Below, in pieces: positions 1-62,571 of a DNA stretch of 62,571 nucleotides. The position numbers and the translations under genes are program-made. The notes beneath the pieces are model-generated. The model had not been told where the DNA came from. It made no database searches and saw only the letters and a list, made by a program, of their open reading frames with translations. This DNA comes from Desulfuromonadales bacterium (lineage in GTDB: Bacteria > Desulfobacterota > Desulfuromonadia > Desulfuromonadales > SZUA-540): contig JAWSUS010000021.1 in the NCBI GenBank assembly GCA_033549025.1, positions 1 through 62,571 on the forward strand. Direction: 5' to 3'. The first letter of the stretch is position 1, and each line of letters begins with the position of its first letter.

Positions 1-172
1 GTTCGGTCATTTTCAACCTCCTTGGACATGGGAATATTATCCCAAATCAGTGTCCAAGAAAACTGGAGCCGCCCCAGAAAGCGATAATCTGCTGTAAAAG
101 CTCCTTCTTGTGCATGGACTCTATGTCTTTGGCGTTGGGTGCAGGCTGGTGATCAGGAAAGGGCCAAGAAAA

Positions 173-406
173 TCATTCGGCTTTTCTATGGCAGCAGCCG
201 CAGGCAGGTTTGGGGTGCACCATCTCATCGATGGTCTGTTCAAAGGCTTGTTCCAGGTCGCGGACGATCGGGGCGAACTGATTTTCTGTCAGGCCGCCGG
301 CGCAGGCGGGGCAGGTGAAGTAAGGCTGCTTGAACCAACTCAACGGACGGTGGATGGTGTTACGGCAGTAGGGGCATTCGAGAGCGACGGTTTCTTCTTT
401 GGTCAC
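173..406 (-). CDS. small zinc-ribbon/Cys-rich hypothetical protein downstream of hgcB
   Basis: 77 aa; CPYC and CPAC motifs, C-terminal CGCCH; CAGGAG RBS before the GTG start. Confidence 0.75.
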   Translation of the reverse strand: MTKEETVALECPYCRNTIHRPLSWFKQPYFTCPACAGGLTENQFAPIVRDLEQAFEQTIDEMVHPKPACGCCHRKAE

Positions 407-463
407 GGAGTTCTCCTGAGTTGGGTATTGGGCAGTGGAGAATATCAGAAATTTTACCAGATT

Positions 464-745
464 TCAGCACTCTTTAGCCCTATACAGCTTGTGCTCCCGC
501 AGCCACTCGTTGAGCAGACCGATGGCGCAGCCCACGCCGGCATCGACGCTGATGGCGTCCACCGGGCAATTTTGACGGCAAGCGCCACATTCCATGCAGG
601 CATCACGGTCAATCAGGCTGGCCTTGCGGTCCACGATCCTGAAAACCTGATGGGGACAGACCTCTACACAACGGCCACAGCCGATGCAGGCCAAGCGGTC
701 AAGGTCCAGAGTGACTACATCTTTCAGATAACGGAATCCCTTCAC
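464..745 (-). CDS. hgcB: mercury methylation ferredoxin HgcB, 2x[4Fe-4S]
   Basis: CIGCGRCVEVCP and CMECGACRQNCP motifs plus the conserved GVGC; lies directly downstream of hgcA. Confidence 0.95.
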   Translation of the reverse strand: MKGFRYLKDVVTLDLDRLACIGCGRCVEVCPHQVFRIVDRKASLIDRDACMECGACRQNCPVDAISVDAGVGCAIGLLNEWLREHKLYRAKEC

Positions 746-756
746 AATGCCCCCCC

Positions 757-1926
757 TTAGCCCACGAAGCGACTGATGCCCAGGAAGAGAAATCCGAGCG
801 TGAGTGAAACTCCCATAATCGGGATACCGAGATGCATTTCTTTTTTAACCCCCGAGCGGGAAGTGTAGGTCGTGCAGCCGGTGAAGTTGAGGCCGTGATA
901 GGCGCTCACCACCGGCAGAATGAGCAGGGCTGCGGCCATCGTCAGTACTGAGCTGTTGACCTTGGTCAGGAAGGAATAGCCGAGTGCCCAGAGTAAACCG
1001 ATGGTGGCCCCTTTGATGGTAAAACTTCGGGTCGGCAGCCAGGGTAAAAGCAGCGGCACCAGCGCCAGGCCGCAGAGTGCGGCGCCCAGGTAGGCGCCGA
1101 GGGCGATCAGGGCGGCCGTGAGTCCGCCGAAGGCGAGACCGGCCAGAAAGACGCCGGCGGCGATGATCGCCAAGGTCTTGAGTTCCAGCACGATCTCGAC
1201 GGGAATCAGCACCAGCCGATCATAGAACGAAAATTTCAACTGCCGCATGGCGGGGGTGGTGACCAGGCCGTTCTGGAGGAACTGCGGTAGATCGCGGGCA
1301 TCGATGGCGGCATAGGTGACAGTGAAGCCGCACTGCTGAAAGACCTGGTGGGCGGCGATACCGGGGGCCCCGAGAATGGGCAGAAGCAGGCGGCGGTGGC
1401 TGACCACCTGGGCGAGTTGTGAAGAGGCGACGCGATGCACCAGCTCCCCGGTGCCGAAAGTTTTTTTGCCGGCGGCGCACCAGACGTTAATGCCGTGGGT
1501 CTCCAGGACCAGCAGCCAGGTATGGCAGCCGGCCAGGGATTGGCGCACGAGGTCATAGGTCATTTTATAGTTGGCGGTGACGACAACGGGGGACTCGGAA
1601 GTAGGGGCCCCTATGGCGTAGAGACCCGGTGGGATGATGTAGCGCATGCGGCCGATGCCCCAACGGATTTTGCAGGCGCCCCACCGGTCTGCCCAGGTCA
1701 GTCTGCTTGTTATGCGGGGTACTTGACCACCAGGCGTTTGAAGCCAGTCGATAAAACCCGGTACTTCTTCCGTAATAACCCCACCCACGGCGGGATTGCG
1801 TGGACCTCAGCAGGGCGGTTTGTCGGGGTTGTCGCTTCCTGCAGCTTCACAGTGGGGAGTTGGCGCAGCCATTTTCAGGCCGGCGGTATTTTGCTTCTCC
1901 ACGGTTTTTTCATGGGTTTTCGTCAT
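757..1926 (-). CDS. hgcA: mercury methylation corrinoid protein HgcA, probably with selenocysteine (C39-U40)
   Basis: Cap-helix motif NVWCAAGK, TANYKMT, C-terminal TM helices with NFTGCTTYTS. Frame is open upstream of the ORF-track GTG (1788) through a single TGA (1807-1809) to ATG 1926 with a GAGGA RBS. Confidence 0.93.
1777..1797 (-). promoter_or_regulatory. candidate bacterial SECIS hairpin for hgcA
   Basis: AATCCCGCC-GTG-GGTGGGGTT stem-loop starting 9 nt 3' of the in-frame UGA. Confidence 0.6.
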
Positions 1927-2170
1927 GCGCATGTCCTCGAACGTTTCATGGCCTGTAGCGGGCTGGAGAATGCGTGAACGTACAGGGTATCCTGTTGGGC
2001 TATTTCAGTATACTATTTACTTTGGAAGTCAAAAGCACGGAGTGTATACCTTACCCAACTCCCTGTGCTAAATCATACGAAGCCGCTAGAAAAACCAGTG
2101 GTTGTTGCCGAGGGCCGGCGATCGGCCATGTGGTTTGGACCCATCTTTACTTTCAAGGCCAGGCTTCTCG

Positions 2171-2839
2171 ATGAAACTCTACAACAAACACATTCTGCCG
2201 AATCTAATTCACTTTGCCTGCAGCCTGAAACCCGCCATGCAACTGCGCGAAAAGGTGGTGCCCCTGGCTCGCGGGCAGGTGCTGGAGGTGGGCATCGGCA
2301 CGGGCCTGAATCTTCCCTATTATGATGCGGCCAAGGTGACCCATCTCTGGGCGCTTGATCCCTCCCCCGAAATGGTCCACAAAGCCGAACTGAAGGCGCG
2401 GAAAGTGACTTTTCCGGTGGAGTTCATCGAGCTGCCCTGCGAAGATATTCCTCTGGAATCAGAAAGTGTCGATACGGTTCTGGTGACCTACACCCTATGC
2501 ACCATCGTCGACGTGCAGCAGGCCTTGCGGGAGATAGGGCGCGTGCTCAAACCGGATGGCGAACTTATTTTCTGCGAACATGGCCTGGCTCCTGATGCAC
2601 GCATCCGCCGCTGGCAGAACCGTCTGGCACCGGCCTGGCGATGTCTCGGGGGCGGTTGTCATCTGAACCGCGATATCCCCGCGCTTTTAGAGGAGGGCGG
2701 GTTCGTGATTCGCAAGATGCAGGCCGCCTATGTCTCCGGTTGGGGACCCGCGTCCTACAACACCTGGGGCGTGGTGACCTGGCCCCAGCGTCCGCAGGTT
2801 TCGGTGGCCGAAATATCTCAGATGGAAAGTGGAGGATAG
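2171..2839 (+). CDS. class I SAM-dependent methyltransferase
   Basis: VLEVGIGTGLN motif I, DTVLVTYTLC, RVLKPDG, EHG; ATG 2171 preferred over TTG 2102. Confidence 0.88.
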   Translation: MKLYNKHILPNLIHFACSLKPAMQLREKVVPLARGQVLEVGIGTGLNLPYYDAAKVTHLWALDPSPEMVHKAELKARKVTFPVEFIELPCEDIPLESESVDTVLVTYTLCTIVDVQQALREIGRVLKPDGELIFCEHGLAPDARIRRWQNRLAPAWRCLGGGCHLNRDIPALLEEGGFVIRKMQAAYVSGWGPASYNTWGVVTWPQRPQVSVAEISQMESGG

Positions 2840-2842
2840 ACC

Positions 2843-3805
<963 letters not shown>

Positions 3806-3860
3806 GAACCATCAGACCATCGCTGACCCGAAGATGTCCAGAAAACGAAGAGGGACCACC

Positions 3861-5501
3861 ATGGATATTGACCCGGCCCAAACATCCTTGCTGGAACGGA
3901 TCGACCGCCTTCTCCCCAGGAGCCTGCAGCTCAAGCTCAGCCTGCTGGTCACCGGCCTGCTGGTTATTCTGGTCAGCCTGGTCGGGGCGCTCTTTTCTGA
4001 CTTTCTTCGCCATAGCCTGCTGGATGAGATCGGCGCCAAAGCCCTCGATGTCGCCCATGCCGTCTCCTACGATCCGGAAGTTCTGGAGGGCCTTCTCGCC
4101 CGGGATTCTGCTCGGACACAGGCCGTGGCCGAAAAGATCCGGCAGGCGACGGGGTCGCAATACGTGGTGATCGGCGACAGCCGCGGCATCCGCTATTCCC
4201 ATCCGGACCCCTCGCGGATCGGCCATCCTTTTGTCGGTGGGGATCTGGGGCCGGCCCTGCAGGAAGGGCGTGCTTATGTCTCCCGGGCTGTCGGCACACT
4301 GGGCGAATCGCTACGCGGCATCGTACCTTTACGCGGCGACAATCAGGACGTCATCGGCTTTGTGGCCGTTGGCTATCTGTTGCGTGACATCGACGTCACG
4401 GTCAGGGCTCAGCAGCGGCAGATTTACGGCTACATTGCCATTGTGCTGCTGTTCGGCGTCTTTGGAGCCGCTCTTATCGCCCGTGGGCTCAAGAGTGCTA
4501 TTTTTGGCCTTGAACCCCACGAAATCGCGGCCCTGTACCAGGAGCGCAACGCCATTATCGGCACCATCCGCGAAGGGGTGGTGGCCGTGGACGGAGAAGG
4601 GCAGCTGACCTTGGTCAACCAGGCGGCGCGCCGTTACCTCGGCCAGGAAGGGGATGACACCCTGCGCGGCCGCCGGCTGGCTGAGGCATGCACCAATCCC
4701 GAACTGGAACAGATGCTGACCGGGGGCCAGAGCGTCCTTGACCGGGAGATGCTGCTCAAGGGGCGGACCATGATTGTCAACGTGGCGCCCTTCAGTGGCC
4801 CGCCCCGGGGGGCGGTGGCGAGTTTCCGGCCCAAGGATGAACTCGACCGCCTCGGGCGTGAGCTGTCGCAGATGCAGGAATACTCCGAGCTGCTGCGCTC
4901 CCAGAGCCACGAATATTCCAACAAGCTGCACACCATCGCCGGCCTGCTGCAGATCGGCGCCCAGCAGGAGGCTCTGGATCTCATCATGACGGAGGCCAGC
5001 GGCTACGAGGAGTTGATCCGCACCCTGACCAAGGCGGTACCGGACCCGGTGGTGGCGGGACTCATTCTCGGCAAGTTCAACCGGGCCCGGGAGCTCAAAG
5101 TCCATCTCTCCCTGGACCCCGACAGCTCCCTGGCCGATGTGCCGGCTCCTATCGACCGTCAGCACCTGGTCACCATTCTCGGCAACCTGCTGGACAATGC
5201 CTTCGAGGCGGTTCGGGCCGGCGACCGGCCCTGGGAGGTGCGCCTGATTCTGACTGATCTGGGGGATGACCTTATTCTCGAAGTGGAGGATTCGGGACCG
5301 GGGGTGTCCCCGGAGGTGGCCGAAACCCTCTTTGACAAGGGGGTGACGACCAAGGGGCAGGCCGGGCGCGGGTTCGGCCTGTACCTGCTGCGCCAGGCGG
5401 TGACGGCGCTGGGAGGCAGCATCACCTACGGCCAGGGAGAACTGGGCGGGGCGCTCTTTACGGTCAGCATACCCAAGGCTGGCAAGGAGGAAGTAGGATG
5501 A
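3861..5501 (+). CDS. CitA/DcuS-family sensor histidine kinase
   Basis: TM-sCache (RYSHP, GTLG)-TM-PAS, LRSQSHEYSNKLH H-box, ILGNLLDNA N-box, G-boxes. Confidence 0.92.
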   Translation: MDIDPAQTSLLERIDRLLPRSLQLKLSLLVTGLLVILVSLVGALFSDFLRHSLLDEIGAKALDVAHAVSYDPEVLEGLLARDSARTQAVAEKIRQATGSQYVVIGDSRGIRYSHPDPSRIGHPFVGGDLGPALQEGRAYVSRAVGTLGESLRGIVPLRGDNQDVIGFVAVGYLLRDIDVTVRAQQRQIYGYIAIVLLFGVFGAALIARGLKSAIFGLEPHEIAALYQERNAIIGTIREGVVAVDGEGQLTLVNQAARRYLGQEGDDTLRGRRLAEACTNPELEQMLTGGQSVLDREMLLKGRTMIVNVAPFSGPPRGAVASFRPKDELDRLGRELSQMQEYSELLRSQSHEYSNKLHTIAGLLQIGAQQEALDLIMTEASGYEELIRTLTKAVPDPVVAGLILGKFNRARELKVHLSLDPDSSLADVPAPIDRQHLVTILGNLLDNAFEAVRAGDRPWEVRLILTDLGDDLILEVEDSGPGVSPEVAETLFDKGVTTKGQAGRGFGLYLLRQAVTALGGSITYGQGELGGALFTVSIPKAGKEEVG

Positions 5502-6196
5502 CCGACACAACGCTCAGGGTGCTCATCGTCGAGGATGATCCGCGTATTTCGGAACTGCACCGGCGTTTCGTGGAAAAAGTCCCCGGCTTCGAGGTGGTGG
5601 CGGTGGCCAACACCCTGGCCGATGGCGAGGAGATGGTGGAGGTACTCGGACCGGATCTGGTTCTGCTCGATCTGTTCTTTCCGGAAGGCCATGGGCTGGA
5701 TCTGCTGCGCCGTATGCGGAAGGTCGAGGCCCCCAGCGATGTCATCCTCATTACGGCCGCCCGCGAGATGGCCTCTCTGCAGGAGGCTCTGCGCGGCGGC
5801 ATTTTCGATTATATCGTCAAACCCGTGTATTTCCCCCGTTTTCAGGAGGCACTCGAAAAATTTCGCCGTTACCGGCTGCGCCTTGATTCGGGTGACGATC
5901 TGGAACAGCAGGAAATCGACCGGTTGTTGCATTCGTCGGCCCTCAAAACGACCGAGCCCGATGTCGATATGACCCCCAAGGGCATCGATCCGCTGACCTT
6001 GAAAAAGGTGCGGCAGGTCTTCGATGATCCTGCGGTCGCTGACCTCAGCGCCGACGAGGTCGGTCAGCGCATCGGCGCCAGCCGTTCCACCGCCCGCCGC
6101 TATCTGGAGTTTCTTATCACGGAAGGTTATCTCAAAGCCGATCTCATCTACGGTGTGGTGGGCCGGCCCGAACGCCGCTATGTGCGCAGCCGCTGA
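5498..6196 (+). CDS. CitB/DcuR-family response regulator
   Basis: REC domain plus C-terminal PKGIDPLTL...SRSTARRYLE wHTH; overlaps the kinase stop. Confidence 0.92.
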   Translation: MTDTTLRVLIVEDDPRISELHRRFVEKVPGFEVVAVANTLADGEEMVEVLGPDLVLLDLFFPEGHGLDLLRRMRKVEAPSDVILITAAREMASLQEALRGGIFDYIVKPVYFPRFQEALEKFRRYRLRLDSGDDLEQQEIDRLLHSSALKTTEPDVDMTPKGIDPLTLKKVRQVFDDPAVADLSADEVGQRIGASRSTARRYLEFLITEGYLKADLIYGVVGRPERRYVRSR

Positions 6197-6385
6197 AGAC
6201 CCGAACGGACAGCGCGATGAACACAATGCACAAAATGCTCGTAAAGAAATAAATTCTTTTTAAAATCCAAATATTTACACGAATTTGTCCTGGATCTATC
6301 CTTGAGCCGTATCGAGGGTGAAAAACGGGGAGAACGCGGATTGGCGCGGACTTCCCGGCACCCTCCCAAGCCAAGGAGAAGGTCC

Positions 6386-7711
6386 ATGCTCTACATTCAA
6401 TTTCTCTTTCTGCTGATGATGCTCTACATCGGCAGCCGTTTCGGCGGCATGGGGCTGGGGGTGGTTTCCGGCATCGGCCTAGCCATCGAAGTCTTCGTCT
6501 TCAAGATGCCGCCGACCAGCCCGCCTATCACCGTCATGCTCATCATTCTGGCTGTCGTCACCTGCGCCTCGGTGCTGGAAGCCGCCGGTGGGCTGCGCTA
6601 CATGCTGCAGATCGCCGAGCGCCTTCTGCGTTCGCGGCCCAAACTCATCACCCTGCTTGGCCCCCTGGTCACCTACACCATGACGGTCATGCTCGGCACC
6701 GGCCACGCCGTCTATTCCATCATGCCGATTATCGGCGATGTCGCCCTGAAAAACGGCATTCGTCCGGAACGCCCCATGGCGGCAGCCTCCGTCGCCTCGC
6801 AGCTCGGCATCACCGCCAGTCCCATTTCGGCCGCGGTCGTCTTTTACCTGACCCAACTCTCCGGTCTGGCTCCCGACCTCACGCTGCTCTCCATCCTCGG
6901 AGTGACCATTCCGGCGACCTTCATCGGTTTGCTCGCCATGGTGGCCTACAGCATGCGTCGCGGGGTCGAGTTGGACAAGGATCCCGAGTACCAGCGCCGC
7001 CTCCAGGATCCCCATTGGGGGGCTGAAATCAAGGCGAGCGCCGCCACGACCCTCGGGGAAAAGCTCCCTGCCGCCGCCCGTAATTCGGTCCTGCTCTTCC
7101 TGTTGGCCCTGGTCTCTATCGTCATCATTGCCATGGTGCCGGAAATCCGCACCCTGCAGCCTGGCGGCAAACCGATCAAGATGGATGTCATTATCCAGAT
7201 GATGATGCTCGCCTTTGGTGGCATCATCCTGCTGGTAACCCGCATCAAGGCCGCCAAGGTTTCCGACGGCGTCGTGTTCAAGCAGGGGATGGTGGCGGCC
7301 ATCGCCATCTTCGGCATCGCCTGGATGAGCGACACCTACTTCCAGTTTGCCATGCCCAGCTTCAAGGCGGGTATCACCGAGATGGTCAACAACTTCCCCT
7401 GGACCTTTGCCCTGGCCATGTTTGCCGTCTCTGTCGTCATCAACAGCCAGGCCGCGACCTGCATCATGATGCTGCCGGTGGGACTGGCCCTGGGATTGTC
7501 GCCGGCCCTGCTCATCGCCATCATGCCTTCGAGCTACGGCTACTTTTTCATCCCCAACTATCCCTCGGATATCGCTACCATCAACTTCGATATCTCGGGA
7601 ACGACGAAGATCGGGAAATTCTACTTCAACCATAGTTTCATGATGCCAGGGTTTTTCGCCGTGGTGACGGCCTGTATTGTCGGCTATGGTCTGGCTATGG
7701 TGCTGATCTGA
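6386..7711 (+). CDS. dcuB: anaerobic C4-dicarboxylate antiporter (DcuA/DcuB family)
   Basis: GIRPERPMAAASVASQ, YFFIPNYP, GTTKIGKFYFNHSF motifs; AAGGAG RBS; paralog assignment tentative. Confidence 0.88.
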   Translation: MLYIQFLFLLMMLYIGSRFGGMGLGVVSGIGLAIEVFVFKMPPTSPPITVMLIILAVVTCASVLEAAGGLRYMLQIAERLLRSRPKLITLLGPLVTYTMTVMLGTGHAVYSIMPIIGDVALKNGIRPERPMAAASVASQLGITASPISAAVVFYLTQLSGLAPDLTLLSILGVTIPATFIGLLAMVAYSMRRGVELDKDPEYQRRLQDPHWGAEIKASAATTLGEKLPAAARNSVLLFLLALVSIVIIAMVPEIRTLQPGGKPIKMDVIIQMMMLAFGGIILLVTRIKAAKVSDGVVFKQGMVAAIAIFGIAWMSDTYFQFAMPSFKAGITEMVNNFPWTFALAMFAVSVVINSQAATCIMMLPVGLALGLSPALLIAIMPSSYGYFFIPNYPSDIATINFDISGTTKIGKFYFNHSFMMPGFFAVVTACIVGYGLAMVLI

Positions 7712-7737
7712 TATAGCCGTCTGCAGGACGCCACATC

Positions 7738-7781
7738 AAAAAAGCAAGGGCCGCTTCTTTTCGGGAGGCGGCCCTTTTTTT
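7738..7781. terminator. bidirectional intrinsic terminator
   Basis: GGGCCGCTTC...GAGGCGGCCC stem flanked by A and T tracts, between convergent genes. Confidence 0.8.
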
Positions 7782-7785
7782 GTGT

Positions 7786-8757
7786 TCAGGTGGTGGGGGA
7801 ACAGGAGCAGTCGGGGTCTTTACAGGGATGCACCTCGACACTCACGTGAGTGACATGAGGCAGGGTTTTTAAACGATTTTGATAGTCCTCGGCGGTGTGT
7901 CCGCAGCCGGTAACGACGGAGGCGACCATAGCGATGTCCCGGGAGCCGATGGGCCAGAGGTGCAGATCGATGACGCGGCTTTCCTGGTCTGCTTCGATCA
8001 GTTCCCTGGCCCGGGCTTTCAAGGTGGCCGTGACGCCGCCATCGAGGAGGATCACGGCGGTGCTTTTGAGAAGCAGCCAGGCCCACCGGCTGATGAGCAG
8101 GCCGCCGACGATGCCCATCACGGGGTCGAGAGCCGTCCAGCCCAGAAAGCGGCCGGTCAGCAGGGCCACCAGGGCGAAGATGGAGGTGAGGGCATCGGCG
8201 ATGACATGCAGGTAGGCGGCCCGATAGCTATGGTCGTGCTGGCCGTCATGAGTATGATCGTGATGGTCGTGGGGATGGCCCTCTTCGGCCGTATGCAGAA
8301 TCATGACGCTGGCGAGGTTGACGATCAGACCGAGCAGCGTGACCCCGATCGCTTCATTGAAGGCGATGGTCACGGGGTTCAGCAGGCGCTGGACAGATTC
8401 GACGATCATCCAGAGGCCGGCCAGTCCCAGAAACAGAGCGCTGGTGTAGCCCGCCAGCACGCCGAACTTGCCGGTGCCGAAGGAGAAATAATCGGAGTCG
8501 CGGTGCTGCCGGGCCAGCCGATAGGCGGCGTAGGTGATCCCCAGGGCGAAGGCGTGGGTGCCCATGTGCCAGCCATCGGCCAGCAGGGCCATCGACCCCG
8601 TCAGATGGCCGGCGACAATCTCGACCGCCATGGTGGTAAGCGTCAGCAGAATGACCCAGAGGGTGCGCCGCTCATTGCCCGGATTGATCTCGGTGAATTC
8701 GTGTGAGTGCGCCAGGCGTTCGGCGGTCTGTTCGTGTCGGTTCATCTCCATCCTCAT
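7786..8757 (-). CDS. dmeF: CDF family Co/Ni/Zn efflux transporter (DmeF-like)
   Basis: SMALLADGWHM, His-rich loop HPHDHHDHTH, AAYLHVIADA. Confidence 0.88.
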   Translation of the reverse strand: MRMEMNRHEQTAERLAHSHEFTEINPGNERRTLWVILLTLTTMAVEIVAGHLTGSMALLADGWHMGTHAFALGITYAAYRLARQHRDSDYFSFGTGKFGVLAGYTSALFLGLAGLWMIVESVQRLLNPVTIAFNEAIGVTLLGLIVNLASVMILHTAEEGHPHDHHDHTHDGQHDHSYRAAYLHVIADALTSIFALVALLTGRFLGWTALDPVMGIVGGLLISRWAWLLLKSTAVILLDGGVTATLKARARELIEADQESRVIDLHLWPIGSRDIAMVASVVTGCGHTAEDYQNRLKTLPHVTHVSVEVHPCKDPDCSCSPTT

Positions 8758-8841
8758 TCAGCGTGATTGGTGCGGCAGACTGTCGACCGAGGTGGATTCG
8801 GTTCGACCTGCCCACAGGATTAACATGCCTGACAAAAAGCG

Positions 8842-9330
8842 TCAACTAATGGGTGGCGGCCGCCTTCGAAACAGGGTCGCCAGCAGACCGAGGAGCAATA
8901 TCAGCGATACCCCCTGCAGCATCCAGAAGGACCCGAGTTTTAGCCAGGCAAAGGGGGCGGCGACATAGCGGATCAGCCAGGGAGAGATGATGTCCAGCAG
9001 CAGGCTCAGCCCTAGCAGCCAGATCAGTATAGTTTTGATAGGCTCCCCAAAGGGACTAAAGAGCAGCAGGTGGCTGAAGACCACGAAAAAGAGGCCCATG
9101 GCGAAGAGGTGGAAATGGGTCACTTCCAACAGGCCAATAAAACTGCGCGGGTTCATGAATTGTTCAGGATCGCCCAGAAAATAACGCACCACACTCTGAT
9201 AGCTGAAGCCGAGCTTGTGGTGAAACATCAGGATGCCGGTCGCCCAATGCAGCAGAAAATAGACGTAAAAAAAGGCCAAAATGGCCTTGGGTAAAGGGCT
9301 TGGACCCGGGCCGGTCATCATCACGCGCAT
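8842..9330 (-). CDS. 4-TM membrane protein with intramembrane histidines
   Basis: Hydrophobic segments with HW, HFHLF and SHL; 2 nt from the upstream gene. Confidence 0.75.
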   Translation of the reverse strand: MRVMMTGPGPSPLPKAILAFFYVYFLLHWATGILMFHHKLGFSYQSVVRYFLGDPEQFMNPRSFIGLLEVTHFHLFAMGLFFVVFSHLLLFSPFGEPIKTILIWLLGLSLLLDIISPWLIRYVAAPFAWLKLGSFWMLQGVSLILLLGLLATLFRRRPPPIS

Positions 9331-9332
9331 CG

Positions 9333-9872
9333 CTAATCTCCTGTCTCTAGGAACTCTGCGACGGCGGCTATTTTTCTGACCTGTCGGGTGATCGCTTCAG
9401 CCGAAAGCGTGGCACCGGAAATTGCCTGGATATCGCCGCCGACCCGCAGGTTGCGACTGAGACGAATGCCCCGGAACTGGTCGAGCCAGCGTGTGGCCGG
9501 CATATATTCCGGTGGCTCGAAAAAGGCCAGAATTTCCGTGAAGCGGACGGTTCCATCCGCGTTGAGCACCACCATCACGGTTTCCGGCAGGGTGCGAACG
9601 ACACCGGCCTCAATGGCCGCATAGCCGGTCGTCTGTTCTGCCTTCTTTCCCACATAAAAGGTGAAGATGGGGGAGTCAGGAAGAATGCCGGAGAGCTTTT
9701 TGACCTGATCCATTTCGGCCGGGGAGAGAAAGAGATTGACCGTCTCGACCCGGTCGGCTTCGGGAAACGCCAGTTTGAGAGCCTCGGACTTGGACATGAA
9801 GGCCTTGGCTAAAGACAGATCGGGAAAGAGCAGAAGAAGAACCAGACAGAGTGAGGAAATGTATTCTTTCAT
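9333..9872 (-). CDS. periplasmic FMN-binding (flavinylated) protein
   Basis: Signal peptide; EPPEY; IQAISGATLS flavinylation motif. Confidence 0.85.
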   Translation of the reverse strand: MKEYISSLCLVLLLLFPDLSLAKAFMSKSEALKLAFPEADRVETVNLFLSPAEMDQVKKLSGILPDSPIFTFYVGKKAEQTTGYAAIEAGVVRTLPETVMVVLNADGTVRFTEILAFFEPPEYMPATRWLDQFRGIRLSRNLRVGGDIQAISGATLSAEAITRQVRKIAAVAEFLETGD

Positions 9873-9884
9873 AGGGCACGTCCT

Positions 9885-9924
9885 GAAAAAAGGCCGGAGA
9901 GGTGGAGGCTGCCCCTCTCCGGCC
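9885..9924 (-). terminator. intra-operon terminator after the porin gene
   Basis: GGCCGGAGAGG...CCTCTCCGGCC stem followed by a U tract on the minus strand. Confidence 0.65.
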
Positions 9925-9940
9925 ACATAACAACTGTTTG

Positions 9941-11146
9941 TTAGAAAATGTAGCCGAAACCGATGTTGAGTTCGTCGGCGCGGACGCCGTCCTTCTTGTC
10001 GAAATTGCTGTAGTCGGCCTTGATAACGACGTTGGGGATCGGCTTGTAGCTGAGACCCGTTACCAGCAGTTCCACATCCTCATTGTTGCCGTCGTAATCG
10101 AGATTCTCGTAGCGCACGAAGGGGGCGAGGTAATGGCTGGTGCCCTGGACGAGGTGAGGCAGCACATTGTAGGCGACCTCCCCGTAATAGGCGAAGATCT
10201 CATCGGGGACATCGGCACCGACGGCCTCGGCGTCATCGATCTTGACCTGAGAGGCGAGGGCCTTGAGTTCAAGGCCGCGAACCTTGTACTGCGAATGAAT
10301 CTCGTAGATCTCGGTGAAGACATCGGCTTCACGGTTGCTGGTGTCGACAACCTGCCCCTGACCTGAATCGCCCAGGTAGAAGCTGCCGCCGATATTGAGG
10401 CCGAGGATCGGTTCGTAATCGAGGCGGCCCACCAGAGCCCAGTCTTCCGCTTTGGCTTTGGAGGCTTTCTGACGCCCGCCACGCAGTCCCTGCGAGGTAA
10501 AGTCAGCCCCGTCAAACCCATTCATGACATAGAGTTTGTAATCGACTTTGTCTGTCAGGCTGCCGAAGGCGCCGACACCCATCTCCCGCCAGGTGGAAGG
10601 AATGACCTGCCGTTCGACAAGCGGACGGTCAACGCCGTGAAAGAGGGTAGGCTCGTGCATCTCGTTGGTGAGACCCACCGGCGCCAGCAACAGGCCACCG
10701 CGCAGATTGATCTTGTCGTGCAGCAGGAAGTCGAGGCTGGCCATTTCGACGTAGGACTCGTTGGCATGCTCAAACTCGATTTCCGTGTTCAGGATGATTT
10801 TGTCGGTGAACTTGTAGCCGACATAAAGAATGGCCCGCAGCATGTCGGCCTGATCGATTTTGCTCCCTTTGTCGCTGGTGTAGTTTTTAAACTGGCCTTC
10901 TCCGTAGCCGCCGATGGAAAGGCCCTGGTTGAGCTTGTAGACCTTGGAGGCTGCCGGCCCATAGCCGAAGGCCGAGCTGTATTCGGCGTCTTCTACGGCC
11001 GATTCGTTCTTGAGTTTCTGCAGTTCTTCGGTGACCAGGTCAAGGCGGCGCTCCAGCTCTTCGTTGCTGGCTGCAAAACCGCTGGCCGGAACGAAGGCCA
11101 GAAGCAGGGCGAAAATAACAGACAGGCGGATTAAAGGTTTCATCAC
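9941..11146 (-). CDS. outer membrane porin-like beta-barrel
   Basis: Signal peptide, short coiled coil, IGGYGE, EIEFEH, C-terminal GYIF. Confidence 0.85.
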   Translation of the reverse strand: MMKPLIRLSVIFALLLAFVPASGFAASNEELERRLDLVTEELQKLKNESAVEDAEYSSAFGYGPAASKVYKLNQGLSIGGYGEGQFKNYTSDKGSKIDQADMLRAILYVGYKFTDKIILNTEIEFEHANESYVEMASLDFLLHDKINLRGGLLLAPVGLTNEMHEPTLFHGVDRPLVERQVIPSTWREMGVGAFGSLTDKVDYKLYVMNGFDGADFTSQGLRGGRQKASKAKAEDWALVGRLDYEPILGLNIGGSFYLGDSGQGQVVDTSNREADVFTEIYEIHSQYKVRGLELKALASQVKIDDAEAVGADVPDEIFAYYGEVAYNVLPHLVQGTSHYLAPFVRYENLDYDGNNEDVELLVTGLSYKPIPNVVIKADYSNFDKKDGVRADELNIGFGYIF

Positions 11147-11215
11147 AGGTCATGCTCCTCAGGGTTAGGGGTTGGGTTGCAAGGGACCGGGATCCGCGGC
11201 ACCCTTACGCGGAAA

Positions 11216-11283
11216 TGAAAATCGTTTTCAGAAAATAGGGAAGCCGACTCTTTCTGTCAAGAAGAAAATGAAAGCCATTATCA
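11216..11283. promoter_or_regulatory. two Fur-box-like operators
   Basis: TGAAAATCGTTTTCA (11216-11230) and TGAAAGCCATTATCA (11269-11283) match the 7-1-7 TGATAATnATTATCA pattern. Confidence 0.7.
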
Positions 11284-11431
11284 AAAAATAAAAAGATGGC
11301 CTGGCCGAGGGTTGAGCGCAAATTTGCATTCCCCGTCTGACTTGTTAGCCTTGGAGCGAGAGCAGCGACCTCCTTGCTGCCCATCAGACAGTAACATCAC
11401 AATGGGAATGTTTTGTTTCCAAGGAGATGTC

Positions 11432-13204
11432 ATGAGCCAGGAAAACCTGCTGTCCCGCCGCCATTTCCTTCAGGGGGTGGGCTCCGTCTTTTTTCTTGCC
11501 GGGCTGCAAAGTGCTTTTCCGCTTCCCCTCTGGGCCCGGCCAAACCACTGGGGCCTTGACGGCCTGCCGCCAGCGCGGGATCGCTACGACCTGACCATCG
11601 GCTACACTCCCATTACCATTGACGGTCGCGAGGGCCGAGCCACCGGCATCAACGGCACGGTGCCCGGCCCTCTCGTGCGTCTGCGCGAAGGGGATGACGT
11701 CACCCTCAATGTCACCAACGCCCTGATGGACACCGAACACTCCTCCATCCACTGGCACGGGATATTAGTGCCCTTTCCCATGGATGGCGTGCCGGGGGTC
11801 AACTTCGCCGGCATTCCGCCCGGGGAGACCTTCGCCTATCGTTACAAGCTGGTCCAGTCGGGAACCTACTGGTATCACAGCCACTCCTTCCTGCAGGAAC
11901 AGTCGGGCACCTACGGTCCCCTCATTATCGATCCCAAGGAAGGCGAGCCCTGGGCCTATGATCGCGACTACGTGGTGGTCCTCTCCGACTGGTCCTTTGA
12001 AAGGCCGGAGACGCTTTTCCGGAATCTCAATCTTCTGGGCCACTATTACAATTATCAGCAGCGCACCCTGGGGGATTTGATCCGGGACATTCGTCAGGAC
12101 GGCTTCAAGGAGACCCTGGACGAACGGCTGGCCTGGGGGAAGATGCGCATGAGCCCGGTGGACCTGGCCGATGTGACGGGAGCGGCGTACACCTACCTGA
12201 TGAACGGCAACAGCCCGGATATGAACTGGACGGCCCTCTTTGCCCCGGGTGAAACCGTGCGCCTGCGATTCATAAACGCCTCGGCCATGAGCAACTTCGA
12301 CGTGCGCATCCCCGGCCTCGACATGGACGTGGTCATGGCCGACGGCAAGGCGGTCAGGCCTGTAACGGTGCAGGAATTCCGCATTGGTGTGGCGGAGACC
12401 TACGATGTACTGGTCCGTCCCCGGGAAGATCGTCCCTTCACGCTCTTCGCCGAATCCATCGATCGCAGCGGCTATGCCCGCGGCACCCTATCGCCGGAAC
12501 CCGGCCTGTCGGCGTCGGTGCCGCCGCTGCGCGAGCGACCCGTGCGCCGATTGCAGGATATCGGTATGGGGATGATGGTGGGGGGGATGAAGGACGGTGC
12601 GATGAGTGGCGGGCACGGCGGCCATGGCAGCCATGGCGACAGTTCAGCCGGGAAGGATCCGCGCATTCCCGGACCGAATGGACCGGAGCCGTTTAAGCCG
12701 GACCGAAAGACCTCTGTCAACGTGGCCATGACTATTCCCAACCCCCGCTACCGCTTTGACGAACCTGGGCTCGGTCTCGGCCATGATGGCTGGAAGGTTC
12801 TCACCTATGAAGACCTGACCTCTGATGAGCCGCCGGAATATGCCGACACCCCTGAGCGGGAGATGACCATCCATATCACGGCCAACATGGAGCGCTACAT
12901 GTTCTCCTTCGATGGCCTGAAATACACCGAACATCCCGGTCCCTACCAATTTCGTCACCAGGAACGCCTGCGCCTCTTTCTGGTAAATCACACCATGATG
13001 GATCATCCGATTCACCTGCACGGCATGTGGATGCAGCTGGAAAATGGGGCCGACAGGCTGCCCTACAAGCACACCATCCTGGTTAAACCCGGTGAAGTGG
13101 TCTCCGCCCTGATCACACCGATTGAAAAAGGGGATTGGGCGTTTCACTGTCATCTGCTCTTTCACATGGAAGCGGGCATGTTTCAGGTCGTGCGGGTGAG
13201 CTGA
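11432..13204 (+). CDS. copA: copper-resistance multicopper oxidase (CopA/PcoA type), Tat-exported
   Basis: SRRHFL Tat motif; HWH, WYHSH, HPIHLH, HCHLLFHM Cu motifs; Met/His-rich loop. Confidence 0.93.
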   Translation: MSQENLLSRRHFLQGVGSVFFLAGLQSAFPLPLWARPNHWGLDGLPPARDRYDLTIGYTPITIDGREGRATGINGTVPGPLVRLREGDDVTLNVTNALMDTEHSSIHWHGILVPFPMDGVPGVNFAGIPPGETFAYRYKLVQSGTYWYHSHSFLQEQSGTYGPLIIDPKEGEPWAYDRDYVVVLSDWSFERPETLFRNLNLLGHYYNYQQRTLGDLIRDIRQDGFKETLDERLAWGKMRMSPVDLADVTGAAYTYLMNGNSPDMNWTALFAPGETVRLRFINASAMSNFDVRIPGLDMDVVMADGKAVRPVTVQEFRIGVAETYDVLVRPREDRPFTLFAESIDRSGYARGTLSPEPGLSASVPPLRERPVRRLQDIGMGMMVGGMKDGAMSGGHGGHGSHGDSSAGKDPRIPGPNGPEPFKPDRKTSVNVAMTIPNPRYRFDEPGLGLGHDGWKVLTYEDLTSDEPPEYADTPEREMTIHITANMERYMFSFDGLKYTEHPGPYQFRHQERLRLFLVNHTMMDHPIHLHGMWMQLENGADRLPYKHTILVKPGEVVSALITPIEKGDWAFHCHLLFHMEAGMFQVVRVS

Positions 13205-13227
13205 GGCAAGACGGGAGAAAGGATATT

Positions 13228-13974
13228 ATGACGAGATTTGTTTTTTTGCTCCTCTTTGCCGTCCTGCCCGCCGTGGGTCTGGCTGCCGACGGCGATCCGC
13301 AGGGAAATTTCGGCCGACAGCCGGTGCACGACAACCAGCTCTTTGTCACCTTCAAGGCGGACCGATTCGAACATCAGTGGAAAGAGCACGGTGTCGAGGT
13401 CTTTTTATGGGATGTGCAGGGCTGGGTCGGGGAGGACTACAACAAGCTTTACCTGAAAAGTGAGGGAGAACTGCTGCTCGAAGACAGCCAGTCCGTGGAG
13501 GAGGCCGACCTGGAACTGCTGTACAGTCGAGCTCTTTCAAAATTCTGGGATGTGCAGTTCGGCTTCCGGCAGGACTTCCGGCCGCAGCCGCAGCGAACCT
13601 TCGCCGCCTTGGGAATCCAGGGACTGGCCCCTTACTGGTTCGAAGTGGACGCCACCGCCTACCTGAGCGAGGACGGAGATCTGTCAGCTGCCGTGGAAGC
13701 AGAATACGAGGTCATGCTGACCCAACGGCTGCATATCGTTCCCCGGTTGGAAATGGGGCTGTCACTGAACGATGTCCCCGAGTACGAGCAGTGGCAGGGG
13801 ATAACGGATCTGACCCTCGGTGCACGGCTCAGGTACCAGATCAGTCGGAAACTGGCCCCTTATGTAGGCGTTACCTGGCACCGCAAAATCGGCGAAACGG
13901 CGCACCAGCTAAAAAAGGTGGGAGAGGATGTCGATGATCTGGGCGTCGTTGCCGGGGTGAGGTTCTGGTTCTAG
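13228..13974 (+). CDS. copB: copper resistance outer membrane protein CopB
   Basis: GLAPYWFEVD, LTQRL, APYVGV, C-terminal RFWF; follows the multicopper oxidase. Confidence 0.92.
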   Translation: MTRFVFLLLFAVLPAVGLAADGDPQGNFGRQPVHDNQLFVTFKADRFEHQWKEHGVEVFLWDVQGWVGEDYNKLYLKSEGELLLEDSQSVEEADLELLYSRALSKFWDVQFGFRQDFRPQPQRTFAALGIQGLAPYWFEVDATAYLSEDGDLSAAVEAEYEVMLTQRLHIVPRLEMGLSLNDVPEYEQWQGITDLTLGARLRYQISRKLAPYVGVTWHRKIGETAHQLKKVGEDVDDLGVVAGVRFWF

Positions 13975-14012
13975 GGCCAATATCCATCGGGAAAGAGGAT
14001 TATGGAGTGCGG

Positions 14013-16025
14013 TCACCCGTGTCGGGAGGGTGGCCGCACGTTTTTTCGGTCGCTACGGACGTAGGGGTCCTTTGCCGGTTCGCTCCGGTGGATCCGGTAG
14101 CGCTGTTCCCGGTAAGCGATGGCGGGCCACAGAGCCTCGGCCAGGGCGTCCCGAACGAGCTCGGGTTCTTCCGTGGATTCGTCAAGGCGGCCGTCGCGAT
14201 AGACATACTGGCGGGCCGCTTTGTCGGGCGTGTGAATAACCACCTTTTCTCCCACCATATACGCCTGGTTGTTGCCAAACTGCATGATGGCCCGCCCGGG
14301 ATCGTCGCCGGGCAACTGCAGCAGATCGTGGCCGGGCATGGGGTGACTTGACTCGATGCCCATGAGGGAGAGCAGGGTGGGGGGGAGATCGAGCTGGCTG
14401 GCCACCTTGTCATAACGGCCGGGGGCGATATCGGCGCCGAGGATCAAAGCCGGGATGTGGAAATATTTGATGGGAACAAGCTCGTCCCCGAAAACACGGT
14501 CCTCGTGGTCGGCCACCACCAGGAAAAGGGTGTTGTCCCAGTAAGAAGCCTGGCGGGCCTTGGCAAAGAACTGGCCCAGGGCATAATCGGCATATTTGAC
14601 CGCATTGGTGCGGGAATTCTTCGGTTGCTCGTAAAGAGCGATACGGTTGTCGGGAAATTCGAAGGGGGAGTGGTTGGAGACGCTGAAGACGAAGGTGAAA
14701 AAGGGTTGATCGGCGTGAGCCAGCAGTTCCTCGTGGGTGCGCTGGAAAATGTCCTCGTCGCAAACGCCCCAGGATCCGCGAAAGGTCCAGTCGCTGAACT
14801 GCTTCTCGTCGATGACCCGGTCGAAGCCGTTGCCGAGGAAGAAGCTGCGCATATTGTCAAACTGGCTGTCGCCGCCGTAAATGAACTCGGAAGAGTAGCC
14901 CTGTGATTTCAGCAGGCGGGCCAGGGTGAAGAAATTCTGCTGGGCCAGCCCCAGTTTCACTACACTGCGGGCCGGCGTGGGTGGAAAGCCGGTGACCACC
15001 GCTTCGACCCCCCGTATGGAGCGGGTGCCGGTGGCATAAAGCTGGCTGAACCAGAGCCCTTGGGTGGATAACTTCTCCAGCTCGGGTGTCAGCGGCAGGC
15101 CGCCGAGGGATTGAACATAGCTGGCCCCCAGACTTTCTTCGAGAATAATGACCAGATTGAGCGGTTTTTGACGTATTCTGCCGGGAAGCTGATGATGCAG
15201 GGTGGGGATATCCGGGTTGCTGAAAGCCGTTTCCGGAAGCCCCATTTCCCGGTGTACGCGGCGGAAGACCTCCTCCTTAGGCATCTTGCCATAAAAACGT
15301 ACGGAGTCCGATTCATCCTGCAGGCGGGAAACAGCGTAACCCAGGGAATAGGCGGAACTGACCCCCAGTTGATTGACCAGAGGGTCGTTGCAAAAAGCCA
15401 CCGTGCTCAGGTTGGCCGGGCGATGGCTGAAGCTGGAACGGGCACCGGCCAGCAGCACCAGGACAATCAACGGCAAGACGGCCAGCCGCCGCCACCATCC
15501 CCAGGGGTGGGACTTTTCAACCAGTCGGCGGCTCATCGACCAGGCCCCCCAGGTCAGGAGAATCACCGCAACGGCCGCCAGCAGCAGGGGGAGTTTGTAG
15601 GCGGCCCAAAGGGTCGCGAAGACCTCTTTCGGGTGATCGAGGTACTCGAAGAAGAGGCGGTTGGGACGACTGTCGTACTGATCGATGAAAGCCGGTGTCG
15701 CCGCCTCCATGAAGACGATGAAAACCGAGTAGAACGCCAGCCAGGTTGGCAGTATTTTTCTCCAGGGCCGCAGAGCGGCCTTGCGTCCGGGTAAGAGCAG
15801 GGCGACGAGGACAGGAAGTGAAACGGCGTAGCAGAGCAGGACGACATCCATGCGCAGGCCATAGCCGAGGACGGTCCACAGGCCGTCGACGGCCATGATG
15901 CGGTCCCATTTCCAGGCCATGAGCCCTAGCCGGGCCAGACTCAGAAAGGATAAAGCAGTCAGGAAAAAAGCGACGATTGGCAGAAGTGGCCCCAGAAACT
16001 TGACGAAGCGATCGGTTCGGGACAT
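14013..16025 (-). CDS. LTA synthase/sulfatase family membrane protein
   Basis: N-terminal TMs, NLVIILEES, SNHSPF, YADYALG, VADH. Confidence 0.88.
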   Translation of the reverse strand: MSRTDRFVKFLGPLLPIVAFFLTALSFLSLARLGLMAWKWDRIMAVDGLWTVLGYGLRMDVVLLCYAVSLPVLVALLLPGRKAALRPWRKILPTWLAFYSVFIVFMEAATPAFIDQYDSRPNRLFFEYLDHPKEVFATLWAAYKLPLLLAAVAVILLTWGAWSMSRRLVEKSHPWGWWRRLAVLPLIVLVLLAGARSSFSHRPANLSTVAFCNDPLVNQLGVSSAYSLGYAVSRLQDESDSVRFYGKMPKEEVFRRVHREMGLPETAFSNPDIPTLHHQLPGRIRQKPLNLVIILEESLGASYVQSLGGLPLTPELEKLSTQGLWFSQLYATGTRSIRGVEAVVTGFPPTPARSVVKLGLAQQNFFTLARLLKSQGYSSEFIYGGDSQFDNMRSFFLGNGFDRVIDEKQFSDWTFRGSWGVCDEDIFQRTHEELLAHADQPFFTFVFSVSNHSPFEFPDNRIALYEQPKNSRTNAVKYADYALGQFFAKARQASYWDNTLFLVVADHEDRVFGDELVPIKYFHIPALILGADIAPGRYDKVASQLDLPPTLLSLMGIESSHPMPGHDLLQLPGDDPGRAIMQFGNNQAYMVGEKVVIHTPDKAARQYVYRDGRLDESTEEPELVRDALAEALWPAIAYREQRYRIHRSEPAKDPYVRSDRKNVRPPSRHG

Positions 16026-16216
16026 TCGCGCGGGCTCCTTGGCTGGAGGATATGCAGGGGGGTAGAGTGGCAGGAAGAAATAACCACTTTGAGCTACTAT
16101 CTCATAATTCGAATACTATAATCCTTTTGATTTATTGCTGACAATCAAATTCTTGAGTCAGTAGCTGGTATTTTGTTTCTTTGAGGTTTCTTCTGAATGC
16201 AGCAAGGGGGAAAGAG

Positions 16217-16480
16217 ATGGATGTTATGAACCACCTGCAGCAGGCCGTGAAGCGGGCACAGGACGAAAACGAACTGCCGGATTTTCTGGCTGCAAGAATT
16301 CTCCGTATGGCCGAGCAGCCAGACCGATACAGGGTGCTGCAGGCCGATATAGAGCGTCTCATCGATCAGTTGGCCGATTACGATACCTACGGGCAGACCG
16401 GCTATCTGGGCATGGGGGTCAACAACGTCATCCTGGAAAAAGCCATCGAGCGATTAGAAGAGAAGGCGGCCAGATTATGA
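16217..16480 (+). CDS. small helical hypothetical protein coupled to the Hen1-like gene
   Basis: ~87 aa, purine-rich RBS, stop overlaps the next start (ATGA); start could be 16226. Confidence 0.7.
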   Translation: MDVMNHLQQAVKRAQDENELPDFLAARILRMAEQPDRYRVLQADIERLIDQLADYDTYGQTGYLGMGVNNVILEKAIERLEEKAARL

Positions 16481-17109
16481 AAAGCTATGCGCCCGGACGC
16501 GAGGACGAGGTGACGTCCCTGCATGATGAACGCCTGGATAAGATCGTGCAGGTCCTGCGACACCAGCAGGCCGAAACGGTGCTGGATTTAGGCTGCGGCG
16601 CGGGCGAGCTGCTTGCCCGACTGGCCTCGGAGCCAACCTTCCGCAAGATAGTCGGTCTCGATATTTCGCTGGCAGCCCTCAGCACCGCCCGGGATTTGCT
16701 TGAGCGTCTCGGCCATCCGGCCGATGGCAGGCGCCTCAGCCTCAGTCATGCCTCCTTTACCGAGGCTTCTAATGATTTCAGCGGTTTCGATGCGGCTGTG
16801 ATGCTCGAAACCCTTGAACATATCGATCCTCAGCGACTCTCCGTCCTTGAGAGGACGGTCTTTGGCGGTTTCCGACCTACTCTGGTCATCGTGACCACGC
16901 CCAATCGGGAATACAATGTCCTGCATGGCCTGCCCCAGGGCACCTTGCGGCATCGCGACCATCGCTTCGAATGGGACCGCGATAAATTCCGCCAATGGGC
17001 GACAGGCGTCGCCGGTCGCAACGGGTACCAGGTCACTTTCGACGCCATCGGTCCGGTCGATCCCTTATACGGCAGCTCCACCCAGATGGCCGTCTTTTCC
17101 TGCCCCTAG
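16477..17109 (+). CDS. Hen1-like 3'-terminal RNA 2'-O-methyltransferase (catalytic domain only)
   Basis: VLDLGCGAGELL, ETLEH, TTPNREYN, RHRDHRFEW, STQMAVF. Confidence 0.85.
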   Translation: MKSYAPGREDEVTSLHDERLDKIVQVLRHQQAETVLDLGCGAGELLARLASEPTFRKIVGLDISLAALSTARDLLERLGHPADGRRLSLSHASFTEASNDFSGFDAAVMLETLEHIDPQRLSVLERTVFGGFRPTLVIVTTPNREYNVLHGLPQGTLRHRDHRFEWDRDKFRQWATGVAGRNGYQVTFDAIGPVDPLYGSSTQMAVFSCP

Positions 17110-17259
17110 ATCATCTCTCCAGCCCTTTTCGGCCCCATCCCGGGGCTTGTAGAATATTCTGTATCCGCAGCAGCATATTCATCATCTCTCAGGGCATCCC
17201 ATCGTTTCCCTTCTTGCTATATCCTGCTAATTCAAAGACTTATAGGTTTAAAGAGTACA

Positions 17260-17275
17260 TGGCACGACTTGTGAT
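17260..17275 (+). promoter_or_regulatory. candidate sigma54 promoter (degenerate -12)
   Basis: TGGCACGACTTGTGAT; IHF-like ATTCAAAGACTTA at 17230-17242. Confidence 0.45.
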
Positions 17276-17375
17276 ACGTGTCTTGCTCATAACGCCTCCT
17301 TTTAATGTCGTCCTGAGCAGGACATAAAAAGGCTCCTTTTTTCCCGTTTTTTCGCCTTTCAGAGGAGTTTTTTCG

Positions 17376-18224
17376 ATGAAATTTCGCGTCGCTCTCCTGG
17401 CCGTCACTCTGACCGTCCTGGCTGCCACCGTAACCATTGCCTTCCGCGCCACTCTGTTCCCCCAGCCTGGAGCCCTTGCCGAATATGCCGTTTCCAATCT
17501 TACGTGCGGTTCCTGCGTTGAAAATATCCGCAACGCCCTGAGTCGAACCGAGGGGGTTGGAGAGATCGAGGTCAGTGTGGCAACGGGCCGCAGCCGTGTC
17601 GTTTTTGACCCGAATGAAATTGAACCGTCGCGCATCGCGGAGATCATGGAAGCGGCCGGCTATCCGTCCAAACTGCAATATGTGCTGTCTTCTGACGAAT
17701 ACAAAGGGAGGCAAAAAGAAGAGGACCGTTTAGCCGAGCGTTTCGTCGCCAGGGTCGGCGACCGGCTGATCCCCAGGACGGAATTCCAAACTGAGCTGGA
17801 CCTTCTTGGCCGGTCGCGGCCCGATGGGGATACTCGGGGCCTTGGCCAGGTCGCTTGGGAGAGGCTCCTGCAGAGAGAAGTTCTGTTCGCCGAAGCTGAA
17901 CGGCAAGGCCTTGTCGTATCCGACCAGGAGGTCAGCCTCGAAATCGACGGGATGAAGGAGAAAGTGGACAACTTCGAGTCCTTGATTCTGAAGCGCTACG
18001 ACAGCCTGGAGGCATTCCATAGCGCGGTAAAGATGAATCTCCTTTTTGAACGACTGTTCGAAAAGGCTGTTCCGGCTACGGATACTGATCCTGCAGCACG
18101 CAATATTGCCCTGCAGAAATGGTACAGCGACCTGCTCACCCGCTGCCCGGTCACCATTTTTGACCCCAGTCTCAAGATCGCCGCCCAGAACGCTGGCGGC
18201 TGCGGTAGCGCCTGCTGCGGCTGA
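17376..18224 (+). CDS. exported heavy-metal-associated (HMA) domain protein with SurA-N-like region and Cys-rich tail
   Basis: N-terminal signal/TM, LTCGSC HMA motif, VARV..LLQREVLFAEAERQGLVVS, C-terminal GGCGSACCG. Confidence 0.8.
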   Translation: MKFRVALLAVTLTVLAATVTIAFRATLFPQPGALAEYAVSNLTCGSCVENIRNALSRTEGVGEIEVSVATGRSRVVFDPNEIEPSRIAEIMEAAGYPSKLQYVLSSDEYKGRQKEEDRLAERFVARVGDRLIPRTEFQTELDLLGRSRPDGDTRGLGQVAWERLLQREVLFAEAERQGLVVSDQEVSLEIDGMKEKVDNFESLILKRYDSLEAFHSAVKMNLLFERLFEKAVPATDTDPAARNIALQKWYSDLLTRCPVTIFDPSLKIAAQNAGGCGSACCG

Positions 18225-18253
18225 ACCCTGGTACTCTCTGACGCCTTATCCCA

Positions 18254-18291
18254 GTGCAATTGTCTGAGGAATATTCCTCAGACAATTGCAC
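18254..18291. repeat. perfect 38-bp palindrome
   Basis: GTGCAATTGTCTGAGGAAT|ATTCCTCAGACAATTGCAC equals its own reverse complement. Confidence 0.95.
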
Positions 18292-18385
18292 ACTATTCAA
18301 CGACCAGAGACCGCGAAGGAGAGGTCATAATCGGAGTGGATCTGGAAAATGCTTGAATTTCAAATAGTTGTGTCAACCATTTGAT

Positions 18386-18402
18386 TTGGCACACCCCGTG
18401 TA
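18386..18402 (+). promoter_or_regulatory. candidate sigma54 promoter (degenerate -12)
   Basis: TTGGCACACCCCGTGTA; IHF-like TTTCAAATAGTTG at 18358-18370. Confidence 0.5.
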
Positions 18403-18456
18403 GACAGGTAAGCCTGAACAGGCTTTTCCATCCCATTCAACAAGGAGAAATCCACC

Positions 18457-18981
18457 ATGACCGAGCAGGACAAGAAACAACAATTTGAACAGCCCGCCCA
18501 AAATAAGCTGCCGCGCCTTGTCATCATCCTGACGATTCTGGTTGCGTTGGCGGCCGCCGCCTGGACGGTAATTCCCGGCGATGCAGCAGGCAGTAAATTG
18601 CTGAAGGCTGAAGGGGGCCTCGTGCAGATTGACCAGGCCGATCTTGCCGACGGGCAAGCCAGGTACTATCGGGTACAGGGGGCGGAAAACGAAATCAACT
18701 TCTTTCTGGTTCAGAGCCAAGATGGCGAAATCCGCTCGGCCTTTGATACCTGTGACGTCTGTTTCCGCGCCCAAAAAGGCTACCGGCAGGAAGGGGATTC
18801 CATGATCTGCAACAACTGCAATCAGGCCTTCAAGACGGAGCTGGTCGGGGTGATCAAGGGCGGCTGCAACCCGGCGCCTCTCGCCAAAGAGCTGCGTGAC
18901 GGCAAGGTGATCATCTCGCTGGCGGACCTGGAGCAGGGAAGCTGGTACTTTGCCGCTCAGCCGCAAAAACGGTCCATGTAA
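18457..18981 (+). CDS. DUF2318 membrane-anchored Cys-rich (putative Fe-S) protein
   Basis: AFDTCDVC, CNNC, GGCNP motifs. Confidence 0.88.
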   Translation: MTEQDKKQQFEQPAQNKLPRLVIILTILVALAAAAWTVIPGDAAGSKLLKAEGGLVQIDQADLADGQARYYRVQGAENEINFFLVQSQDGEIRSAFDTCDVCFRAQKGYRQEGDSMICNNCNQAFKTELVGVIKGGCNPAPLAKELRDGKVIISLADLEQGSWYFAAQPQKRSM

Positions 18982-20168
18982 TGAAACTTGAAACGATTGC
19001 TTTCAATAACATCCGTCGTCGCAAGGGGCGCATGGCCTTTCTGCTGGCCGGCCTGCTGCTCGGCATCGGCACCGTGGTGACGCTGGTCTCTCTCTCTCGC
19101 TCACTGACGGCCGAAGCCCAGCACAAGCTGGAAAACTTCGGCGCCAATATCCTCATCACACCACGCAGCGACCAGCTTTCCCTCTCCTATGGCGGCGTCA
19201 GCCTGGGCGGGGTGACCGTGGAGGCGGAGGAAATTCGCCAGGATGATCTCGCCCTGCTCAAGACTATCCCCAACGCCCGCAACATCGCCGCCGTGGCTCC
19301 CAAACTGCTGGGTTCGGCCCGGGTCGGCTCGGAACGCGTCCTGCTGATGGGGGTGGATCCGGAGCTGGAGTTTGCCCTCAAGCGCTGGTGGTCGGTAAAG
19401 GGCGAGCCCCTTAAAAAGGACGACGAGGTGGTGGCGGGCAGCAGCGTGGCGCGGCGCCTTGATCTGCAGCCGGGTGACAAGGTCGAGCTGTACGGACGGC
19501 AGTTTACCGTCACCGGCATCCTCGAGCAGACCGGCGGCCAGGACGATCATCTGCTGTTGGCCCCGCTGGCCGTCGTCCAGCACCTGCTGCAGAAGCCGGG
19601 GATGATATCCCTGGTCGAGGTCGCCGCCCTCTGCGGGGACTGTCCCGTCGAGGACATGGTGCGGCAGATCAGCGCCGTCATGCCGGAGGTCGAAGTCAAT
19701 GCGCTGCAGCAGATCGTCAAGACCCGCATGCACGCGCTCGAACAGTTTGAGCTCTTTTCCTGGCTGGTCGCGGCCGTCGTTCTGCTGGTAGGCGCCCTGG
19801 TGGTCTTCGTCACCATGATGGGTGCGGTCAACGAACGCACGCGGGAGATCGGTATTTTTCGCGCGCTTGGTTTCCGCCGCAGTCATGTCATGCGTCTGAT
19901 TTTGGTGGAATCGGCCAGTGTCAGCCTGGTGGCCGGTATCCTGGGTTATCTGGCCGGGACGGCTGCCTCGCGAGCGGTGCTTCCCTTCTTTCGCGACGGC
20001 CACGGGGCCCAGGGCGCCCATGGTGAACATATGGATATGATCCTCTGGAGCCCTGAACTGGCGGTGGGTGCGGTGGTGCTGGCAGTGGTCGTCGGCTGTC
20101 TGGCCTCCTTTTATCCGGCCTTGCATGCCAGCCGCATGGACCCCAACGAGGCCCTCCGGGCTCTTTAA
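18981..20168 (+). CDS. ABC transporter permease (MacB/FtsX type)
   Basis: FGANILI, periplasmic domain with CGDC, VNERTREIGIFRALG, ASRMDPNEALR. Confidence 0.92.
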   Translation: MKLETIAFNNIRRRKGRMAFLLAGLLLGIGTVVTLVSLSRSLTAEAQHKLENFGANILITPRSDQLSLSYGGVSLGGVTVEAEEIRQDDLALLKTIPNARNIAAVAPKLLGSARVGSERVLLMGVDPELEFALKRWWSVKGEPLKKDDEVVAGSSVARRLDLQPGDKVELYGRQFTVTGILEQTGGQDDHLLLAPLAVVQHLLQKPGMISLVEVAALCGDCPVEDMVRQISAVMPEVEVNALQQIVKTRMHALEQFELFSWLVAAVVLLVGALVVFVTMMGAVNERTREIGIFRALGFRRSHVMRLILVESASVSLVAGILGYLAGTAASRAVLPFFRDGHGAQGAHGEHMDMILWSPELAVGAVVLAVVVGCLASFYPALHASRMDPNEALRAL

Positions 20169-20189
20169 CGCAGAAACAGAGGAGACATT

Positions 20190-20897
20190 ATGGCTCTTAT
20201 CCAGATACAGGATTTGGGGAAACGTTACGAGAGCGAGGGCGACTGCGTCGAGGCGCTGAAGAATGTTGACCTCACCATCGAAAAGGGGACTTTCCTCGGT
20301 GTCATGGGGGCGTCCGGTTCGGGGAAAAGCACTTTTCTGAGTCTGCTGGGCGGCCTCAGCAAGCCGAGCACCGGGGCGATTCACATCGACGGCATCGACA
20401 TCTACAGCCTTTCGGTGGAACGGCTGGCCGATTTTCGGCGGGAATACCTCGGGTTCGTCTTCCAGTCCTTCAACCTGGTTCCTTATCTGACCGCCATGGA
20501 AAACGTCATGCTGCCGCTGGCGGTAAAACCGCTTTCCAAGGCCAAGAAGGTGACCATGGTCGAAAAAGCGCTGGCGCAGGTCGGCCTCTCCCATCGTCAG
20601 CGGCACCTGCCCAACCAGCTCTCCGGCGGCGAGCAGGAGCGGGTCGCCATCGCCCGTGCGCTGGTCAACGAGCCGCCGCTCATTCTGGCCGATGAACCGA
20701 CCGGCAGCCTTGATTCGGAAACGAGTCGAAGCATCATGCAACTTTTTGCCGACCTCAATGCGGCCGGCCAGACCATTATCATGGTCACCCACAATATCGA
20801 AAATATCGACTACTTCGACCGGACCATTCATCTGCGGGACGGCCGGATTGTCGAGGATCGTCCCCGGCGATTCAACGGGCAGAAGAAGGCGGTCTGA
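20190..20897 (+). CDS. ABC transporter ATP-binding protein (LolD/MacB type)
   Basis: [29 protein letters not shown]. Confidence 0.95.
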
Positions 20898-20904
20898 AGA
20901 CACC

Positions 20905-21186
20905 ATGATGCTTCTCTTCTTGCTGCTTTTCGCCTTTCTCGCCCTGGCGGTTGTCCGACAGGTGGAGCGCCTCGATACGGAGCCTGATCCGCCAGTCGGC
21001 CATTGCCCCGGTTGTGGGAACAACGTGGAGGCGGATTGGATGATCTGCCCGCGCTGCAAGGAACTTCTGCAGAACGTCTGCCCGGGGTGCGGCAGAAGCC
21101 TGCCGGTCTACCACCGCTTCTGTGCCGATTGCGGGACGCCGCGGGCCAAAGACTTCGGGGGAGGGCAGCATGAGCAAAAAAGTTAA
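20905..21186 (+). CDS. membrane-anchored double zinc-ribbon protein
   Basis: N-terminal TM; CPGC, CPRC, CPGC, CADC. Confidence 0.8.
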   Translation: MMLLFLLLFAFLALAVVRQVERLDTEPDPPVGHCPGCGNNVEADWMICPRCKELLQNVCPGCGRSLPVYHRFCADCGTPRAKDFGGGQHEQKS

Positions 21187-21472
21187 AGGGGTGCTGCTGC
21201 TTTCGGCTGCCGCCGTCGCTGTGGTGCTGATCTACAATATCTGGTCCTACAGCTGCGGTCACTGTACCTTTCGCTCCATGATGACTCTGGGTACGCCGGG
21301 CTATCTGCTGCTCCAGATAAACGCCGCCCTGCTGGCGTCCCTGGTGATCCTGAAGCTGCTGTCGACCCTGCAGACGCGTAAAAGGCGGTGCTCCTGTGGT
21401 GAGCGCCTGCTGCCGGGCTGGCATTATTGCCCTGCCTGCGGGAATAAAGCAGGATGCCAGAGAGGTCTGTGA
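21170..21472 (+). CDS. 2-TM zinc-ribbon protein
   Basis: CGHC in the loop between TMs; CSC...CPAC; GGAGG RBS. Confidence 0.7.
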   Translation: MSKKVKGVLLLSAAAVAVVLIYNIWSYSCGHCTFRSMMTLGTPGYLLLQINAALLASLVILKLLSTLQTRKRRCSCGERLLPGWHYCPACGNKAGCQRGL

Positions 21473-21498
21473 CCGGGGTGTTACGGGAGAGCGCGGTT

Positions 21499-22638
21499 AT
21501 GACGGACGGGTTAGGGAGCTTGCTGAGAGAAGGACGTTGGCGCTGGGCTGTGCTTCTGGGGCTGGTGGCTGCCATCTCGCTCGGCCACTATCTGGTGAAT
21601 GTCGACCAGCACCATTATCATGACATTTTCCGCCGCAGCTACTACCTGCCCATCATCCTGGCGGGTCTGTGGTTCCAGTTGCGGGGCGGACTGGCGGTTG
21701 CCATTCTGGTTTCCGTGGTCTACGCTCCTCATGTGGTCTTCCAGTGGGGGGCCCACCCCGAAGCGCAATGGGAGCAGTACCTGGAAATTCTGCTCTATCA
21801 TGTCATCGGGGGCGTGACCGGCCTGCTGTCCCTCAAAGAGCGGTCGCAGCGATTCAAACTGGAAAAAACGGCCCAGCGGCTTAACGAGAGCTATCAGAAA
21901 CTCGTGGACCAGGCCAGCCAGATTCTCACCTTCGAAGAGCAGCTCGTGCGCGCCTCCCGCTCCACCGCCCTGGTAGAACTGGCGGCCGGGCTGGCTCATG
22001 AGATCCGCAATCCTCTCGGGTCGATTCGCGGTACCGCGGAAATTCTCAAGGATGAGACAATCAGCTCTGCGCAGCGCGGCGAATTCGCCGACATTCTGCT
22101 GCGTGAGGTGGACCGCATGAACCAGGTTGTCACCGATTTTCTCCAGTTCGCCAGGCCGGTCGATCTCGGTAAAAAATCGTGCGACCTCAATGCCCTTCTG
22201 CAGGAACTTGTGCTTTTTACCGCGGGGGAATGTCAGCGCGCGAAGATATCCGTCCGGTTTGACCCGGGCGATATGCCTTTGGTGCCGGTCGACTCCGAAC
22301 AGATTCGCCAGGTTTTTCTGAATATTCTCCTCAATGCGGTCCAGGCCATGGCCGGTGGCGGTGCCTTGCGTATTGCCACGCATCGGCTCGATGACAGCCT
22401 CGTTGTGCGTTTTATCGACAATGGCCCCGGCATCGCTCAGGAGCTCCTGCCCAAAATCTTCAATCCCTTCTTCACGACCAAGCAGACCGGCACCGGCCTC
22501 GGCCTGGCCATTTCCCAGCGCATCATCCAGGTCCATGGTGGCCGTATCAATGTGGCAAGCCGGGTAGGGCAGGGGACAACCTTTGAAGTACAACTCCCCT
22601 TAGGAGACGAGACGTCTTCAGGTTCTGCCGCCGGATAA
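21499..22638 (+). CDS. sensor histidine kinase (NtrB/ZraS-like) with His-rich membrane sensor
   Basis: QHHYHDIFRR in the TM region, AHEIRNPL, NILLNA, DNGPG, FFTTK, GTGLGL. Confidence 0.9.
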   Translation: MTDGLGSLLREGRWRWAVLLGLVAAISLGHYLVNVDQHHYHDIFRRSYYLPIILAGLWFQLRGGLAVAILVSVVYAPHVVFQWGAHPEAQWEQYLEILLYHVIGGVTGLLSLKERSQRFKLEKTAQRLNESYQKLVDQASQILTFEEQLVRASRSTALVELAAGLAHEIRNPLGSIRGTAEILKDETISSAQRGEFADILLREVDRMNQVVTDFLQFARPVDLGKKSCDLNALLQELVLFTAGECQRAKISVRFDPGDMPLVPVDSEQIRQVFLNILLNAVQAMAGGGALRIATHRLDDSLVVRFIDNGPGIAQELLPKIFNPFFTTKQTGTGLGLAISQRIIQVHGGRINVASRVGQGTTFEVQLPLGDETSSGSAAG

Positions 22639-22884
22639 TCCGCCCCTCGTTTCCCCTGCGCAAATCCCCCTGTTTTTCCGTCTTATTTTCATCATCCTTC
22701 CGGTGCAAATCCTTTTTGGCAAGATAGAAAAACTCTCCTGGCAGTACATCCATATTGATCATAAACTTTTTAGGATATGTCGATAAGGGGTTAAAAAATG
22801 ACGGAAATAAAAACACACCAAAAAAATGTTAAAACATTAAAAATAAAAAAACACTACAAAGATGTATTTTTTTTAAATTAAAAG

Positions 22885-22913
22885 TTGACAAAATTTATAA
22901 ACAAAAATAGAGT
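22885..22913 (+). promoter_or_regulatory. sigma70 promoter of cysK
   Basis: TTGACA-17 nt-TAGAGT in an AT-rich intergenic region. Confidence 0.7.
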
Positions 22914-22986
22914 GACCAAAACGGAGCAAAGGATTTTTATTTGATATTCTTTGGAAGAAATCCCTCATCGTAGAAAGGAGCAGCCC

Positions 22987-23940
22987 ATGTCCCGCATTTA
23001 TTCCGACAACAGCCTGTCCATAGGCCAGACGCCTCTGGTGCGCCTGCAGCGCCTGGCCCCCGAAGGTGTGACCATTCTCGCCAAAATTGAGGGGCGCAAC
23101 CCGGCCTATTCGGTCAAATGCCGCATCGGCGCCGCCATGATCTGGGACGCGGAAAAGAAGGAACTGCTCGGGCCCGGCAAGGAAATCGTCGAGCCGACCA
23201 GCGGCAACACCGGCATCGCCCTGGCTTTTGTGGCAGCGGCGCGGGGCATCCCCATTACGCTGACCATGCCGGAGACCATGAGCCTGGAGCGGCGCAAGGT
23301 CCTCAAGGCCTTTGGTGCCAACCTGGTACTCACCCCGGGGGCCAAGGGGATGGGTGGGGCCATCGCCGCAGCTGAGGAACTGGCGGCTTCCGATCCCAAT
23401 CGCTATGTGCTGCTGCACCAGTTCAAGAATCCGGCTAATCCGGCCATCCACGAGCAGACCACCGGGCCTGAAATCTGGCAGGATAGTGACGGCGCCATCG
23501 ACATTCTGGTTGCCGGCGTTGGCACCGGCGGCACCATTACCGGCGTCTCGCGCTACATCAAGAAGACGGCAGGGAAGCCGATCCTGTCCGTCGCCGTCGA
23601 GCCGGTCGAGTCGCCGGTCATCAGCCAGAAGCTGGCCGGTGAAACGCTGCAGCCCGGTCCCCATAAGATTCAGGGCATCGGGGCCGGCTTTATTCCGGAC
23701 ACCCTGGACCTGGACCTGGTCGATCAGGTGGAGCAGGTCAGCAACGATGAAGCCATCGCTTTTGCCCGTCGCCTGGCCCTGGAGGAAGGGATTCTTTCCG
23801 GCATCTCCTGTGGGGCCGCTGTAGCCGCCGCCGTCCGCCTCGCTTCTCGCCCGGAGCAGCAAGGCAAGACCCTGGTGGTGATCCTGCCCGATTCGGGCGA
23901 GCGTTATCTTTCCAGCGTTCTTTTCGAGGATATAGCGTAG
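22987..23940 (+). CDS. cysK: cysteine synthase A
   Basis: [42 protein letters not shown]. Confidence 0.96.
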
Positions 23941-23970
23941 GGTGGGGTTGATGGTTCTTGATAAAAACAG

Positions 23971-23999
23971 TTGACAAAATAGGCTCGATTATTTAGAGT
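23971..23999 (+). promoter_or_regulatory. sigma70 promoter upstream of the SAM riboswitch
   Basis: TTGACA-17 nt-TAGAGT. Confidence 0.7.
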
Positions 24000-24018
24000 T
24001 CACCCCAACGCAGCAGCG

Positions 24019-24143
24019 TCTTTATCACGAGTGGTGGAGGGACAGGCCCGACGAAACCACAGCAACCGGTCCGCAGGTGCGGATGCCAGGTGCTAAATCC
24101 TGCCTGCCGTATGCCATAGCGGATGCGGCCGGAAAGATGAGGA
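24019..24143 (+). ncRNA. SAM-I (S-box) riboswitch
   Basis: TTATCACGAG-TGGTGGAGGGACAGGCCCGACGAAACC-AGCAACC...GGTGCTAAATCC...AAGATGAG; upstream of methionine genes. Confidence 0.93.
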
Positions 24144-24182
24144 CGGTGCTTCCCGGTAATCCGTCCCTTTGACTGTTCCGGC

Positions 24183-24220
24183 GAAGCCCCTTCTCATCCC
24201 CGAGAGAAGGGGCTTTTTCT
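24183..24220 (+). terminator. riboswitch expression-platform terminator
   Basis: AAGCCCCTTCTC...GAGAAGGGGCTTTTT. Confidence 0.85.
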
Positions 24221-24253
24221 ATGCAGCCCACAGACCTTGACGAGGGATGACCT

Positions 24254-25411
24254 ATGAATTCAGCAAACGCCAACTGGACCGTCGAGAGCACCCTGGTGCA
24301 GGTCGGCGTCGGCCGCGACGAAGCGACCGGCGGCCTGAGCTTTCCCATCTACCCGAGCGCCACTTACCGTCATCCGGCCCTGGGTGAAAGTACGGGCTAT
24401 GACTACACCCGCTCCGGCAACCCCACCCGCCAGGCGCTGGAAGAGGCCGTCGCCCAGCTTGAGGGGGGTGCCCGCGGGCTGGCCTTCGCCTCGGGGATGG
24501 CGGCGCTGACCACGCTTCTGCTCCACTTCTCGGCCGGGGACCATCTGCTCGTCTCCCGCGACCTCTACGGCGGCACCTATCGCCTGCTCGACCAGATCTT
24601 CGCCAAGTTCGGGCTGGACGTCTCCTATGTCGATGGCACCGACCGTGACGCCGTCGAGGCGGCCCTGCGCCCGCACAGCAGGGCGCTTCTCATCGAAACG
24701 CCGGGAAACCCGCTGCTCGGCGTCGCCGACCTGACGAAACTGGGCGCCCTCTGTCGCGCCCACGACCTGCTTTTCATCGTCGACAACACCTTTTTGACCC
24801 CGGTACTGCAGCGCCCCTTCGATTTTGGCGCCGACATTACCGTCTATTCGGCCACCAAGTACCTCGGCGGTCACAACGATCTCTGTGCCGGTTTGCTGGT
24901 GGCGCGCACCGCCGAACTGGGCGAGCGCCTCTACTTCCTGCAGAATTCCACCGGCGGCGTGCTGCCGCCGCAGGACTGCTGGCTGTTGCTGCGCTCTTTG
25001 AAGACGCTCCCCCTGCGGCTGGAACGCCACAACGCCAATGCGCAGGAAGTGGCGGTCTGGCTGCAGCGGCATCCGGCCGTCACCGCCGTCTACTATCCGG
25101 GACTGGCGGTGCATCCGGGCCATGCGGTGGCCAAACGGCAAAGCCGCGGCTTCGGCGGCATGCTCTCCTTCCGCGTCGGAACGCCGGATAAAGCCGCCCA
25201 GGTGCTGCAGCGGCTGCAGTTGATCTCTTTTGCCGAAAGCCTCGGCGGCGTCGAGTCGCTGATGACTCTGCCGGCGGTGCAGACCCATGCCGATATTCCG
25301 GAAGCGGATCGTCTGCGGCTGGGTATCTGCGGATCCCTGCTGCGATTGTCGGTAGGGATTGAAAGTGTCTGTGATATTCTGGCCGACCTGGAACAGGCCT
25401 TGAGTGATTGA
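24254..25411 (+). CDS. metB: cystathionine gamma-synthase (Cys/Met PLP family)
   Basis: YDYTRSGNPT, FASGMAA, DNTF, SATKYLGGH; SAM-riboswitch controlled; paralog assignment inferred. Confidence 0.78.
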   Translation: MNSANANWTVESTLVQVGVGRDEATGGLSFPIYPSATYRHPALGESTGYDYTRSGNPTRQALEEAVAQLEGGARGLAFASGMAALTTLLLHFSAGDHLLVSRDLYGGTYRLLDQIFAKFGLDVSYVDGTDRDAVEAALRPHSRALLIETPGNPLLGVADLTKLGALCRAHDLLFIVDNTFLTPVLQRPFDFGADITVYSATKYLGGHNDLCAGLLVARTAELGERLYFLQNSTGGVLPPQDCWLLLRSLKTLPLRLERHNANAQEVAVWLQRHPAVTAVYYPGLAVHPGHAVAKRQSRGFGGMLSFRVGTPDKAAQVLQRLQLISFAESLGGVESLMTLPAVQTHADIPEADRLRLGICGSLLRLSVGIESVCDILADLEQALSD

Positions 25412-25450
25412 GGAACATCTGCTGACGATTAACTGCAAAGGAATTCCACC

Positions 25451-26599
25451 ATGACGCAGCCCCATCATTACCGTACTGCGACCCTGCTGGTTCACCAGGG
25501 CCATGACCGCGATCCGGCCACCGGCGCCGCCGCCATCCCCATCTACAATGCCTCGACCTACCACCATCCGGGCGGGCAGGGGGGGACTTACGACTATTCC
25601 CGCAGCGGCAATCCCAGCCGTCAGCAGGTGGAGGACGCCATCGCCCTGCTCGAAGGCGGCGTCCGCGGCTTTGCCTACGCCTCCGGCATGGCGGCTATTG
25701 CCGGCGCCCTGTCGCTGCTCAAAAGCGGCGACCATCTGCTGGCGCCTCTTGACCTCTACGGCGGCAGCTACCGTTATCTGAGCCAGGTGCTGCCCCAGCA
25801 GGGCATCACCGTCGATTTTGTCGACACTACCCGACTGGAGCAGATCGAAGCGGCCATCCGGCCCTCCACCCGCGCCATCTTTCTGGAGACGCCCTCCAAT
25901 CCCCTCTTCACCATTACCGACCTGCGCGGGGTCGCCGAACTGGCCCGGGACCGGGGGCTGCTGACGATTCTCGACAACACCTTCATGACGCCCCTGCTGC
26001 AGAAGCCCCTGGCTCTGGGCATTGACATCGCCGTGCACAGCGCCACCAAGTTTCTGGGTGGGCACTCGGACCTGCTGGCCGGGCTGGCCACCACCGCCGA
26101 CCCCGAACTGGCTGGTCGTCTCAAGCACTACCAGAATGCCAGCGGCAATGTCCTCTCCCCCTTCGATTCCTTCCTGCTGTCTCGGGGCATCAAGACTCTG
26201 GGCGTGCGCCTGCAGGCGGGACAGCGAAGCGCGGGGATTCTCGCCGAGCGTCTGCGCAGCCATGCCGCAGTGGCCGCCGTCTACTACCCGGGACTGGACG
26301 ATTTTGGCGCCAAAACCCTGCACGAGGCCCAAGCCTCGGGGCCCGGAGCGGTCCTCTCCTTTGAATTGAAGGCTGCGGAGGCGGTGCAGCCGCTGCTGAA
26401 CACCATCCGCCTGCCGATCATCGCCCCGAGCCTGGGGGGAGTCGAGACCATCCTGACCCACTGCTGGAGCATGTCCCACGCGGCCATTCCGGCCCCGGTG
26501 AAGGAGCGCCTCGGTATCCGTCCCACCCTGCTGCGTCTGTCCGTCGGCCTCGAGGATGTCGAGGATCTGTGGGACGATCTGGCGGCGGCGCTGGGGTAG
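25451..26599 (+). CDS. metC: cystathionine beta-lyase (Cys/Met PLP family)
   Basis: YDYSRSGNP, HSATKFLGGHSD, SLGGVET, MSHA; second gene of the tandem pair. Confidence 0.75.
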   Translation: MTQPHHYRTATLLVHQGHDRDPATGAAAIPIYNASTYHHPGGQGGTYDYSRSGNPSRQQVEDAIALLEGGVRGFAYASGMAAIAGALSLLKSGDHLLAPLDLYGGSYRYLSQVLPQQGITVDFVDTTRLEQIEAAIRPSTRAIFLETPSNPLFTITDLRGVAELARDRGLLTILDNTFMTPLLQKPLALGIDIAVHSATKFLGGHSDLLAGLATTADPELAGRLKHYQNASGNVLSPFDSFLLSRGIKTLGVRLQAGQRSAGILAERLRSHAAVAAVYYPGLDDFGAKTLHEAQASGPGAVLSFELKAAEAVQPLLNTIRLPIIAPSLGGVETILTHCWSMSHAAIPAPVKERLGIRPTLLRLSVGLEDVEDLWDDLAAALG

Positions 26600-26623
26600 C
26601 CGCAGAGACTTCCGCAGCAACGA

Positions 26624-26662
26624 CAAAGGGCCACCCGACGGGAATGTCGGAGTGGCCCTTTG
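26624..26662. terminator. terminator hairpin between convergent genes
   Basis: CAAAGGGCCAC-CCGAC...GTCGG-AGTGGCCCTTTG. Confidence 0.7.
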
Positions 26663-26709
26663 TCTTATCCAGCAGGGGCTGTCGTCAGGGACAGCCCCTT
26701 TTCTTCACA

Positions 26710-28332
26710 TTACTTGCCAAGAATGGCTTTGAGATCTTCCTCGGCCGTGGTGATGGGGCCGATGTTGTAGTTCTCGACCAGGAAGTTCAGCACGTTCGGC
26801 GTGACGAAAGCCGGCAGGGACGGACCGATCTTGATGTTCTTGATGCCCAGGTGCAGCAGGGTCAGCAGGATGGCCACCGCCTTCTGCTCGTACCAGGAGA
26901 GCACCAGGGACAGGGGCAGGTCATTGACGCCGCACTCGAAGGCGTTGGCCAGGGCCACGGCAACCTGGATGGCGCTGTAGGCGTCGTTGCACTGACCGAC
27001 GTCGAGCAGACGGGGAATGCCGCCGATGTCGCCGAGGTCGAGCTTGTTGAAGCGGTACTTGCCGCAGGCCAGGGTCAGGATGACGGTGTCCTTGGGGGCC
27101 TTCTCGGCAAACTCGGTGTAGTAGTTACGGCCCGACTTGGCGCCGTCGCAGCCGCCGACCAGGAAGAAGTGCTTGATGTCACCGCCCTTGACGGCCTCGA
27201 TGACCTTGTCGGCGACGCCGAGGATGGCGTTGTGGCCGAAACCGGTGAGGATTTCCTGTCCGGGGTTGTCCTCGAAACCGTCACACTCCTGCGCCTTCTT
27301 GATGACTTCCGAGAAATCCCAGCCGTCGACGTGCTTGACGCCGGGCCACTGGACCAGACCCCAGGTGAAGAGACGGTCCTTGTAGCTCTCGGCCGGCTTC
27401 TGGATGCAGTTGGTGTTGAAGATGATGGCGCCGGGGAACTGGGCGAACTCTTTGTGCTGGTCCTGCCAGGCGCCGCCGAAGTTGCCGACCAGGTGCGCGT
27501 ACTTCTTCAGGCCGGGGTAGCCGTGAGCGGGCAGCATCTCGCCGTGGGTGTAGATGTTGACGCCGGTCCCTTCGGTCTGCTTGAGGAGCTCTTCGAGGAA
27601 CTTCAGGTCGTGGCCGGAAACCAGGATGGCCTTGCCGGCCTTGGTGCCGAGCTGAACCGGGGTCGGCACGGGATGGCCGTAGGCCTCCACATGGGCCTGG
27701 TTGAGCAGCTCCATGGTCACATAGTTGATGCGACCGGTCTCCAGAGCCAGACCGACGTTGGCGGTAAGGTCGAGGCTGTCGTCGAGCAGGGCGGCCAGGG
27801 CCTTGTGGGTGAAGGCGTAGATCTCATCCGATTCCTTGCCGAGGATGCGGGCATGGTCGGCATAGGCGGCGTAGCCCTTGATGCCGTAAACAATCAGTTC
27901 GCGGACGGAATGGACGTCTTCATTGACGGTATAATCCTTGACGCCATGCAGCTGACCGAGCTTGACCTGCTCATCGATGGCAGCGGGCAGAGCCCAGTTC
28001 TGGGCGGCGGCGGGAATGGGGCCTTCGACCTGGCCGGCGAGGGCACGGGCCTTGTCGCGCAGACGGACGCCCTCGGCCACCAGCTTGGAGACGGCTTCGG
28101 CATCGAAGTCGACGTTGGTGACGGTGGTGAAGAGGCCGTCGATCATGAAGCGGTCGATCTCCTGGTCCTTCTTGCCCTGAACGCGGGCCTTGTCGGCCCA
28201 GAAGGCCACCCCTTTGAGGGTGTAGACGAGCAGGTCCTGCAAGGCGGCGACGTCGGGCTTCTTGCCGCAGACGCCGACAACGGTGCAGCCTCCATTGGCG
28301 GCTTGTTCACACTGGTAACAGAACATTGACAT
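26710..28332 (-). CDS. hcp: hybrid cluster protein (hydroxylamine reductase)
   Basis: MFCYQCEQ..GCTVVGVCGK, YTHGEMLPAH, VGGCDG, GQCNDAYS, SWYEQKAV; AAGGAG RBS; alternative start 28407. Confidence 0.96.
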   Translation of the reverse strand: MSMFCYQCEQAANGGCTVVGVCGKKPDVAALQDLLVYTLKGVAFWADKARVQGKKDQEIDRFMIDGLFTTVTNVDFDAEAVSKLVAEGVRLRDKARALAGQVEGPIPAAAQNWALPAAIDEQVKLGQLHGVKDYTVNEDVHSVRELIVYGIKGYAAYADHARILGKESDEIYAFTHKALAALLDDSLDLTANVGLALETGRINYVTMELLNQAHVEAYGHPVPTPVQLGTKAGKAILVSGHDLKFLEELLKQTEGTGVNIYTHGEMLPAHGYPGLKKYAHLVGNFGGAWQDQHKEFAQFPGAIIFNTNCIQKPAESYKDRLFTWGLVQWPGVKHVDGWDFSEVIKKAQECDGFEDNPGQEILTGFGHNAILGVADKVIEAVKGGDIKHFFLVGGCDGAKSGRNYYTEFAEKAPKDTVILTLACGKYRFNKLDLGDIGGIPRLLDVGQCNDAYSAIQVAVALANAFECGVNDLPLSLVLSWYEQKAVAILLTLLHLGIKNIKIGPSLPAFVTPNVLNFLVENYNIGPITTAEEDLKAILGK

Positions 28333-28516
28333 GGCATTCTCCTTTGTTGAGTGTTGAGTGGCTTGAGATTCCTTTTTGCCAAATCCTAAAAAATCCATGA
28401 TTCCCATGATGGTCTTTCCCTTTCTGTGAGAGATTGTATGAGCGATGAACCTGACTAGCGGTTCCGGTTTTTCCTGAAGATGGTCCCGACTATAGGCGAG
28501 GTGGCCGGGACAAAAC

Positions 28517-28530
28517 ATGACCCAGGTCAA
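28517..28530. promoter_or_regulatory. HcpR/FNR-like binding site upstream of hcp
   Basis: ATGAC-CCAG-GTCAA matches TTGAC-N4-GTCAA with one mismatch. Confidence 0.6.
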
Positions 28531-28652
28531 ATTCGGATATTTTTTGTGATTTTTTTATCAAGGCATCTTGTCATCTTGAGATGCCAATAAAAACTAGTAA
28601 TTTAGAAGACTTGGATTTGTAGATGGAAAAAGGGGAGGGCTGGAGGATGTGG

Positions 28653-28904
28653 TCAGCGCAGGGGCTCAAAGAGAAATTCGAGGCCGTTGACCTTGATTTC
28701 ATAGACAGCGCGCAGGCGGCGGCCAAGGAGGCCTGCCGGAAACCCCTGGCCGGCCATCCACACCACATAGGGTTCGGGCAGGTCGATCAGACGCCAGCCG
28801 GCATACCTGCCGAAGGGCATGCGCATGGCCGCCAGTTCCAGGAGTTCCTGGTGGTCGAAAGATGACCCGGGAGGGGCCTGGTCTGGATTGGCGTTTGGAG
28901 ACAA
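28653..28904 (-). CDS. DUF3820 family protein
   Basis: MPFGRYAG..LIDLPEPY..W..GFP..EIKVNGL; start uncertain. Confidence 0.8.
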   Translation of the reverse strand: MSPNANPDQAPPGSSFDHQELLELAAMRMPFGRYAGWRLIDLPEPYVVWMAGQGFPAGLLGRRLRAVYEIKVNGLEFLFEPLR

Positions 28905-28992
28905 GGGTAAGGACTCTCTGGTCAGGACCGACCTCGGCGGGACTGACCCCGCCCCGGGAAAATATCGTCGGGGCAGGGTCATCAAGGAGAAA

Positions 28993-29451
28993 TCAGAGTA
29001 TTTCCACCAGTTCGATTTCGTAGGTCAGATCTTCACCGATGAGGGGATGGTTGGCGTCGAAGGTCACGGAGTCGTCGGTGACTTCCAGTACGGTGACGAT
29101 CTCAACTTCATCGTCTTCCGTGGTCAGTTCGAGCTCCTGCCCGACTTCGGGAACCATGTCGCCGGGGATCTCGTCCCGACTGACGGTGAAGACCTTGTCG
29201 TCGTCATAGTCGCCAAAGGCGCTCTCCGCCGAGATCTTGACGACTTTTTTCTCCCCCGGCGACATGCCGATCAGGGCATCCTCGATTTCCTGAAAAAATT
29301 CGCCGTCCCCCAGGGTCAGTTCCATGGGGCCTGATTCGCAGTGGTCTTCTTCGCACTGGCCATCATCGAAGGTGGTGTCGAAAATAGAGCCGTCGTTGAG
29401 CTTGCCAATAAAATCGATGCTGACGCGGTCGCCTTTTTTTGCTTTAGCCAT
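28993..29451 (-). CDS. FKBP-type peptidyl-prolyl isomerase (SlyD/FkpB-like)
   Basis: DGSIFDTT, LIGMSPGE, AFG, DANHPLIGEDLTYEIE. Confidence 0.9.
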   Translation of the reverse strand: MAKAKKGDRVSIDFIGKLNDGSIFDTTFDDGQCEEDHCESGPMELTLGDGEFFQEIEDALIGMSPGEKKVVKISAESAFGDYDDDKVFTVSRDEIPGDMVPEVGQELELTTEDDEVEIVTVLEVTDDSVTFDANHPLIGEDLTYEIELVEIL

Positions 29452-29612
29452 CCGGTTGATCCTTCCCTGTCTGTTGCGGTAGTATGTTAGAAACTGCCTT
29501 ATGGTAAGAGGGACGAAGCTGTCCGTCCAGAAAAAAATGCCGTACTTTTTACTCTCGGCTTAAATAGCGGCAAGTCTGTGTGTTTATACTGTCTTTTGAG
29601 GGAGACGATACG

Positions 29613-29846
29613 ATGAAAATCACCATTGAATACTGCGGCAGTTGAGGGTATTTCCCCCGTGCCGCCAGTCTGGCGGAGAAAATTAATCGAGAGCTGCAGG
29701 AAAACCCCGACCTGATCAAATCGATGGGGGGCGTCTTTGAGGTCAAAGCCGATGGCAATCTGATCTATTCCAAAAAGGTCACCGGCGTCTTTCCCGCCGA
29801 AAATGCGGTTATCGACAGTCTGCGCCGGCTGAAGTCCGCAGACTGA
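29613..29846 (+). CDS. SelT/SelW/SelH (Rdx) family selenoprotein, CxxU
   Basis: Manual translation MKITIEYCGS[U]GYFPRAASLAE...GGVFEVKADGNLIYSK...FP; TGA at 29643-29645; GAGGGAG RBS; absent from the ORF track. Confidence 0.9.
29662..29676 (+). promoter_or_regulatory. candidate SECIS hairpin
   Basis: CCGCCA-GTC-TGGCGG stem-loop 16 nt downstream of the UGA. Confidence 0.65.
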
Positions 29847-30064
29847 GAACACGTTTTATCGGCTGGTTTTTTGCTTTCAGGAAAGCCAGCCCCCAAAAGT
29901 CTTTTACCGTCGGTTGTCACGATGGTTCCAAGGGTTTTTAAAGCCCGATTCAAGACGCGTGCAAAGCCCTGGCCGAATTGGGTGCATCGAGACCTGATTT
30001 CTGGTATGATGCCGCCGGCAGATGCCACCTCGTTTATCTGCCATTTCCCCTGACCGGAGTTTTC

Positions 30065-31312
30065 ATGCAAGATATTTTTGACGATACAGAAGCCACCTTC
30101 GAAGAAGACGATCTGGAGATGGCTCAAGAAGCCCTGCACCGGGGCGACAGTCAGGCTGCTCTTGAGCTGGCCCAGGAATTTCTCGTCGAAAATCCTCTCA
30201 ACGTCGAGGCACTGAACCTGTGCGCCATCGCGGCCTCGAAGGAAGAGGATGAGGACAACGCCTATCTGCTCTTTCGCAAAGCCCTCGCCCTGGAACCCCA
30301 TAACGGCACGATCCATCATAATTTTGCCGCCCTGCTCGAGCGTCTCGGCCGCTACGAGGAAGCGCTCGAACATATCCGCTTTGCCCTGAAGCAACAGCCC
30401 GACTTTCCGGAAATCCACGTCAATATGGGCAATGCCCTCGACGCCCTCGGACGTTCGGAGGAGGCTCTGGCCGCCTACGATGAGGCCCTGACCCGCCTGC
30501 CCCAGTCCCCGGACGCGCAGTACAACAAAGGCTACGTGCTGAATCGGTTGGGACGTTTCGAGGAAGCACTTCGCTGTTTCGAACAGGTGCTGGTCGATTA
30601 TCCGGGGGACCAGGCCACCCTGAACAGCCTGAGCTATTCCCTTGCTCATCTGCCCGACCAGGAGGAGGCGCTGGCCTATTGCGACAGCGCCCTGCGGCGG
30701 CATCCCCGTGTGGCCGTCTTCCATTTCAATCGCGGTCTCGCGCTGGGAAGGCTGGCCCGCACCGAAGAAGCTCTCGCCAGCCTGGATCGCGCCATCCGTC
30801 TCGATTCCGGCTTTTTCGAAGCCTTCATGGAGAAGGCCAGCCTTCTGATCGAAACCGGGCGCTACGCCGAGGTGCTGTCTACCGTCAGCCTGGCTGAAAA
30901 GGTCGAACCGGATCATCCCGAACCGCCCTTTTACCGGGGTATCGTGCTGGAAAAGCTCGGAGACCTCGAAGGCGCCCTTGCGGCCATCGATGAGAGCCTG
31001 CGGCGAGATCCCGACTCCATCTACACCCTGAACAACAAGGGGAATGTGCTGATCGACCTCGGACAGCTGGAGGAAGCTCTGGCCTGTTTCGATGCCATTC
31101 TCGAACGCACGACCCGCTATCCCCTGGCTTATTACAATCGCGCCTGCGTCTTTGCCCGCCTCGGGAAAGTCCGTGAAGCGGTCAAGGCTTTGAGCTGTGC
31201 TTCCGCCCAGGAAATGCAATTTCTCGAGGATGCTCTTCATGACCCGGATTTTGACGGCATCCGCAATTCCCGTTCCTTCAAGCGTCTTTATAAAGACAGA
31301 AACACCGATTAA
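30065..31312 (+). CDS. tetratricopeptide repeat protein
   Basis: Repeated NxG..L..LGR.EEAL units; YYNRAC...DPDFDGIR C-terminal cap. Confidence 0.88.
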   Translation: MQDIFDDTEATFEEDDLEMAQEALHRGDSQAALELAQEFLVENPLNVEALNLCAIAASKEEDEDNAYLLFRKALALEPHNGTIHHNFAALLERLGRYEEALEHIRFALKQQPDFPEIHVNMGNALDALGRSEEALAAYDEALTRLPQSPDAQYNKGYVLNRLGRFEEALRCFEQVLVDYPGDQATLNSLSYSLAHLPDQEEALAYCDSALRRHPRVAVFHFNRGLALGRLARTEEALASLDRAIRLDSGFFEAFMEKASLLIETGRYAEVLSTVSLAEKVEPDHPEPPFYRGIVLEKLGDLEGALAAIDESLRRDPDSIYTLNNKGNVLIDLGQLEEALACFDAILERTTRYPLAYYNRACVFARLGKVREAVKALSCASAQEMQFLEDALHDPDFDGIRNSRSFKRLYKDRNTD

Positions 31313-31324
31313 GGCCATCTGCTC

Positions 31325-34018
31325 ATGACCGATTCTTTCGTTTTTCCCGTCCATGGCATGAAATGCCAGAAGTGCGTGGGGCGTGTCCGCGAGGCGCTGT
31401 CGTCCCTTGAGGGCGTCACCGAGGTCGAGGTTTCCCTGGAGGAGCGCCAGGTGCAGGTTACGGTGGAATCCGGCCGCCTGCAGCGCGAGGCGCTGGTGGA
31501 GGCCGTCCGCCGGGCCGGATTCCAGGTGCCGGAAGAAGGCGACGAGGCGGTGGCGCCGGCAGAGGCTTCTTCCCCGGCAGCGACGGATTCGGCCGCCAGG
31601 GAGAACCCCGGTGAGACCGAAAGAGTTACCCTGAAAATTGCTGGCATGACCTGCGCCAACTGTGCCCGAACCATCGAAAAGGGGGTCGGGGGCATGGCCG
31701 GCGTCCAGAGCGCTGTGGTCAATTTTGCGGCGGAAAAACTGCGGGTCGACTTTTGGCCCGAACAGACCGGCGTCGAGGCCATCCAGAAAAAGGTGGAGGA
31801 TCTTGGCTACCGCGCCGCCCTGCCGTCCGGGGAGACCTCGCCCGGCAAACTTTCCTTTTCGGTCCAGGGCATGCACTGTGCGGCCTGTTCGCAGACCATT
31901 GAGAAAAAACTCTCGCAGCTCGAAGGCGTCCGCTCGGCCAGGGTCAACTTCGCCCGCGAGAAGGCGACCGTCGATTTCGATCCGGCCCTTATCGACCGGC
32001 AGGGCATTTTCGAGGCGGTGCGCCGGGCCGGCTACACACCCGTGGCCGCCCAGGACCAGGACGATGCCGAAGAAGGGAAGAAGCAGCTGCGCTGGCTGAT
32101 CTTTTCGGCCCTATTTACGGCCCCGATCATGCCGCTCATGTGGCTGCATCCCTTCGGGGAGGCCACCCTCTATGTGATTTTTGCCCTGGCCACCCTGGTA
32201 CAGTTTACGGCGGGGCTGACCTTTTACAAAGGTGCCACCACCTCGCTGAAAAACGGTGCGGCCAACATGGATGTGCTGGTGGCCATGGGGATCACGGCGG
32301 CCTACGGCTATTCGGTGCTGGCCGGTTTTGGCTGGTTCGGCCTCAGCGGCGAAGTCTTTTTTGAAACCGGCGCCATGCTCATCACCTTCATCCGTTTCGG
32401 CAAATGGCTGGAGGCCCGCGCCAAGGGGAAGGCCGGGCAGGCGCTCAAAAAACTGCTCCACCTGCAGGCGGATCGGGCCCGTATCCTGGTGGATGGGGAG
32501 GAGAAAGAGGTGGCGGCCGACAGCATCGAGGTCGGTGATGTCTTCGTCGTGCGCCCCGGCGAAAAGATCGCCACCGACGGCGTGGTCGTCGAAGGCGGCG
32601 CGGCCGTGGACGAGTCCATGCTCACCGGCGAGGCGGTACCCGTGGACAAGGGTATCGATGACGAGGTCACCGGCGCCACCATCAACCGCAGCGGTCGTCT
32701 GGTCGTACGCGCCACCCGCGTCGGTGAGCAGACGGCGCTGGCCCAGATTGTACGCATGGTCGAAGACGCGCAGGGGGACAAGGCGCCCATCCAGCGTCTG
32801 GCCGATACCGTCTCCAATTACTTTGTGCCCACCGTCGTGGTGATCGCCGCGGCAACCTTTCTGCTCTGGCGTTTTGCCTTCGGGATGGAGTTCCTCTTCG
32901 CCTTCAAGATGGCCATCAGCGTCCTCGTCATCGCCTGTCCCTGCGCCCTCGGTCTGGCTACCCCCACGGCCATCATGGTCGGCAGTTCCGTCGGCCTCTC
33001 CGAGGGAATCCTGTTCAAGCGCGCGACGGTACTTGAAAATATTTCCAAACTGCAGGTCGTGCTTTTCGACAAGACGGGGACCCTGACCCGCGGCGAATTT
33101 ACGGTGACCGATGTCGTCCCTGCTGAAGGGATTGAGGAAAGTGAGCTGTTGCGAATGGCGGCGGCCGCCGAGGCGGAAAGCCACCATCCTCTGGCCCGGG
33201 CTGTCGTTCATGCCGCCAAAGAGCAGAACCTGGACTGGCCCCAGGCCGCCGAGGTGGAGGAGCGGGGCGGCCACGGGCTTCTTTGCGCTATCGACGATGT
33301 TCATGTGGCTGTCGGCAACGAGCGTCTGATGGGGGAGGAGAAGGTCTCCCTGGGAGGCCTGGCCGAACAGGCGCACGAGCTGGCGCGATCCGGCAAATCC
33401 ATCGTCTTTGTCGCCGCTGGGCAGAAAGCCCTCGGACTGCTGGCCCTGGCGGATACGCCGAAGGAAGGCGCGGCAGAAACCATCGCCCGGCTGAAGGATC
33501 TGGGCCTGCGCACGATCATGATCACTGGCGACCGGCTGGCGGTGGCCGAGGCGGTCGCCGCCGAGGTAGGGATCGACGCCGTCGAGGCGGAGGTTCTGCC
33601 CGAACACAAGCAGCAGGTGGTCCGTCGTTATCAGGATGAAGGCTACCTCGTCGGCATGGTGGGGGATGGCATCAATGATGCGCCCGCCCTGGCTCAGGCC
33701 GATATCGGCATCGCCATCGGCAGCGGCACCGACGTGGCCAAGGAGACCGGTGAACTCATCCTGGTCAAGGGCGACATCCGTGACGTCGAGCGCGGCATTC
33801 GCCTGGGGCGAAAGACCCTGTCGAAGATCAAGCAGAATCTCTTCTGGGCCTTTTTTTACAACGTGGCGGGTATCCCTATCGCCGCCGGCGTGCTCTATCC
33901 CGCTTTCGGGCTGGTTCTCAAACCCGAGTTCGCCGGCCTGGCCATGGCTTTTTCGAGCGTGTCGGTCGTCACCAACAGTCTCTTGCTCTGGCGCTACCGC
34001 CAGCGCATGCAGGAATAG
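31325..34018 (+). CDS. copA: copper-translocating P1B-type ATPase with three HMA domains
   Basis: GMKCQKC, GMTCANC, GMHCAAC; TGE, CPC, DKTGTLT, GDGINDAP, YN, MAFSS. Confidence 0.95.
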   Translation: MTDSFVFPVHGMKCQKCVGRVREALSSLEGVTEVEVSLEERQVQVTVESGRLQREALVEAVRRAGFQVPEEGDEAVAPAEASSPAATDSAARENPGETERVTLKIAGMTCANCARTIEKGVGGMAGVQSAVVNFAAEKLRVDFWPEQTGVEAIQKKVEDLGYRAALPSGETSPGKLSFSVQGMHCAACSQTIEKKLSQLEGVRSARVNFAREKATVDFDPALIDRQGIFEAVRRAGYTPVAAQDQDDAEEGKKQLRWLIFSALFTAPIMPLMWLHPFGEATLYVIFALATLVQFTAGLTFYKGATTSLKNGAANMDVLVAMGITAAYGYSVLAGFGWFGLSGEVFFETGAMLITFIRFGKWLEARAKGKAGQALKKLLHLQADRARILVDGEEKEVAADSIEVGDVFVVRPGEKIATDGVVVEGGAAVDESMLTGEAVPVDKGIDDEVTGATINRSGRLVVRATRVGEQTALAQIVRMVEDAQGDKAPIQRLADTVSNYFVPTVVVIAAATFLLWRFAFGMEFLFAFKMAISVLVIACPCALGLATPTAIMVGSSVGLSEGILFKRATVLENISKLQVVLFDKTGTLTRGEFTVTDVVPAEGIEESELLRMAAAAEAESHHPLARAVVHAAKEQNLDWPQAAEVEERGGHGLLCAIDDVHVAVGNERLMGEEKVSLGGLAEQAHELARSGKSIVFVAAGQKALGLLALADTPKEGAAETIARLKDLGLRTIMITGDRLAVAEAVAAEVGIDAVEAEVLPEHKQQVVRRYQDEGYLVGMVGDGINDAPALAQADIGIAIGSGTDVAKETGELILVKGDIRDVERGIRLGRKTLSKIKQNLFWAFFYNVAGIPIAAGVLYPAFGLVLKPEFAGLAMAFSSVSVVTNSLLLWRYRQRMQE

Positions 34019-34021
34019 CGC

Positions 34022-34498
34022 ATGACACCGATCGTAGGGGTTATCGGCGCCGGCACGGTGACGGCGGCAGGTTATGAGGCCGCCCGCCGGGTCGGGCAAT
34101 TGCTGGCCGAGGCCGGACTGGTTCTGGTCTGTGGCGGGCGCGGCGGCGTCATGGAGGCGGCCTGCCGGGGCTGCCAGGAAAAAGGCGGCATCTCCCTGGG
34201 TATTCTGCCGGGAGCGAACCGCCAGGAAGCCAATCCCTACGTGAGCCTTCCCGTCGTCACCGACATGGGTCACGCCCGCAACGTCATCATTGCCCATACC
34301 GCGCAGGTGCTCATCGCCATTGAAGGGGAATACGGCACGCTCTCTGAAATCGCCGTCGCCCTCAAGCTCGGTCGACCCGTCATCGCCCTCGGCCACTGGC
34401 AGCAGGTCGAAGGCGTCATGAAGGCTTCCTCCCCGGAACAGGCCGTGCGCCTGGCTCTTGATTGCCTCGCGGACCATCCTTCACGACAAGGAGAATGA
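34022..34498 (+). CDS. TIGR00725/LOG-like Rossmann-fold protein
   Basis: CGGRGGVMEA, GILPG, ARN, GEYGTLSEI. Confidence 0.85.
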   Translation: MTPIVGVIGAGTVTAAGYEAARRVGQLLAEAGLVLVCGGRGGVMEAACRGCQEKGGISLGILPGANRQEANPYVSLPVVTDMGHARNVIIAHTAQVLIAIEGEYGTLSEIAVALKLGRPVIALGHWQQVEGVMKASSPEQAVRLALDCLADHPSRQGE

Positions 34499-34504
34499 TC
34501 GGAT

Positions 34505-35542
34505 ATGCCCGTCGATTTAAATCGATCCCTCGAATTTTCCCGGCAACTGGTCGATTGGGTGCGCGGCAAGGGGCGCATTCTCATCTTTTGTCACGACAAT
34601 CCCGACCCTGATTCTCTGGCTACTGCCTATGCGCTGCAGCATCTTTTTCTGGTCAAGGCCGGGCAGGAAGCGACCATCGCCTTTGGCGGCATCATCGGGC
34701 GGGGGGAAAACCGTACCATGGTACACCTGCTGGAGATCGACGCCGTCAAGGTGCAGGATCTGGACCTCGATGAGTTCAGTGTTTTCTGTGCCGTCGATAC
34801 CCAGCCGGGGACCGGCAACAATTCCATTCCGGCCGGGTGCCGTCTCGATGTGGTGATCGACCATCATCCGCTGCGCGACGCTACCGCTTTGGTTCGCCTG
34901 GTCGATGTCCGGGAGGATTACGGAGCGGCGGCGACCCTGCTCTTTGAATATCTCAAGGCGCAGGAGATCACCATCTGCACCAAATTGGCGACTATCCTCT
35001 TTTACGCCATCAAATCGGAGACTCAGGATCTGGGCCGCGAGTGGTCCAAGGCTGACCGTGAGGCCTACCTCAGTCTGGTACCGCTGGTCAACAATCACAT
35101 TCTGTATGAGATTACCCATCCGCAAGCGCCCCGGGGTTATTTCAGCAGCTTCAACAAGGCTATCGAGAGCGCCCGCACGTACGGGGATATGCTCGTTTTC
35201 AATCTGTACGATATTGAAGTCCCCGACATGGTCGCTGAAATGGCGGACTTTCTGCTGCGTGTGGACGATGTGGCCGTTGTCATGGGGATGGGCCGTTACA
35301 ACGATATGGGGGTTCTTTCTCTGCGCACGCTGCGCGAAGATCTCAATGCCGGCGATCTCATCCAGCAGGTAGTGCAGGGCATCGGCACCGCCGGAGGACA
35401 CGGCATGATTGCCGGGGGGCAGATCCGGCCTTTTCCTGAGACGCGGGATCAGCAGCACGCGTTGGAAATCACCCTGACAGAGCGTCTGCTGGAAGCTCTC
35501 GGGCTTGAAAAAAGTAAGGGATTAAGCCTGCTCACCAGCTGA
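34505..35542 (+). CDS. DHH/DHHA1 family phosphoesterase
   Basis: HDNPDPD, IDHH, AGGH motifs. Confidence 0.88.
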   Translation: MPVDLNRSLEFSRQLVDWVRGKGRILIFCHDNPDPDSLATAYALQHLFLVKAGQEATIAFGGIIGRGENRTMVHLLEIDAVKVQDLDLDEFSVFCAVDTQPGTGNNSIPAGCRLDVVIDHHPLRDATALVRLVDVREDYGAAATLLFEYLKAQEITICTKLATILFYAIKSETQDLGREWSKADREAYLSLVPLVNNHILYEITHPQAPRGYFSSFNKAIESARTYGDMLVFNLYDIEVPDMVAEMADFLLRVDDVAVVMGMGRYNDMGVLSLRTLREDLNAGDLIQQVVQGIGTAGGHGMIAGGQIRPFPETRDQQHALEITLTERLLEALGLEKSKGLSLLTS

Positions 35543-35622
35543 ATACCTTGCTGCCGCCCGAGCGTTGACTCCATACGCACATCCGGGCTATAAACACATT
35601 CCTTTGCCTGATCGAGGTCACC

Positions 35623-36702
35623 ATGGTTCGTTTTCTATTTGTTGTGCTTTTATGGCTTTTGACCTGCCTGCCGGCGGTCGCGTCCGTCGAAATATCTCTG
35701 GGGGGCAGCAGCCCCGTCACCATTGAGGAAGTCTACCGGCGGGATGGGACCTCTTTTCTCCCGGTGGATGAGGTACTGCGTGCCGTAGGCCTTTCCGGGC
35801 GCTGGATTTCCGTCGAGCATATCTACACCTTCAAGACCCCCCGCGGCACGGCTACCATCTCCCCCGGCAGCCAGTTCATCCGTGTCGCTGGCGATTTCAT
35901 TCCCCTGAGTCACCGTCCCCGCTTCATTGACGGCAAACTGCGCGTCCCGGAAAATTTCGTGACCGGCAATCTCCGCACTCTGCTGGGCCAGACCGTCTAT
36001 TACCGCAACCTGCAGCCGGTTGTCGACGAGGATCCCGAGGGAGAAGAAGGTACCCTCGACCGCCTCTTTGCCTTTTTGCTGAATAAAAAGGAAACAGTCG
36101 CTGCTCCCGGTATTCGCGGGGTGGCAATTGATCCGGGTCACGGCGGCGAGGACCCCGGCGTCATCGGTCTGGATGGCGTCAAGGAAAAGGATGTGACCTT
36201 AAGTGCAGCCCGCCGTTTTGAGAAACTGATCAAGATGCGCCTGGGGATTCCCGTTTATCTCAGCCGTGACGAGGACTATGCTCTCAGCTGGCAAAAACGG
36301 TTCGAACCGGCCCTGCGTAGTGATGTGGACGCCCTCATCACCCTGCACGCCCAGGGCGCTTTTACTTCGGCTCCCCAGGGGCTGACTTTGTTCATCCGCC
36401 CTCAGAACGGGATCGGTGATGACAAGAGTGAAGGGGTTCGGCCCGACCTCAGCCTGAAGCTGGCCCAGGAGCTCAAGGCCTCCCTGGAAAGACAGGGGCT
36501 GCCGGTACTGGATATCGTGCAGGCGCCCTTGCTGCCTCTCGGCCGGGGCGATCTGCCGAGTGTCCTGGTGGAGATGGGTTATCTGACCAACAGGGAAGAC
36601 AAAAAGCAGCTGGCAGAAGATGCCGGACTCGATCGTATGGCCGAAGCCCTCTATGGCGGCTTCAAGGTCTTTGCCGATAAACAAAAGGAGAACATGAATT
36701 GA
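35623..36702 (+). CDS. N-acetylmuramoyl-L-alanine amidase (Amidase_3)
   Basis: Signal peptide; [22 protein letters not shown]. Confidence 0.88.
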
Positions 36703-37433
36703 ACCACCATCCGACTCAACGTAAAGACGGACGCGCCGTCGAGGCCCTGCGTGACGTGTCCTTTGACCTGCATTTTACCCGTTATGCCGAAGGCTCCGTG
36801 CTGGTTTCTTTTGGCAATACCCGCGTTTTATGTAACGCCACCGTGGAAGAGAAGGTGCCTCCCTTCATGAAAGGGGAGGGCCGCGGTTGGGTCACCGCCG
36901 AATATTCCATGCTGCCGCGGGCGACCCACAGCCGATCTCCACGGGAATCCACCCGGGGGAAGGTCGGCGGCCGCACGCATGAAATCCAGCGCCTGATCGG
37001 GCGTTCCCTGCGGGCGGTCATGGATATGGAAGCTCTGGGGGAGCGGACCATTCAGATGGACTGTGACGTCATTCAGGCTGACGGGGGGACGCGTACCGCC
37101 TCCATCACCGGCGCCTATGTCGCCATGGCGCTGGCCGTCAACACGCTGCTCGAAAAAGGGCTGATCGCCCAATCTCCCATCAAGGAGAGCGTTGCCGCCG
37201 TGAGCGTAGGCATCGTCGGGGGGCAACCCGTGCTCGATCTGAATTATGACGAGGATTTCCAGGCTTCGGTCGACATGAACTATGTCATCACCGAGTCCGG
37301 CCGTTTCGTCGAGGTGCAGGGGACGGCAGAAGAAGAGCCTTTTACCTTGCAGGAACTGGACGCACTCCGGGATCTGGCCCTGGTCGGCTGCCGCAAATTG
37401 AGCGAACTGCAGAAAAAGGCCCTGGAGGGGTAA
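36699..37433 (+). CDS. rph: ribonuclease PH
   Basis: [39 protein letters not shown]. Confidence 0.96.
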
Positions 37434-37434
37434 G

Positions 37435-38028
37435 ATGGATCTGGTAGTCGCGACGCGCAATCAGGGGAAACTCAAGGAAATCCGCCGGCTGCTGATGGAT
37501 ACCGGCGTCAACGTGCGGGGACTGGACGAGTTTCCCGGAGTCCCGGAAGTCGAGGAGGATGGCGACAGCTTTGAGGCCAACGCCCGCAAGAAGGCGGAAA
37601 CGGTGGCGGCGACGGTGGGACTGTGGACCCTCGCCGACGATTCCGGGCTGACGGTGGACGCCCTCGGCGGCCGGCCCGGGGTCCATTCCGCCCGCTATGC
37701 CGGCCCGGAGGCCACCGATGCCGACAACAATGCCAAACTCATTCAGGAACTGGCAGAGGTGCCCCGGATCCAACGCAAAGGGGCCTTCAACTGCTGCATG
37801 GCCCTGAGTCGGCCGGGGGAGCCGACCCGTGTCTTTCACGGACGGATCGAAGGCCTTCTTCTCGACGAACCCCGGGGCGAAGGGGGGTTCGGATACGACC
37901 CCCTCTTTCTGGTGCGGGAGTACGGCAAGACCATGGCCGAACTGGCGATAGAGGTTAAAAACCGCATCAGTCATCGCGGCCAGGCGCTGCGCCAGGCGCT
38001 GGACTGGATCAAAGACAATCTGCTGTGA
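37435..38028 (+). CDS. rdgB: XTP/dITP diphosphatase (HAM1 family)
   Basis: ATRNQGKLKE, ADDSGL, GFGYDPLF, KNRISHRG. Confidence 0.95.
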   Translation: MDLVVATRNQGKLKEIRRLLMDTGVNVRGLDEFPGVPEVEEDGDSFEANARKKAETVAATVGLWTLADDSGLTVDALGGRPGVHSARYAGPEATDADNNAKLIQELAEVPRIQRKGAFNCCMALSRPGEPTRVFHGRIEGLLLDEPRGEGGFGYDPLFLVREYGKTMAELAIEVKNRISHRGQALRQALDWIKDNLL

Positions 38029-38071
38029 CAACAAAAAAGGTTTGCCGGAAGATGGCAAACCTTTTTTGTTG
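38028..38071. terminator. bidirectional intrinsic terminator
   Basis: CAACAAAAAAGGTTTGCC...GGCAAACCTTTTTTGTTG. Confidence 0.88.
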
Positions 38072-38097
38072 GATAAGTCCCCTTTTACCGATTGGCA

Positions 38098-39333
38098 CTA
38101 GAAGACGGGCGGGGCCGGCGGGGCGATATTGAAGAGGGTTTCGAACTCCCACGAAAAGGTATCCGTCAGCGCATTGCCAAACCGGTCCGTCAGGCCGGGA
38201 TTCAGCCTGGCGGTGTAGCGGGTGTAAGCGAAAAGGGGCTGGCTCGGCTGGAAAGTGAGGCGACGGCTCGGCGCGTCGTAGGTGAGGGTGCCCGGTACCA
38301 ACCCGGCGGAGGACTGGAGTTGGATGCTGTCGTCAGTCAGGGAGCTTTCATCGATATCCTCGCTCAGCACCAGACTGATCGGCGTGTTGACAGGCACCGT
38401 CTGGCCGATTTGGGGCATCAGGGACGAATGGGTGGGCGGTGTGACATCCCAGACCTCGTTTTTCTCCAGAAGTCGTTGATCGTAGAGTGCCACCCGGTCC
38501 ATATCGACCTGCTCCATGGGGATGTGGGACAGCAGTTCGGTAGCGAGAGCCTCGGCTTCGGCCTGGGTCAGGCCTTGCGTTATATCGTTCATCCCCTCAA
38601 CCAGCCGGCTTTTCTCTTCCAGAATCGCGCTGCTTGCCACCAGCAGGGCCGCATCGTATTGGGTCGCCGGAATGTCGCCGGCAAAAAGCACCTCCATCTC
38701 GGCCAGCAATGCCCCCATAAGGCGGGTCAGCACGCGGGCGGTGTTGTGCGCCTTGACGGCTGCCGCCCTCCGGTCCGCGTCCGCCGAAGAGAGGGACAGT
38801 GCCACATAGTCCTCCAGCAGGCTGAGGTCCTCGGAAAGGTTTAACGCGTTGCGTACATGCACTTCGGCTTCCGGTGCGGCCATCTGCGGGAACTTTTCGA
38901 GTTCATGCTTGATCAGGGTCGAAAGCGGCGAGATGAAACCGTGGTGCCCCGCCGGAGCCTCCAGGGTCACATGGAAGGCGACGGGTTCCTCGATGTTGTC
39001 CTCATCGATCGTTTCGCCGGCGCGGACCTGCACCACCACGGGATAACGCTCGCCGTCCCCTTGCGCTACCGACAGGCTGTAATAGCCCTGCTCGCCCGAT
39101 CGGGTTGCCGGCTCATCGGCATCGTGGCGCTTATTGCCGTTACGATCGAGAAAGACCAGGGCGTTACGCAGATAGCCGTCAGCTACGCGCCCTTCCAGGA
39201 GGGTGGCGGAGGCCGACAGGTCGGGCAGAGAAGCCGGATCGCCCGACATGGAACTATCTCCTCCACTGCCGCCGCAGCCGCCCAGCAAGATGGCGCCGAG
39301 CAACAACAGTACGCCGTTAATCCGTATATTCAT
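38098..39333 (-). CDS. lipoprotein with C-terminal Ig-like (Big_5-type) domain
   Basis: LLGGC lipobox, G/S linker, GRVADGYL..A.VFLDRNGN, C-terminal Ig-like domain; AAGGAG RBS. Confidence 0.8.
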   Translation of the reverse strand: MNIRINGVLLLLGAILLGGCGGSGGDSSMSGDPASLPDLSASATLLEGRVADGYLRNALVFLDRNGNKRHDADEPATRSGEQGYYSLSVAQGDGERYPVVVQVRAGETIDEDNIEEPVAFHVTLEAPAGHHGFISPLSTLIKHELEKFPQMAAPEAEVHVRNALNLSEDLSLLEDYVALSLSSADADRRAAAVKAHNTARVLTRLMGALLAEMEVLFAGDIPATQYDAALLVASSAILEEKSRLVEGMNDITQGLTQAEAEALATELLSHIPMEQVDMDRVALYDQRLLEKNEVWDVTPPTHSSLMPQIGQTVPVNTPISLVLSEDIDESSLTDDSIQLQSSAGLVPGTLTYDAPSRRLTFQPSQPLFAYTRYTARLNPGLTDRFGNALTDTFSWEFETLFNIAPPAPPVF

Positions 39334-39401
39334 TGTGGTTCTCCTTGCAAAATTATGCCGAATGTTCATTTCCGTTTTAGCGGCCGGGGCAGATAACATC
39401 C

Positions 39402-41639
39402 TCAACTCCTTCCCGGGCGAGGGATGATGAGCGTGATCGGGGTGTCCGGCTCACTGACGTAGATCCAATAGCCGATCCAGGGCACCATAGCTGCTTTTTC
39501 CGGGGTGCCGGCACTGACGAAAGCGTAGGCATCGGTGCCCTTGTAGCGGTAGAGGGCGTTGGCGACCAGATGGCGAGCGGCGGCGTCCAGCCAGGGGATG
39601 GGCGTTTCGGCACCGGCCTGAACGAGGATGTCTTCGAGTACGATCTGGCCCTGATAGGGGTTCGCTATCAGGTTCCAACCGGCCTGTAGCGGCTGGGTGA
39701 AGGTCGCGGTTTCGATGTCGGCGAAGGCGCTGAAATCGGGCAGCGATGAAGAGGCGGTCTTTTTGATGAAGACCCCTTCGCCGACTTTGGCCGGATTGGC
39801 GCTGTTGATGGGGCTGTAGGAACCATCATTGCTCGTGCTGGTGATCCCTTTGGATATCCAGCGGTAGGCCTGATTCGTCGCGAAGGCCTGAGTGGCGGTC
39901 AGGGCGGCTCCGTCAATGTTTTTAGGGATACCCACCACGTTGACGCCCGGCAGCAGTTCGATGGTCGGCCCGGCCAGTATGCCGCTGGACGGATAGATCC
40001 AGACCAGGTCATTGCGGCTGTCCCGTACCTCAAAGTGGAAGCGGTGCGAAGGCGCCGGTCCCAGTTCCAGGGTACGGGAGAAAACGGCGCCCGTTACGAC
40101 GTCGCCTTCTGTCTGGCTCATGAGGTAAGGGGAGCCGTTGAGGACCAGAAGCACGTCGAGATCGGCGCCGCCCAGACTGTCGCGCAGCACGACGCTGAAG
40201 CGGTACTGCAGTTCGGCGGTGGGAACGCCGTCTATGAGGTTGTCCAGGGCGCTGCCGCCGTCCGTCCGTTCGACGCCGGGGAGCTCGGCGTCTCCAGCGG
40301 GCAGGCTTAGCCCGTCGGAGATGGCCGCGAATTCAGCCTTGATCTGGTGATGCTGCTGGACCGCGCTGAAGCGGTATTCCGGCAGAGGTCCCTGGGACTC
40401 TCCGTCCACGATGACATCGGCGATGATGAAGCCGTTTTTGGGCAGGATGACGAACTTCTGCTCGCCGTCATAAACGATTTCCACCTCGCCCGTCGGGGAG
40501 ATGACGCCGCCTTCCAGGGCGGTGGCGGTGATTACCCAGTCGGCCCGGGCGGTCTCAAGGGGGAAAGCATCCTGGCTGTCGGCGACGCCGTCGTTGTCGT
40601 CATCGCCGTCCGCGTTGTTGCCAATGCCGTCCTGATCCGTGTCGACCGATTCGGTGGGGTCTTCGGGGAAGGCGTCTTCGGCGTCCACGACGCCGTCGCC
40701 GTCGCTGTCCTGGGGGCCGTCGGCGGCAACGGTGATGGAGAAGGCCGGCAACGAGGCGCTGGCCTGGCCGTCACTGACCGAAATGACGATGGAAGCAAAG
40801 GTCTGGACATCCTGGCTGACCGGCGTGCCCTGCAGGGTGCCGGTGGCGCTGTCGAATGTCGCCCAGGCCGGCTTGTTGACAATGGAGAAGGTCAGGCGAT
40901 CGTCGATGTCCTTGTCTTCAGCCATGGGCGTAAAGGCATAGAGCGAACCCTCTTTGGCGCTGGTGGCCGGGGTGCCGCTGATAAAAGGGGCCCGATTGCT
41001 GTCCAGCACCGTGACCGCCACGGTTTCGCTGTCGCTGAGCTTGCCGTCGGAGACACTGAAGGTGACGGCGTAGGTCCCCGCCTGCTCGAAAGACGGGGTC
41101 CAGCTGAAAGTGCGGGTGGCGGCGTTGAAGGTAGCTCCGGTCGGCAGACCGCCTGCGCTGAAAACCAAGGGGTCGCCTTCGGCGTCAGTGGCGCTCAGGT
41201 TGAAGGAGAGGGTGGAGTTTTCCGATATGGACCGGGCACCGATAGAGGCCAGGACTGGAGCGCTGTTCGTCGGGACGAGAACGGGAACCTGCGCCGAAAC
41301 GATATTGGATATGGGACTTTCGTTGCCGGCTGCGTCATAGGCGGTGACGGTGAAGTAGTAGCTCTGCCCATCCGCCAGACCGGTGAGACTGGTGGTCAGT
41401 GTGTCGCCAACGTCCACGGGGGAATTCCCCTGGTCGGCACCGGTTCCTGTGAAAGGGAGGGTGTCGGAGCCGGCCTGGTAGTGCAGACGATAGCCGATTA
41501 CACCTGGAGATGGGTTTGCATCCCAGGCCAGACTGATCTGGCCGGCATAGGCCGGTATGGCGGTCAGTGTCCAGCACGCCAGCGTCAAGGCCAGGCGCAC
41601 CAGGGTGGAAATCCCTTTTTTCATGATGATCTGTGTCAT
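39402..41639 (-). CDS. secreted surface protein with FN3, Ig/cadherin-like and TSP3-like Ca-binding repeats
   Basis: Signal peptide, SLAWD..YYFTVTAYDAAGNES, two Ig units, DSDGDGVVDAEDAFP repeats. Confidence 0.85.
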   Translation of the reverse strand: MTQIIMKKGISTLVRLALTLACWTLTAIPAYAGQISLAWDANPSPGVIGYRLHYQAGSDTLPFTGTGADQGNSPVDVGDTLTTSLTGLADGQSYYFTVTAYDAAGNESPISNIVSAQVPVLVPTNSAPVLASIGARSISENSTLSFNLSATDAEGDPLVFSAGGLPTGATFNAATRTFSWTPSFEQAGTYAVTFSVSDGKLSDSETVAVTVLDSNRAPFISGTPATSAKEGSLYAFTPMAEDKDIDDRLTFSIVNKPAWATFDSATGTLQGTPVSQDVQTFASIVISVSDGQASASLPAFSITVAADGPQDSDGDGVVDAEDAFPEDPTESVDTDQDGIGNNADGDDDNDGVADSQDAFPLETARADWVITATALEGGVISPTGEVEIVYDGEQKFVILPKNGFIIADVIVDGESQGPLPEYRFSAVQQHHQIKAEFAAISDGLSLPAGDAELPGVERTDGGSALDNLIDGVPTAELQYRFSVVLRDSLGGADLDVLLVLNGSPYLMSQTEGDVVTGAVFSRTLELGPAPSHRFHFEVRDSRNDLVWIYPSSGILAGPTIELLPGVNVVGIPKNIDGAALTATQAFATNQAYRWISKGITSTSNDGSYSPINSANPAKVGEGVFIKKTASSSLPDFSAFADIETATFTQPLQAGWNLIANPYQGQIVLEDILVQAGAETPIPWLDAAARHLVANALYRYKGTDAYAFVSAGTPEKAAMVPWIGYWIYVSEPDTPITLIIPRPGRS

Positions 41640-41704
41640 GTTGCCTCTTTTTCATTTGGTGTCCGGTTTTTACCGGCACGGGTATGGCGGTTGGGCGAAA
41701 ATTC

Positions 41705-41742
41705 AAAAAAAAACGCTCACCTCGTTACCGAAGGTGAGCGTT
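41705..41742 (-). terminator. riboswitch-associated terminator
   Basis: AACGCTCACCT...AGGTGAGCG followed by a U tract on the minus strand. Confidence 0.85.
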
Positions 41743-41792
41743 CGATCCATGTCGCCTGCCGCGAGGGCAGGAAGCAGGGTGCTGACGTTCTC

Positions 41793-41875
41793 TTCGGTAG
41801 CCCGGCTGTCCTCGCCTGGTGAGGAGGACCCGTGGCTTTGCGTCCCCAGATTGCTCTGGGTTTGCCTTTGTCGGA
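41793..41875 (-). ncRNA. c-di-GMP-I (GEMM-I) riboswitch, canonical G20/C92
   Basis: CCGACAAAGGCAAACCCAGAGCAATCTGGGGACGCAAAGCCACGGGTCC...GGACAGCCGGGCTACCGAA. Confidence 0.92.
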
Positions 41876-41972
41876 GTTAGATTTTTTGATTTACCTGGTA
41901 CTCTTTACGGCCTTGACGGGGCGTTGCCTCCTTCTACATGAATAAAAAAGCTCGGCCGTTTGCTGCCTTACA

Positions 41973-41989
41973 AGCATGAGCCGTGCCAA
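41973..41989 (-). promoter_or_regulatory. sigma54 promoter
   Basis: TTGGCACGGCTCATGCT, GG and GC correctly spaced. Confidence 0.75.
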
Positions 41990-42233
41990 ATTCGACAAAA
42001 AGATAAGCGGAAAAGAGATGGATCAGGGGAGGGCCAAACAGGGAAAGGAATTATTTTCTCAGTCATTTCAAGGAGTAAGAAGTAAAACAAAAGTGACGCA
42101 AAAACAGGGAGTTTTGCCCTTCAGGCGGATGGCGGAACGTTTTCTCAGGTCCTGATCCTTTCATCCACTGGACAATAACTGTCACAGGATGAGGTGATTT
42201 GAACGCAGGGGTGATGGACTATTGACACACCGG

Positions 42234-42824
42234 TCACAGGGAGCGGGTTTCGCGGACTCGGTAACGGGCGAGTTCAGCCAGCACTTTTTTGCGGCATTCT
42301 TCCATTCGTTCCCGATGTTTTTCCAGCGAATCATCGGGCCCGCCACTTCCTTGCGCGGGCAGATGTTCCAGGGTTGCCCGGATACTGAGGACCTGGTCAT
42401 GGAATTGACTCACAAGGGTGTTGATCTCCCGGGCCAGTTCCGTCACCTCGTCCCCTTTGCGCAAGGTGATCTGCTTGCAAAGATCGCCTTCCCGTATCTG
42501 CTTCAGGTCCTGCTCGATGCGGTAGACGCTGCCGGCGTAATTTTTGGGAAAAAAGAGGCTGGCGATAAAACCAACCACCAGGCTGAAGACAAAGGAATAG
42601 GCGACCGTGGGCAGCAGCATGTCGAGAAAGCTGCGCGCCTTGATGTGGAACAGCTTGAAGGACGAGGTGATCTCCACATTGGCGAAATGGTAGTAGACGG
42701 CGCTGCTCAGCAGCAGGCAGATAAAGAGGATGCTGCTGATGCGGGCGATCATGCGCCATTGCATGGCCCTGTGGATGCTCAGGTTGAGAAGCTTACGTTT
42801 TTTCAGTGAAGTGTCGGGATTCAT
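42234..42824 (-). CDS. 2-TM HAMP-domain membrane protein
   Basis: Two TMs, AGSVYRIEQDL..GDL..ITLRKGDE. Confidence 0.8.
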   Translation of the reverse strand: MNPDTSLKKRKLLNLSIHRAMQWRMIARISSILFICLLLSSAVYYHFANVEITSSFKLFHIKARSFLDMLLPTVAYSFVFSLVVGFIASLFFPKNYAGSVYRIEQDLKQIREGDLCKQITLRKGDEVTELAREINTLVSQFHDQVLSIRATLEHLPAQGSGGPDDSLEKHRERMEECRKKVLAELARYRVRETRSL

Positions 42825-42832
42825 GGCTCTCC

Positions 42833-43375
42833 TCAAAACATGGTCGCCGGGGACGAGTTTTTGAAGCGGATATGGCAGGTCACGCACAATTTGGTTTTGA
42901 CGATTTCCCTGACCAGCTGGCTGGCGGGAGCGCCGTGGGGCCCGTGACAGGTCACGCAGGTCATCATGCCGTCCTCGATGGTCGGCAGTTCCTCCGGAAT
43001 GATGGTGTTGCCCCGGCGGGCATGGAGCCGCACGGGATGCGAGGCCCCGAGGTCCGTGTCCGAATGGCAGCTCAGGCAGAGCTCGATGGTCAGATCCTGC
43101 GGTTCACGCAGGCGGGCATGGATGCCTGCTTTCCCGTCCGATACGTCCTGCCGCGCCGAGCCGCCGGCCAGATGGCAGCGGCGGCATTGCCTTTCGAAAA
43201 AGGGCGGATGGGTGAATTTCTGCGCCATCCCCTCATTGAAGGTGTCGACATGACACCGGATGCACTGGTCGTCCTCGCTCTCCTCGGGCAGAACCCAGGT
43301 GGAAGCGGAAAGAGCCCCGAATAGCACCCCGGCGATTAGGAGCACCGCTGGTAAAAGATATTTCATCACAGGCAA
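42833..43375 (-). CDS. pentaheme c-type cytochrome
   Basis: Signal peptide; 5 CxxCH motifs. Confidence 0.88.
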   Translation of the reverse strand: MPVMKYLLPAVLLIAGVLFGALSASTWVLPEESEDDQCIRCHVDTFNEGMAQKFTHPPFFERQCRRCHLAGGSARQDVSDGKAGIHARLREPQDLTIELCLSCHSDTDLGASHPVRLHARRGNTIIPEELPTIEDGMMTCVTCHGPHGAPASQLVREIVKTKLCVTCHIRFKNSSPATMF

Positions 43376-43421
43376 CTCTCTGCGGCATGTTGCGGGGGGA
43401 CCCGGTCCCCCCTTTTAGCCT

Positions 43422-44318
43422 TTACTCCACCACAAGGAACTGCTGGACCCGGTTGTTTTCCCGATCGGCAATGAAGACGTCTCCCTGGTCGCTGATGCTG
43501 ATCCCCTCCGGATAGAAGAGTTGGCTGTCGTTCCAGCCCATCCCGAGTTTGCGCCCGAGAAAAGAGCCATCCATGCCGATGACCGCCAGACCGCTGCCAT
43601 ACTGATCGACCAGATAGACATGCCCCTGGTTGTCGGCCTCAAGGGTCGAGGGGAAATTCATGTGCTCCTTCAGGCTGCCGGTCAGGGGAGCAAACGAGTC
43701 CTCCCCCTTTTTGGCCAGGTAGACCACGGCCGTGACGCTGTCGATCAAAAAGACGTTGCCCTGGCGGTCGACGCTGAGGTCGGAGATGAAGCCGTACTCC
43801 GCCGGAAAGGGGATCTGCCCCTGTGCGGCACCGGATTCGTCCACCCACAACACCCGTTCGGAAAATATATCCAGAATGGCTATCTTGCCGTCGGCGGTGA
43901 TGCGCAGGCTGCGCGGCACCACCTTGCCGGATACCGCCCCCTTGATGTCCAGATTCCCCTTGAGGGCGCCATCGGCGCCAAACCGGACGATGCGGTGATC
44001 CTTGCCGTCAAGCACGAACAATTCCCCGTTGCTGCCGATCTGTACTTTGACCGGATAGATGCGGTCCACGGGCAGGGTGGCGCCGGGGGTGACGACCCCG
44101 TCCTTGAGGGTGAAGCGCAAAAGGCGGCGGTTGTCGCTGTCCGTCACGATAATGGTGTCCTCTTTCAGGGCTACCGAAGAAGGGCCGTTCATCGGTTTGC
44201 CATCGGCATCGCCATAAAGGGTCTGAATGAATTTGAGTTTCACCGTACCGGCTGCCGAAGCGGCCAGGGGAAGCAGAAACAGCATCAGAGTCAGGATGAC
44301 TATCCTCGCTGGTTTCAT
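43422..44318 (-). CDS. NHL-repeat beta-propeller protein
   Basis: Signal peptide; NFPSTL, FYPEGI, ADRENNRVQ. Confidence 0.85.
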   Translation of the reverse strand: MKPARIVILTLMLFLLPLAASAAGTVKLKFIQTLYGDADGKPMNGPSSVALKEDTIIVTDSDNRRLLRFTLKDGVVTPGATLPVDRIYPVKVQIGSNGELFVLDGKDHRIVRFGADGALKGNLDIKGAVSGKVVPRSLRITADGKIAILDIFSERVLWVDESGAAQGQIPFPAEYGFISDLSVDRQGNVFLIDSVTAVVYLAKKGEDSFAPLTGSLKEHMNFPSTLEADNQGHVYLVDQYGSGLAVIGMDGSFLGRKLGMGWNDSQLFYPEGISISDQGDVFIADRENNRVQQFLVVE

Positions 44319-44320
44319 GA

Positions 44321-45595
44321 TTACCTCCGATACTTGGTGTGACACTGAATGCACAGGTCGTTGATGGTTTCGTAGTAGAGGAAGTGCTTGTACTGGGTCC
44401 CGTGCGTGCGGTGGCAGCTCAGACAGTCCAGGGTCAGGTTGCGGTTGCGCGGGTCGACCACTTCGTTGCCGATGGGGTGCGTCGAGTGGGTCTGCCAGTC
44501 GTGGCACTGGCCGCACAGATCGACGGTGTTGGGCTCGTTGAGAATGAAGCGGTTGTTCGAGCTGTGCACGGAATGGCAGGAGCTGCATTCACCGTCGGCG
44601 ATGGGCTGATGCTTGGTCTGGCTGCGCTCCTGGCGGGCGATGGTGTCGGCATGGCAGCTGCCGCACACGTTGAGCATGGGGCCGGCCATCAGGTTGGCTT
44701 CCGACGAAGCGTGGGGCGCATGGCAGTTGATGCAGCCCTTCTTGTCGGCCAGGGGCCAGTGCAGACGGTCCTTGTTGAAGGTGTCGTTGAGCATTTCGTA
44801 GTGACAGCCCTGGCAGAGCTCGTATCCCGGTTTCAGGGTGGCGAAGGGGGTCGCCGAGGAGGGATCTTCGTGGCATTGCTTGCACATCCTCTTCTTCAGG
44901 GGCTCATGCACGTTGTCATAGAGAATGGACGGACTGTTCGATCCGTGGGGGTTGTGGCAGGAGGAACAGTTGGCTGTCTGTACCGGATAGTTGAGGTGCT
45001 GGCTCTTGAAGGTGCCTTTATTGGGGTCATGGCACTTCAGGCAGAGTTCCGGCGCTTTTTCCTTCAGCAGGGCCGAGCCCGTTTGGGAGGCATGGGGGTT
45101 GTGGCAGGTGAGGCAGTCCTTCTCCACGGGGGCGTGCTTCACCTTGTTCTGGGACATGGTCTGACCGAGTTCGGCATGGCACTCGAAGCAGAGGGCGCTG
45201 CCGGCCTGAAGGAGGTTGTTGCGGTTGTCGGCCGAATGGGGGTCATGGCAGAGGGCGCATTGGCCCTCGGCGACGACCTGGTGGATGCTTTTCGAGCCGT
45301 CCGGAATCAGACCGTCGTGACACTTGCTGCAGATTTGGCTCGGCTCCGCCGCCATCAGTTTGCCGTGGTCGGCGGCATGGGGGTTGTGGCAGCCGGTGCA
45401 GTCCCCTTTTTTCAGGGGCGTGTGAATATGGGGTTTCTTCATCTTGTCCTTGAGGGCCTCATGGCAGGTCAGGCAAAGATCGCCCCGGGCTCCCTTGGCC
45501 AGCTTGAGTTGCGCGTCGGTGGCACCGAGCGCGGTTGAAGCCGTCAAGACAAGGACCGCGAAAAGAATCAGGATCAGGTTCGTTTTCAGGTTCAT
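44321..45595 (-). CDS. 16-heme c-type cytochrome
   Basis: Signal peptide; 16 CxxCH counted, in paired CxxCH/CxxCHxPH pattern. Confidence 0.92.
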   Translation of the reverse strand: MNLKTNLILILFAVLVLTASTALGATDAQLKLAKGARGDLCLTCHEALKDKMKKPHIHTPLKKGDCTGCHNPHAADHGKLMAAEPSQICSKCHDGLIPDGSKSIHQVVAEGQCALCHDPHSADNRNNLLQAGSALCFECHAELGQTMSQNKVKHAPVEKDCLTCHNPHASQTGSALLKEKAPELCLKCHDPNKGTFKSQHLNYPVQTANCSSCHNPHGSNSPSILYDNVHEPLKKRMCKQCHEDPSSATPFATLKPGYELCQGCHYEMLNDTFNKDRLHWPLADKKGCINCHAPHASSEANLMAGPMLNVCGSCHADTIARQERSQTKHQPIADGECSSCHSVHSSNNRFILNEPNTVDLCGQCHDWQTHSTHPIGNEVVDPRNRNLTLDCLSCHRTHGTQYKHFLYYETINDLCIQCHTKYRR

Positions 45596-45605
45596 ATCGT
45601 CCCCC

Positions 45606-47585
45606 TTACTGCTCGACAAGGTGGCAGGGTTCACAGGATCGTGCCGCAAAGGGCGCATGCATGACATCCTTGAAGTATTGCGGGTCTTTGGAGGCGTGCG
45701 GATTGTGACAGCTGACGCAGTCCATGACCTCGGTGGCGATGCCCGCATGCGCCTTGCGGAAGGAGTCGACATCCGTCTCATGACAGGCGGCGCACAGGCT
45801 GTGCTGCGGCTCGGTCAGCAGGCGGTTCTGCTCCGACAGGTGCGGTTTGTGGCACTGCAGGCAATCCTGCGCGGCCGGAGAATGGGCCCGCTCGCTGCCC
45901 ATCTTGTCTTTCAGGGTCGTGTGGCAGCTGAGACAAAGATCGGGGCCGGTGGTGAGCAGCAGGCCGGGCAGGGCCGTTTTGTGAGGACTGTGGCACTGGC
46001 TGCACTCCCCGTTGGTGACGGGGGCGTGCTGGCTTTTTGCCGAAGCCAGTTCGTCGGTGAGATCACTGTGGCAGGCCGCGCACACGGTTCTCTGCGCGTC
46101 GGCGAGCATGCCGCCGTAGGGGCTGGCATGGGGGTCATGACAGATGAGGCAATCCCGATCCTTGAAGGGGGAATGCTCCAGCTCCTTGTTCGGGTTGTCC
46201 ATCATCGTCTCATGGCATTTCACGCAGAGATCGGCGCCCTGGGCCCGCAGGAAGCGCGCATCTGAACCGCCGTGGCCGCTGTGACAGAGGGTGCAGCTCC
46301 CCGATTTGACCGGCTGATGGATGACCGTCTGCAGGAACTCGCCTTCCAGCTCGGCGTGGCACTGGTAGCACAGAGCGTCGGCCCGTTGGGTAAGCATGTC
46401 GGGTGCGTTGGAGCCGTGCGGGTTATGACAGGTACTGCACATCTCTTCCGTGGCCGGCTGGTGAGGTTTCGCCAGCTTGGCGATGGCCGTTTTGACGTCC
46501 GCATGGCACTCAAGGCACTGCTGGCCGTCCGGTTGGGCGAGCAGGCCGTCGTGCAGACCGGCATGGGGTGAATGGCAGGAGAGGCACCCCCGGTCCGAAT
46601 CGACCGGCGCATGCGGGCTGGTGAACTTGGCGTTTTTCTCGGCATGGCACTCAAAGCAGAGCTGATTGCCTTGGGCTGTGAGAAGCACGGCATTGTCCGA
46701 GGTGTGCGGTGCGTGACAGGAGAGACATTCGCCCCCCTCGAAGGGTGAATGGAGCACGGTGCCGCCGCCCTTGAGCGCGTCGGGGTCATGGCAGTTCTGG
46801 CACAGTTCGCTGCCCGTCTGGGCCAGGCCGAAGGGCTCTGCCGAGGTGGCGCCGTTGTGGCAGGCCTCACAGCTGGCTTCCGCCACCGGCGAGTGGACGC
46901 TGCCTTTAAGGAGGCCGCCCAAATCGCTTGAATGGGGATCGTGGCAGAGGGTGCAGGACTGCTGTTCCACCGGGTAGTCTCCATGGGCCTGACGAAAGGT
47001 TTTATCCCCGGGGTCATGGCATGAGAGGCAGAGTTTCAGCGGATTCTCCGTCAGCAGGTTCGGTTCGGGGGAACCGTGGGCCATGTGACAGGCGCGGCAG
47101 CCCTGATCCTTGATGACGCCATGCACCTCCTTGCGGGAGAAGGGCGTCTTATCGTGACACTGGAAACAGATGTCGCTGCCGCTGGCATTCATCATGAAGG
47201 GGTTGTCCGAGGCGTGCGGGTTGTGGCAGGTCGTGCATTGCCCCTTGCGCACGGCACTGTGAACACCCTTTTTGTCCAGGCCCAGGTCTTCCTGGCTGTG
47301 GCAGGGGAAGCAGACCTTGTTCCCCGACTCCTTCAGCAGCAGCTTGGGGATGATGCCGTGGGGCAGGTGGCATTCCTCGCATTTCTGGTCCTTGACGATG
47401 GCGTGCACATGTTTTTTGGACAGGTATTCCTTGTCAAAGTCCTTGTGGCAGTCGATACAGCCCTGGCGGCTGAAGGAACGCTTGGCCGCCTCGGCCTCCC
47501 CGGTCGTAAAACCTGCCAAAAGGACGATGACTACCGCGGAAAAGAGAGCCGTCCAAATTCCGTTTTTTCCTGACGAAAAGCTCAT
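45606..47585 (-). CDS. 26-heme c-type cytochrome
   Basis: Signal peptide; 26 CxxCH counted. Confidence 0.92.
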   Translation of the reverse strand: MSFSSGKNGIWTALFSAVVIVLLAGFTTGEAEAAKRSFSRQGCIDCHKDFDKEYLSKKHVHAIVKDQKCEECHLPHGIIPKLLLKESGNKVCFPCHSQEDLGLDKKGVHSAVRKGQCTTCHNPHASDNPFMMNASGSDICFQCHDKTPFSRKEVHGVIKDQGCRACHMAHGSPEPNLLTENPLKLCLSCHDPGDKTFRQAHGDYPVEQQSCTLCHDPHSSDLGGLLKGSVHSPVAEASCEACHNGATSAEPFGLAQTGSELCQNCHDPDALKGGGTVLHSPFEGGECLSCHAPHTSDNAVLLTAQGNQLCFECHAEKNAKFTSPHAPVDSDRGCLSCHSPHAGLHDGLLAQPDGQQCLECHADVKTAIAKLAKPHQPATEEMCSTCHNPHGSNAPDMLTQRADALCYQCHAELEGEFLQTVIHQPVKSGSCTLCHSGHGGSDARFLRAQGADLCVKCHETMMDNPNKELEHSPFKDRDCLICHDPHASPYGGMLADAQRTVCAACHSDLTDELASAKSQHAPVTNGECSQCHSPHKTALPGLLLTTGPDLCLSCHTTLKDKMGSERAHSPAAQDCLQCHKPHLSEQNRLLTEPQHSLCAACHETDVDSFRKAHAGIATEVMDCVSCHNPHASKDPQYFKDVMHAPFAARSCEPCHLVEQ

Positions 47586-47656
47586 GGTCCAACCTCGCTC
47601 AGAAAATAACCTTGTCAATGATTGTCTGCTGTCAAATCTCTTACTCTTAAAATCTC

Positions 47657-49699
47657 TCACGAAGCCTGCCCGCTCAGATAGATGCGGGTGTCGTAGGCTT
47701 CCCTGAGTTTGCCGATCCACATCTCCAGGGTTTCCTCAACCTTGTTCTGGAAAATGATCTGCCTGATCTCCTCCCGGACCTGATCGTAAGGCTTCGGCTC
47801 GGGCGGATAGACCTTTTCAAAATAGAGCACGTAGAAAAATTTACCCGGATCGTCGAAGACAATGGCATCGCCGGTGCGATAGCTTTCGCCTTCCTTCTGC
47901 AGATGGGCCGGCAGGGAGGTCAGGCTCAGGATGCTGTTGCCGAAAGTGAGAAGGTCCTTGTTCTCCACAGGCACCAGGCCGGAAGAGTTGGCGGCCACCC
48001 ACTTGAAATCGCTCCCCCCCTGCAGCTTCTTCAAGGCTTCGCGGGCGTCGTTCTCACGGTAGAAGGGGAGGGACTTGACCCGCAGCATGGTTGGGGTGGA
48101 ATACTTCTGCAGGTTGTCGTCGTAATACTTGCGGACTTCCTCTTCGCTGATGGTCACATCGGGGACGACGGCCTTCTGCACGAAGTTGTCGAACAGGGTC
48201 TTGCGCTCGAACTCCTCGACCTGCAGGCGGTAATCCTGTTCCTTGTCCAACCCGAGGTTTTTGGCGACCAAAGTGCCGGCCCGGCGGAAGAGGATGTCGG
48301 TGAGAATCTGGTCCTTTTTGCCCTCCACTTCTTTGACGTCCAGGGGGATGTCCGTGCCGTGATAGAAAGTGCTGTTCAGCCTACCGGCAAATTCAGCCAC
48401 CGTGAGGATCTCTGGCTCGGCGCCCTTGACGGTGGCGAGCACGCGATTGTCCGTCAGCAAAGGCGCTATCGCCGCGCCGAGTTTGATCTCCGGGTTCTTT
48501 TCCTTGATTTTGGCAAAGTCGATAGCGGCCTTCGCCTCTTTGTTGAATGCGGCTTTTTCATCAACCAGCCTGGAGACATATTTCTCTCCCTGGCTGGCCA
48601 CCTGCCTGTCCCATACCGCTTTGCGGGCGAACTGCAGGGCAGCCGGATCTTCCATGAAGCGTTTGTCGACCAGGCGGAAGATGAGGAAGCCGTCCGCCTT
48701 CGTGTAGATCTTGCTGATGTCCCCTGCCTTCATCTCCTTGGCATCGGTGGCGATCTGGGGAAGCAGATTCTTGAAGGACGTGTATTCCGCGTCGGGCTCT
48801 TTCACGGCCTTGCCCTGGGCGATGGCTTCTTTGATCAGGGCGTCGAAGGATTTCTTCTCTTCCAGAGCCTTGAGGATTGCGACGGCATCCTCCTGTGTGG
48901 AGAAGCGGTAACTTTCAAACTTCCCTTCCAGGGAAATATCCCGGTAGAGCTTGTTCGCCTCTTCCTCGTCGACGGTCAGGCCGGCCAGCTGTTTGTTGAG
49001 TAGAGCGTACAGAAGGGTCTTTTCGGCAAAATCATCGACCTGCTTACGGATCGTGGCGGTCTGGTCCAGGCCGATGTTCCGTGCCTCCAGTGCGACCAGA
49101 CGAACAGCAATCAGGCGGTCCAGCAGGTGCTGCGCGTTTTCGGTAAGGGTGGAATGGTGGTTCTCTTCGGTCATATCACCATACGAAGCCTTCAAATCCC
49201 GTGAAAATTCGGCCATGACGATGGGCTCCTGGTCGATCTCAGCCACGGGGGTTTCCCCGTACCACAGGGAGAAGAGAGGAGCGTTCAGCAGCAGATTCCG
49301 GTCTTTGTCGATGCCCCCTGCCGTCATGCGTTCGACGCGCACATCAGTTTTGCCTTGTGATCGCTCGGCAATCACCTTGTCGAGTTCACGGTTCAAGGTG
49401 TTGGTCAGGGCCTTGGCCGCGCCCTCCGTCGGCAGGGGCATTTCCTCGTGAACGGGCGTAAGAAAGGGCGTCAGCTGGCCCAGCAGGACGGGATGCTCGT
49501 TGACAAAAGCGACGGGTGTGCCGGCGAAGCTGGCTGAAAAAACAGGAATCTTCAGGTTGAGGGTGGCGCTGTCGTCCAGGACCACCTGGTTGGCACGATG
49601 CTCCTCGGCATGCTGGGCATCGCCAAAGGCGTAGGCCGAGGTCAGAGGAGCAAGGCTGATCATCAGTGCGAGAGGGATTAGGCGAAGCATTTTTTTCAT
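47657..49699 (-). CDS. periplasmic SurA/parvulin-like chaperone (PPIase-like)
   Basis: Signal peptide; duplicated ARNIGLDQ/AKNLGLDK and VTISEEEVRKYY units; PYDQVREEI. Confidence 0.8.
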   Translation of the reverse strand: MKKMLRLIPLALMISLAPLTSAYAFGDAQHAEEHRANQVVLDDSATLNLKIPVFSASFAGTPVAFVNEHPVLLGQLTPFLTPVHEEMPLPTEGAAKALTNTLNRELDKVIAERSQGKTDVRVERMTAGGIDKDRNLLLNAPLFSLWYGETPVAEIDQEPIVMAEFSRDLKASYGDMTEENHHSTLTENAQHLLDRLIAVRLVALEARNIGLDQTATIRKQVDDFAEKTLLYALLNKQLAGLTVDEEEANKLYRDISLEGKFESYRFSTQEDAVAILKALEEKKSFDALIKEAIAQGKAVKEPDAEYTSFKNLLPQIATDAKEMKAGDISKIYTKADGFLIFRLVDKRFMEDPAALQFARKAVWDRQVASQGEKYVSRLVDEKAAFNKEAKAAIDFAKIKEKNPEIKLGAAIAPLLTDNRVLATVKGAEPEILTVAEFAGRLNSTFYHGTDIPLDVKEVEGKKDQILTDILFRRAGTLVAKNLGLDKEQDYRLQVEEFERKTLFDNFVQKAVVPDVTISEEEVRKYYDDNLQKYSTPTMLRVKSLPFYRENDAREALKKLQGGSDFKWVAANSSGLVPVENKDLLTFGNSILSLTSLPAHLQKEGESYRTGDAIVFDDPGKFFYVLYFEKVYPPEPKPYDQVREEIRQIIFQNKVEETLEMWIGKLREAYDTRIYLSGQAS

Positions 49700-49772
49700 G
49701 AAGTAACCTCTTGGTCAGTGGTTGACATTAAAGGAATGATTCTAATGAAAGCGAAAAACGTACCAGTTTCTC

Positions 49773-52700
49773 TTAATTCTCCTTGAACAGATGGGTGGTG
49801 ATGCTCCCGGTCAGCCCCTGAGTCAGGCTGTGAGCGGAACGAACCCGGCCTACATCAAAAAAATAAACGCCGTCGTCGCCCCGGGCGGTACTGCGAGACC
49901 ACCAGATGACCTGGCGATTTGCCCCATCAAACACCTGGGCGGAGAAGTCGACCTTGGCATCTCCCAGTTGATCCTGGTAGTCGAAGACCTGACCGGAGAG
50001 AATGAGGTCGGCGCCGAGAGACGAAGTGCTGGCCAGAATGTCGGAAACCGCCAGCGAGGGGCCGGCCTGCATGATCAGGCGGTATTTGAGTAGATGTTCC
50101 CGCACCAGACCCGGCTCGAAGACCCGTACGTTTTCCAGAGAGTGCAGATTCTGCAGAAAATGCAGAGGGAGCACAAAGCCGGCGTTCTTGCGCGCATATT
50201 TGTTGAGAAAGGGCACTACCGCCACCGTATAGCTGGCCTCCGGGTCGAAATCGGGGGCACGGAAGCGCTCAGTCGGCTGGTATTTTCCCTTGCTGGCCGG
50301 CTCTTTGGTCGGTTGGCCGGCCAGGTAGGCGTCAAGCGAATCAAGCAGGCCCTCGACGGCCTCTCCCAGCAGTTGCTCGTGGGAAGTGATGCGACCCAGC
50401 CCCAATAACCCCGGCGCGTCATCGCCGGTGCGGGCGTCGCTGTCTATCCAGGCGATCTCCGGCATGCCGCCGCAGCGCACAAGACGGGTAGACAAGGCCA
50501 GGCGAGGCGGCGCCGCCTCCTGATAGCTTTCCAGGGAGGTGATGAAGACAGCCTGCGCCCCTGTCTCCGCTGCCAGGGCGCGGGAAAGCTCCTCACCAAT
50601 GCCGCCGGTGTAGCGCATGCGGTGCGCCTTCATGAAGTCGGTGAGGTCCTGCTTGGACAGCAGCCGGTAACCCCGCTGGCGCAGTTTTTCCTCGATGAAG
50701 GCGCCGATATCATCGACGGGTGCCTTGACGCCGGTCAGATTTTCCACAGGCAGCACGGCGATGAGGGAACTCTGGTCAATGGCCGGGGTGATGGTCACTT
50801 CAGCAGACCAGGGGCTTTCCTCCCGGTTGCCCTCGCCATCGATGGCGATCACTTTCATCCGGTAGGTTCCCGGTTTGTGCGGGGCCCAGTGCAATTCAGG
50901 CGAAGCGCCTTTCTGAATGACCTGTTCCCGGCCTTCCTTGAACGTTCTGAACTCGTAGGAAACCGTGCCCAGGCCGCCTGAGGCAAGCGCCTTCCAGACA
51001 AGTGGTTCAGCCAAAGCTGGCCGTGAAGCAGGCGCGGCGGAGGTTAGAGACTGCAGGGAAAGAGGAGGGACGACCTCCTTCCAGGGCGACCAGGGACTTT
51101 TTTCCTCGTTGCCCAACTGATCGACAATATCCACCTGAACGCGGTAGAAACCAGGCTCCTTCGGGTCCCAGACCCAGGAAGTAGCCCGGCCGGACTGTAC
51201 TTTTTCTAAGCCGCCGTCGCGTTTTTCCAGCCAGACGCTGGTGGACAACCCACCGACACCGCCGCTGGTTTCCACCGTCCAGGTGACGGGACCGTGCAGT
51301 TCGTATTGGTCCGAGATGTTGTCGGGTTGGGGAATCGAGACGTGCAGGGGTGGTGCGATGTGGAAGGCGGGGGACCAGTCCGTCGCGGTCTCGTTGCCGA
51401 GGGCATCAATGGCTCGCACCCGCAACTGAAACTGGCCGGCCTCTTCGGGCTGCCAGGTCCAACGCGTCTCGGGTCCAGTCTGTACCGTCAGCACATGGCC
51501 CTGCTGATCCTTCAGTTCAAAAACGGTATCGATGGGGGCAACGCCGCCGCTGACTTCGACGGACCAGAGCACCGGGACGGTCTGCGCCGCCTGCGGAGAG
51601 GGCTTGTCAGCTGCCAAGGTAGTCAGGGTGAGGGGCGGTTCCAAACGGACAGACTCGGTCCATTCGCTGACTGCTTCGTTGGCCAGACTGTCCGTCATCC
51701 GCGTTCGCAGACGATAATTCCCCGGTTGCTGCGGCTCCCAGGTCCAGCGCGGTTCAGAGGCAAATGGGGTGACGAGAGAGTTTCCTTCTTCATCCTGCAC
51801 CTCGAAGGCGAACCGCTGCTTACCGACGCCCCCTGTGCCTTCGGTTGTCCAGGGAACGGTCAGGGTTCCAGCCACCTGCGGGAAGGGGACAGACGTCCAG
51901 GGTTTTTGGAGGATCAGCGGCGGCACGATCGCATAGGGATCAGACCACTCGCTGAGCGCTTCGTTGCCATGCGAGTCCTTCACTTTGGCCTGAATCCGAT
52001 ATTCCCCTTTTTCCGCCGGCCACCAGAACCATTCAGGTTCTGTGATTGTTTCGGCCTGTCCGGTGGTTTCCTCGTCGCGGACCAGGGTAAAGGTATAGGT
52101 CTTGGGGCCGACCCCACCGATGGCTTTCACGGACCAGGCGACCAATCGGGTCAGGGCGGCCTGGGGAGCCGGGCGCGACGGCTGTGGTATTTCAATGCGC
52201 AGGGGCGGGGCGATGCCGAAAGGTTCCGACCAGTCACTGACAGATTTATTCCCCTTGGCGTCGGTCACCGTGACCCTCACCTGGTGAGGGCCGGGCCCCT
52301 CCGGCTTCCACAGCCATTCGGGCTGTGGGCTTTCCGGCATGTCGATGACCTTGTCGTCGGGCTGACGCAATGCAAAGGTATAGGTCTTGCCGTCGAAACC
52401 GCCCTTGGCCTGAACCGTCCAGGGAACCTCAACACTACCCAGCATCCGGGGCGGTACGATAACCGTATCCGGGTGGCTCACCTCGAGAGGGGGCACAATG
52501 CGGTAGAAGGTGGTCCATGGGCCAATGCGGCTGTTACCCTGTTCATCGCGAGCGATGGCCCGCACCTGGTAGAGGCCTTCTTCCTGCGGCTGCCAGCGCC
52601 AGGTGGTTTCAGCGCCGCTCTGCATGGTTTGGGGCGCTTCCCCGTTGCGGAGCAGTTCAAAAGTCAGGTCAAGATCGCCGATACCGCCGGTCGCCCGCAC

Positions 52701-53183
52701 CGACCAGGCGATGGGGAAGCTGCGAGCAGCCTGGGGCTGCTCGCGGTCAGGGCGGGGGATTTCGACAACCAGAGGCGGGGCGATGCGAAAGACACGAGAC
52801 CAGTCGCTGGTTGCCTGGTTGCCCAGAGCATCGACGGCCAGGGTGCGAACCCGATAGTCGCCGGCTGTCTCGGGCCGCCAAATCCAGCGGCTGTTCAGGC
52901 CCGTATCCATCCGCTGGACCGTCTTGCCGTCACGGGACAGTTCGAAGGACAAATTGATGGGGGCCTTGCCTCCCTGCGCCGCCGTGCTCCAGGTCACGAC
53001 ACCGGTGCCGACCGCCAGGGGAGAGACTTCCCGCGTTTGCGGGGGCGACAGCCGCAACTCTTCAACGCTCTCCGCCGGGGCGGCGGCAGCGGTCGGCTCC
53101 TGTGCGAAAGCCGTGGACGCCAGCAGAAGCAGGGCGGCCACAGCGGCACGGAGCTTATTGGAAGAGCTGATCGAGCAGATCAT
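49773..53183 (-). CDS. large exported protein: 8 tandem Ig-like repeats plus two CsgG/TolB-N-like domains
   Basis: ~96-aa repeats PPL..W....GG....W.W.P...G.Y..R....D..GN...S.W; IAVLPVEN and VAVVPFLN domains. Confidence 0.8.
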   Translation of the reverse strand: MICSISSSNKLRAAVAALLLLASTAFAQEPTAAAAPAESVEELRLSPPQTREVSPLAVGTGVVTWSTAAQGGKAPINLSFELSRDGKTVQRMDTGLNSRWIWRPETAGDYRVRTLAVDALGNQATSDWSRVFRIAPPLVVEIPRPDREQPQAARSFPIAWSVRATGGIGDLDLTFELLRNGEAPQTMQSGAETTWRWQPQEEGLYQVRAIARDEQGNSRIGPWTTFYRIVPPLEVSHPDTVIVPPRMLGSVEVPWTVQAKGGFDGKTYTFALRQPDDKVIDMPESPQPEWLWKPEGPGPHQVRVTVTDAKGNKSVSDWSEPFGIAPPLRIEIPQPSRPAPQAALTRLVAWSVKAIGGVGPKTYTFTLVRDEETTGQAETITEPEWFWWPAEKGEYRIQAKVKDSHGNEALSEWSDPYAIVPPLILQKPWTSVPFPQVAGTLTVPWTTEGTGGVGKQRFAFEVQDEEGNSLVTPFASEPRWTWEPQQPGNYRLRTRMTDSLANEAVSEWTESVRLEPPLTLTTLAADKPSPQAAQTVPVLWSVEVSGGVAPIDTVFELKDQQGHVLTVQTGPETRWTWQPEEAGQFQLRVRAIDALGNETATDWSPAFHIAPPLHVSIPQPDNISDQYELHGPVTWTVETSGGVGGLSTSVWLEKRDGGLEKVQSGRATSWVWDPKEPGFYRVQVDIVDQLGNEEKSPWSPWKEVVPPLSLQSLTSAAPASRPALAEPLVWKALASGGLGTVSYEFRTFKEGREQVIQKGASPELHWAPHKPGTYRMKVIAIDGEGNREESPWSAEVTITPAIDQSSLIAVLPVENLTGVKAPVDDIGAFIEEKLRQRGYRLLSKQDLTDFMKAHRMRYTGGIGEELSRALAAETGAQAVFITSLESYQEAAPPRLALSTRLVRCGGMPEIAWIDSDARTGDDAPGLLGLGRITSHEQLLGEAVEGLLDSLDAYLAGQPTKEPASKGKYQPTERFRAPDFDPEASYTVAVVPFLNKYARKNAGFVLPLHFLQNLHSLENVRVFEPGLVREHLLKYRLIMQAGPSLAVSDILASTSSLGADLILSGQVFDYQDQLGDAKVDFSAQVFDGANRQVIWWSRSTARGDDGVYFFDVGRVRSAHSLTQGLTGSITTHLFKEN

Positions 53184-53730
53184 TGACGGCCTCTTTGGTC
53201 ACTTCGTTCATGGGATCGCCGCCGCCGCCGAAGAGACGGTCGGAGAGAGTAATGCCCCCCTTGGTCGAAGCCCCCGACCAGACCACTGTGCCTGTTTCGA
53301 TTTCCATCATCTGCAGACTCAGTGAGATGATGTTGGCCTGGGTCTGGCCGGAGCGAACCTGGCCGTATTCCCGCAGTACGCCGGTAATGACGGCATCGAC
53401 GCCCAGTATTTTACCGATGGATTGAATCTTGTCGGATGGTGGGCTGGTCGGCTGGGGAATGCCGGCCCGGTCGATTCCACGCTGCACCTCGCCGGGTGGG
53501 AGTACATACATGGCTTCAGTCGCCAACAGCATGCCCATGTAAGTGTCGCGCACCCTGGCGGCGGCGTCGTCGTCCGTGGTCAGGTTTTCAAAGGGGAGCA
53601 CGGCGACACTCTGCACGGAGCCGAAATTCATGGTGGCGTTCTTGTAGGTCGCCTCTGACGAGGCGCAGGCAGTCAAAGCGAGCGCCAGCAGAAAGAGAGT
53701 GATGGTCCTGGGTAGTGTGGAGAGTTTCAT
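53155..53730 (-). CDS. CsgG/HfaB-like lipoprotein
   Basis: LTAC lipobox; VAVLPFENLT, LGVDAVITG, ETGTVVW. Confidence 0.78.
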   Translation of the reverse strand: MKLSTLPRTITLFLLALALTACASSEATYKNATMNFGSVQSVAVLPFENLTTDDDAAARVRDTYMGMLLATEAMYVLPPGEVQRGIDRAGIPQPTSPPSDKIQSIGKILGVDAVITGVLREYGQVRSGQTQANIISLSLQMMEIETGTVVWSGASTKGGITLSDRLFGGGGDPMNEVTKEAVNDLLDQLFQ

Positions 53731-53803
53731 GGCAATCCTCTTTATTTGTGAAACGTGTCAGGTGGAAGCGGGCCGCCGGGCGGCCGTCCTGGAATACCGA
53801 CAA

Positions 53804-55960
53804 TCAATTGGTGTAGATGCGTAAATTCACCATGACGGATTGGTAATCCGTCATTTCTTCACGAACTTCCTGGCTGCCAATATTGTACAACACCCTCAGG
53901 GTGGCCTCCTCCGTCACGCTCCAGACGAGGCTAGGCGTAAAGGTGCGACGCCAGTCTTCGTCTGTGTCGCCGTCCTCGTAATACGTTAGATTAAGCTGCA
54001 GGGTGCCATCGCGCAAGGGGAGCCAGCCTGCCCCGTACTCCCAATAGGTGTAGATGTCCTCTTCATTGCGCCGCTGCCGTACTTCGCCGTTGAGGCTGAG
54101 CGTATCCGTCGGGCTCCAGGTGGCCCGTACGCGGCCTGTCTCTCCCCGCTCCGTCGGTTCGTGCTCCTGCTGCTCCCAGCGAATGGAATAGTCGGCGATC
54201 AGGTTGAAGCGGGGATGAGGGATGAGGCTGTTTTGCAGGCGCACGAAAAAGGCGGAGGTGTCCTGCCCGGTAACGGAGTCCTGCCAGTTGTAGCCCTGGT
54301 CGAAGGAGATGTCCCAACCCCTGTACATTTCGGCGTTGGTGCGCAGGATGATAGTGTTGCTGACGCTTTTCCCCTCCGGTTCCTCGGTGCGCATGCCACT
54401 GTAGGTCAAACTCTGGTTCAGGGTCGGCAGGTAGCGGCCGGCAAGCTGGGCGCTGTAGTTGGTGGTGGCCGTGTCATGTTTCCACTGCTCCCAGGCATCG
54501 CTGCGCAGCAGGCGGGCCGTACCGGAAAAAATAGGATTGAAACGATGGATAAGGCTGAGACCGTTGCTCAGGCGCGCGCGCGTATCGTCAAAGAGATCGG
54601 TTTCGCGGTACTGGTAGGTTGCGTCGTACAGGATCTGGGTTTTGTCGGTAACCTTCCAGGACAGGCCGGCGTTGAGGTTCTGATAGGTCGAGGTGATTTC
54701 GGTGACATCGGCGGGCGGGGTGACGAATGCCCTTACGTCGCTGACCAGGATATCCGCCGTGATGCCCGAGGACGCCGGCAGGGCAAAGGTCGTCACTTTG
54801 ATAAACTCGGTGCTGACCTGGCTGGCGAGATCGATGCGGTAGAGGCTGTCCAGCGAATCGAGTACCTGAGTAGCTCCTATCTCCATCCAGTTTTCCTGAT
54901 CTTCACTGATGAAAACACGAAAATCGAAAGAGGTGGATGTCAGCCGATCCAAGGTTAGGTCGTCTGTCTGCAGGCTGACCTCGATAACGTCGACCTGGAT
55001 GCTTTCGCCGAAATCAAGGCCCATGCTGATGGGGGTCTGCGGCCCTGCCGGGCTGAGATTGATGGCATCGATGAAAGGTATCTCGCTGGATGGCGTATAA
55101 GGAGTCAAGGCCAGATCGGTATCCGTGGGGTCGGTGTCATTGAGCAGGAAAAAACCTTCACCCCTGGAGGTCGTTGGAATTTGCGATACTCCGCCCTGAA
55201 ATTCAATTGTGGAACGTTCCATGCGGGCGCCGGCACTAACGGTCAGACGGTTGTCATAAAAGTTGCGGGCGTAGCGTACCCGGCCGTTATGGGTCTGTGT
55301 CATGGCTTCGGTACCGGCTAGCTTCTGTTCTTCGTCACTACGCAGATAACTGTAAAGAAATTCCAGGTCCTCCCAGCGGTATTTGCTGCTCAGGCGATAA
55401 AACTCACTTTCATTGTCGCGAGTCAGAGGCTCGTCGTAGCGCAGAGTGCGGGCGTAGTCGAGTTCGAGGGTAGGCAGATCAACGGGGCGCCAGAAAAAGC
55501 GGGCGGTCGTGGTTTCCATGAAGTTTCGTTCGGTGGCGCTTCCTGTTGTTTTTGATCTAGCCTCCCGCTCCTCGTAGCCACCCGACAGGGTGAAGAGGGG
55601 CATCAGCCATTGCACATCGACATAGGGCCGTACGGTGGAACCTTCCGTGCGGGTTTTCAAGAAACCGGTTTCGGTGGATTCCGTTTCGTTGCGCAAATCG
55701 TTTTCTTCGAGCTGGGCGCCGCCATTTAAAAAGAGGGTGGGGCCGAGTTCCTTGGACAGGTCAAGCCGGTAAATTTGACTGAAACGCTGCGATTCCGAGT
55801 CGATGCGTTCCTGTTGACGGCGATCATTCGTATCCGAGCTGGTGCTGGTGTAAGTCCAGTCGCCGAGCAGTCGCAGGCTGTCGGCGTGGCCGGCGGCAGG
55901 CGTCAGGAAGCAGGTCAGCACAGTCAGATGGAGGCAGATGAGGACAGCGGTTCTGGTCAT
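53804..55960 (-). CDS. large outer-membrane beta-barrel protein
   Basis: Signal peptide; alternating aromatic/polar beta-strand pattern; position in the cytochrome cluster. Confidence 0.75.
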   Translation of the reverse strand: MTRTAVLICLHLTVLTCFLTPAAGHADSLRLLGDWTYTSTSSDTNDRRQQERIDSESQRFSQIYRLDLSKELGPTLFLNGGAQLEENDLRNETESTETGFLKTRTEGSTVRPYVDVQWLMPLFTLSGGYEEREARSKTTGSATERNFMETTTARFFWRPVDLPTLELDYARTLRYDEPLTRDNESEFYRLSSKYRWEDLEFLYSYLRSDEEQKLAGTEAMTQTHNGRVRYARNFYDNRLTVSAGARMERSTIEFQGGVSQIPTTSRGEGFFLLNDTDPTDTDLALTPYTPSSEIPFIDAINLSPAGPQTPISMGLDFGESIQVDVIEVSLQTDDLTLDRLTSTSFDFRVFISEDQENWMEIGATQVLDSLDSLYRIDLASQVSTEFIKVTTFALPASSGITADILVSDVRAFVTPPADVTEITSTYQNLNAGLSWKVTDKTQILYDATYQYRETDLFDDTRARLSNGLSLIHRFNPIFSGTARLLRSDAWEQWKHDTATTNYSAQLAGRYLPTLNQSLTYSGMRTEEPEGKSVSNTIILRTNAEMYRGWDISFDQGYNWQDSVTGQDTSAFFVRLQNSLIPHPRFNLIADYSIRWEQQEHEPTERGETGRVRATWSPTDTLSLNGEVRQRRNEEDIYTYWEYGAGWLPLRDGTLQLNLTYYEDGDTDEDWRRTFTPSLVWSVTEEATLRVLYNIGSQEVREEMTDYQSVMVNLRIYTN

Positions 55961-55968
55961 GATGAAGG

Positions 55969-57375
55969 CTAGTCACCCATGAGTACAGCGGCATAACTGC
56001 CAGACTCGGCCTCAAGTAGGCCGAGGCGTTTTTTGCTCACGAGGTCGTATTTGGCCACACGATCGTGGCGAGCGGACACAACGAAAAGAGCGTTTTCTTC
56101 CAAGTCGACATGGAGCCAGACGGCTTCTTCCTCCCCTTGCAGGGTGTCAATGGGCAGGCTAAGGCCTGGCTCAATAAAGGCGATTTCACCGGAGGCCATC
56201 CCCACGTAGACCAGGCCGCTGTGGGGGTTAACGGTGAGCGAGCGGGCCCCGTATCCGACCAGGATGCGGTCGGTCAACCTGAGGGAGGCAGCGTCCACTA
56301 CCAGCAGGTAGGGCGAGTCGGCCGTGATCAGGTAGAGCGAGCGTCCATCAGGGCTGGCGGCTCCACGGATAGGACTGAATTCCAGATTCGCCGAGGCAAT
56401 GATGTCCTGCCGATGGGTATCTACCAGAGCGACTGCGTTAATGTCGGGCTGCAGCAGATACACCAGAGTGCTGGAGGGACCGAAAAATACCGAGCCGGGC
56501 GCTGTCGTCAAGAGCAGGCGGCCTTGCTCGGCGAGGGGGGAGGTACTGACGACGCTCAGGCTGGCCGTCGCCGTATTGGCCGTCACCAGGGTGCGCCCGT
56601 CGGGCGCCAACGCCAGTTCACCGGGAGTGTCGCCGGCGCGCAAGCGCAGTTTGTCCTGGATTTTTTCGTTAATAAGGTCAATGGCAGCAAGGGTGTCGTC
56701 CCCAGCCAAGGCGACGTAGGCCCGGCGCTGCCGCGAATCGAGGACCAGGCCCTTGGGCTGGCGGCCGACGGCAAGAACACCAACTACCTGGGCCGACCTT
56801 TTCTCAAAGACACACAAGGTGCCAGCGGCACTGTTGCTGATCAGGCCTTTGAGCTCAGGCAGGGCGGGGAGTGACTTCCACAGGCTGAAAAGCGGCGTCA
56901 GCCGATAGCCGTCCGTTATCAACCGCTGGGGCTCCAAAGCCAGAAAGAGGGCCAGGGTGTTGTCCGGCAATACCCGAAAGTCTTCCTTAAGTAAAAAAGG
57001 TTCTTCAGAAACAAGCAGGGAAGTCATCCCCTCGTCCGTACGCAGATCGGCATTGGCAATCCGCAAACTCACACCCTGGTACTTTCCGGGCGGCAGGGTA
57101 CTCGCTAGCAGGCGCTTTTGCTTTTCCATTAGCCGGCTTCCGTCGAGGATCAAGGGCGGCGCCGTCAATGGTACGTGCGTCCCATCGGCTCGGATCGCAG
57201 CAAAATCCGTCAGGGTTAGCGTCAGGTTCTGCGCTTCCTGGGGTAGCGGTTGCAGATAAAGGCGCAGGCCATACGCCGGTTCGCTGACCGGAGGAGCCGA
57301 GGGCACGGCGGGAAGACTGCAGGCCGACAGCAAAAACGGCATCAGAATGACATAAAAAAGAGCCAGTCTTTTCAC
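55969..57375 (-). CDS. YncE/YVTN beta-propeller lipoprotein
   Basis: LSAC lipobox; VGRQPKGL, ASPDGRSLY, VGYGAR; GTG start with GGAG RBS. Confidence 0.8.
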   Translation of the reverse strand: MKRLALFYVILMPFLLSACSLPAVPSAPPVSEPAYGLRLYLQPLPQEAQNLTLTLTDFAAIRADGTHVPLTAPPLILDGSRLMEKQKRLLASTLPPGKYQGVSLRIANADLRTDEGMTSLLVSEEPFLLKEDFRVLPDNTLALFLALEPQRLITDGYRLTPLFSLWKSLPALPELKGLISNSAAGTLCVFEKRSAQVVGVLAVGRQPKGLVLDSRQRRAYVALAGDDTLAAIDLINEKIQDKLRLRAGDTPGELALAPDGRTLVTANTATASLSVVSTSPLAEQGRLLLTTAPGSVFFGPSSTLVYLLQPDINAVALVDTHRQDIIASANLEFSPIRGAASPDGRSLYLITADSPYLLVVDAASLRLTDRILVGYGARSLTVNPHSGLVYVGMASGEIAFIEPGLSLPIDTLQGEEEAVWLHVDLEENALFVVSARHDRVAKYDLVSKKRLGLLEAESGSYAAVLMGD

Positions 57376-57421
57376 GAGTACTCCAGTCGGTCGCGGTAAG
57401 ACCATGCAAGGGCTATCCTAA

Positions 57422-58597
57422 TCAGGGTGTTCCCTGCGGATGACACTTTTGGCAGAACGACCCCTGAGTGCTGCCGAATTCGATAGAAAGGTTCCGTCCG
57501 TAATAACTGTTGCTGACATCGGTGGCGGTGGCGCCGCTGTCACCGATAGCCGGATGCGAATTGGCCAGCAGTTCGGCGGTAAAGTCCCAGCGGCCGGCGT
57601 ACATGAAGGCCGAGGCGTGGGCGCGGTGGCAGGTCAGGCACATAACGTTGGCGGTGGCATCGGGCCCCTGGGTACTTGTGGGGTCGAGCAGGGCCGTGCT
57701 GGTGGTTCCCCGTTCAAAGGGAACAAACTGTAGGTAGGCCGTGGCCGCGATGCCGCTGAGATCGCCGGTACGGATGTAGCTGTTGTAGTTGGCGGCGATC
57801 TCAGCTTCTAAGCGCGCATCCAGACCAATGGGGTGTCCAAATGTGCCATTTCCCACTTGATGTGCGTTGGTGAGCATGGCGCCATGGCAATTGCCGCACC
57901 ATTCGCTGATGCCGGCACCGTAATCGACATGAGAAGTGTCCGATTCGCCGAAGGGATGGACGGGGTTCTGTCGGGCTACAGGGGCATCGTATGTAAAGGC
58001 AAAGCCGTTGTTGACATAGTCGGAGCCGCCGAGCAGGCGGTAGTTGCCGGCACGCGTGCCCGCAGCCGGGTCTTCCCCATAGGAGCCGGAAACGGAAATG
58101 GGAGCGCCGGTGCCGTTGAGTCGGCCGCCATGGGGGTCATGGCAGCTGATGCAGGTCAGCGCGGCGGCGGGGTAGGAACCGCCCGGCGCGTTGACTTTGT
58201 TGGGGTCGGCCGTAAGACCGAAATCGCTGGCGACGATATTATGACCGTGACGGGCGGCGGGGCTGGTGCCGCCGGACCAGCTGAAGGTCTTGGTGACCCA
58301 GTAAAAATCTCCCCCGGGGGTGAGAGCCGAGCCGTCAAAGCTGTAGACGGCAGCCGAAGTGGGGCCGCCGGAGCCGGCATGGCAGTTCAGGCAGAGGGAA
58401 CTGGCATCGGAGGCCCGCAGCAGCCAGGCACCGGAACCGGTTGTCAGGGGGTGACCGTCTTCCGAGTGGTGCATGCTGTGGCAGCCGTTGCACGAACCGG
58501 CACCGCCTGAGTGAAAGGCGGCAGCTTCTTTGCCGTAAAGCGTGACGAGAAGCAGTGCGGTTATGGCAGCCAGAGATGTCAGGATAGACTTGTTCAT
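57422..58597 (-). CDS. OmcS/OmcT-family hexaheme cytochrome (second paralog)
   Basis: AFHSGG.GSCNGCHSMH, TPGGDFYW, GHNIVA.DF, APGGSYP, CHRAHASAF; 6 CxxCH. Confidence 0.9.
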   Translation of the reverse strand: MNKSILTSLAAITALLLVTLYGKEAAAFHSGGAGSCNGCHSMHHSEDGHPLTTGSGAWLLRASDASSLCLNCHAGSGGPTSAAVYSFDGSALTPGGDFYWVTKTFSWSGGTSPAARHGHNIVASDFGLTADPNKVNAPGGSYPAAALTCISCHDPHGGRLNGTGAPISVSGSYGEDPAAGTRAGNYRLLGGSDYVNNGFAFTYDAPVARQNPVHPFGESDTSHVDYGAGISEWCGNCHGAMLTNAHQVGNGTFGHPIGLDARLEAEIAANYNSYIRTGDLSGIAATAYLQFVPFERGTTSTALLDPTSTQGPDATANVMCLTCHRAHASAFMYAGRWDFTAELLANSHPAIGDSGATATDVSNSYYGRNLSIEFGSTQGSFCQKCHPQGTP

Positions 58598-58653
58598 GGC
58601 ACCCGGATAAAGTTGAGGTATGGCAGTAGATATTTTGGGCGGTGCAGTCTAGG

Positions 58654-58691
58654 GAAAAAGAGGGCTGGCGACTTAAAAAACCGCCAGCCCT
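58654..58691 (-). terminator. intrinsic terminator/stabiliser hairpin after omcS
   Basis: AGGGCTGGCG...CGCCAGCCCT followed by CTTTTT on the minus strand. Confidence 0.75.
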
Positions 58692-58738
58692 TTATAAGTA
58701 TTACAGGTAAAACATCTTATGCCATGTCTTGCCGGCGA

Positions 58739-59893
58739 TTAATCCTGTACGTGGCACTTGTTGCACAGGGAACGCTGATAGTGACCGTAACCGTTGGTGA
58801 AGGGGGTGCCGGCCGGGTCGAATACAGCCACGTCCACTTCGACGCCGTGCTTGTAGTATTCCTTGGCTGCTGCCGTGGGCAGAACGGCGCCCGTACCAGT
58901 CAGAGTAGTCCAGCTTTCAGCGATGAAGGCTTCGGTCATATCCCAGCGCAGAGCGTTGGGGAAGGCCGAGGCATGGGCGCGGTGACAGGAGAGGCACATA
59001 ACTTGGGAGCTGCCGTCGACACCAACGCCGGCGGTTGCCGCGTCAGTCGGATCGGGCAGATCCCAGGAACCGGTGGTCACGCCGCGCTCAAAAGGAACCA
59101 GGGGATCGTAGGCGGTGGCGACGGTCCCGGTGTAGTTACCGGTAGCAACATAGCTGTTGTAGACGGTCGGTACGGTGACGTCGGTCGGATGCATGCCGTT
59201 GGAAGAGCTCTGGCTGTAGAAAGAGCCGTGACAGTTGGCGCACCAGCCGGCCATGCCGCTGCCGTACTGGGTGGATTTGCCGTCATAGCTGTTGGCGCGG
59301 GCGATAGGAGCGTCTTCTGAGAAGCCGACCTTGTTGCTGTCATAGAGGATGCGGTAGTTACCGGCGATGGTGCCTGCTTCGGGAACGGCGCCATAGGAAC
59401 CGGATACGGAGATGGGCGCGGCGCCACCGACGGTGCCACCCTGGGCCTGACCGTGGGGGTCATGGCAGCTAGTGCAGGAAAGATCGGCAGCGAGATAGGA
59501 GCCGCCAGGAGCGGCGCTCAGGTTGGCGTCAACCGCGATGCCGAAGTCGGCGGCGATGGTGTTGTGACCAGCATTGCTGAAATCAAAGGTTATGGGGCTG
59601 TTGCGTACAACATAAATGTATCCATTGTCTTTAACCCAGTGGAAGTCACCACCTTCGTTGCTGTTGCTGCCGTCGGCGCTGCTGACGTGATAGCGGGCGG
59701 CCCCATTGTGGCAGTTGAGGCAGGTGGAGCTGGCGTCAGAGCCTTTCTGCAGGGCCGGGCCGCTAGCGGCGCCGCCGTGCATGGAGTGACAGCCGTCGCA
59801 GTGAGCAACGCCGCCGTCATGGAAGGCCAGGGCCAACCCGCTCATGGCGAATGTAAACAGAATGGCAGAACAGATAACAAAAAACTTCTTCAT
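58739..59893 (-). CDS. omcS: OmcS-family hexaheme nanowire cytochrome
   Basis: AFHDGGVAHCDGCHSMH, GGDFHW, GHN.IAADF, WCANCH, VPFE, CLSCHRAHAS, QRSLCNKCH; 6 CxxCH; CAGGAGG RBS. Confidence 0.9.
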   Translation of the reverse strand: MKKFFVICSAILFTFAMSGLALAFHDGGVAHCDGCHSMHGGAASGPALQKGSDASSTCLNCHNGAARYHVSSADGSNSNEGGDFHWVKDNGYIYVVRNSPITFDFSNAGHNTIAADFGIAVDANLSAAPGGSYLAADLSCTSCHDPHGQAQGGTVGGAAPISVSGSYGAVPEAGTIAGNYRILYDSNKVGFSEDAPIARANSYDGKSTQYGSGMAGWCANCHGSFYSQSSSNGMHPTDVTVPTVYNSYVATGNYTGTVATAYDPLVPFERGVTTGSWDLPDPTDAATAGVGVDGSSQVMCLSCHRAHASAFPNALRWDMTEAFIAESWTTLTGTGAVLPTAAAKEYYKHGVEVDVAVFDPAGTPFTNGYGHYQRSLCNKCHVQD

Positions 59894-59926
59894 TTTTGGA
59901 TCCTCCTGAAAATCTTTTAGATTGGG

Positions 59927-60010
59927 TCCGAACAGCCCAGCCATCCCCTTCCCCTGAAGTGGATCTGTGACTTTGTGTCCCCACCTCGCGATGGGTTTAC
60001 CTTTTTCGGA
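59927..60010 (-). ncRNA. variant GEMM-I (cyclic dinucleotide) riboswitch aptamer upstream of omcS
   Basis: TCCGAAAAAGGTAAACCCATCGCGAGGTGGGGACACAAAGTCACAGATCC...GGATGGCTGGGCTGTTCGGA; P2/P3 with compensatory changes. Confidence 0.8.
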
Positions 60011-60130
60011 GGATTAGTGGATAGCCGCCCCCTGGCGGGTATCCGGGGTGTTGCAGGTGTTATTTTTAGGTTCACCTCCTTTCGTCAAAGGGCTGTGGCA
60101 GAGCCCCGAAATGGTTGGCAGTCCCAGCAG

Positions 60131-61177
60131 TCAGTTCGTGTCAAACTGTAGTTTGTATACACTGACCCCCAGGTTGGCTGCCTGAGACACATACACCGTG
60201 TCGTTTTGATCGTTGATGGCGATATCGTCGGGAACGATGAGGTTTTGCGGTGCGGCCCCGCGATAGCCGAACTCGGTCACAAACTGAAAATCCTTATCGA
60301 AGACCAGCACCACGCAGCGCAGGCGGTCCGTCACGTAAATACGGCCGGCAGCGTCGGTTTCGATGCCTGAGATGACGCCGAACTTGCCCACCGCGCCGCC
60401 GGGAACGCCGAACTGACCCAGAGTGCCGTCTGCCGTGTAGCGAAAGGCGGAGAAGAGGGTGGCGGCGGTGAAGTAGATCTCCCCCTGGTTCCCCACAGCG
60501 AAGCCGTTAATTTCGGCGCTGCTCAAGGCCTTCATGTCGTCCTGCAGCTTGCGTTCCTGTGAGGCGCGCAGGTCGGATTGGCTCAGGTCGTTGTTGATCT
60601 GCCCCTCAAATAGTTGTCGAAGGTCGATGTGATTCTCGTATTTTCCCTCAGCGGAAAGGACGAGCACCTGCATGGCTTCAGCGTCGGCCAGGTAGAAGCT
60701 GCCGTTTTTAAGAACCATGAAGTTGGCTTGAAAGCCGCGGACGGTATCGGGCAGATCGCGAGGAACGATCTCGCCTAAAGGAGCCCCTTTGTAATCCAGA
60801 TGCAGGATGCGGTTGAGGGGATTGCTGTAGAGCACGTAGAGGTCGCCGTCCTGACCAGAGGTGATATCCAGGGCGGAAGAGAGTCCCAGTTCTTCGCCGA
60901 AACCGAATATCTGCATGGCTTCCTGGTTGTAGATCTGGATGGCGGAGTCTTCGCGGTTGAGGGCGTAGACCTCACCCAGTTCAGGGTTGACCGCCACTCG
61001 GGCCCACAGGGAGGCAACTTCGCCGCTGAAGTCGGAAAGTTTGTACATGTAGGTGGCCTTGGCGTCGCAAAGGCCCAGGGAAGGAGTGAGGGAAAGGGCC
61101 ACGGCGAAACAGCCACCAAGGAGGCACTGCAGCAGCGCTGGTGATGTTGTCCTTGTGTGGTTGATTGCTCGCATCAT
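60131..61177 (-). CDS. NHL-repeat beta-propeller protein, first gene of the omcS cluster
   Basis: Signal-like N-terminus; GRIYVTD, FGYRG..NLIVPDDI. Confidence 0.82.
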   Translation of the reverse strand: MMRAINHTRTTSPALLQCLLGGCFAVALSLTPSLGLCDAKATYMYKLSDFSGEVASLWARVAVNPELGEVYALNREDSAIQIYNQEAMQIFGFGEELGLSSALDITSGQDGDLYVLYSNPLNRILHLDYKGAPLGEIVPRDLPDTVRGFQANFMVLKNGSFYLADAEAMQVLVLSAEGKYENHIDLRQLFEGQINNDLSQSDLRASQERKLQDDMKALSSAEINGFAVGNQGEIYFTAATLFSAFRYTADGTLGQFGVPGGAVGKFGVISGIETDAAGRIYVTDRLRCVVLVFDKDFQFVTEFGYRGAAPQNLIVPDDIAINDQNDTVYVSQAANLGVSVYKLQFDTN

Positions 61178-61235
61178 GGTTAGCTCACCCAATGTGTTTC
61201 GAAAACCGGATTGGTGTCGCGTTGGTCCTCTAATG

Positions 61236-61252
61236 AGCATAAAGAATGCCAA
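61236..61252 (-). promoter_or_regulatory. sigma54 promoter of the omcS cluster
   Basis: TTGGCATTCTTTATGCT. Confidence 0.7.
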
Positions 61253-61419
61253 TTGTCATGCCACCCAGTAAGGATTGAATAGTATGAATTTTTGCATGAT
61301 GGCGTGGGGGCGAGGGTTTGGGGGGGGAAAGAAATATTTAGTTGGCGGGTAGGAAATGGGGAGACGCTCGAAGAACGCTGTTTTGAAATGGGTTTCGTTT
61401 AATTTTAACGGATTGGCCG

Positions 61420-61459
61420 ATGTGTTAAATGCCATACCGAGGTGTGGCATTTAACACAT
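61420..61459. repeat. inverted repeat (enhancer site or hairpin)
   Basis: ATGTGTTAAATGCCA-N10-TGGCATTTAACACAT, 15-bp perfect arms. Confidence 0.85.
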
Positions 61460-61525
61460 GGTGGGGGTTTTCACCCACTGAGGTTGGGAATCTGGCTGGG
61501 GTGAAAAGTTGCTAATATTTGGGGG

Positions 61526-62260
61526 TTAAGAGGACTGCAACTGGAAACGGACGGGCAGGCGAACCTCGGCTTCGACGGCATGGTCGCCTCGATGAGCCGG
61601 ACGAAAGCGCCAGCTTTTGACGGCCTTGACAGCCGCGCGATCGAGCAGGGCATATCCCGAGGATTCTTCCACCTGAACATGGAGGACGCGACCACCTCGA
61701 CTTACCCTGGCCCGCAGCAGCACCTCGCCCTGCCAGCCTCGTTCCCGGGCCAGGCGGGGGTAGGTGGGGGGCGGGTTGTCAGCATAGACCGGCACCGCCT
61801 CGACCAGGGCGTTGGCAGGCGCCGACGGACGTTTATCGACGTCTCTGTTGACCCTTTGCGGTTGAGCCGCTAGTTGGGTGTTGTCGGCAGCCTCCTTTGC
61901 AGGTTCCGTCGATGGCTCTGGTCTGGGCAGCGGGACTGGGACCGGTTTCGGTTTGGGAAGCACCGCCTCATCTGTTACCTCTTTCACCGGAAGGGGTTTC
62001 GGCTCGGGAGGTGTAATGGCTGGCTTTGGGGGTGTCGTGGCAGGGGGCTGGGGATCTGGTTCAGGAACTTCGGGGTGAACCTCGGTCGTAGGGGTCGGCT
62101 CGCTCACCACCGCGACCGGGAGGGTCTGAAAAGCGACCTCGATATTATCCTCCAGAGGCCGCACCCGCGAGATGGGGGACGGAACCAGCAGCAGGGCGGC
62201 ATGAAGCGCCAGAGCAACGCCAGTCCAGAATATCAAAGCTGTTTTACTCATGTATTCCAT
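61526..62260 (-). CDS. tonB: TonB family energy transducer
   Basis: TM with ALALH, Pro-rich linker, YP.LARERGWQGEV, SSG..LDRAA..AVKSWRF.P. Confidence 0.88.
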   Translation of the reverse strand: MEYMSKTALIFWTGVALALHAALLLVPSPISRVRPLEDNIEVAFQTLPVAVVSEPTPTTEVHPEVPEPDPQPPATTPPKPAITPPEPKPLPVKEVTDEAVLPKPKPVPVPLPRPEPSTEPAKEAADNTQLAAQPQRVNRDVDKRPSAPANALVEAVPVYADNPPPTYPRLARERGWQGEVLLRARVSRGGRVLHVQVEESSGYALLDRAAVKAVKSWRFRPAHRGDHAVEAEVRLPVRFQLQSS

Positions 62261-62571
62261 GAGATGTCTATGGGGAATTTAAGTATAAAAAACATGCTGT
62301 AAGAATAGGTGTTTCTGTGAAAACGTTTATATTTCAGGTTAGGTTTATTTGATCAAGGCAGTTTGCCTAAAAAATAAATCGAGCTAATAAAGCCTGCCAT
62401 ATGAGGGATAAATAATCACGCCTGTGAGCGTTAATTCTTTATCCAAGGCGTCTGATTGTATACGATAAGTCCCTGTTTTGTAAGCTGAAAGAATGCAAAT
62501 CTTGATTTTTATTCTCAGGGAGATCGCACGTGGAGAAGAATAGCCTTCTGAAGGGAGTCATTTCCTTAGGT

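Follow-up and report, generated by a model that had tools for sequence, protein, structure and literature searches.

A c-di-GMP-I aptamer with G20, U92 and an extra junction uridine before an OmcS-like cytochrome gene

In c-di-GMP-I (GEMM-I) riboswitches, the alpha base of the ligand contacts G20 and the beta base pairs with C92, according to extracts of PMC6140456. The leader of an OmcS-like cytochrome gene in a Desulfuromonadales bacterium carries an aptamer that keeps G20, has U at position 92 and holds a further U beside it, which raises the question of what, if anything, such a pocket binds. The original prediction offered two answers, an alternative natural route to 3',3'-cGAMP sensing and a ligand-independent locked fold. 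The window is the whole 62,571-nt stretch of DNA that was analyzed, and coordinates refer to it unless a contig or locus is named; the aptamer and its gene lie on the minus strand.

The aptamer and its gene

The aptamer occupies 59927..60010 (minus strand; Rfam match 59928-60011). The RF01051 c-di-GMP-I covariance model scores it at 51.3 bits (E 4e-7) against a gathering cut-off of 35, which confirms the aptamer as real, and the other five RF01051 matches in the genome all score higher. RF03167 (c-di-GMP-I-GGC), of the same clan, gives 50.9 bits, below its cut-off of 59, whereas several related leaders score at that cut-off. The RF03167 model has C at 92, but both Rfam alignments place U, not C, at this position of the aptamer, and G20 is the G at 60001; this part of the prediction holds. 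The reference aptamer for the comparison, G20/C92, is outside the switch, upstream of an fn3/Ig-domain gene (41792..41875, minus; RF03167, 75.3 bits).

The fold resembles Vibrio cholerae Vc2 (RF01051; PDB 3IRW/3MXH) in its three-way junction, GNRA tetraloop, C44-G83, A47 and G20. G14 is at 60007 and G20, which would contact the alpha base (role from excerpts of PMC6140456), at 60001. P2 (59975..60000, minus) starts with G21 (60000) and has a GU/AC base, AAA and GAC bulges, the tetraloop GCGA at 59989-59986 and C44 at 59977. J2/3 (59973..59974, minus) is formed by A47 (59974) and A48, both intact; A47 stacks between the two ligand bases, as described in a portion of PMC3764141. P3 (59934..59972, minus) contains G83 (59941), a variable distal hairpin and U90 (59934). 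J3/1 (59931..59933, minus) consists of G91 (59933), U92 (59932) and the extra U (59931), which can pair with A15 (60006). The 3' strand of P1, CGGA, follows at 59927..59930 (minus; C at 59930), and the fifth P1 pair usual in the subfamily, C10-G97, is lost. The features that define the class, P2 with a GNRA loop, P3, C44-G83, A47/A48 and G at the alpha position, are all present, and what is absent is C92 with a 2-nt J3/1, a consensus feature that is not invariant. The junction reads G91-U-U-C-G-G-A, one base longer than in homologues (G-U-U versus G-C or A-C). Compared with Vc2, the aptamer has the extra U, a fully paired P1 3' strand without a bulged A95, and coupling to an anti-Shine-Dalgarno (anti-SD) strand. 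Its G20/U92 pocket is like that of the engineered Vc2 C92U mutant (PDB 3MUR, 3UD3 and 3UD4, per an extract of PMC10671752), but is natural.

The regulated gene (58739..59893, minus) encodes a 384-residue hexaheme c-type cytochrome with six CXXCH motifs in its translation and a match to the solved OmcS chain 6ef8_A (E 6e-49). The predicted position before omcS stands insofar as the product is OmcS-like. Aptamer and start codon (59893) are 33 nt apart. A start at the in-frame ATG at 59944, inside P3, was rejected, as the spacer of the congeners is 2 nt shorter and breaks the frame, and homologues match from 59893. Downstream lies a second multiheme cytochrome gene, OmcS-like by sequence resemblance and in a putatively omcT-like position (57422..58597, minus); upstream, an NHL-repeat beta-propeller gene (60131..61252, minus) ends about 115 nt before the anti-SD strand. 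The prediction that no terminator follows the aptamer is borne out for the minus strand within 59800-60300, where no terminator-like site was found, and no sigma-70 promoter was found near the leader on that strand. Contigs from RNA data, covering 4 of 7 runs, bridge the aptamer and the gene start (X2 record 15, 59790-60000, with 3 other letters; X3 record 24, 59808-60029, with 4 other letters), and show no strand, start or level.

The same window contains a SAM-I riboswitch at 24019-24143 (plus strand; 77.7 bits). A downstream cluster (43422-55960, minus) encodes a beta-propeller, a 718-residue protein without a family match, an LpoB-like lipoprotein, an Ig-rich protein, a PPIase, two large multiheme cytochromes and an NHL protein; it resembles an omcS-companion cluster. 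A paralogous OmcS-like gene on another contig of the genome (L018, contig C27 near 35684) shows 93% identity across 130 bp at the 5' end of the coding region, and its leader has no GEMM match.

An omcS-leader subfamily with a probable anti-Shine-Dalgarno platform

Comparison with related leaders separates what is particular to this aptamer from what its family shares. Among 78 loci drawn from the best 80 of 132 stretches encoding relatives of the OmcS-like protein, a GEMM aptamer directly precedes the OmcS-like start in 26, and 2 more have canonical aptamers further off. After other loci were added and 3 distant aptamers set apart, the omcS-type set comprises 37 unique aptamers; 6 of 228 matches could not be parsed. 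Of 36 aligned rows, 32 have U22-A45, the GU/AC base of P2, and P1 is commonly paired (CUCCG/CGGAG), with 5 bp in 30 of the 37. The compensatory changes in P2 and P3 that were first read as a property of this copy are all three present. Because the subfamily shares the GU/AC base and the paired P1, these changes are, judged from the alignments, traits of an omcS-leader subfamily, common to most omcS-type leaders. Pockets vary within the set: G20/C92 in 16, A20/C92 in 15, G20/U92 in 5 (one of which, L165, came from a scan that selects for U92) and C20/C92 in 1. At two loci OmcS-like genes stand in tandem, and each gene of the pair has an A20 aptamer and an anti-SD to itself (L022, 2891-2968 and 4643-4720; L090, 904-981 and 2881-2959).

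The 5' strand of P1 overlaps a putative anti-SD strand, AUCCUCC (60008..60014, minus), extended through 60007-60003 (GAAAA) against 59912-59908. The Shine-Dalgarno (SD) site AGGAGGAU is at 59900..59907 (minus), with GGAGG at 59906-59902. In the unconstrained fold AUCCUCC-GAAAA, which includes the P1 5' strand and J1/2, pairs with the SD region, with an unremarkable overall z-score of -0.32. Both partners are conserved: of 36 omcS-type leaders, 35 have GGAGG within 45 nt downstream of the aptamer and 32 have a CCUCC-type pentamer before G14, a pentamer found in 1 of 44 other GEMMs; these counts include non-independent kin. In a MAFFT alignment of 36 rows, 86.5% of the helix cells are paired, some of the both-side changes being misaligned rows. 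Among 13 loci fetched later, the anti-SD is present in all 7 that are OmcS-linked (1 of which repeats L043) and absent in 5 of the 6 that are not.

Covariation provides a further line of evidence. In the two columns that flank the invariant core, the paired bases change together (A-U, C-G and U-A, with G-U), giving 41 of 64 Watson-Crick cells versus 27.7 by permutation (p 1e-4) in 32 distinct rows, with L023 dropped for lack of GGAGG and L033 unparsed; removal of close kin and paralogues leaves 35 of 54 versus 23.3 (27 rows). For the extension columns toward J1/2, covariation is not above permutation (46 of 128 versus 46.7), and column 8 does not covary either. Cognate duplexes of omcS-type leaders average -14.6 kcal/mol, versus -13.2 with swapped partners, and none of 10000 permutations is as good, whereas a control set has no such effect (-7.9 versus -7.9); the set from the U92 scan also prefers cognate partners, so the duplex test is not specific to anti-SD pairing. 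When P1 is enforced in folding, 27 of 35 leaders gain more than 0.3 in SD accessibility, and for the leader studied here the unpaired fraction of the SD goes from 0.00 to 0.45.

Conservation of the anti-SD in omcS-type leaders, together with covariation of its flanks, argues that the P1 5' strand serves as anti-SD and that the element is a translational ON switch; we regard this as very probable, the direction in vivo being that suggested by folding. Without ligand, AUCCUCC-GAAAA would pair with UUUUC-A-GGAGGAU and hide the SD site, with P2 and P3 remaining folded. Once bound, the ligand would draw the anti-SD strand into P1, free the SD site and turn translation of the OmcS-like cytochrome ON. 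The expectation that any control would be translational is thereby strengthened, and the element has the 5' leader position and expression platform of its class. Known relatives use other outputs: Vc2 reportedly works through RNA stability (in part of bioRxiv 10.1101/617340), and Gs1761 has an antiterminator, as noted in a partial source. The Geobacter sulfurreducens omcS/omcT leader, compared here by its published description, is likewise a GEMM-I element before an OmcS-type gene pair. In the esnD deletion comparison the omcST switch has the smallest mRNA effect (from extracts of PMC6456294), which by analogy would fit a translational switch.

Position 92, the extra uridine and the register of P1

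An aptamer with the lowest RF01051 score of six in its genome might owe U92 and the extra U to strain-specific decay or an assembly error, but this is scarcely credible and is contradicted by conservation in three species. The same junction is present in both of two congeners, and the aptamers of the three (G000, which is the genome of the window, G001 and G002) are identical apart from the distal P3 hairpin, with identical runs of 60+53 nt and 59+27 nt. The tetraloop, C44-G83 and A47 are kept throughout. The third codon positions of the gene are only 76% and 71% identical, so the unchanged core spans species that differ at 24-29% of these positions; the upstream spacers are 88% and 80% identical. 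A fourth congener, with a 78% complete genome, has an OmcS-like gene without an aptamer match (L024).

The two unusual bases differ in how often they occur elsewhere. A pattern scan of metagenomes finds U92 aptamers at at least 118 loci, and G20/U92 makes up 85 of 89 unique parsed aptamers from the U92 scan outside the omcS set. U92 also turns up in 3 of 47 in sets gathered without selecting for it, some low-scoring rows there being mis-parsed, and in 3 of the 6 non-OmcS loci among the 13 fetched later. U92 is found both at these metagenome loci and in unselected sets, and therefore, on sequence grounds, U92 with G20 is a common, ordinary natural variant; it is also not confined to omcS leaders, where G20/U92 accounts for 5 of 37. 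By the same kind of evidence, the extra U is rare. J3/1 is 2 nt long in 88 of the 89 aptamers from the U92 scan and G-U-U in 1 (L234). The extra-U junction pattern matched 7 of 401 genomes of the class, and lies within the junction only in the three congeners. Matches in the other 4 genomes were set aside, since in three loci (L111, L248, L249) the aptamer already ends with a junction of its own upstream of the match, and the fourth (L250) is a poor parse. L234 (minus strand), the one further extra-U case encountered, is an unrelated G20 aptamer with a possible CUUG/CGAG P1.

The metagenome scan also contains a G20/U92 lineage (L129-L131, L136, L139, L168 and kin) with a long CCCCUUCC/GGAAGGG P1, located before one small lipoprotein-like gene family. 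One natural A20/U92 aptamer (L188, match 501-552, repeated in L204) carries the same pocket as the engineered Vc2 that binds c-di-AMP; its kin L168, L169 and L172 are G20/U92, and drift is possible.

The extra U allows several registers of P1, which were compared by nearest-neighbor folding, a model without tertiary or Mg2+ terms. For this leader the anti-SD state is at -40.0 kcal/mol, a 6-bp P1 at -36.0, a 5-bp P1 topped by A15-U at -35.3, a 4-bp P1 with a 3-nt J3/1 at -33.9 and a register in which the next C takes position 92 at -31.5. Most likely, in this model, the extra U forms a new top P1 pair with A15 and leaves U92 facing the ligand. The A15-U pair would restore the 5-bp P1 of the subfamily after loss of C10-G97, a pair found in 29 of 35 omcS-type rows; C-C stands in its place in 4, among them the three congeners. 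This register would give a 5-nt J1/2 (AAAAG), a form that occurs in 13 natural aptamers, a J3/1 of normal 2-nt length (GU, the common U92 form) and a G20/A47/U92 pocket. Against it, an A-U top pair would depart from G14-C93, which tops P1 in 35 of 35 omcS-type rows, a partly circular count given that the parser required G-C, and the 6-bp P1, 0.7 kcal/mol lower, would compete with ligand. Positions 14 and 95 are described as variable in a portion of PMC3764141.

If both A15-U and A16-U form, as they can, the resulting 6-bp P1, the originally proposed locked fold, would fill the pocket and keep the gene ON without ligand; alternatively, an anti-SD helix too strong for a weakened pocket would make the element a fixed attenuator. 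Such a ligand-independent element is improbable. Of the P1 states the 6-bp form is the most stable, and its pairing is avoided in the two omcS leaders with U92 and no extra U (L026 and L165), where position 15 is U, whereas this leader has A15 and A16. The locked fold is not favored, lying 4.0 kcal/mol above the anti-SD state and only 0.7 below the binding-competent 5-bp P1; the predicted ligand-free state is SD-sequestered, and a constitutive ON lock is not predicted. A15 is tolerated with U92 in 82 of 89 aptamers from the U92 scan, and the ligand-specific and tertiary bases are unchanged across the three diverged species, unlike most of the five other GEMM aptamers shared by those genomes, which have small core differences as judged by eye. 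One comparison counts against a working ligand-responsive switch: in the G14-C93 register the gap to the anti-SD state is 5.6-6.7 kcal/mol in U92 leaders versus a median of 4.2, which would be hard for a weakened pocket to pay; the 5-bp register here reduces it to 4.7. Wild-type behavior could instead be recovered by a slip that puts C 59930 opposite G-beta and makes C13-G the closing pair of P1, with c-di-GMP bound as usual. A C does sit two bases from the nominal position, and a natural J1/2 of 7-8 nt occurs in 3 of 37 omcS-type aptamers, but for this slip J3/1 must grow to 4 nt and P1 shrink to 3 bp, the resulting state ranks last in stability, and among 176 unique aptamers no J3/1 longer than 3 nt was parsed with a parser maximum of 4; the slip is very unlikely. 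The element itself is real and conserved, belongs to a known riboswitch class, is probably functional and has a modestly unusual pocket.

Which ligand the G20/U92 pocket would bind

C92U accepts adenine in the beta site. Work by Smith in 2010 is said to describe U92 as a natural variant that binds c-di-GMP at nanomolar KD through a G-U wobble. In an engineered C92U switch the c-di-GMP response in vivo is lowered, not abolished, and partly recovers when c-di-GMP is raised (extracts of bioRxiv 10.1101/617340). In Vc1, mutation of the C92 equivalent did not reduce reporter output, as given in part of PMC4744006. The double mutant G20A/C92U binds c-di-AMP and has a c-di-GMP affinity of ~4.9 uM versus 0.011 nM for wild type (portions of PMC9049102 and PMC7288161). 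GEMM-Ib aptamers use A20, and G20A is bispecific, whereas wild-type Vc2 binds cGAMP at 10 uM, again in excerpts from PMC6140456. Since G20/U92 is common and engineered C92U still responds to c-di-GMP, U92 alone does not imply cGAMP sensing. A G20/A47/U92 pocket would most likely bind c-di-GMP more weakly than wild type, through a G-beta:U wobble, and would also accept 3',3'-cGAMP, with G-alpha on G20 and A-beta on U92, giving a higher-threshold and probably dual-ligand switch. A weak c-di-GMP or dual c-di-GMP/cGAMP response is the main reading, with a probability of about 0.5. The omcST switch of G. sulfurreducens is sensitive to both ligands, according to a section of PMC6456294.

A stronger form of the proposed cGAMP route would have G20 read guanine and U92 pair with the adenine of 3',3'-cGAMP, the mirror of Geobacter A20/C92, in a cGAMP-preferring switch with the same translational ON output. 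The Geobacter GEMM-Ib riboswitches (Gs1761/pgcA and Gm0970) share the fold, the bacterial class, the type of target (extracellular cytochromes) and a Hypr-type GGDEF protein in the genome, but are A20/C92, whereas this leader is G20/U92 and has no terminator. In a midpoint-rooted tree of OmcS proteins (35 rows; L099 and L165 left out as short), the pockets of an 11-member clade that includes this gene (support 100/100) are all A20/C92 (7) or G20/U92 (4), and the nearest rows outside it are mostly G20/C92 (L057, L046, L043, L073), with L033 A20/C92. However, the basal fork is unresolved, and the pattern amounts to two or three events in an unresolved polytomy from which L099 and L165 are missing. 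The genome also encodes a Rec-GGDEF protein with the Hypr serine and a GGDDY/serine protein, and full-length orthologues with the serine occur in 3 of 3 other U92-carrier genomes tested. This link is loose, since among metagenome-assembled genomes the cyclase was not found with one query in 3 of 7 A20/C92 carriers and the serine is present in 2 of 10 G20/C92 carriers, with 1 unresolved; a Hypr cyclase was accordingly set aside as a predictor of pocket type. G20/U92 is moreover widespread in metagenomes before unrelated genes, and the affinity of wild-type Vc2 for cGAMP is only 10 uM. U92 as a sign of cGAMP sensing was overstated, while the Hypr cyclases and the clade pattern keep some support for it; cGAMP preference is possible but unlikely.

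If it holds, nature would have found a second way to sense 3',3'-cGAMP, in which G20/U92 binds the ligand in the inverse orientation to GEMM-Ib; it would have arisen independently of A20/C92 inside a single clade of omcS leaders, with P1 re-registered by the extra U under an A-U top pair, a proposal that we hold only tentatively. The rule that only A20 marks cGAMP sensing would then be incomplete, and many G20/U92 aptamers filed as c-di-GMP sensors would need re-annotation. If U92 merely raises the c-di-GMP threshold, the result is modest. Either way, OmcS-type cytochromes form conductive filaments, and control by c-di-GMP versus cGAMP bears on the choice between biofilm and metal-respiring lifestyles. 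The aptamer class, the omcS link and U92 are already known kinds; it is the extra U, with the predicted shift in P1 register, and the distribution of bases 20 and 92 across the clade that make the element a compact test case. A literature search found no report of a natural G20/U92 cGAMP sensor or selectivity, nor of an omcS anti-SD; natural U92 variants and the omcS platform may have been treated already in Smith 2010 and Kellenberger 2015 or in the supplements to these papers. Within the family of omcS leaders, four pocket types occur naturally on the same scaffold and with the same output: G20/C92, A20/C92, G20/U92 and G20/U92 plus one U.

Elsewhere in the genome, the Hypr serine occurs in 2 of 28 GGDEF matches, so that the host trait of GEMM-Ib (Ser at 348, as defined in partial sources) is present, while the aptamer has G and not A at position 20. 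The two proteins, at C1:318904-319362 (minus) and C18:16144-16455 (plus), resemble GacA (Rec-GGDEF) and GSU1937 (here GGDDY), respectively, and are candidate cGAMP cyclases. An A20/C92 (GEMM-Ib-type) aptamer at C17:24811-24886 lies ~1.1 kb upstream of a GGDEF match, and a C20/C92 aptamer at C32:20778-20867 is conserved in G001 and G002.
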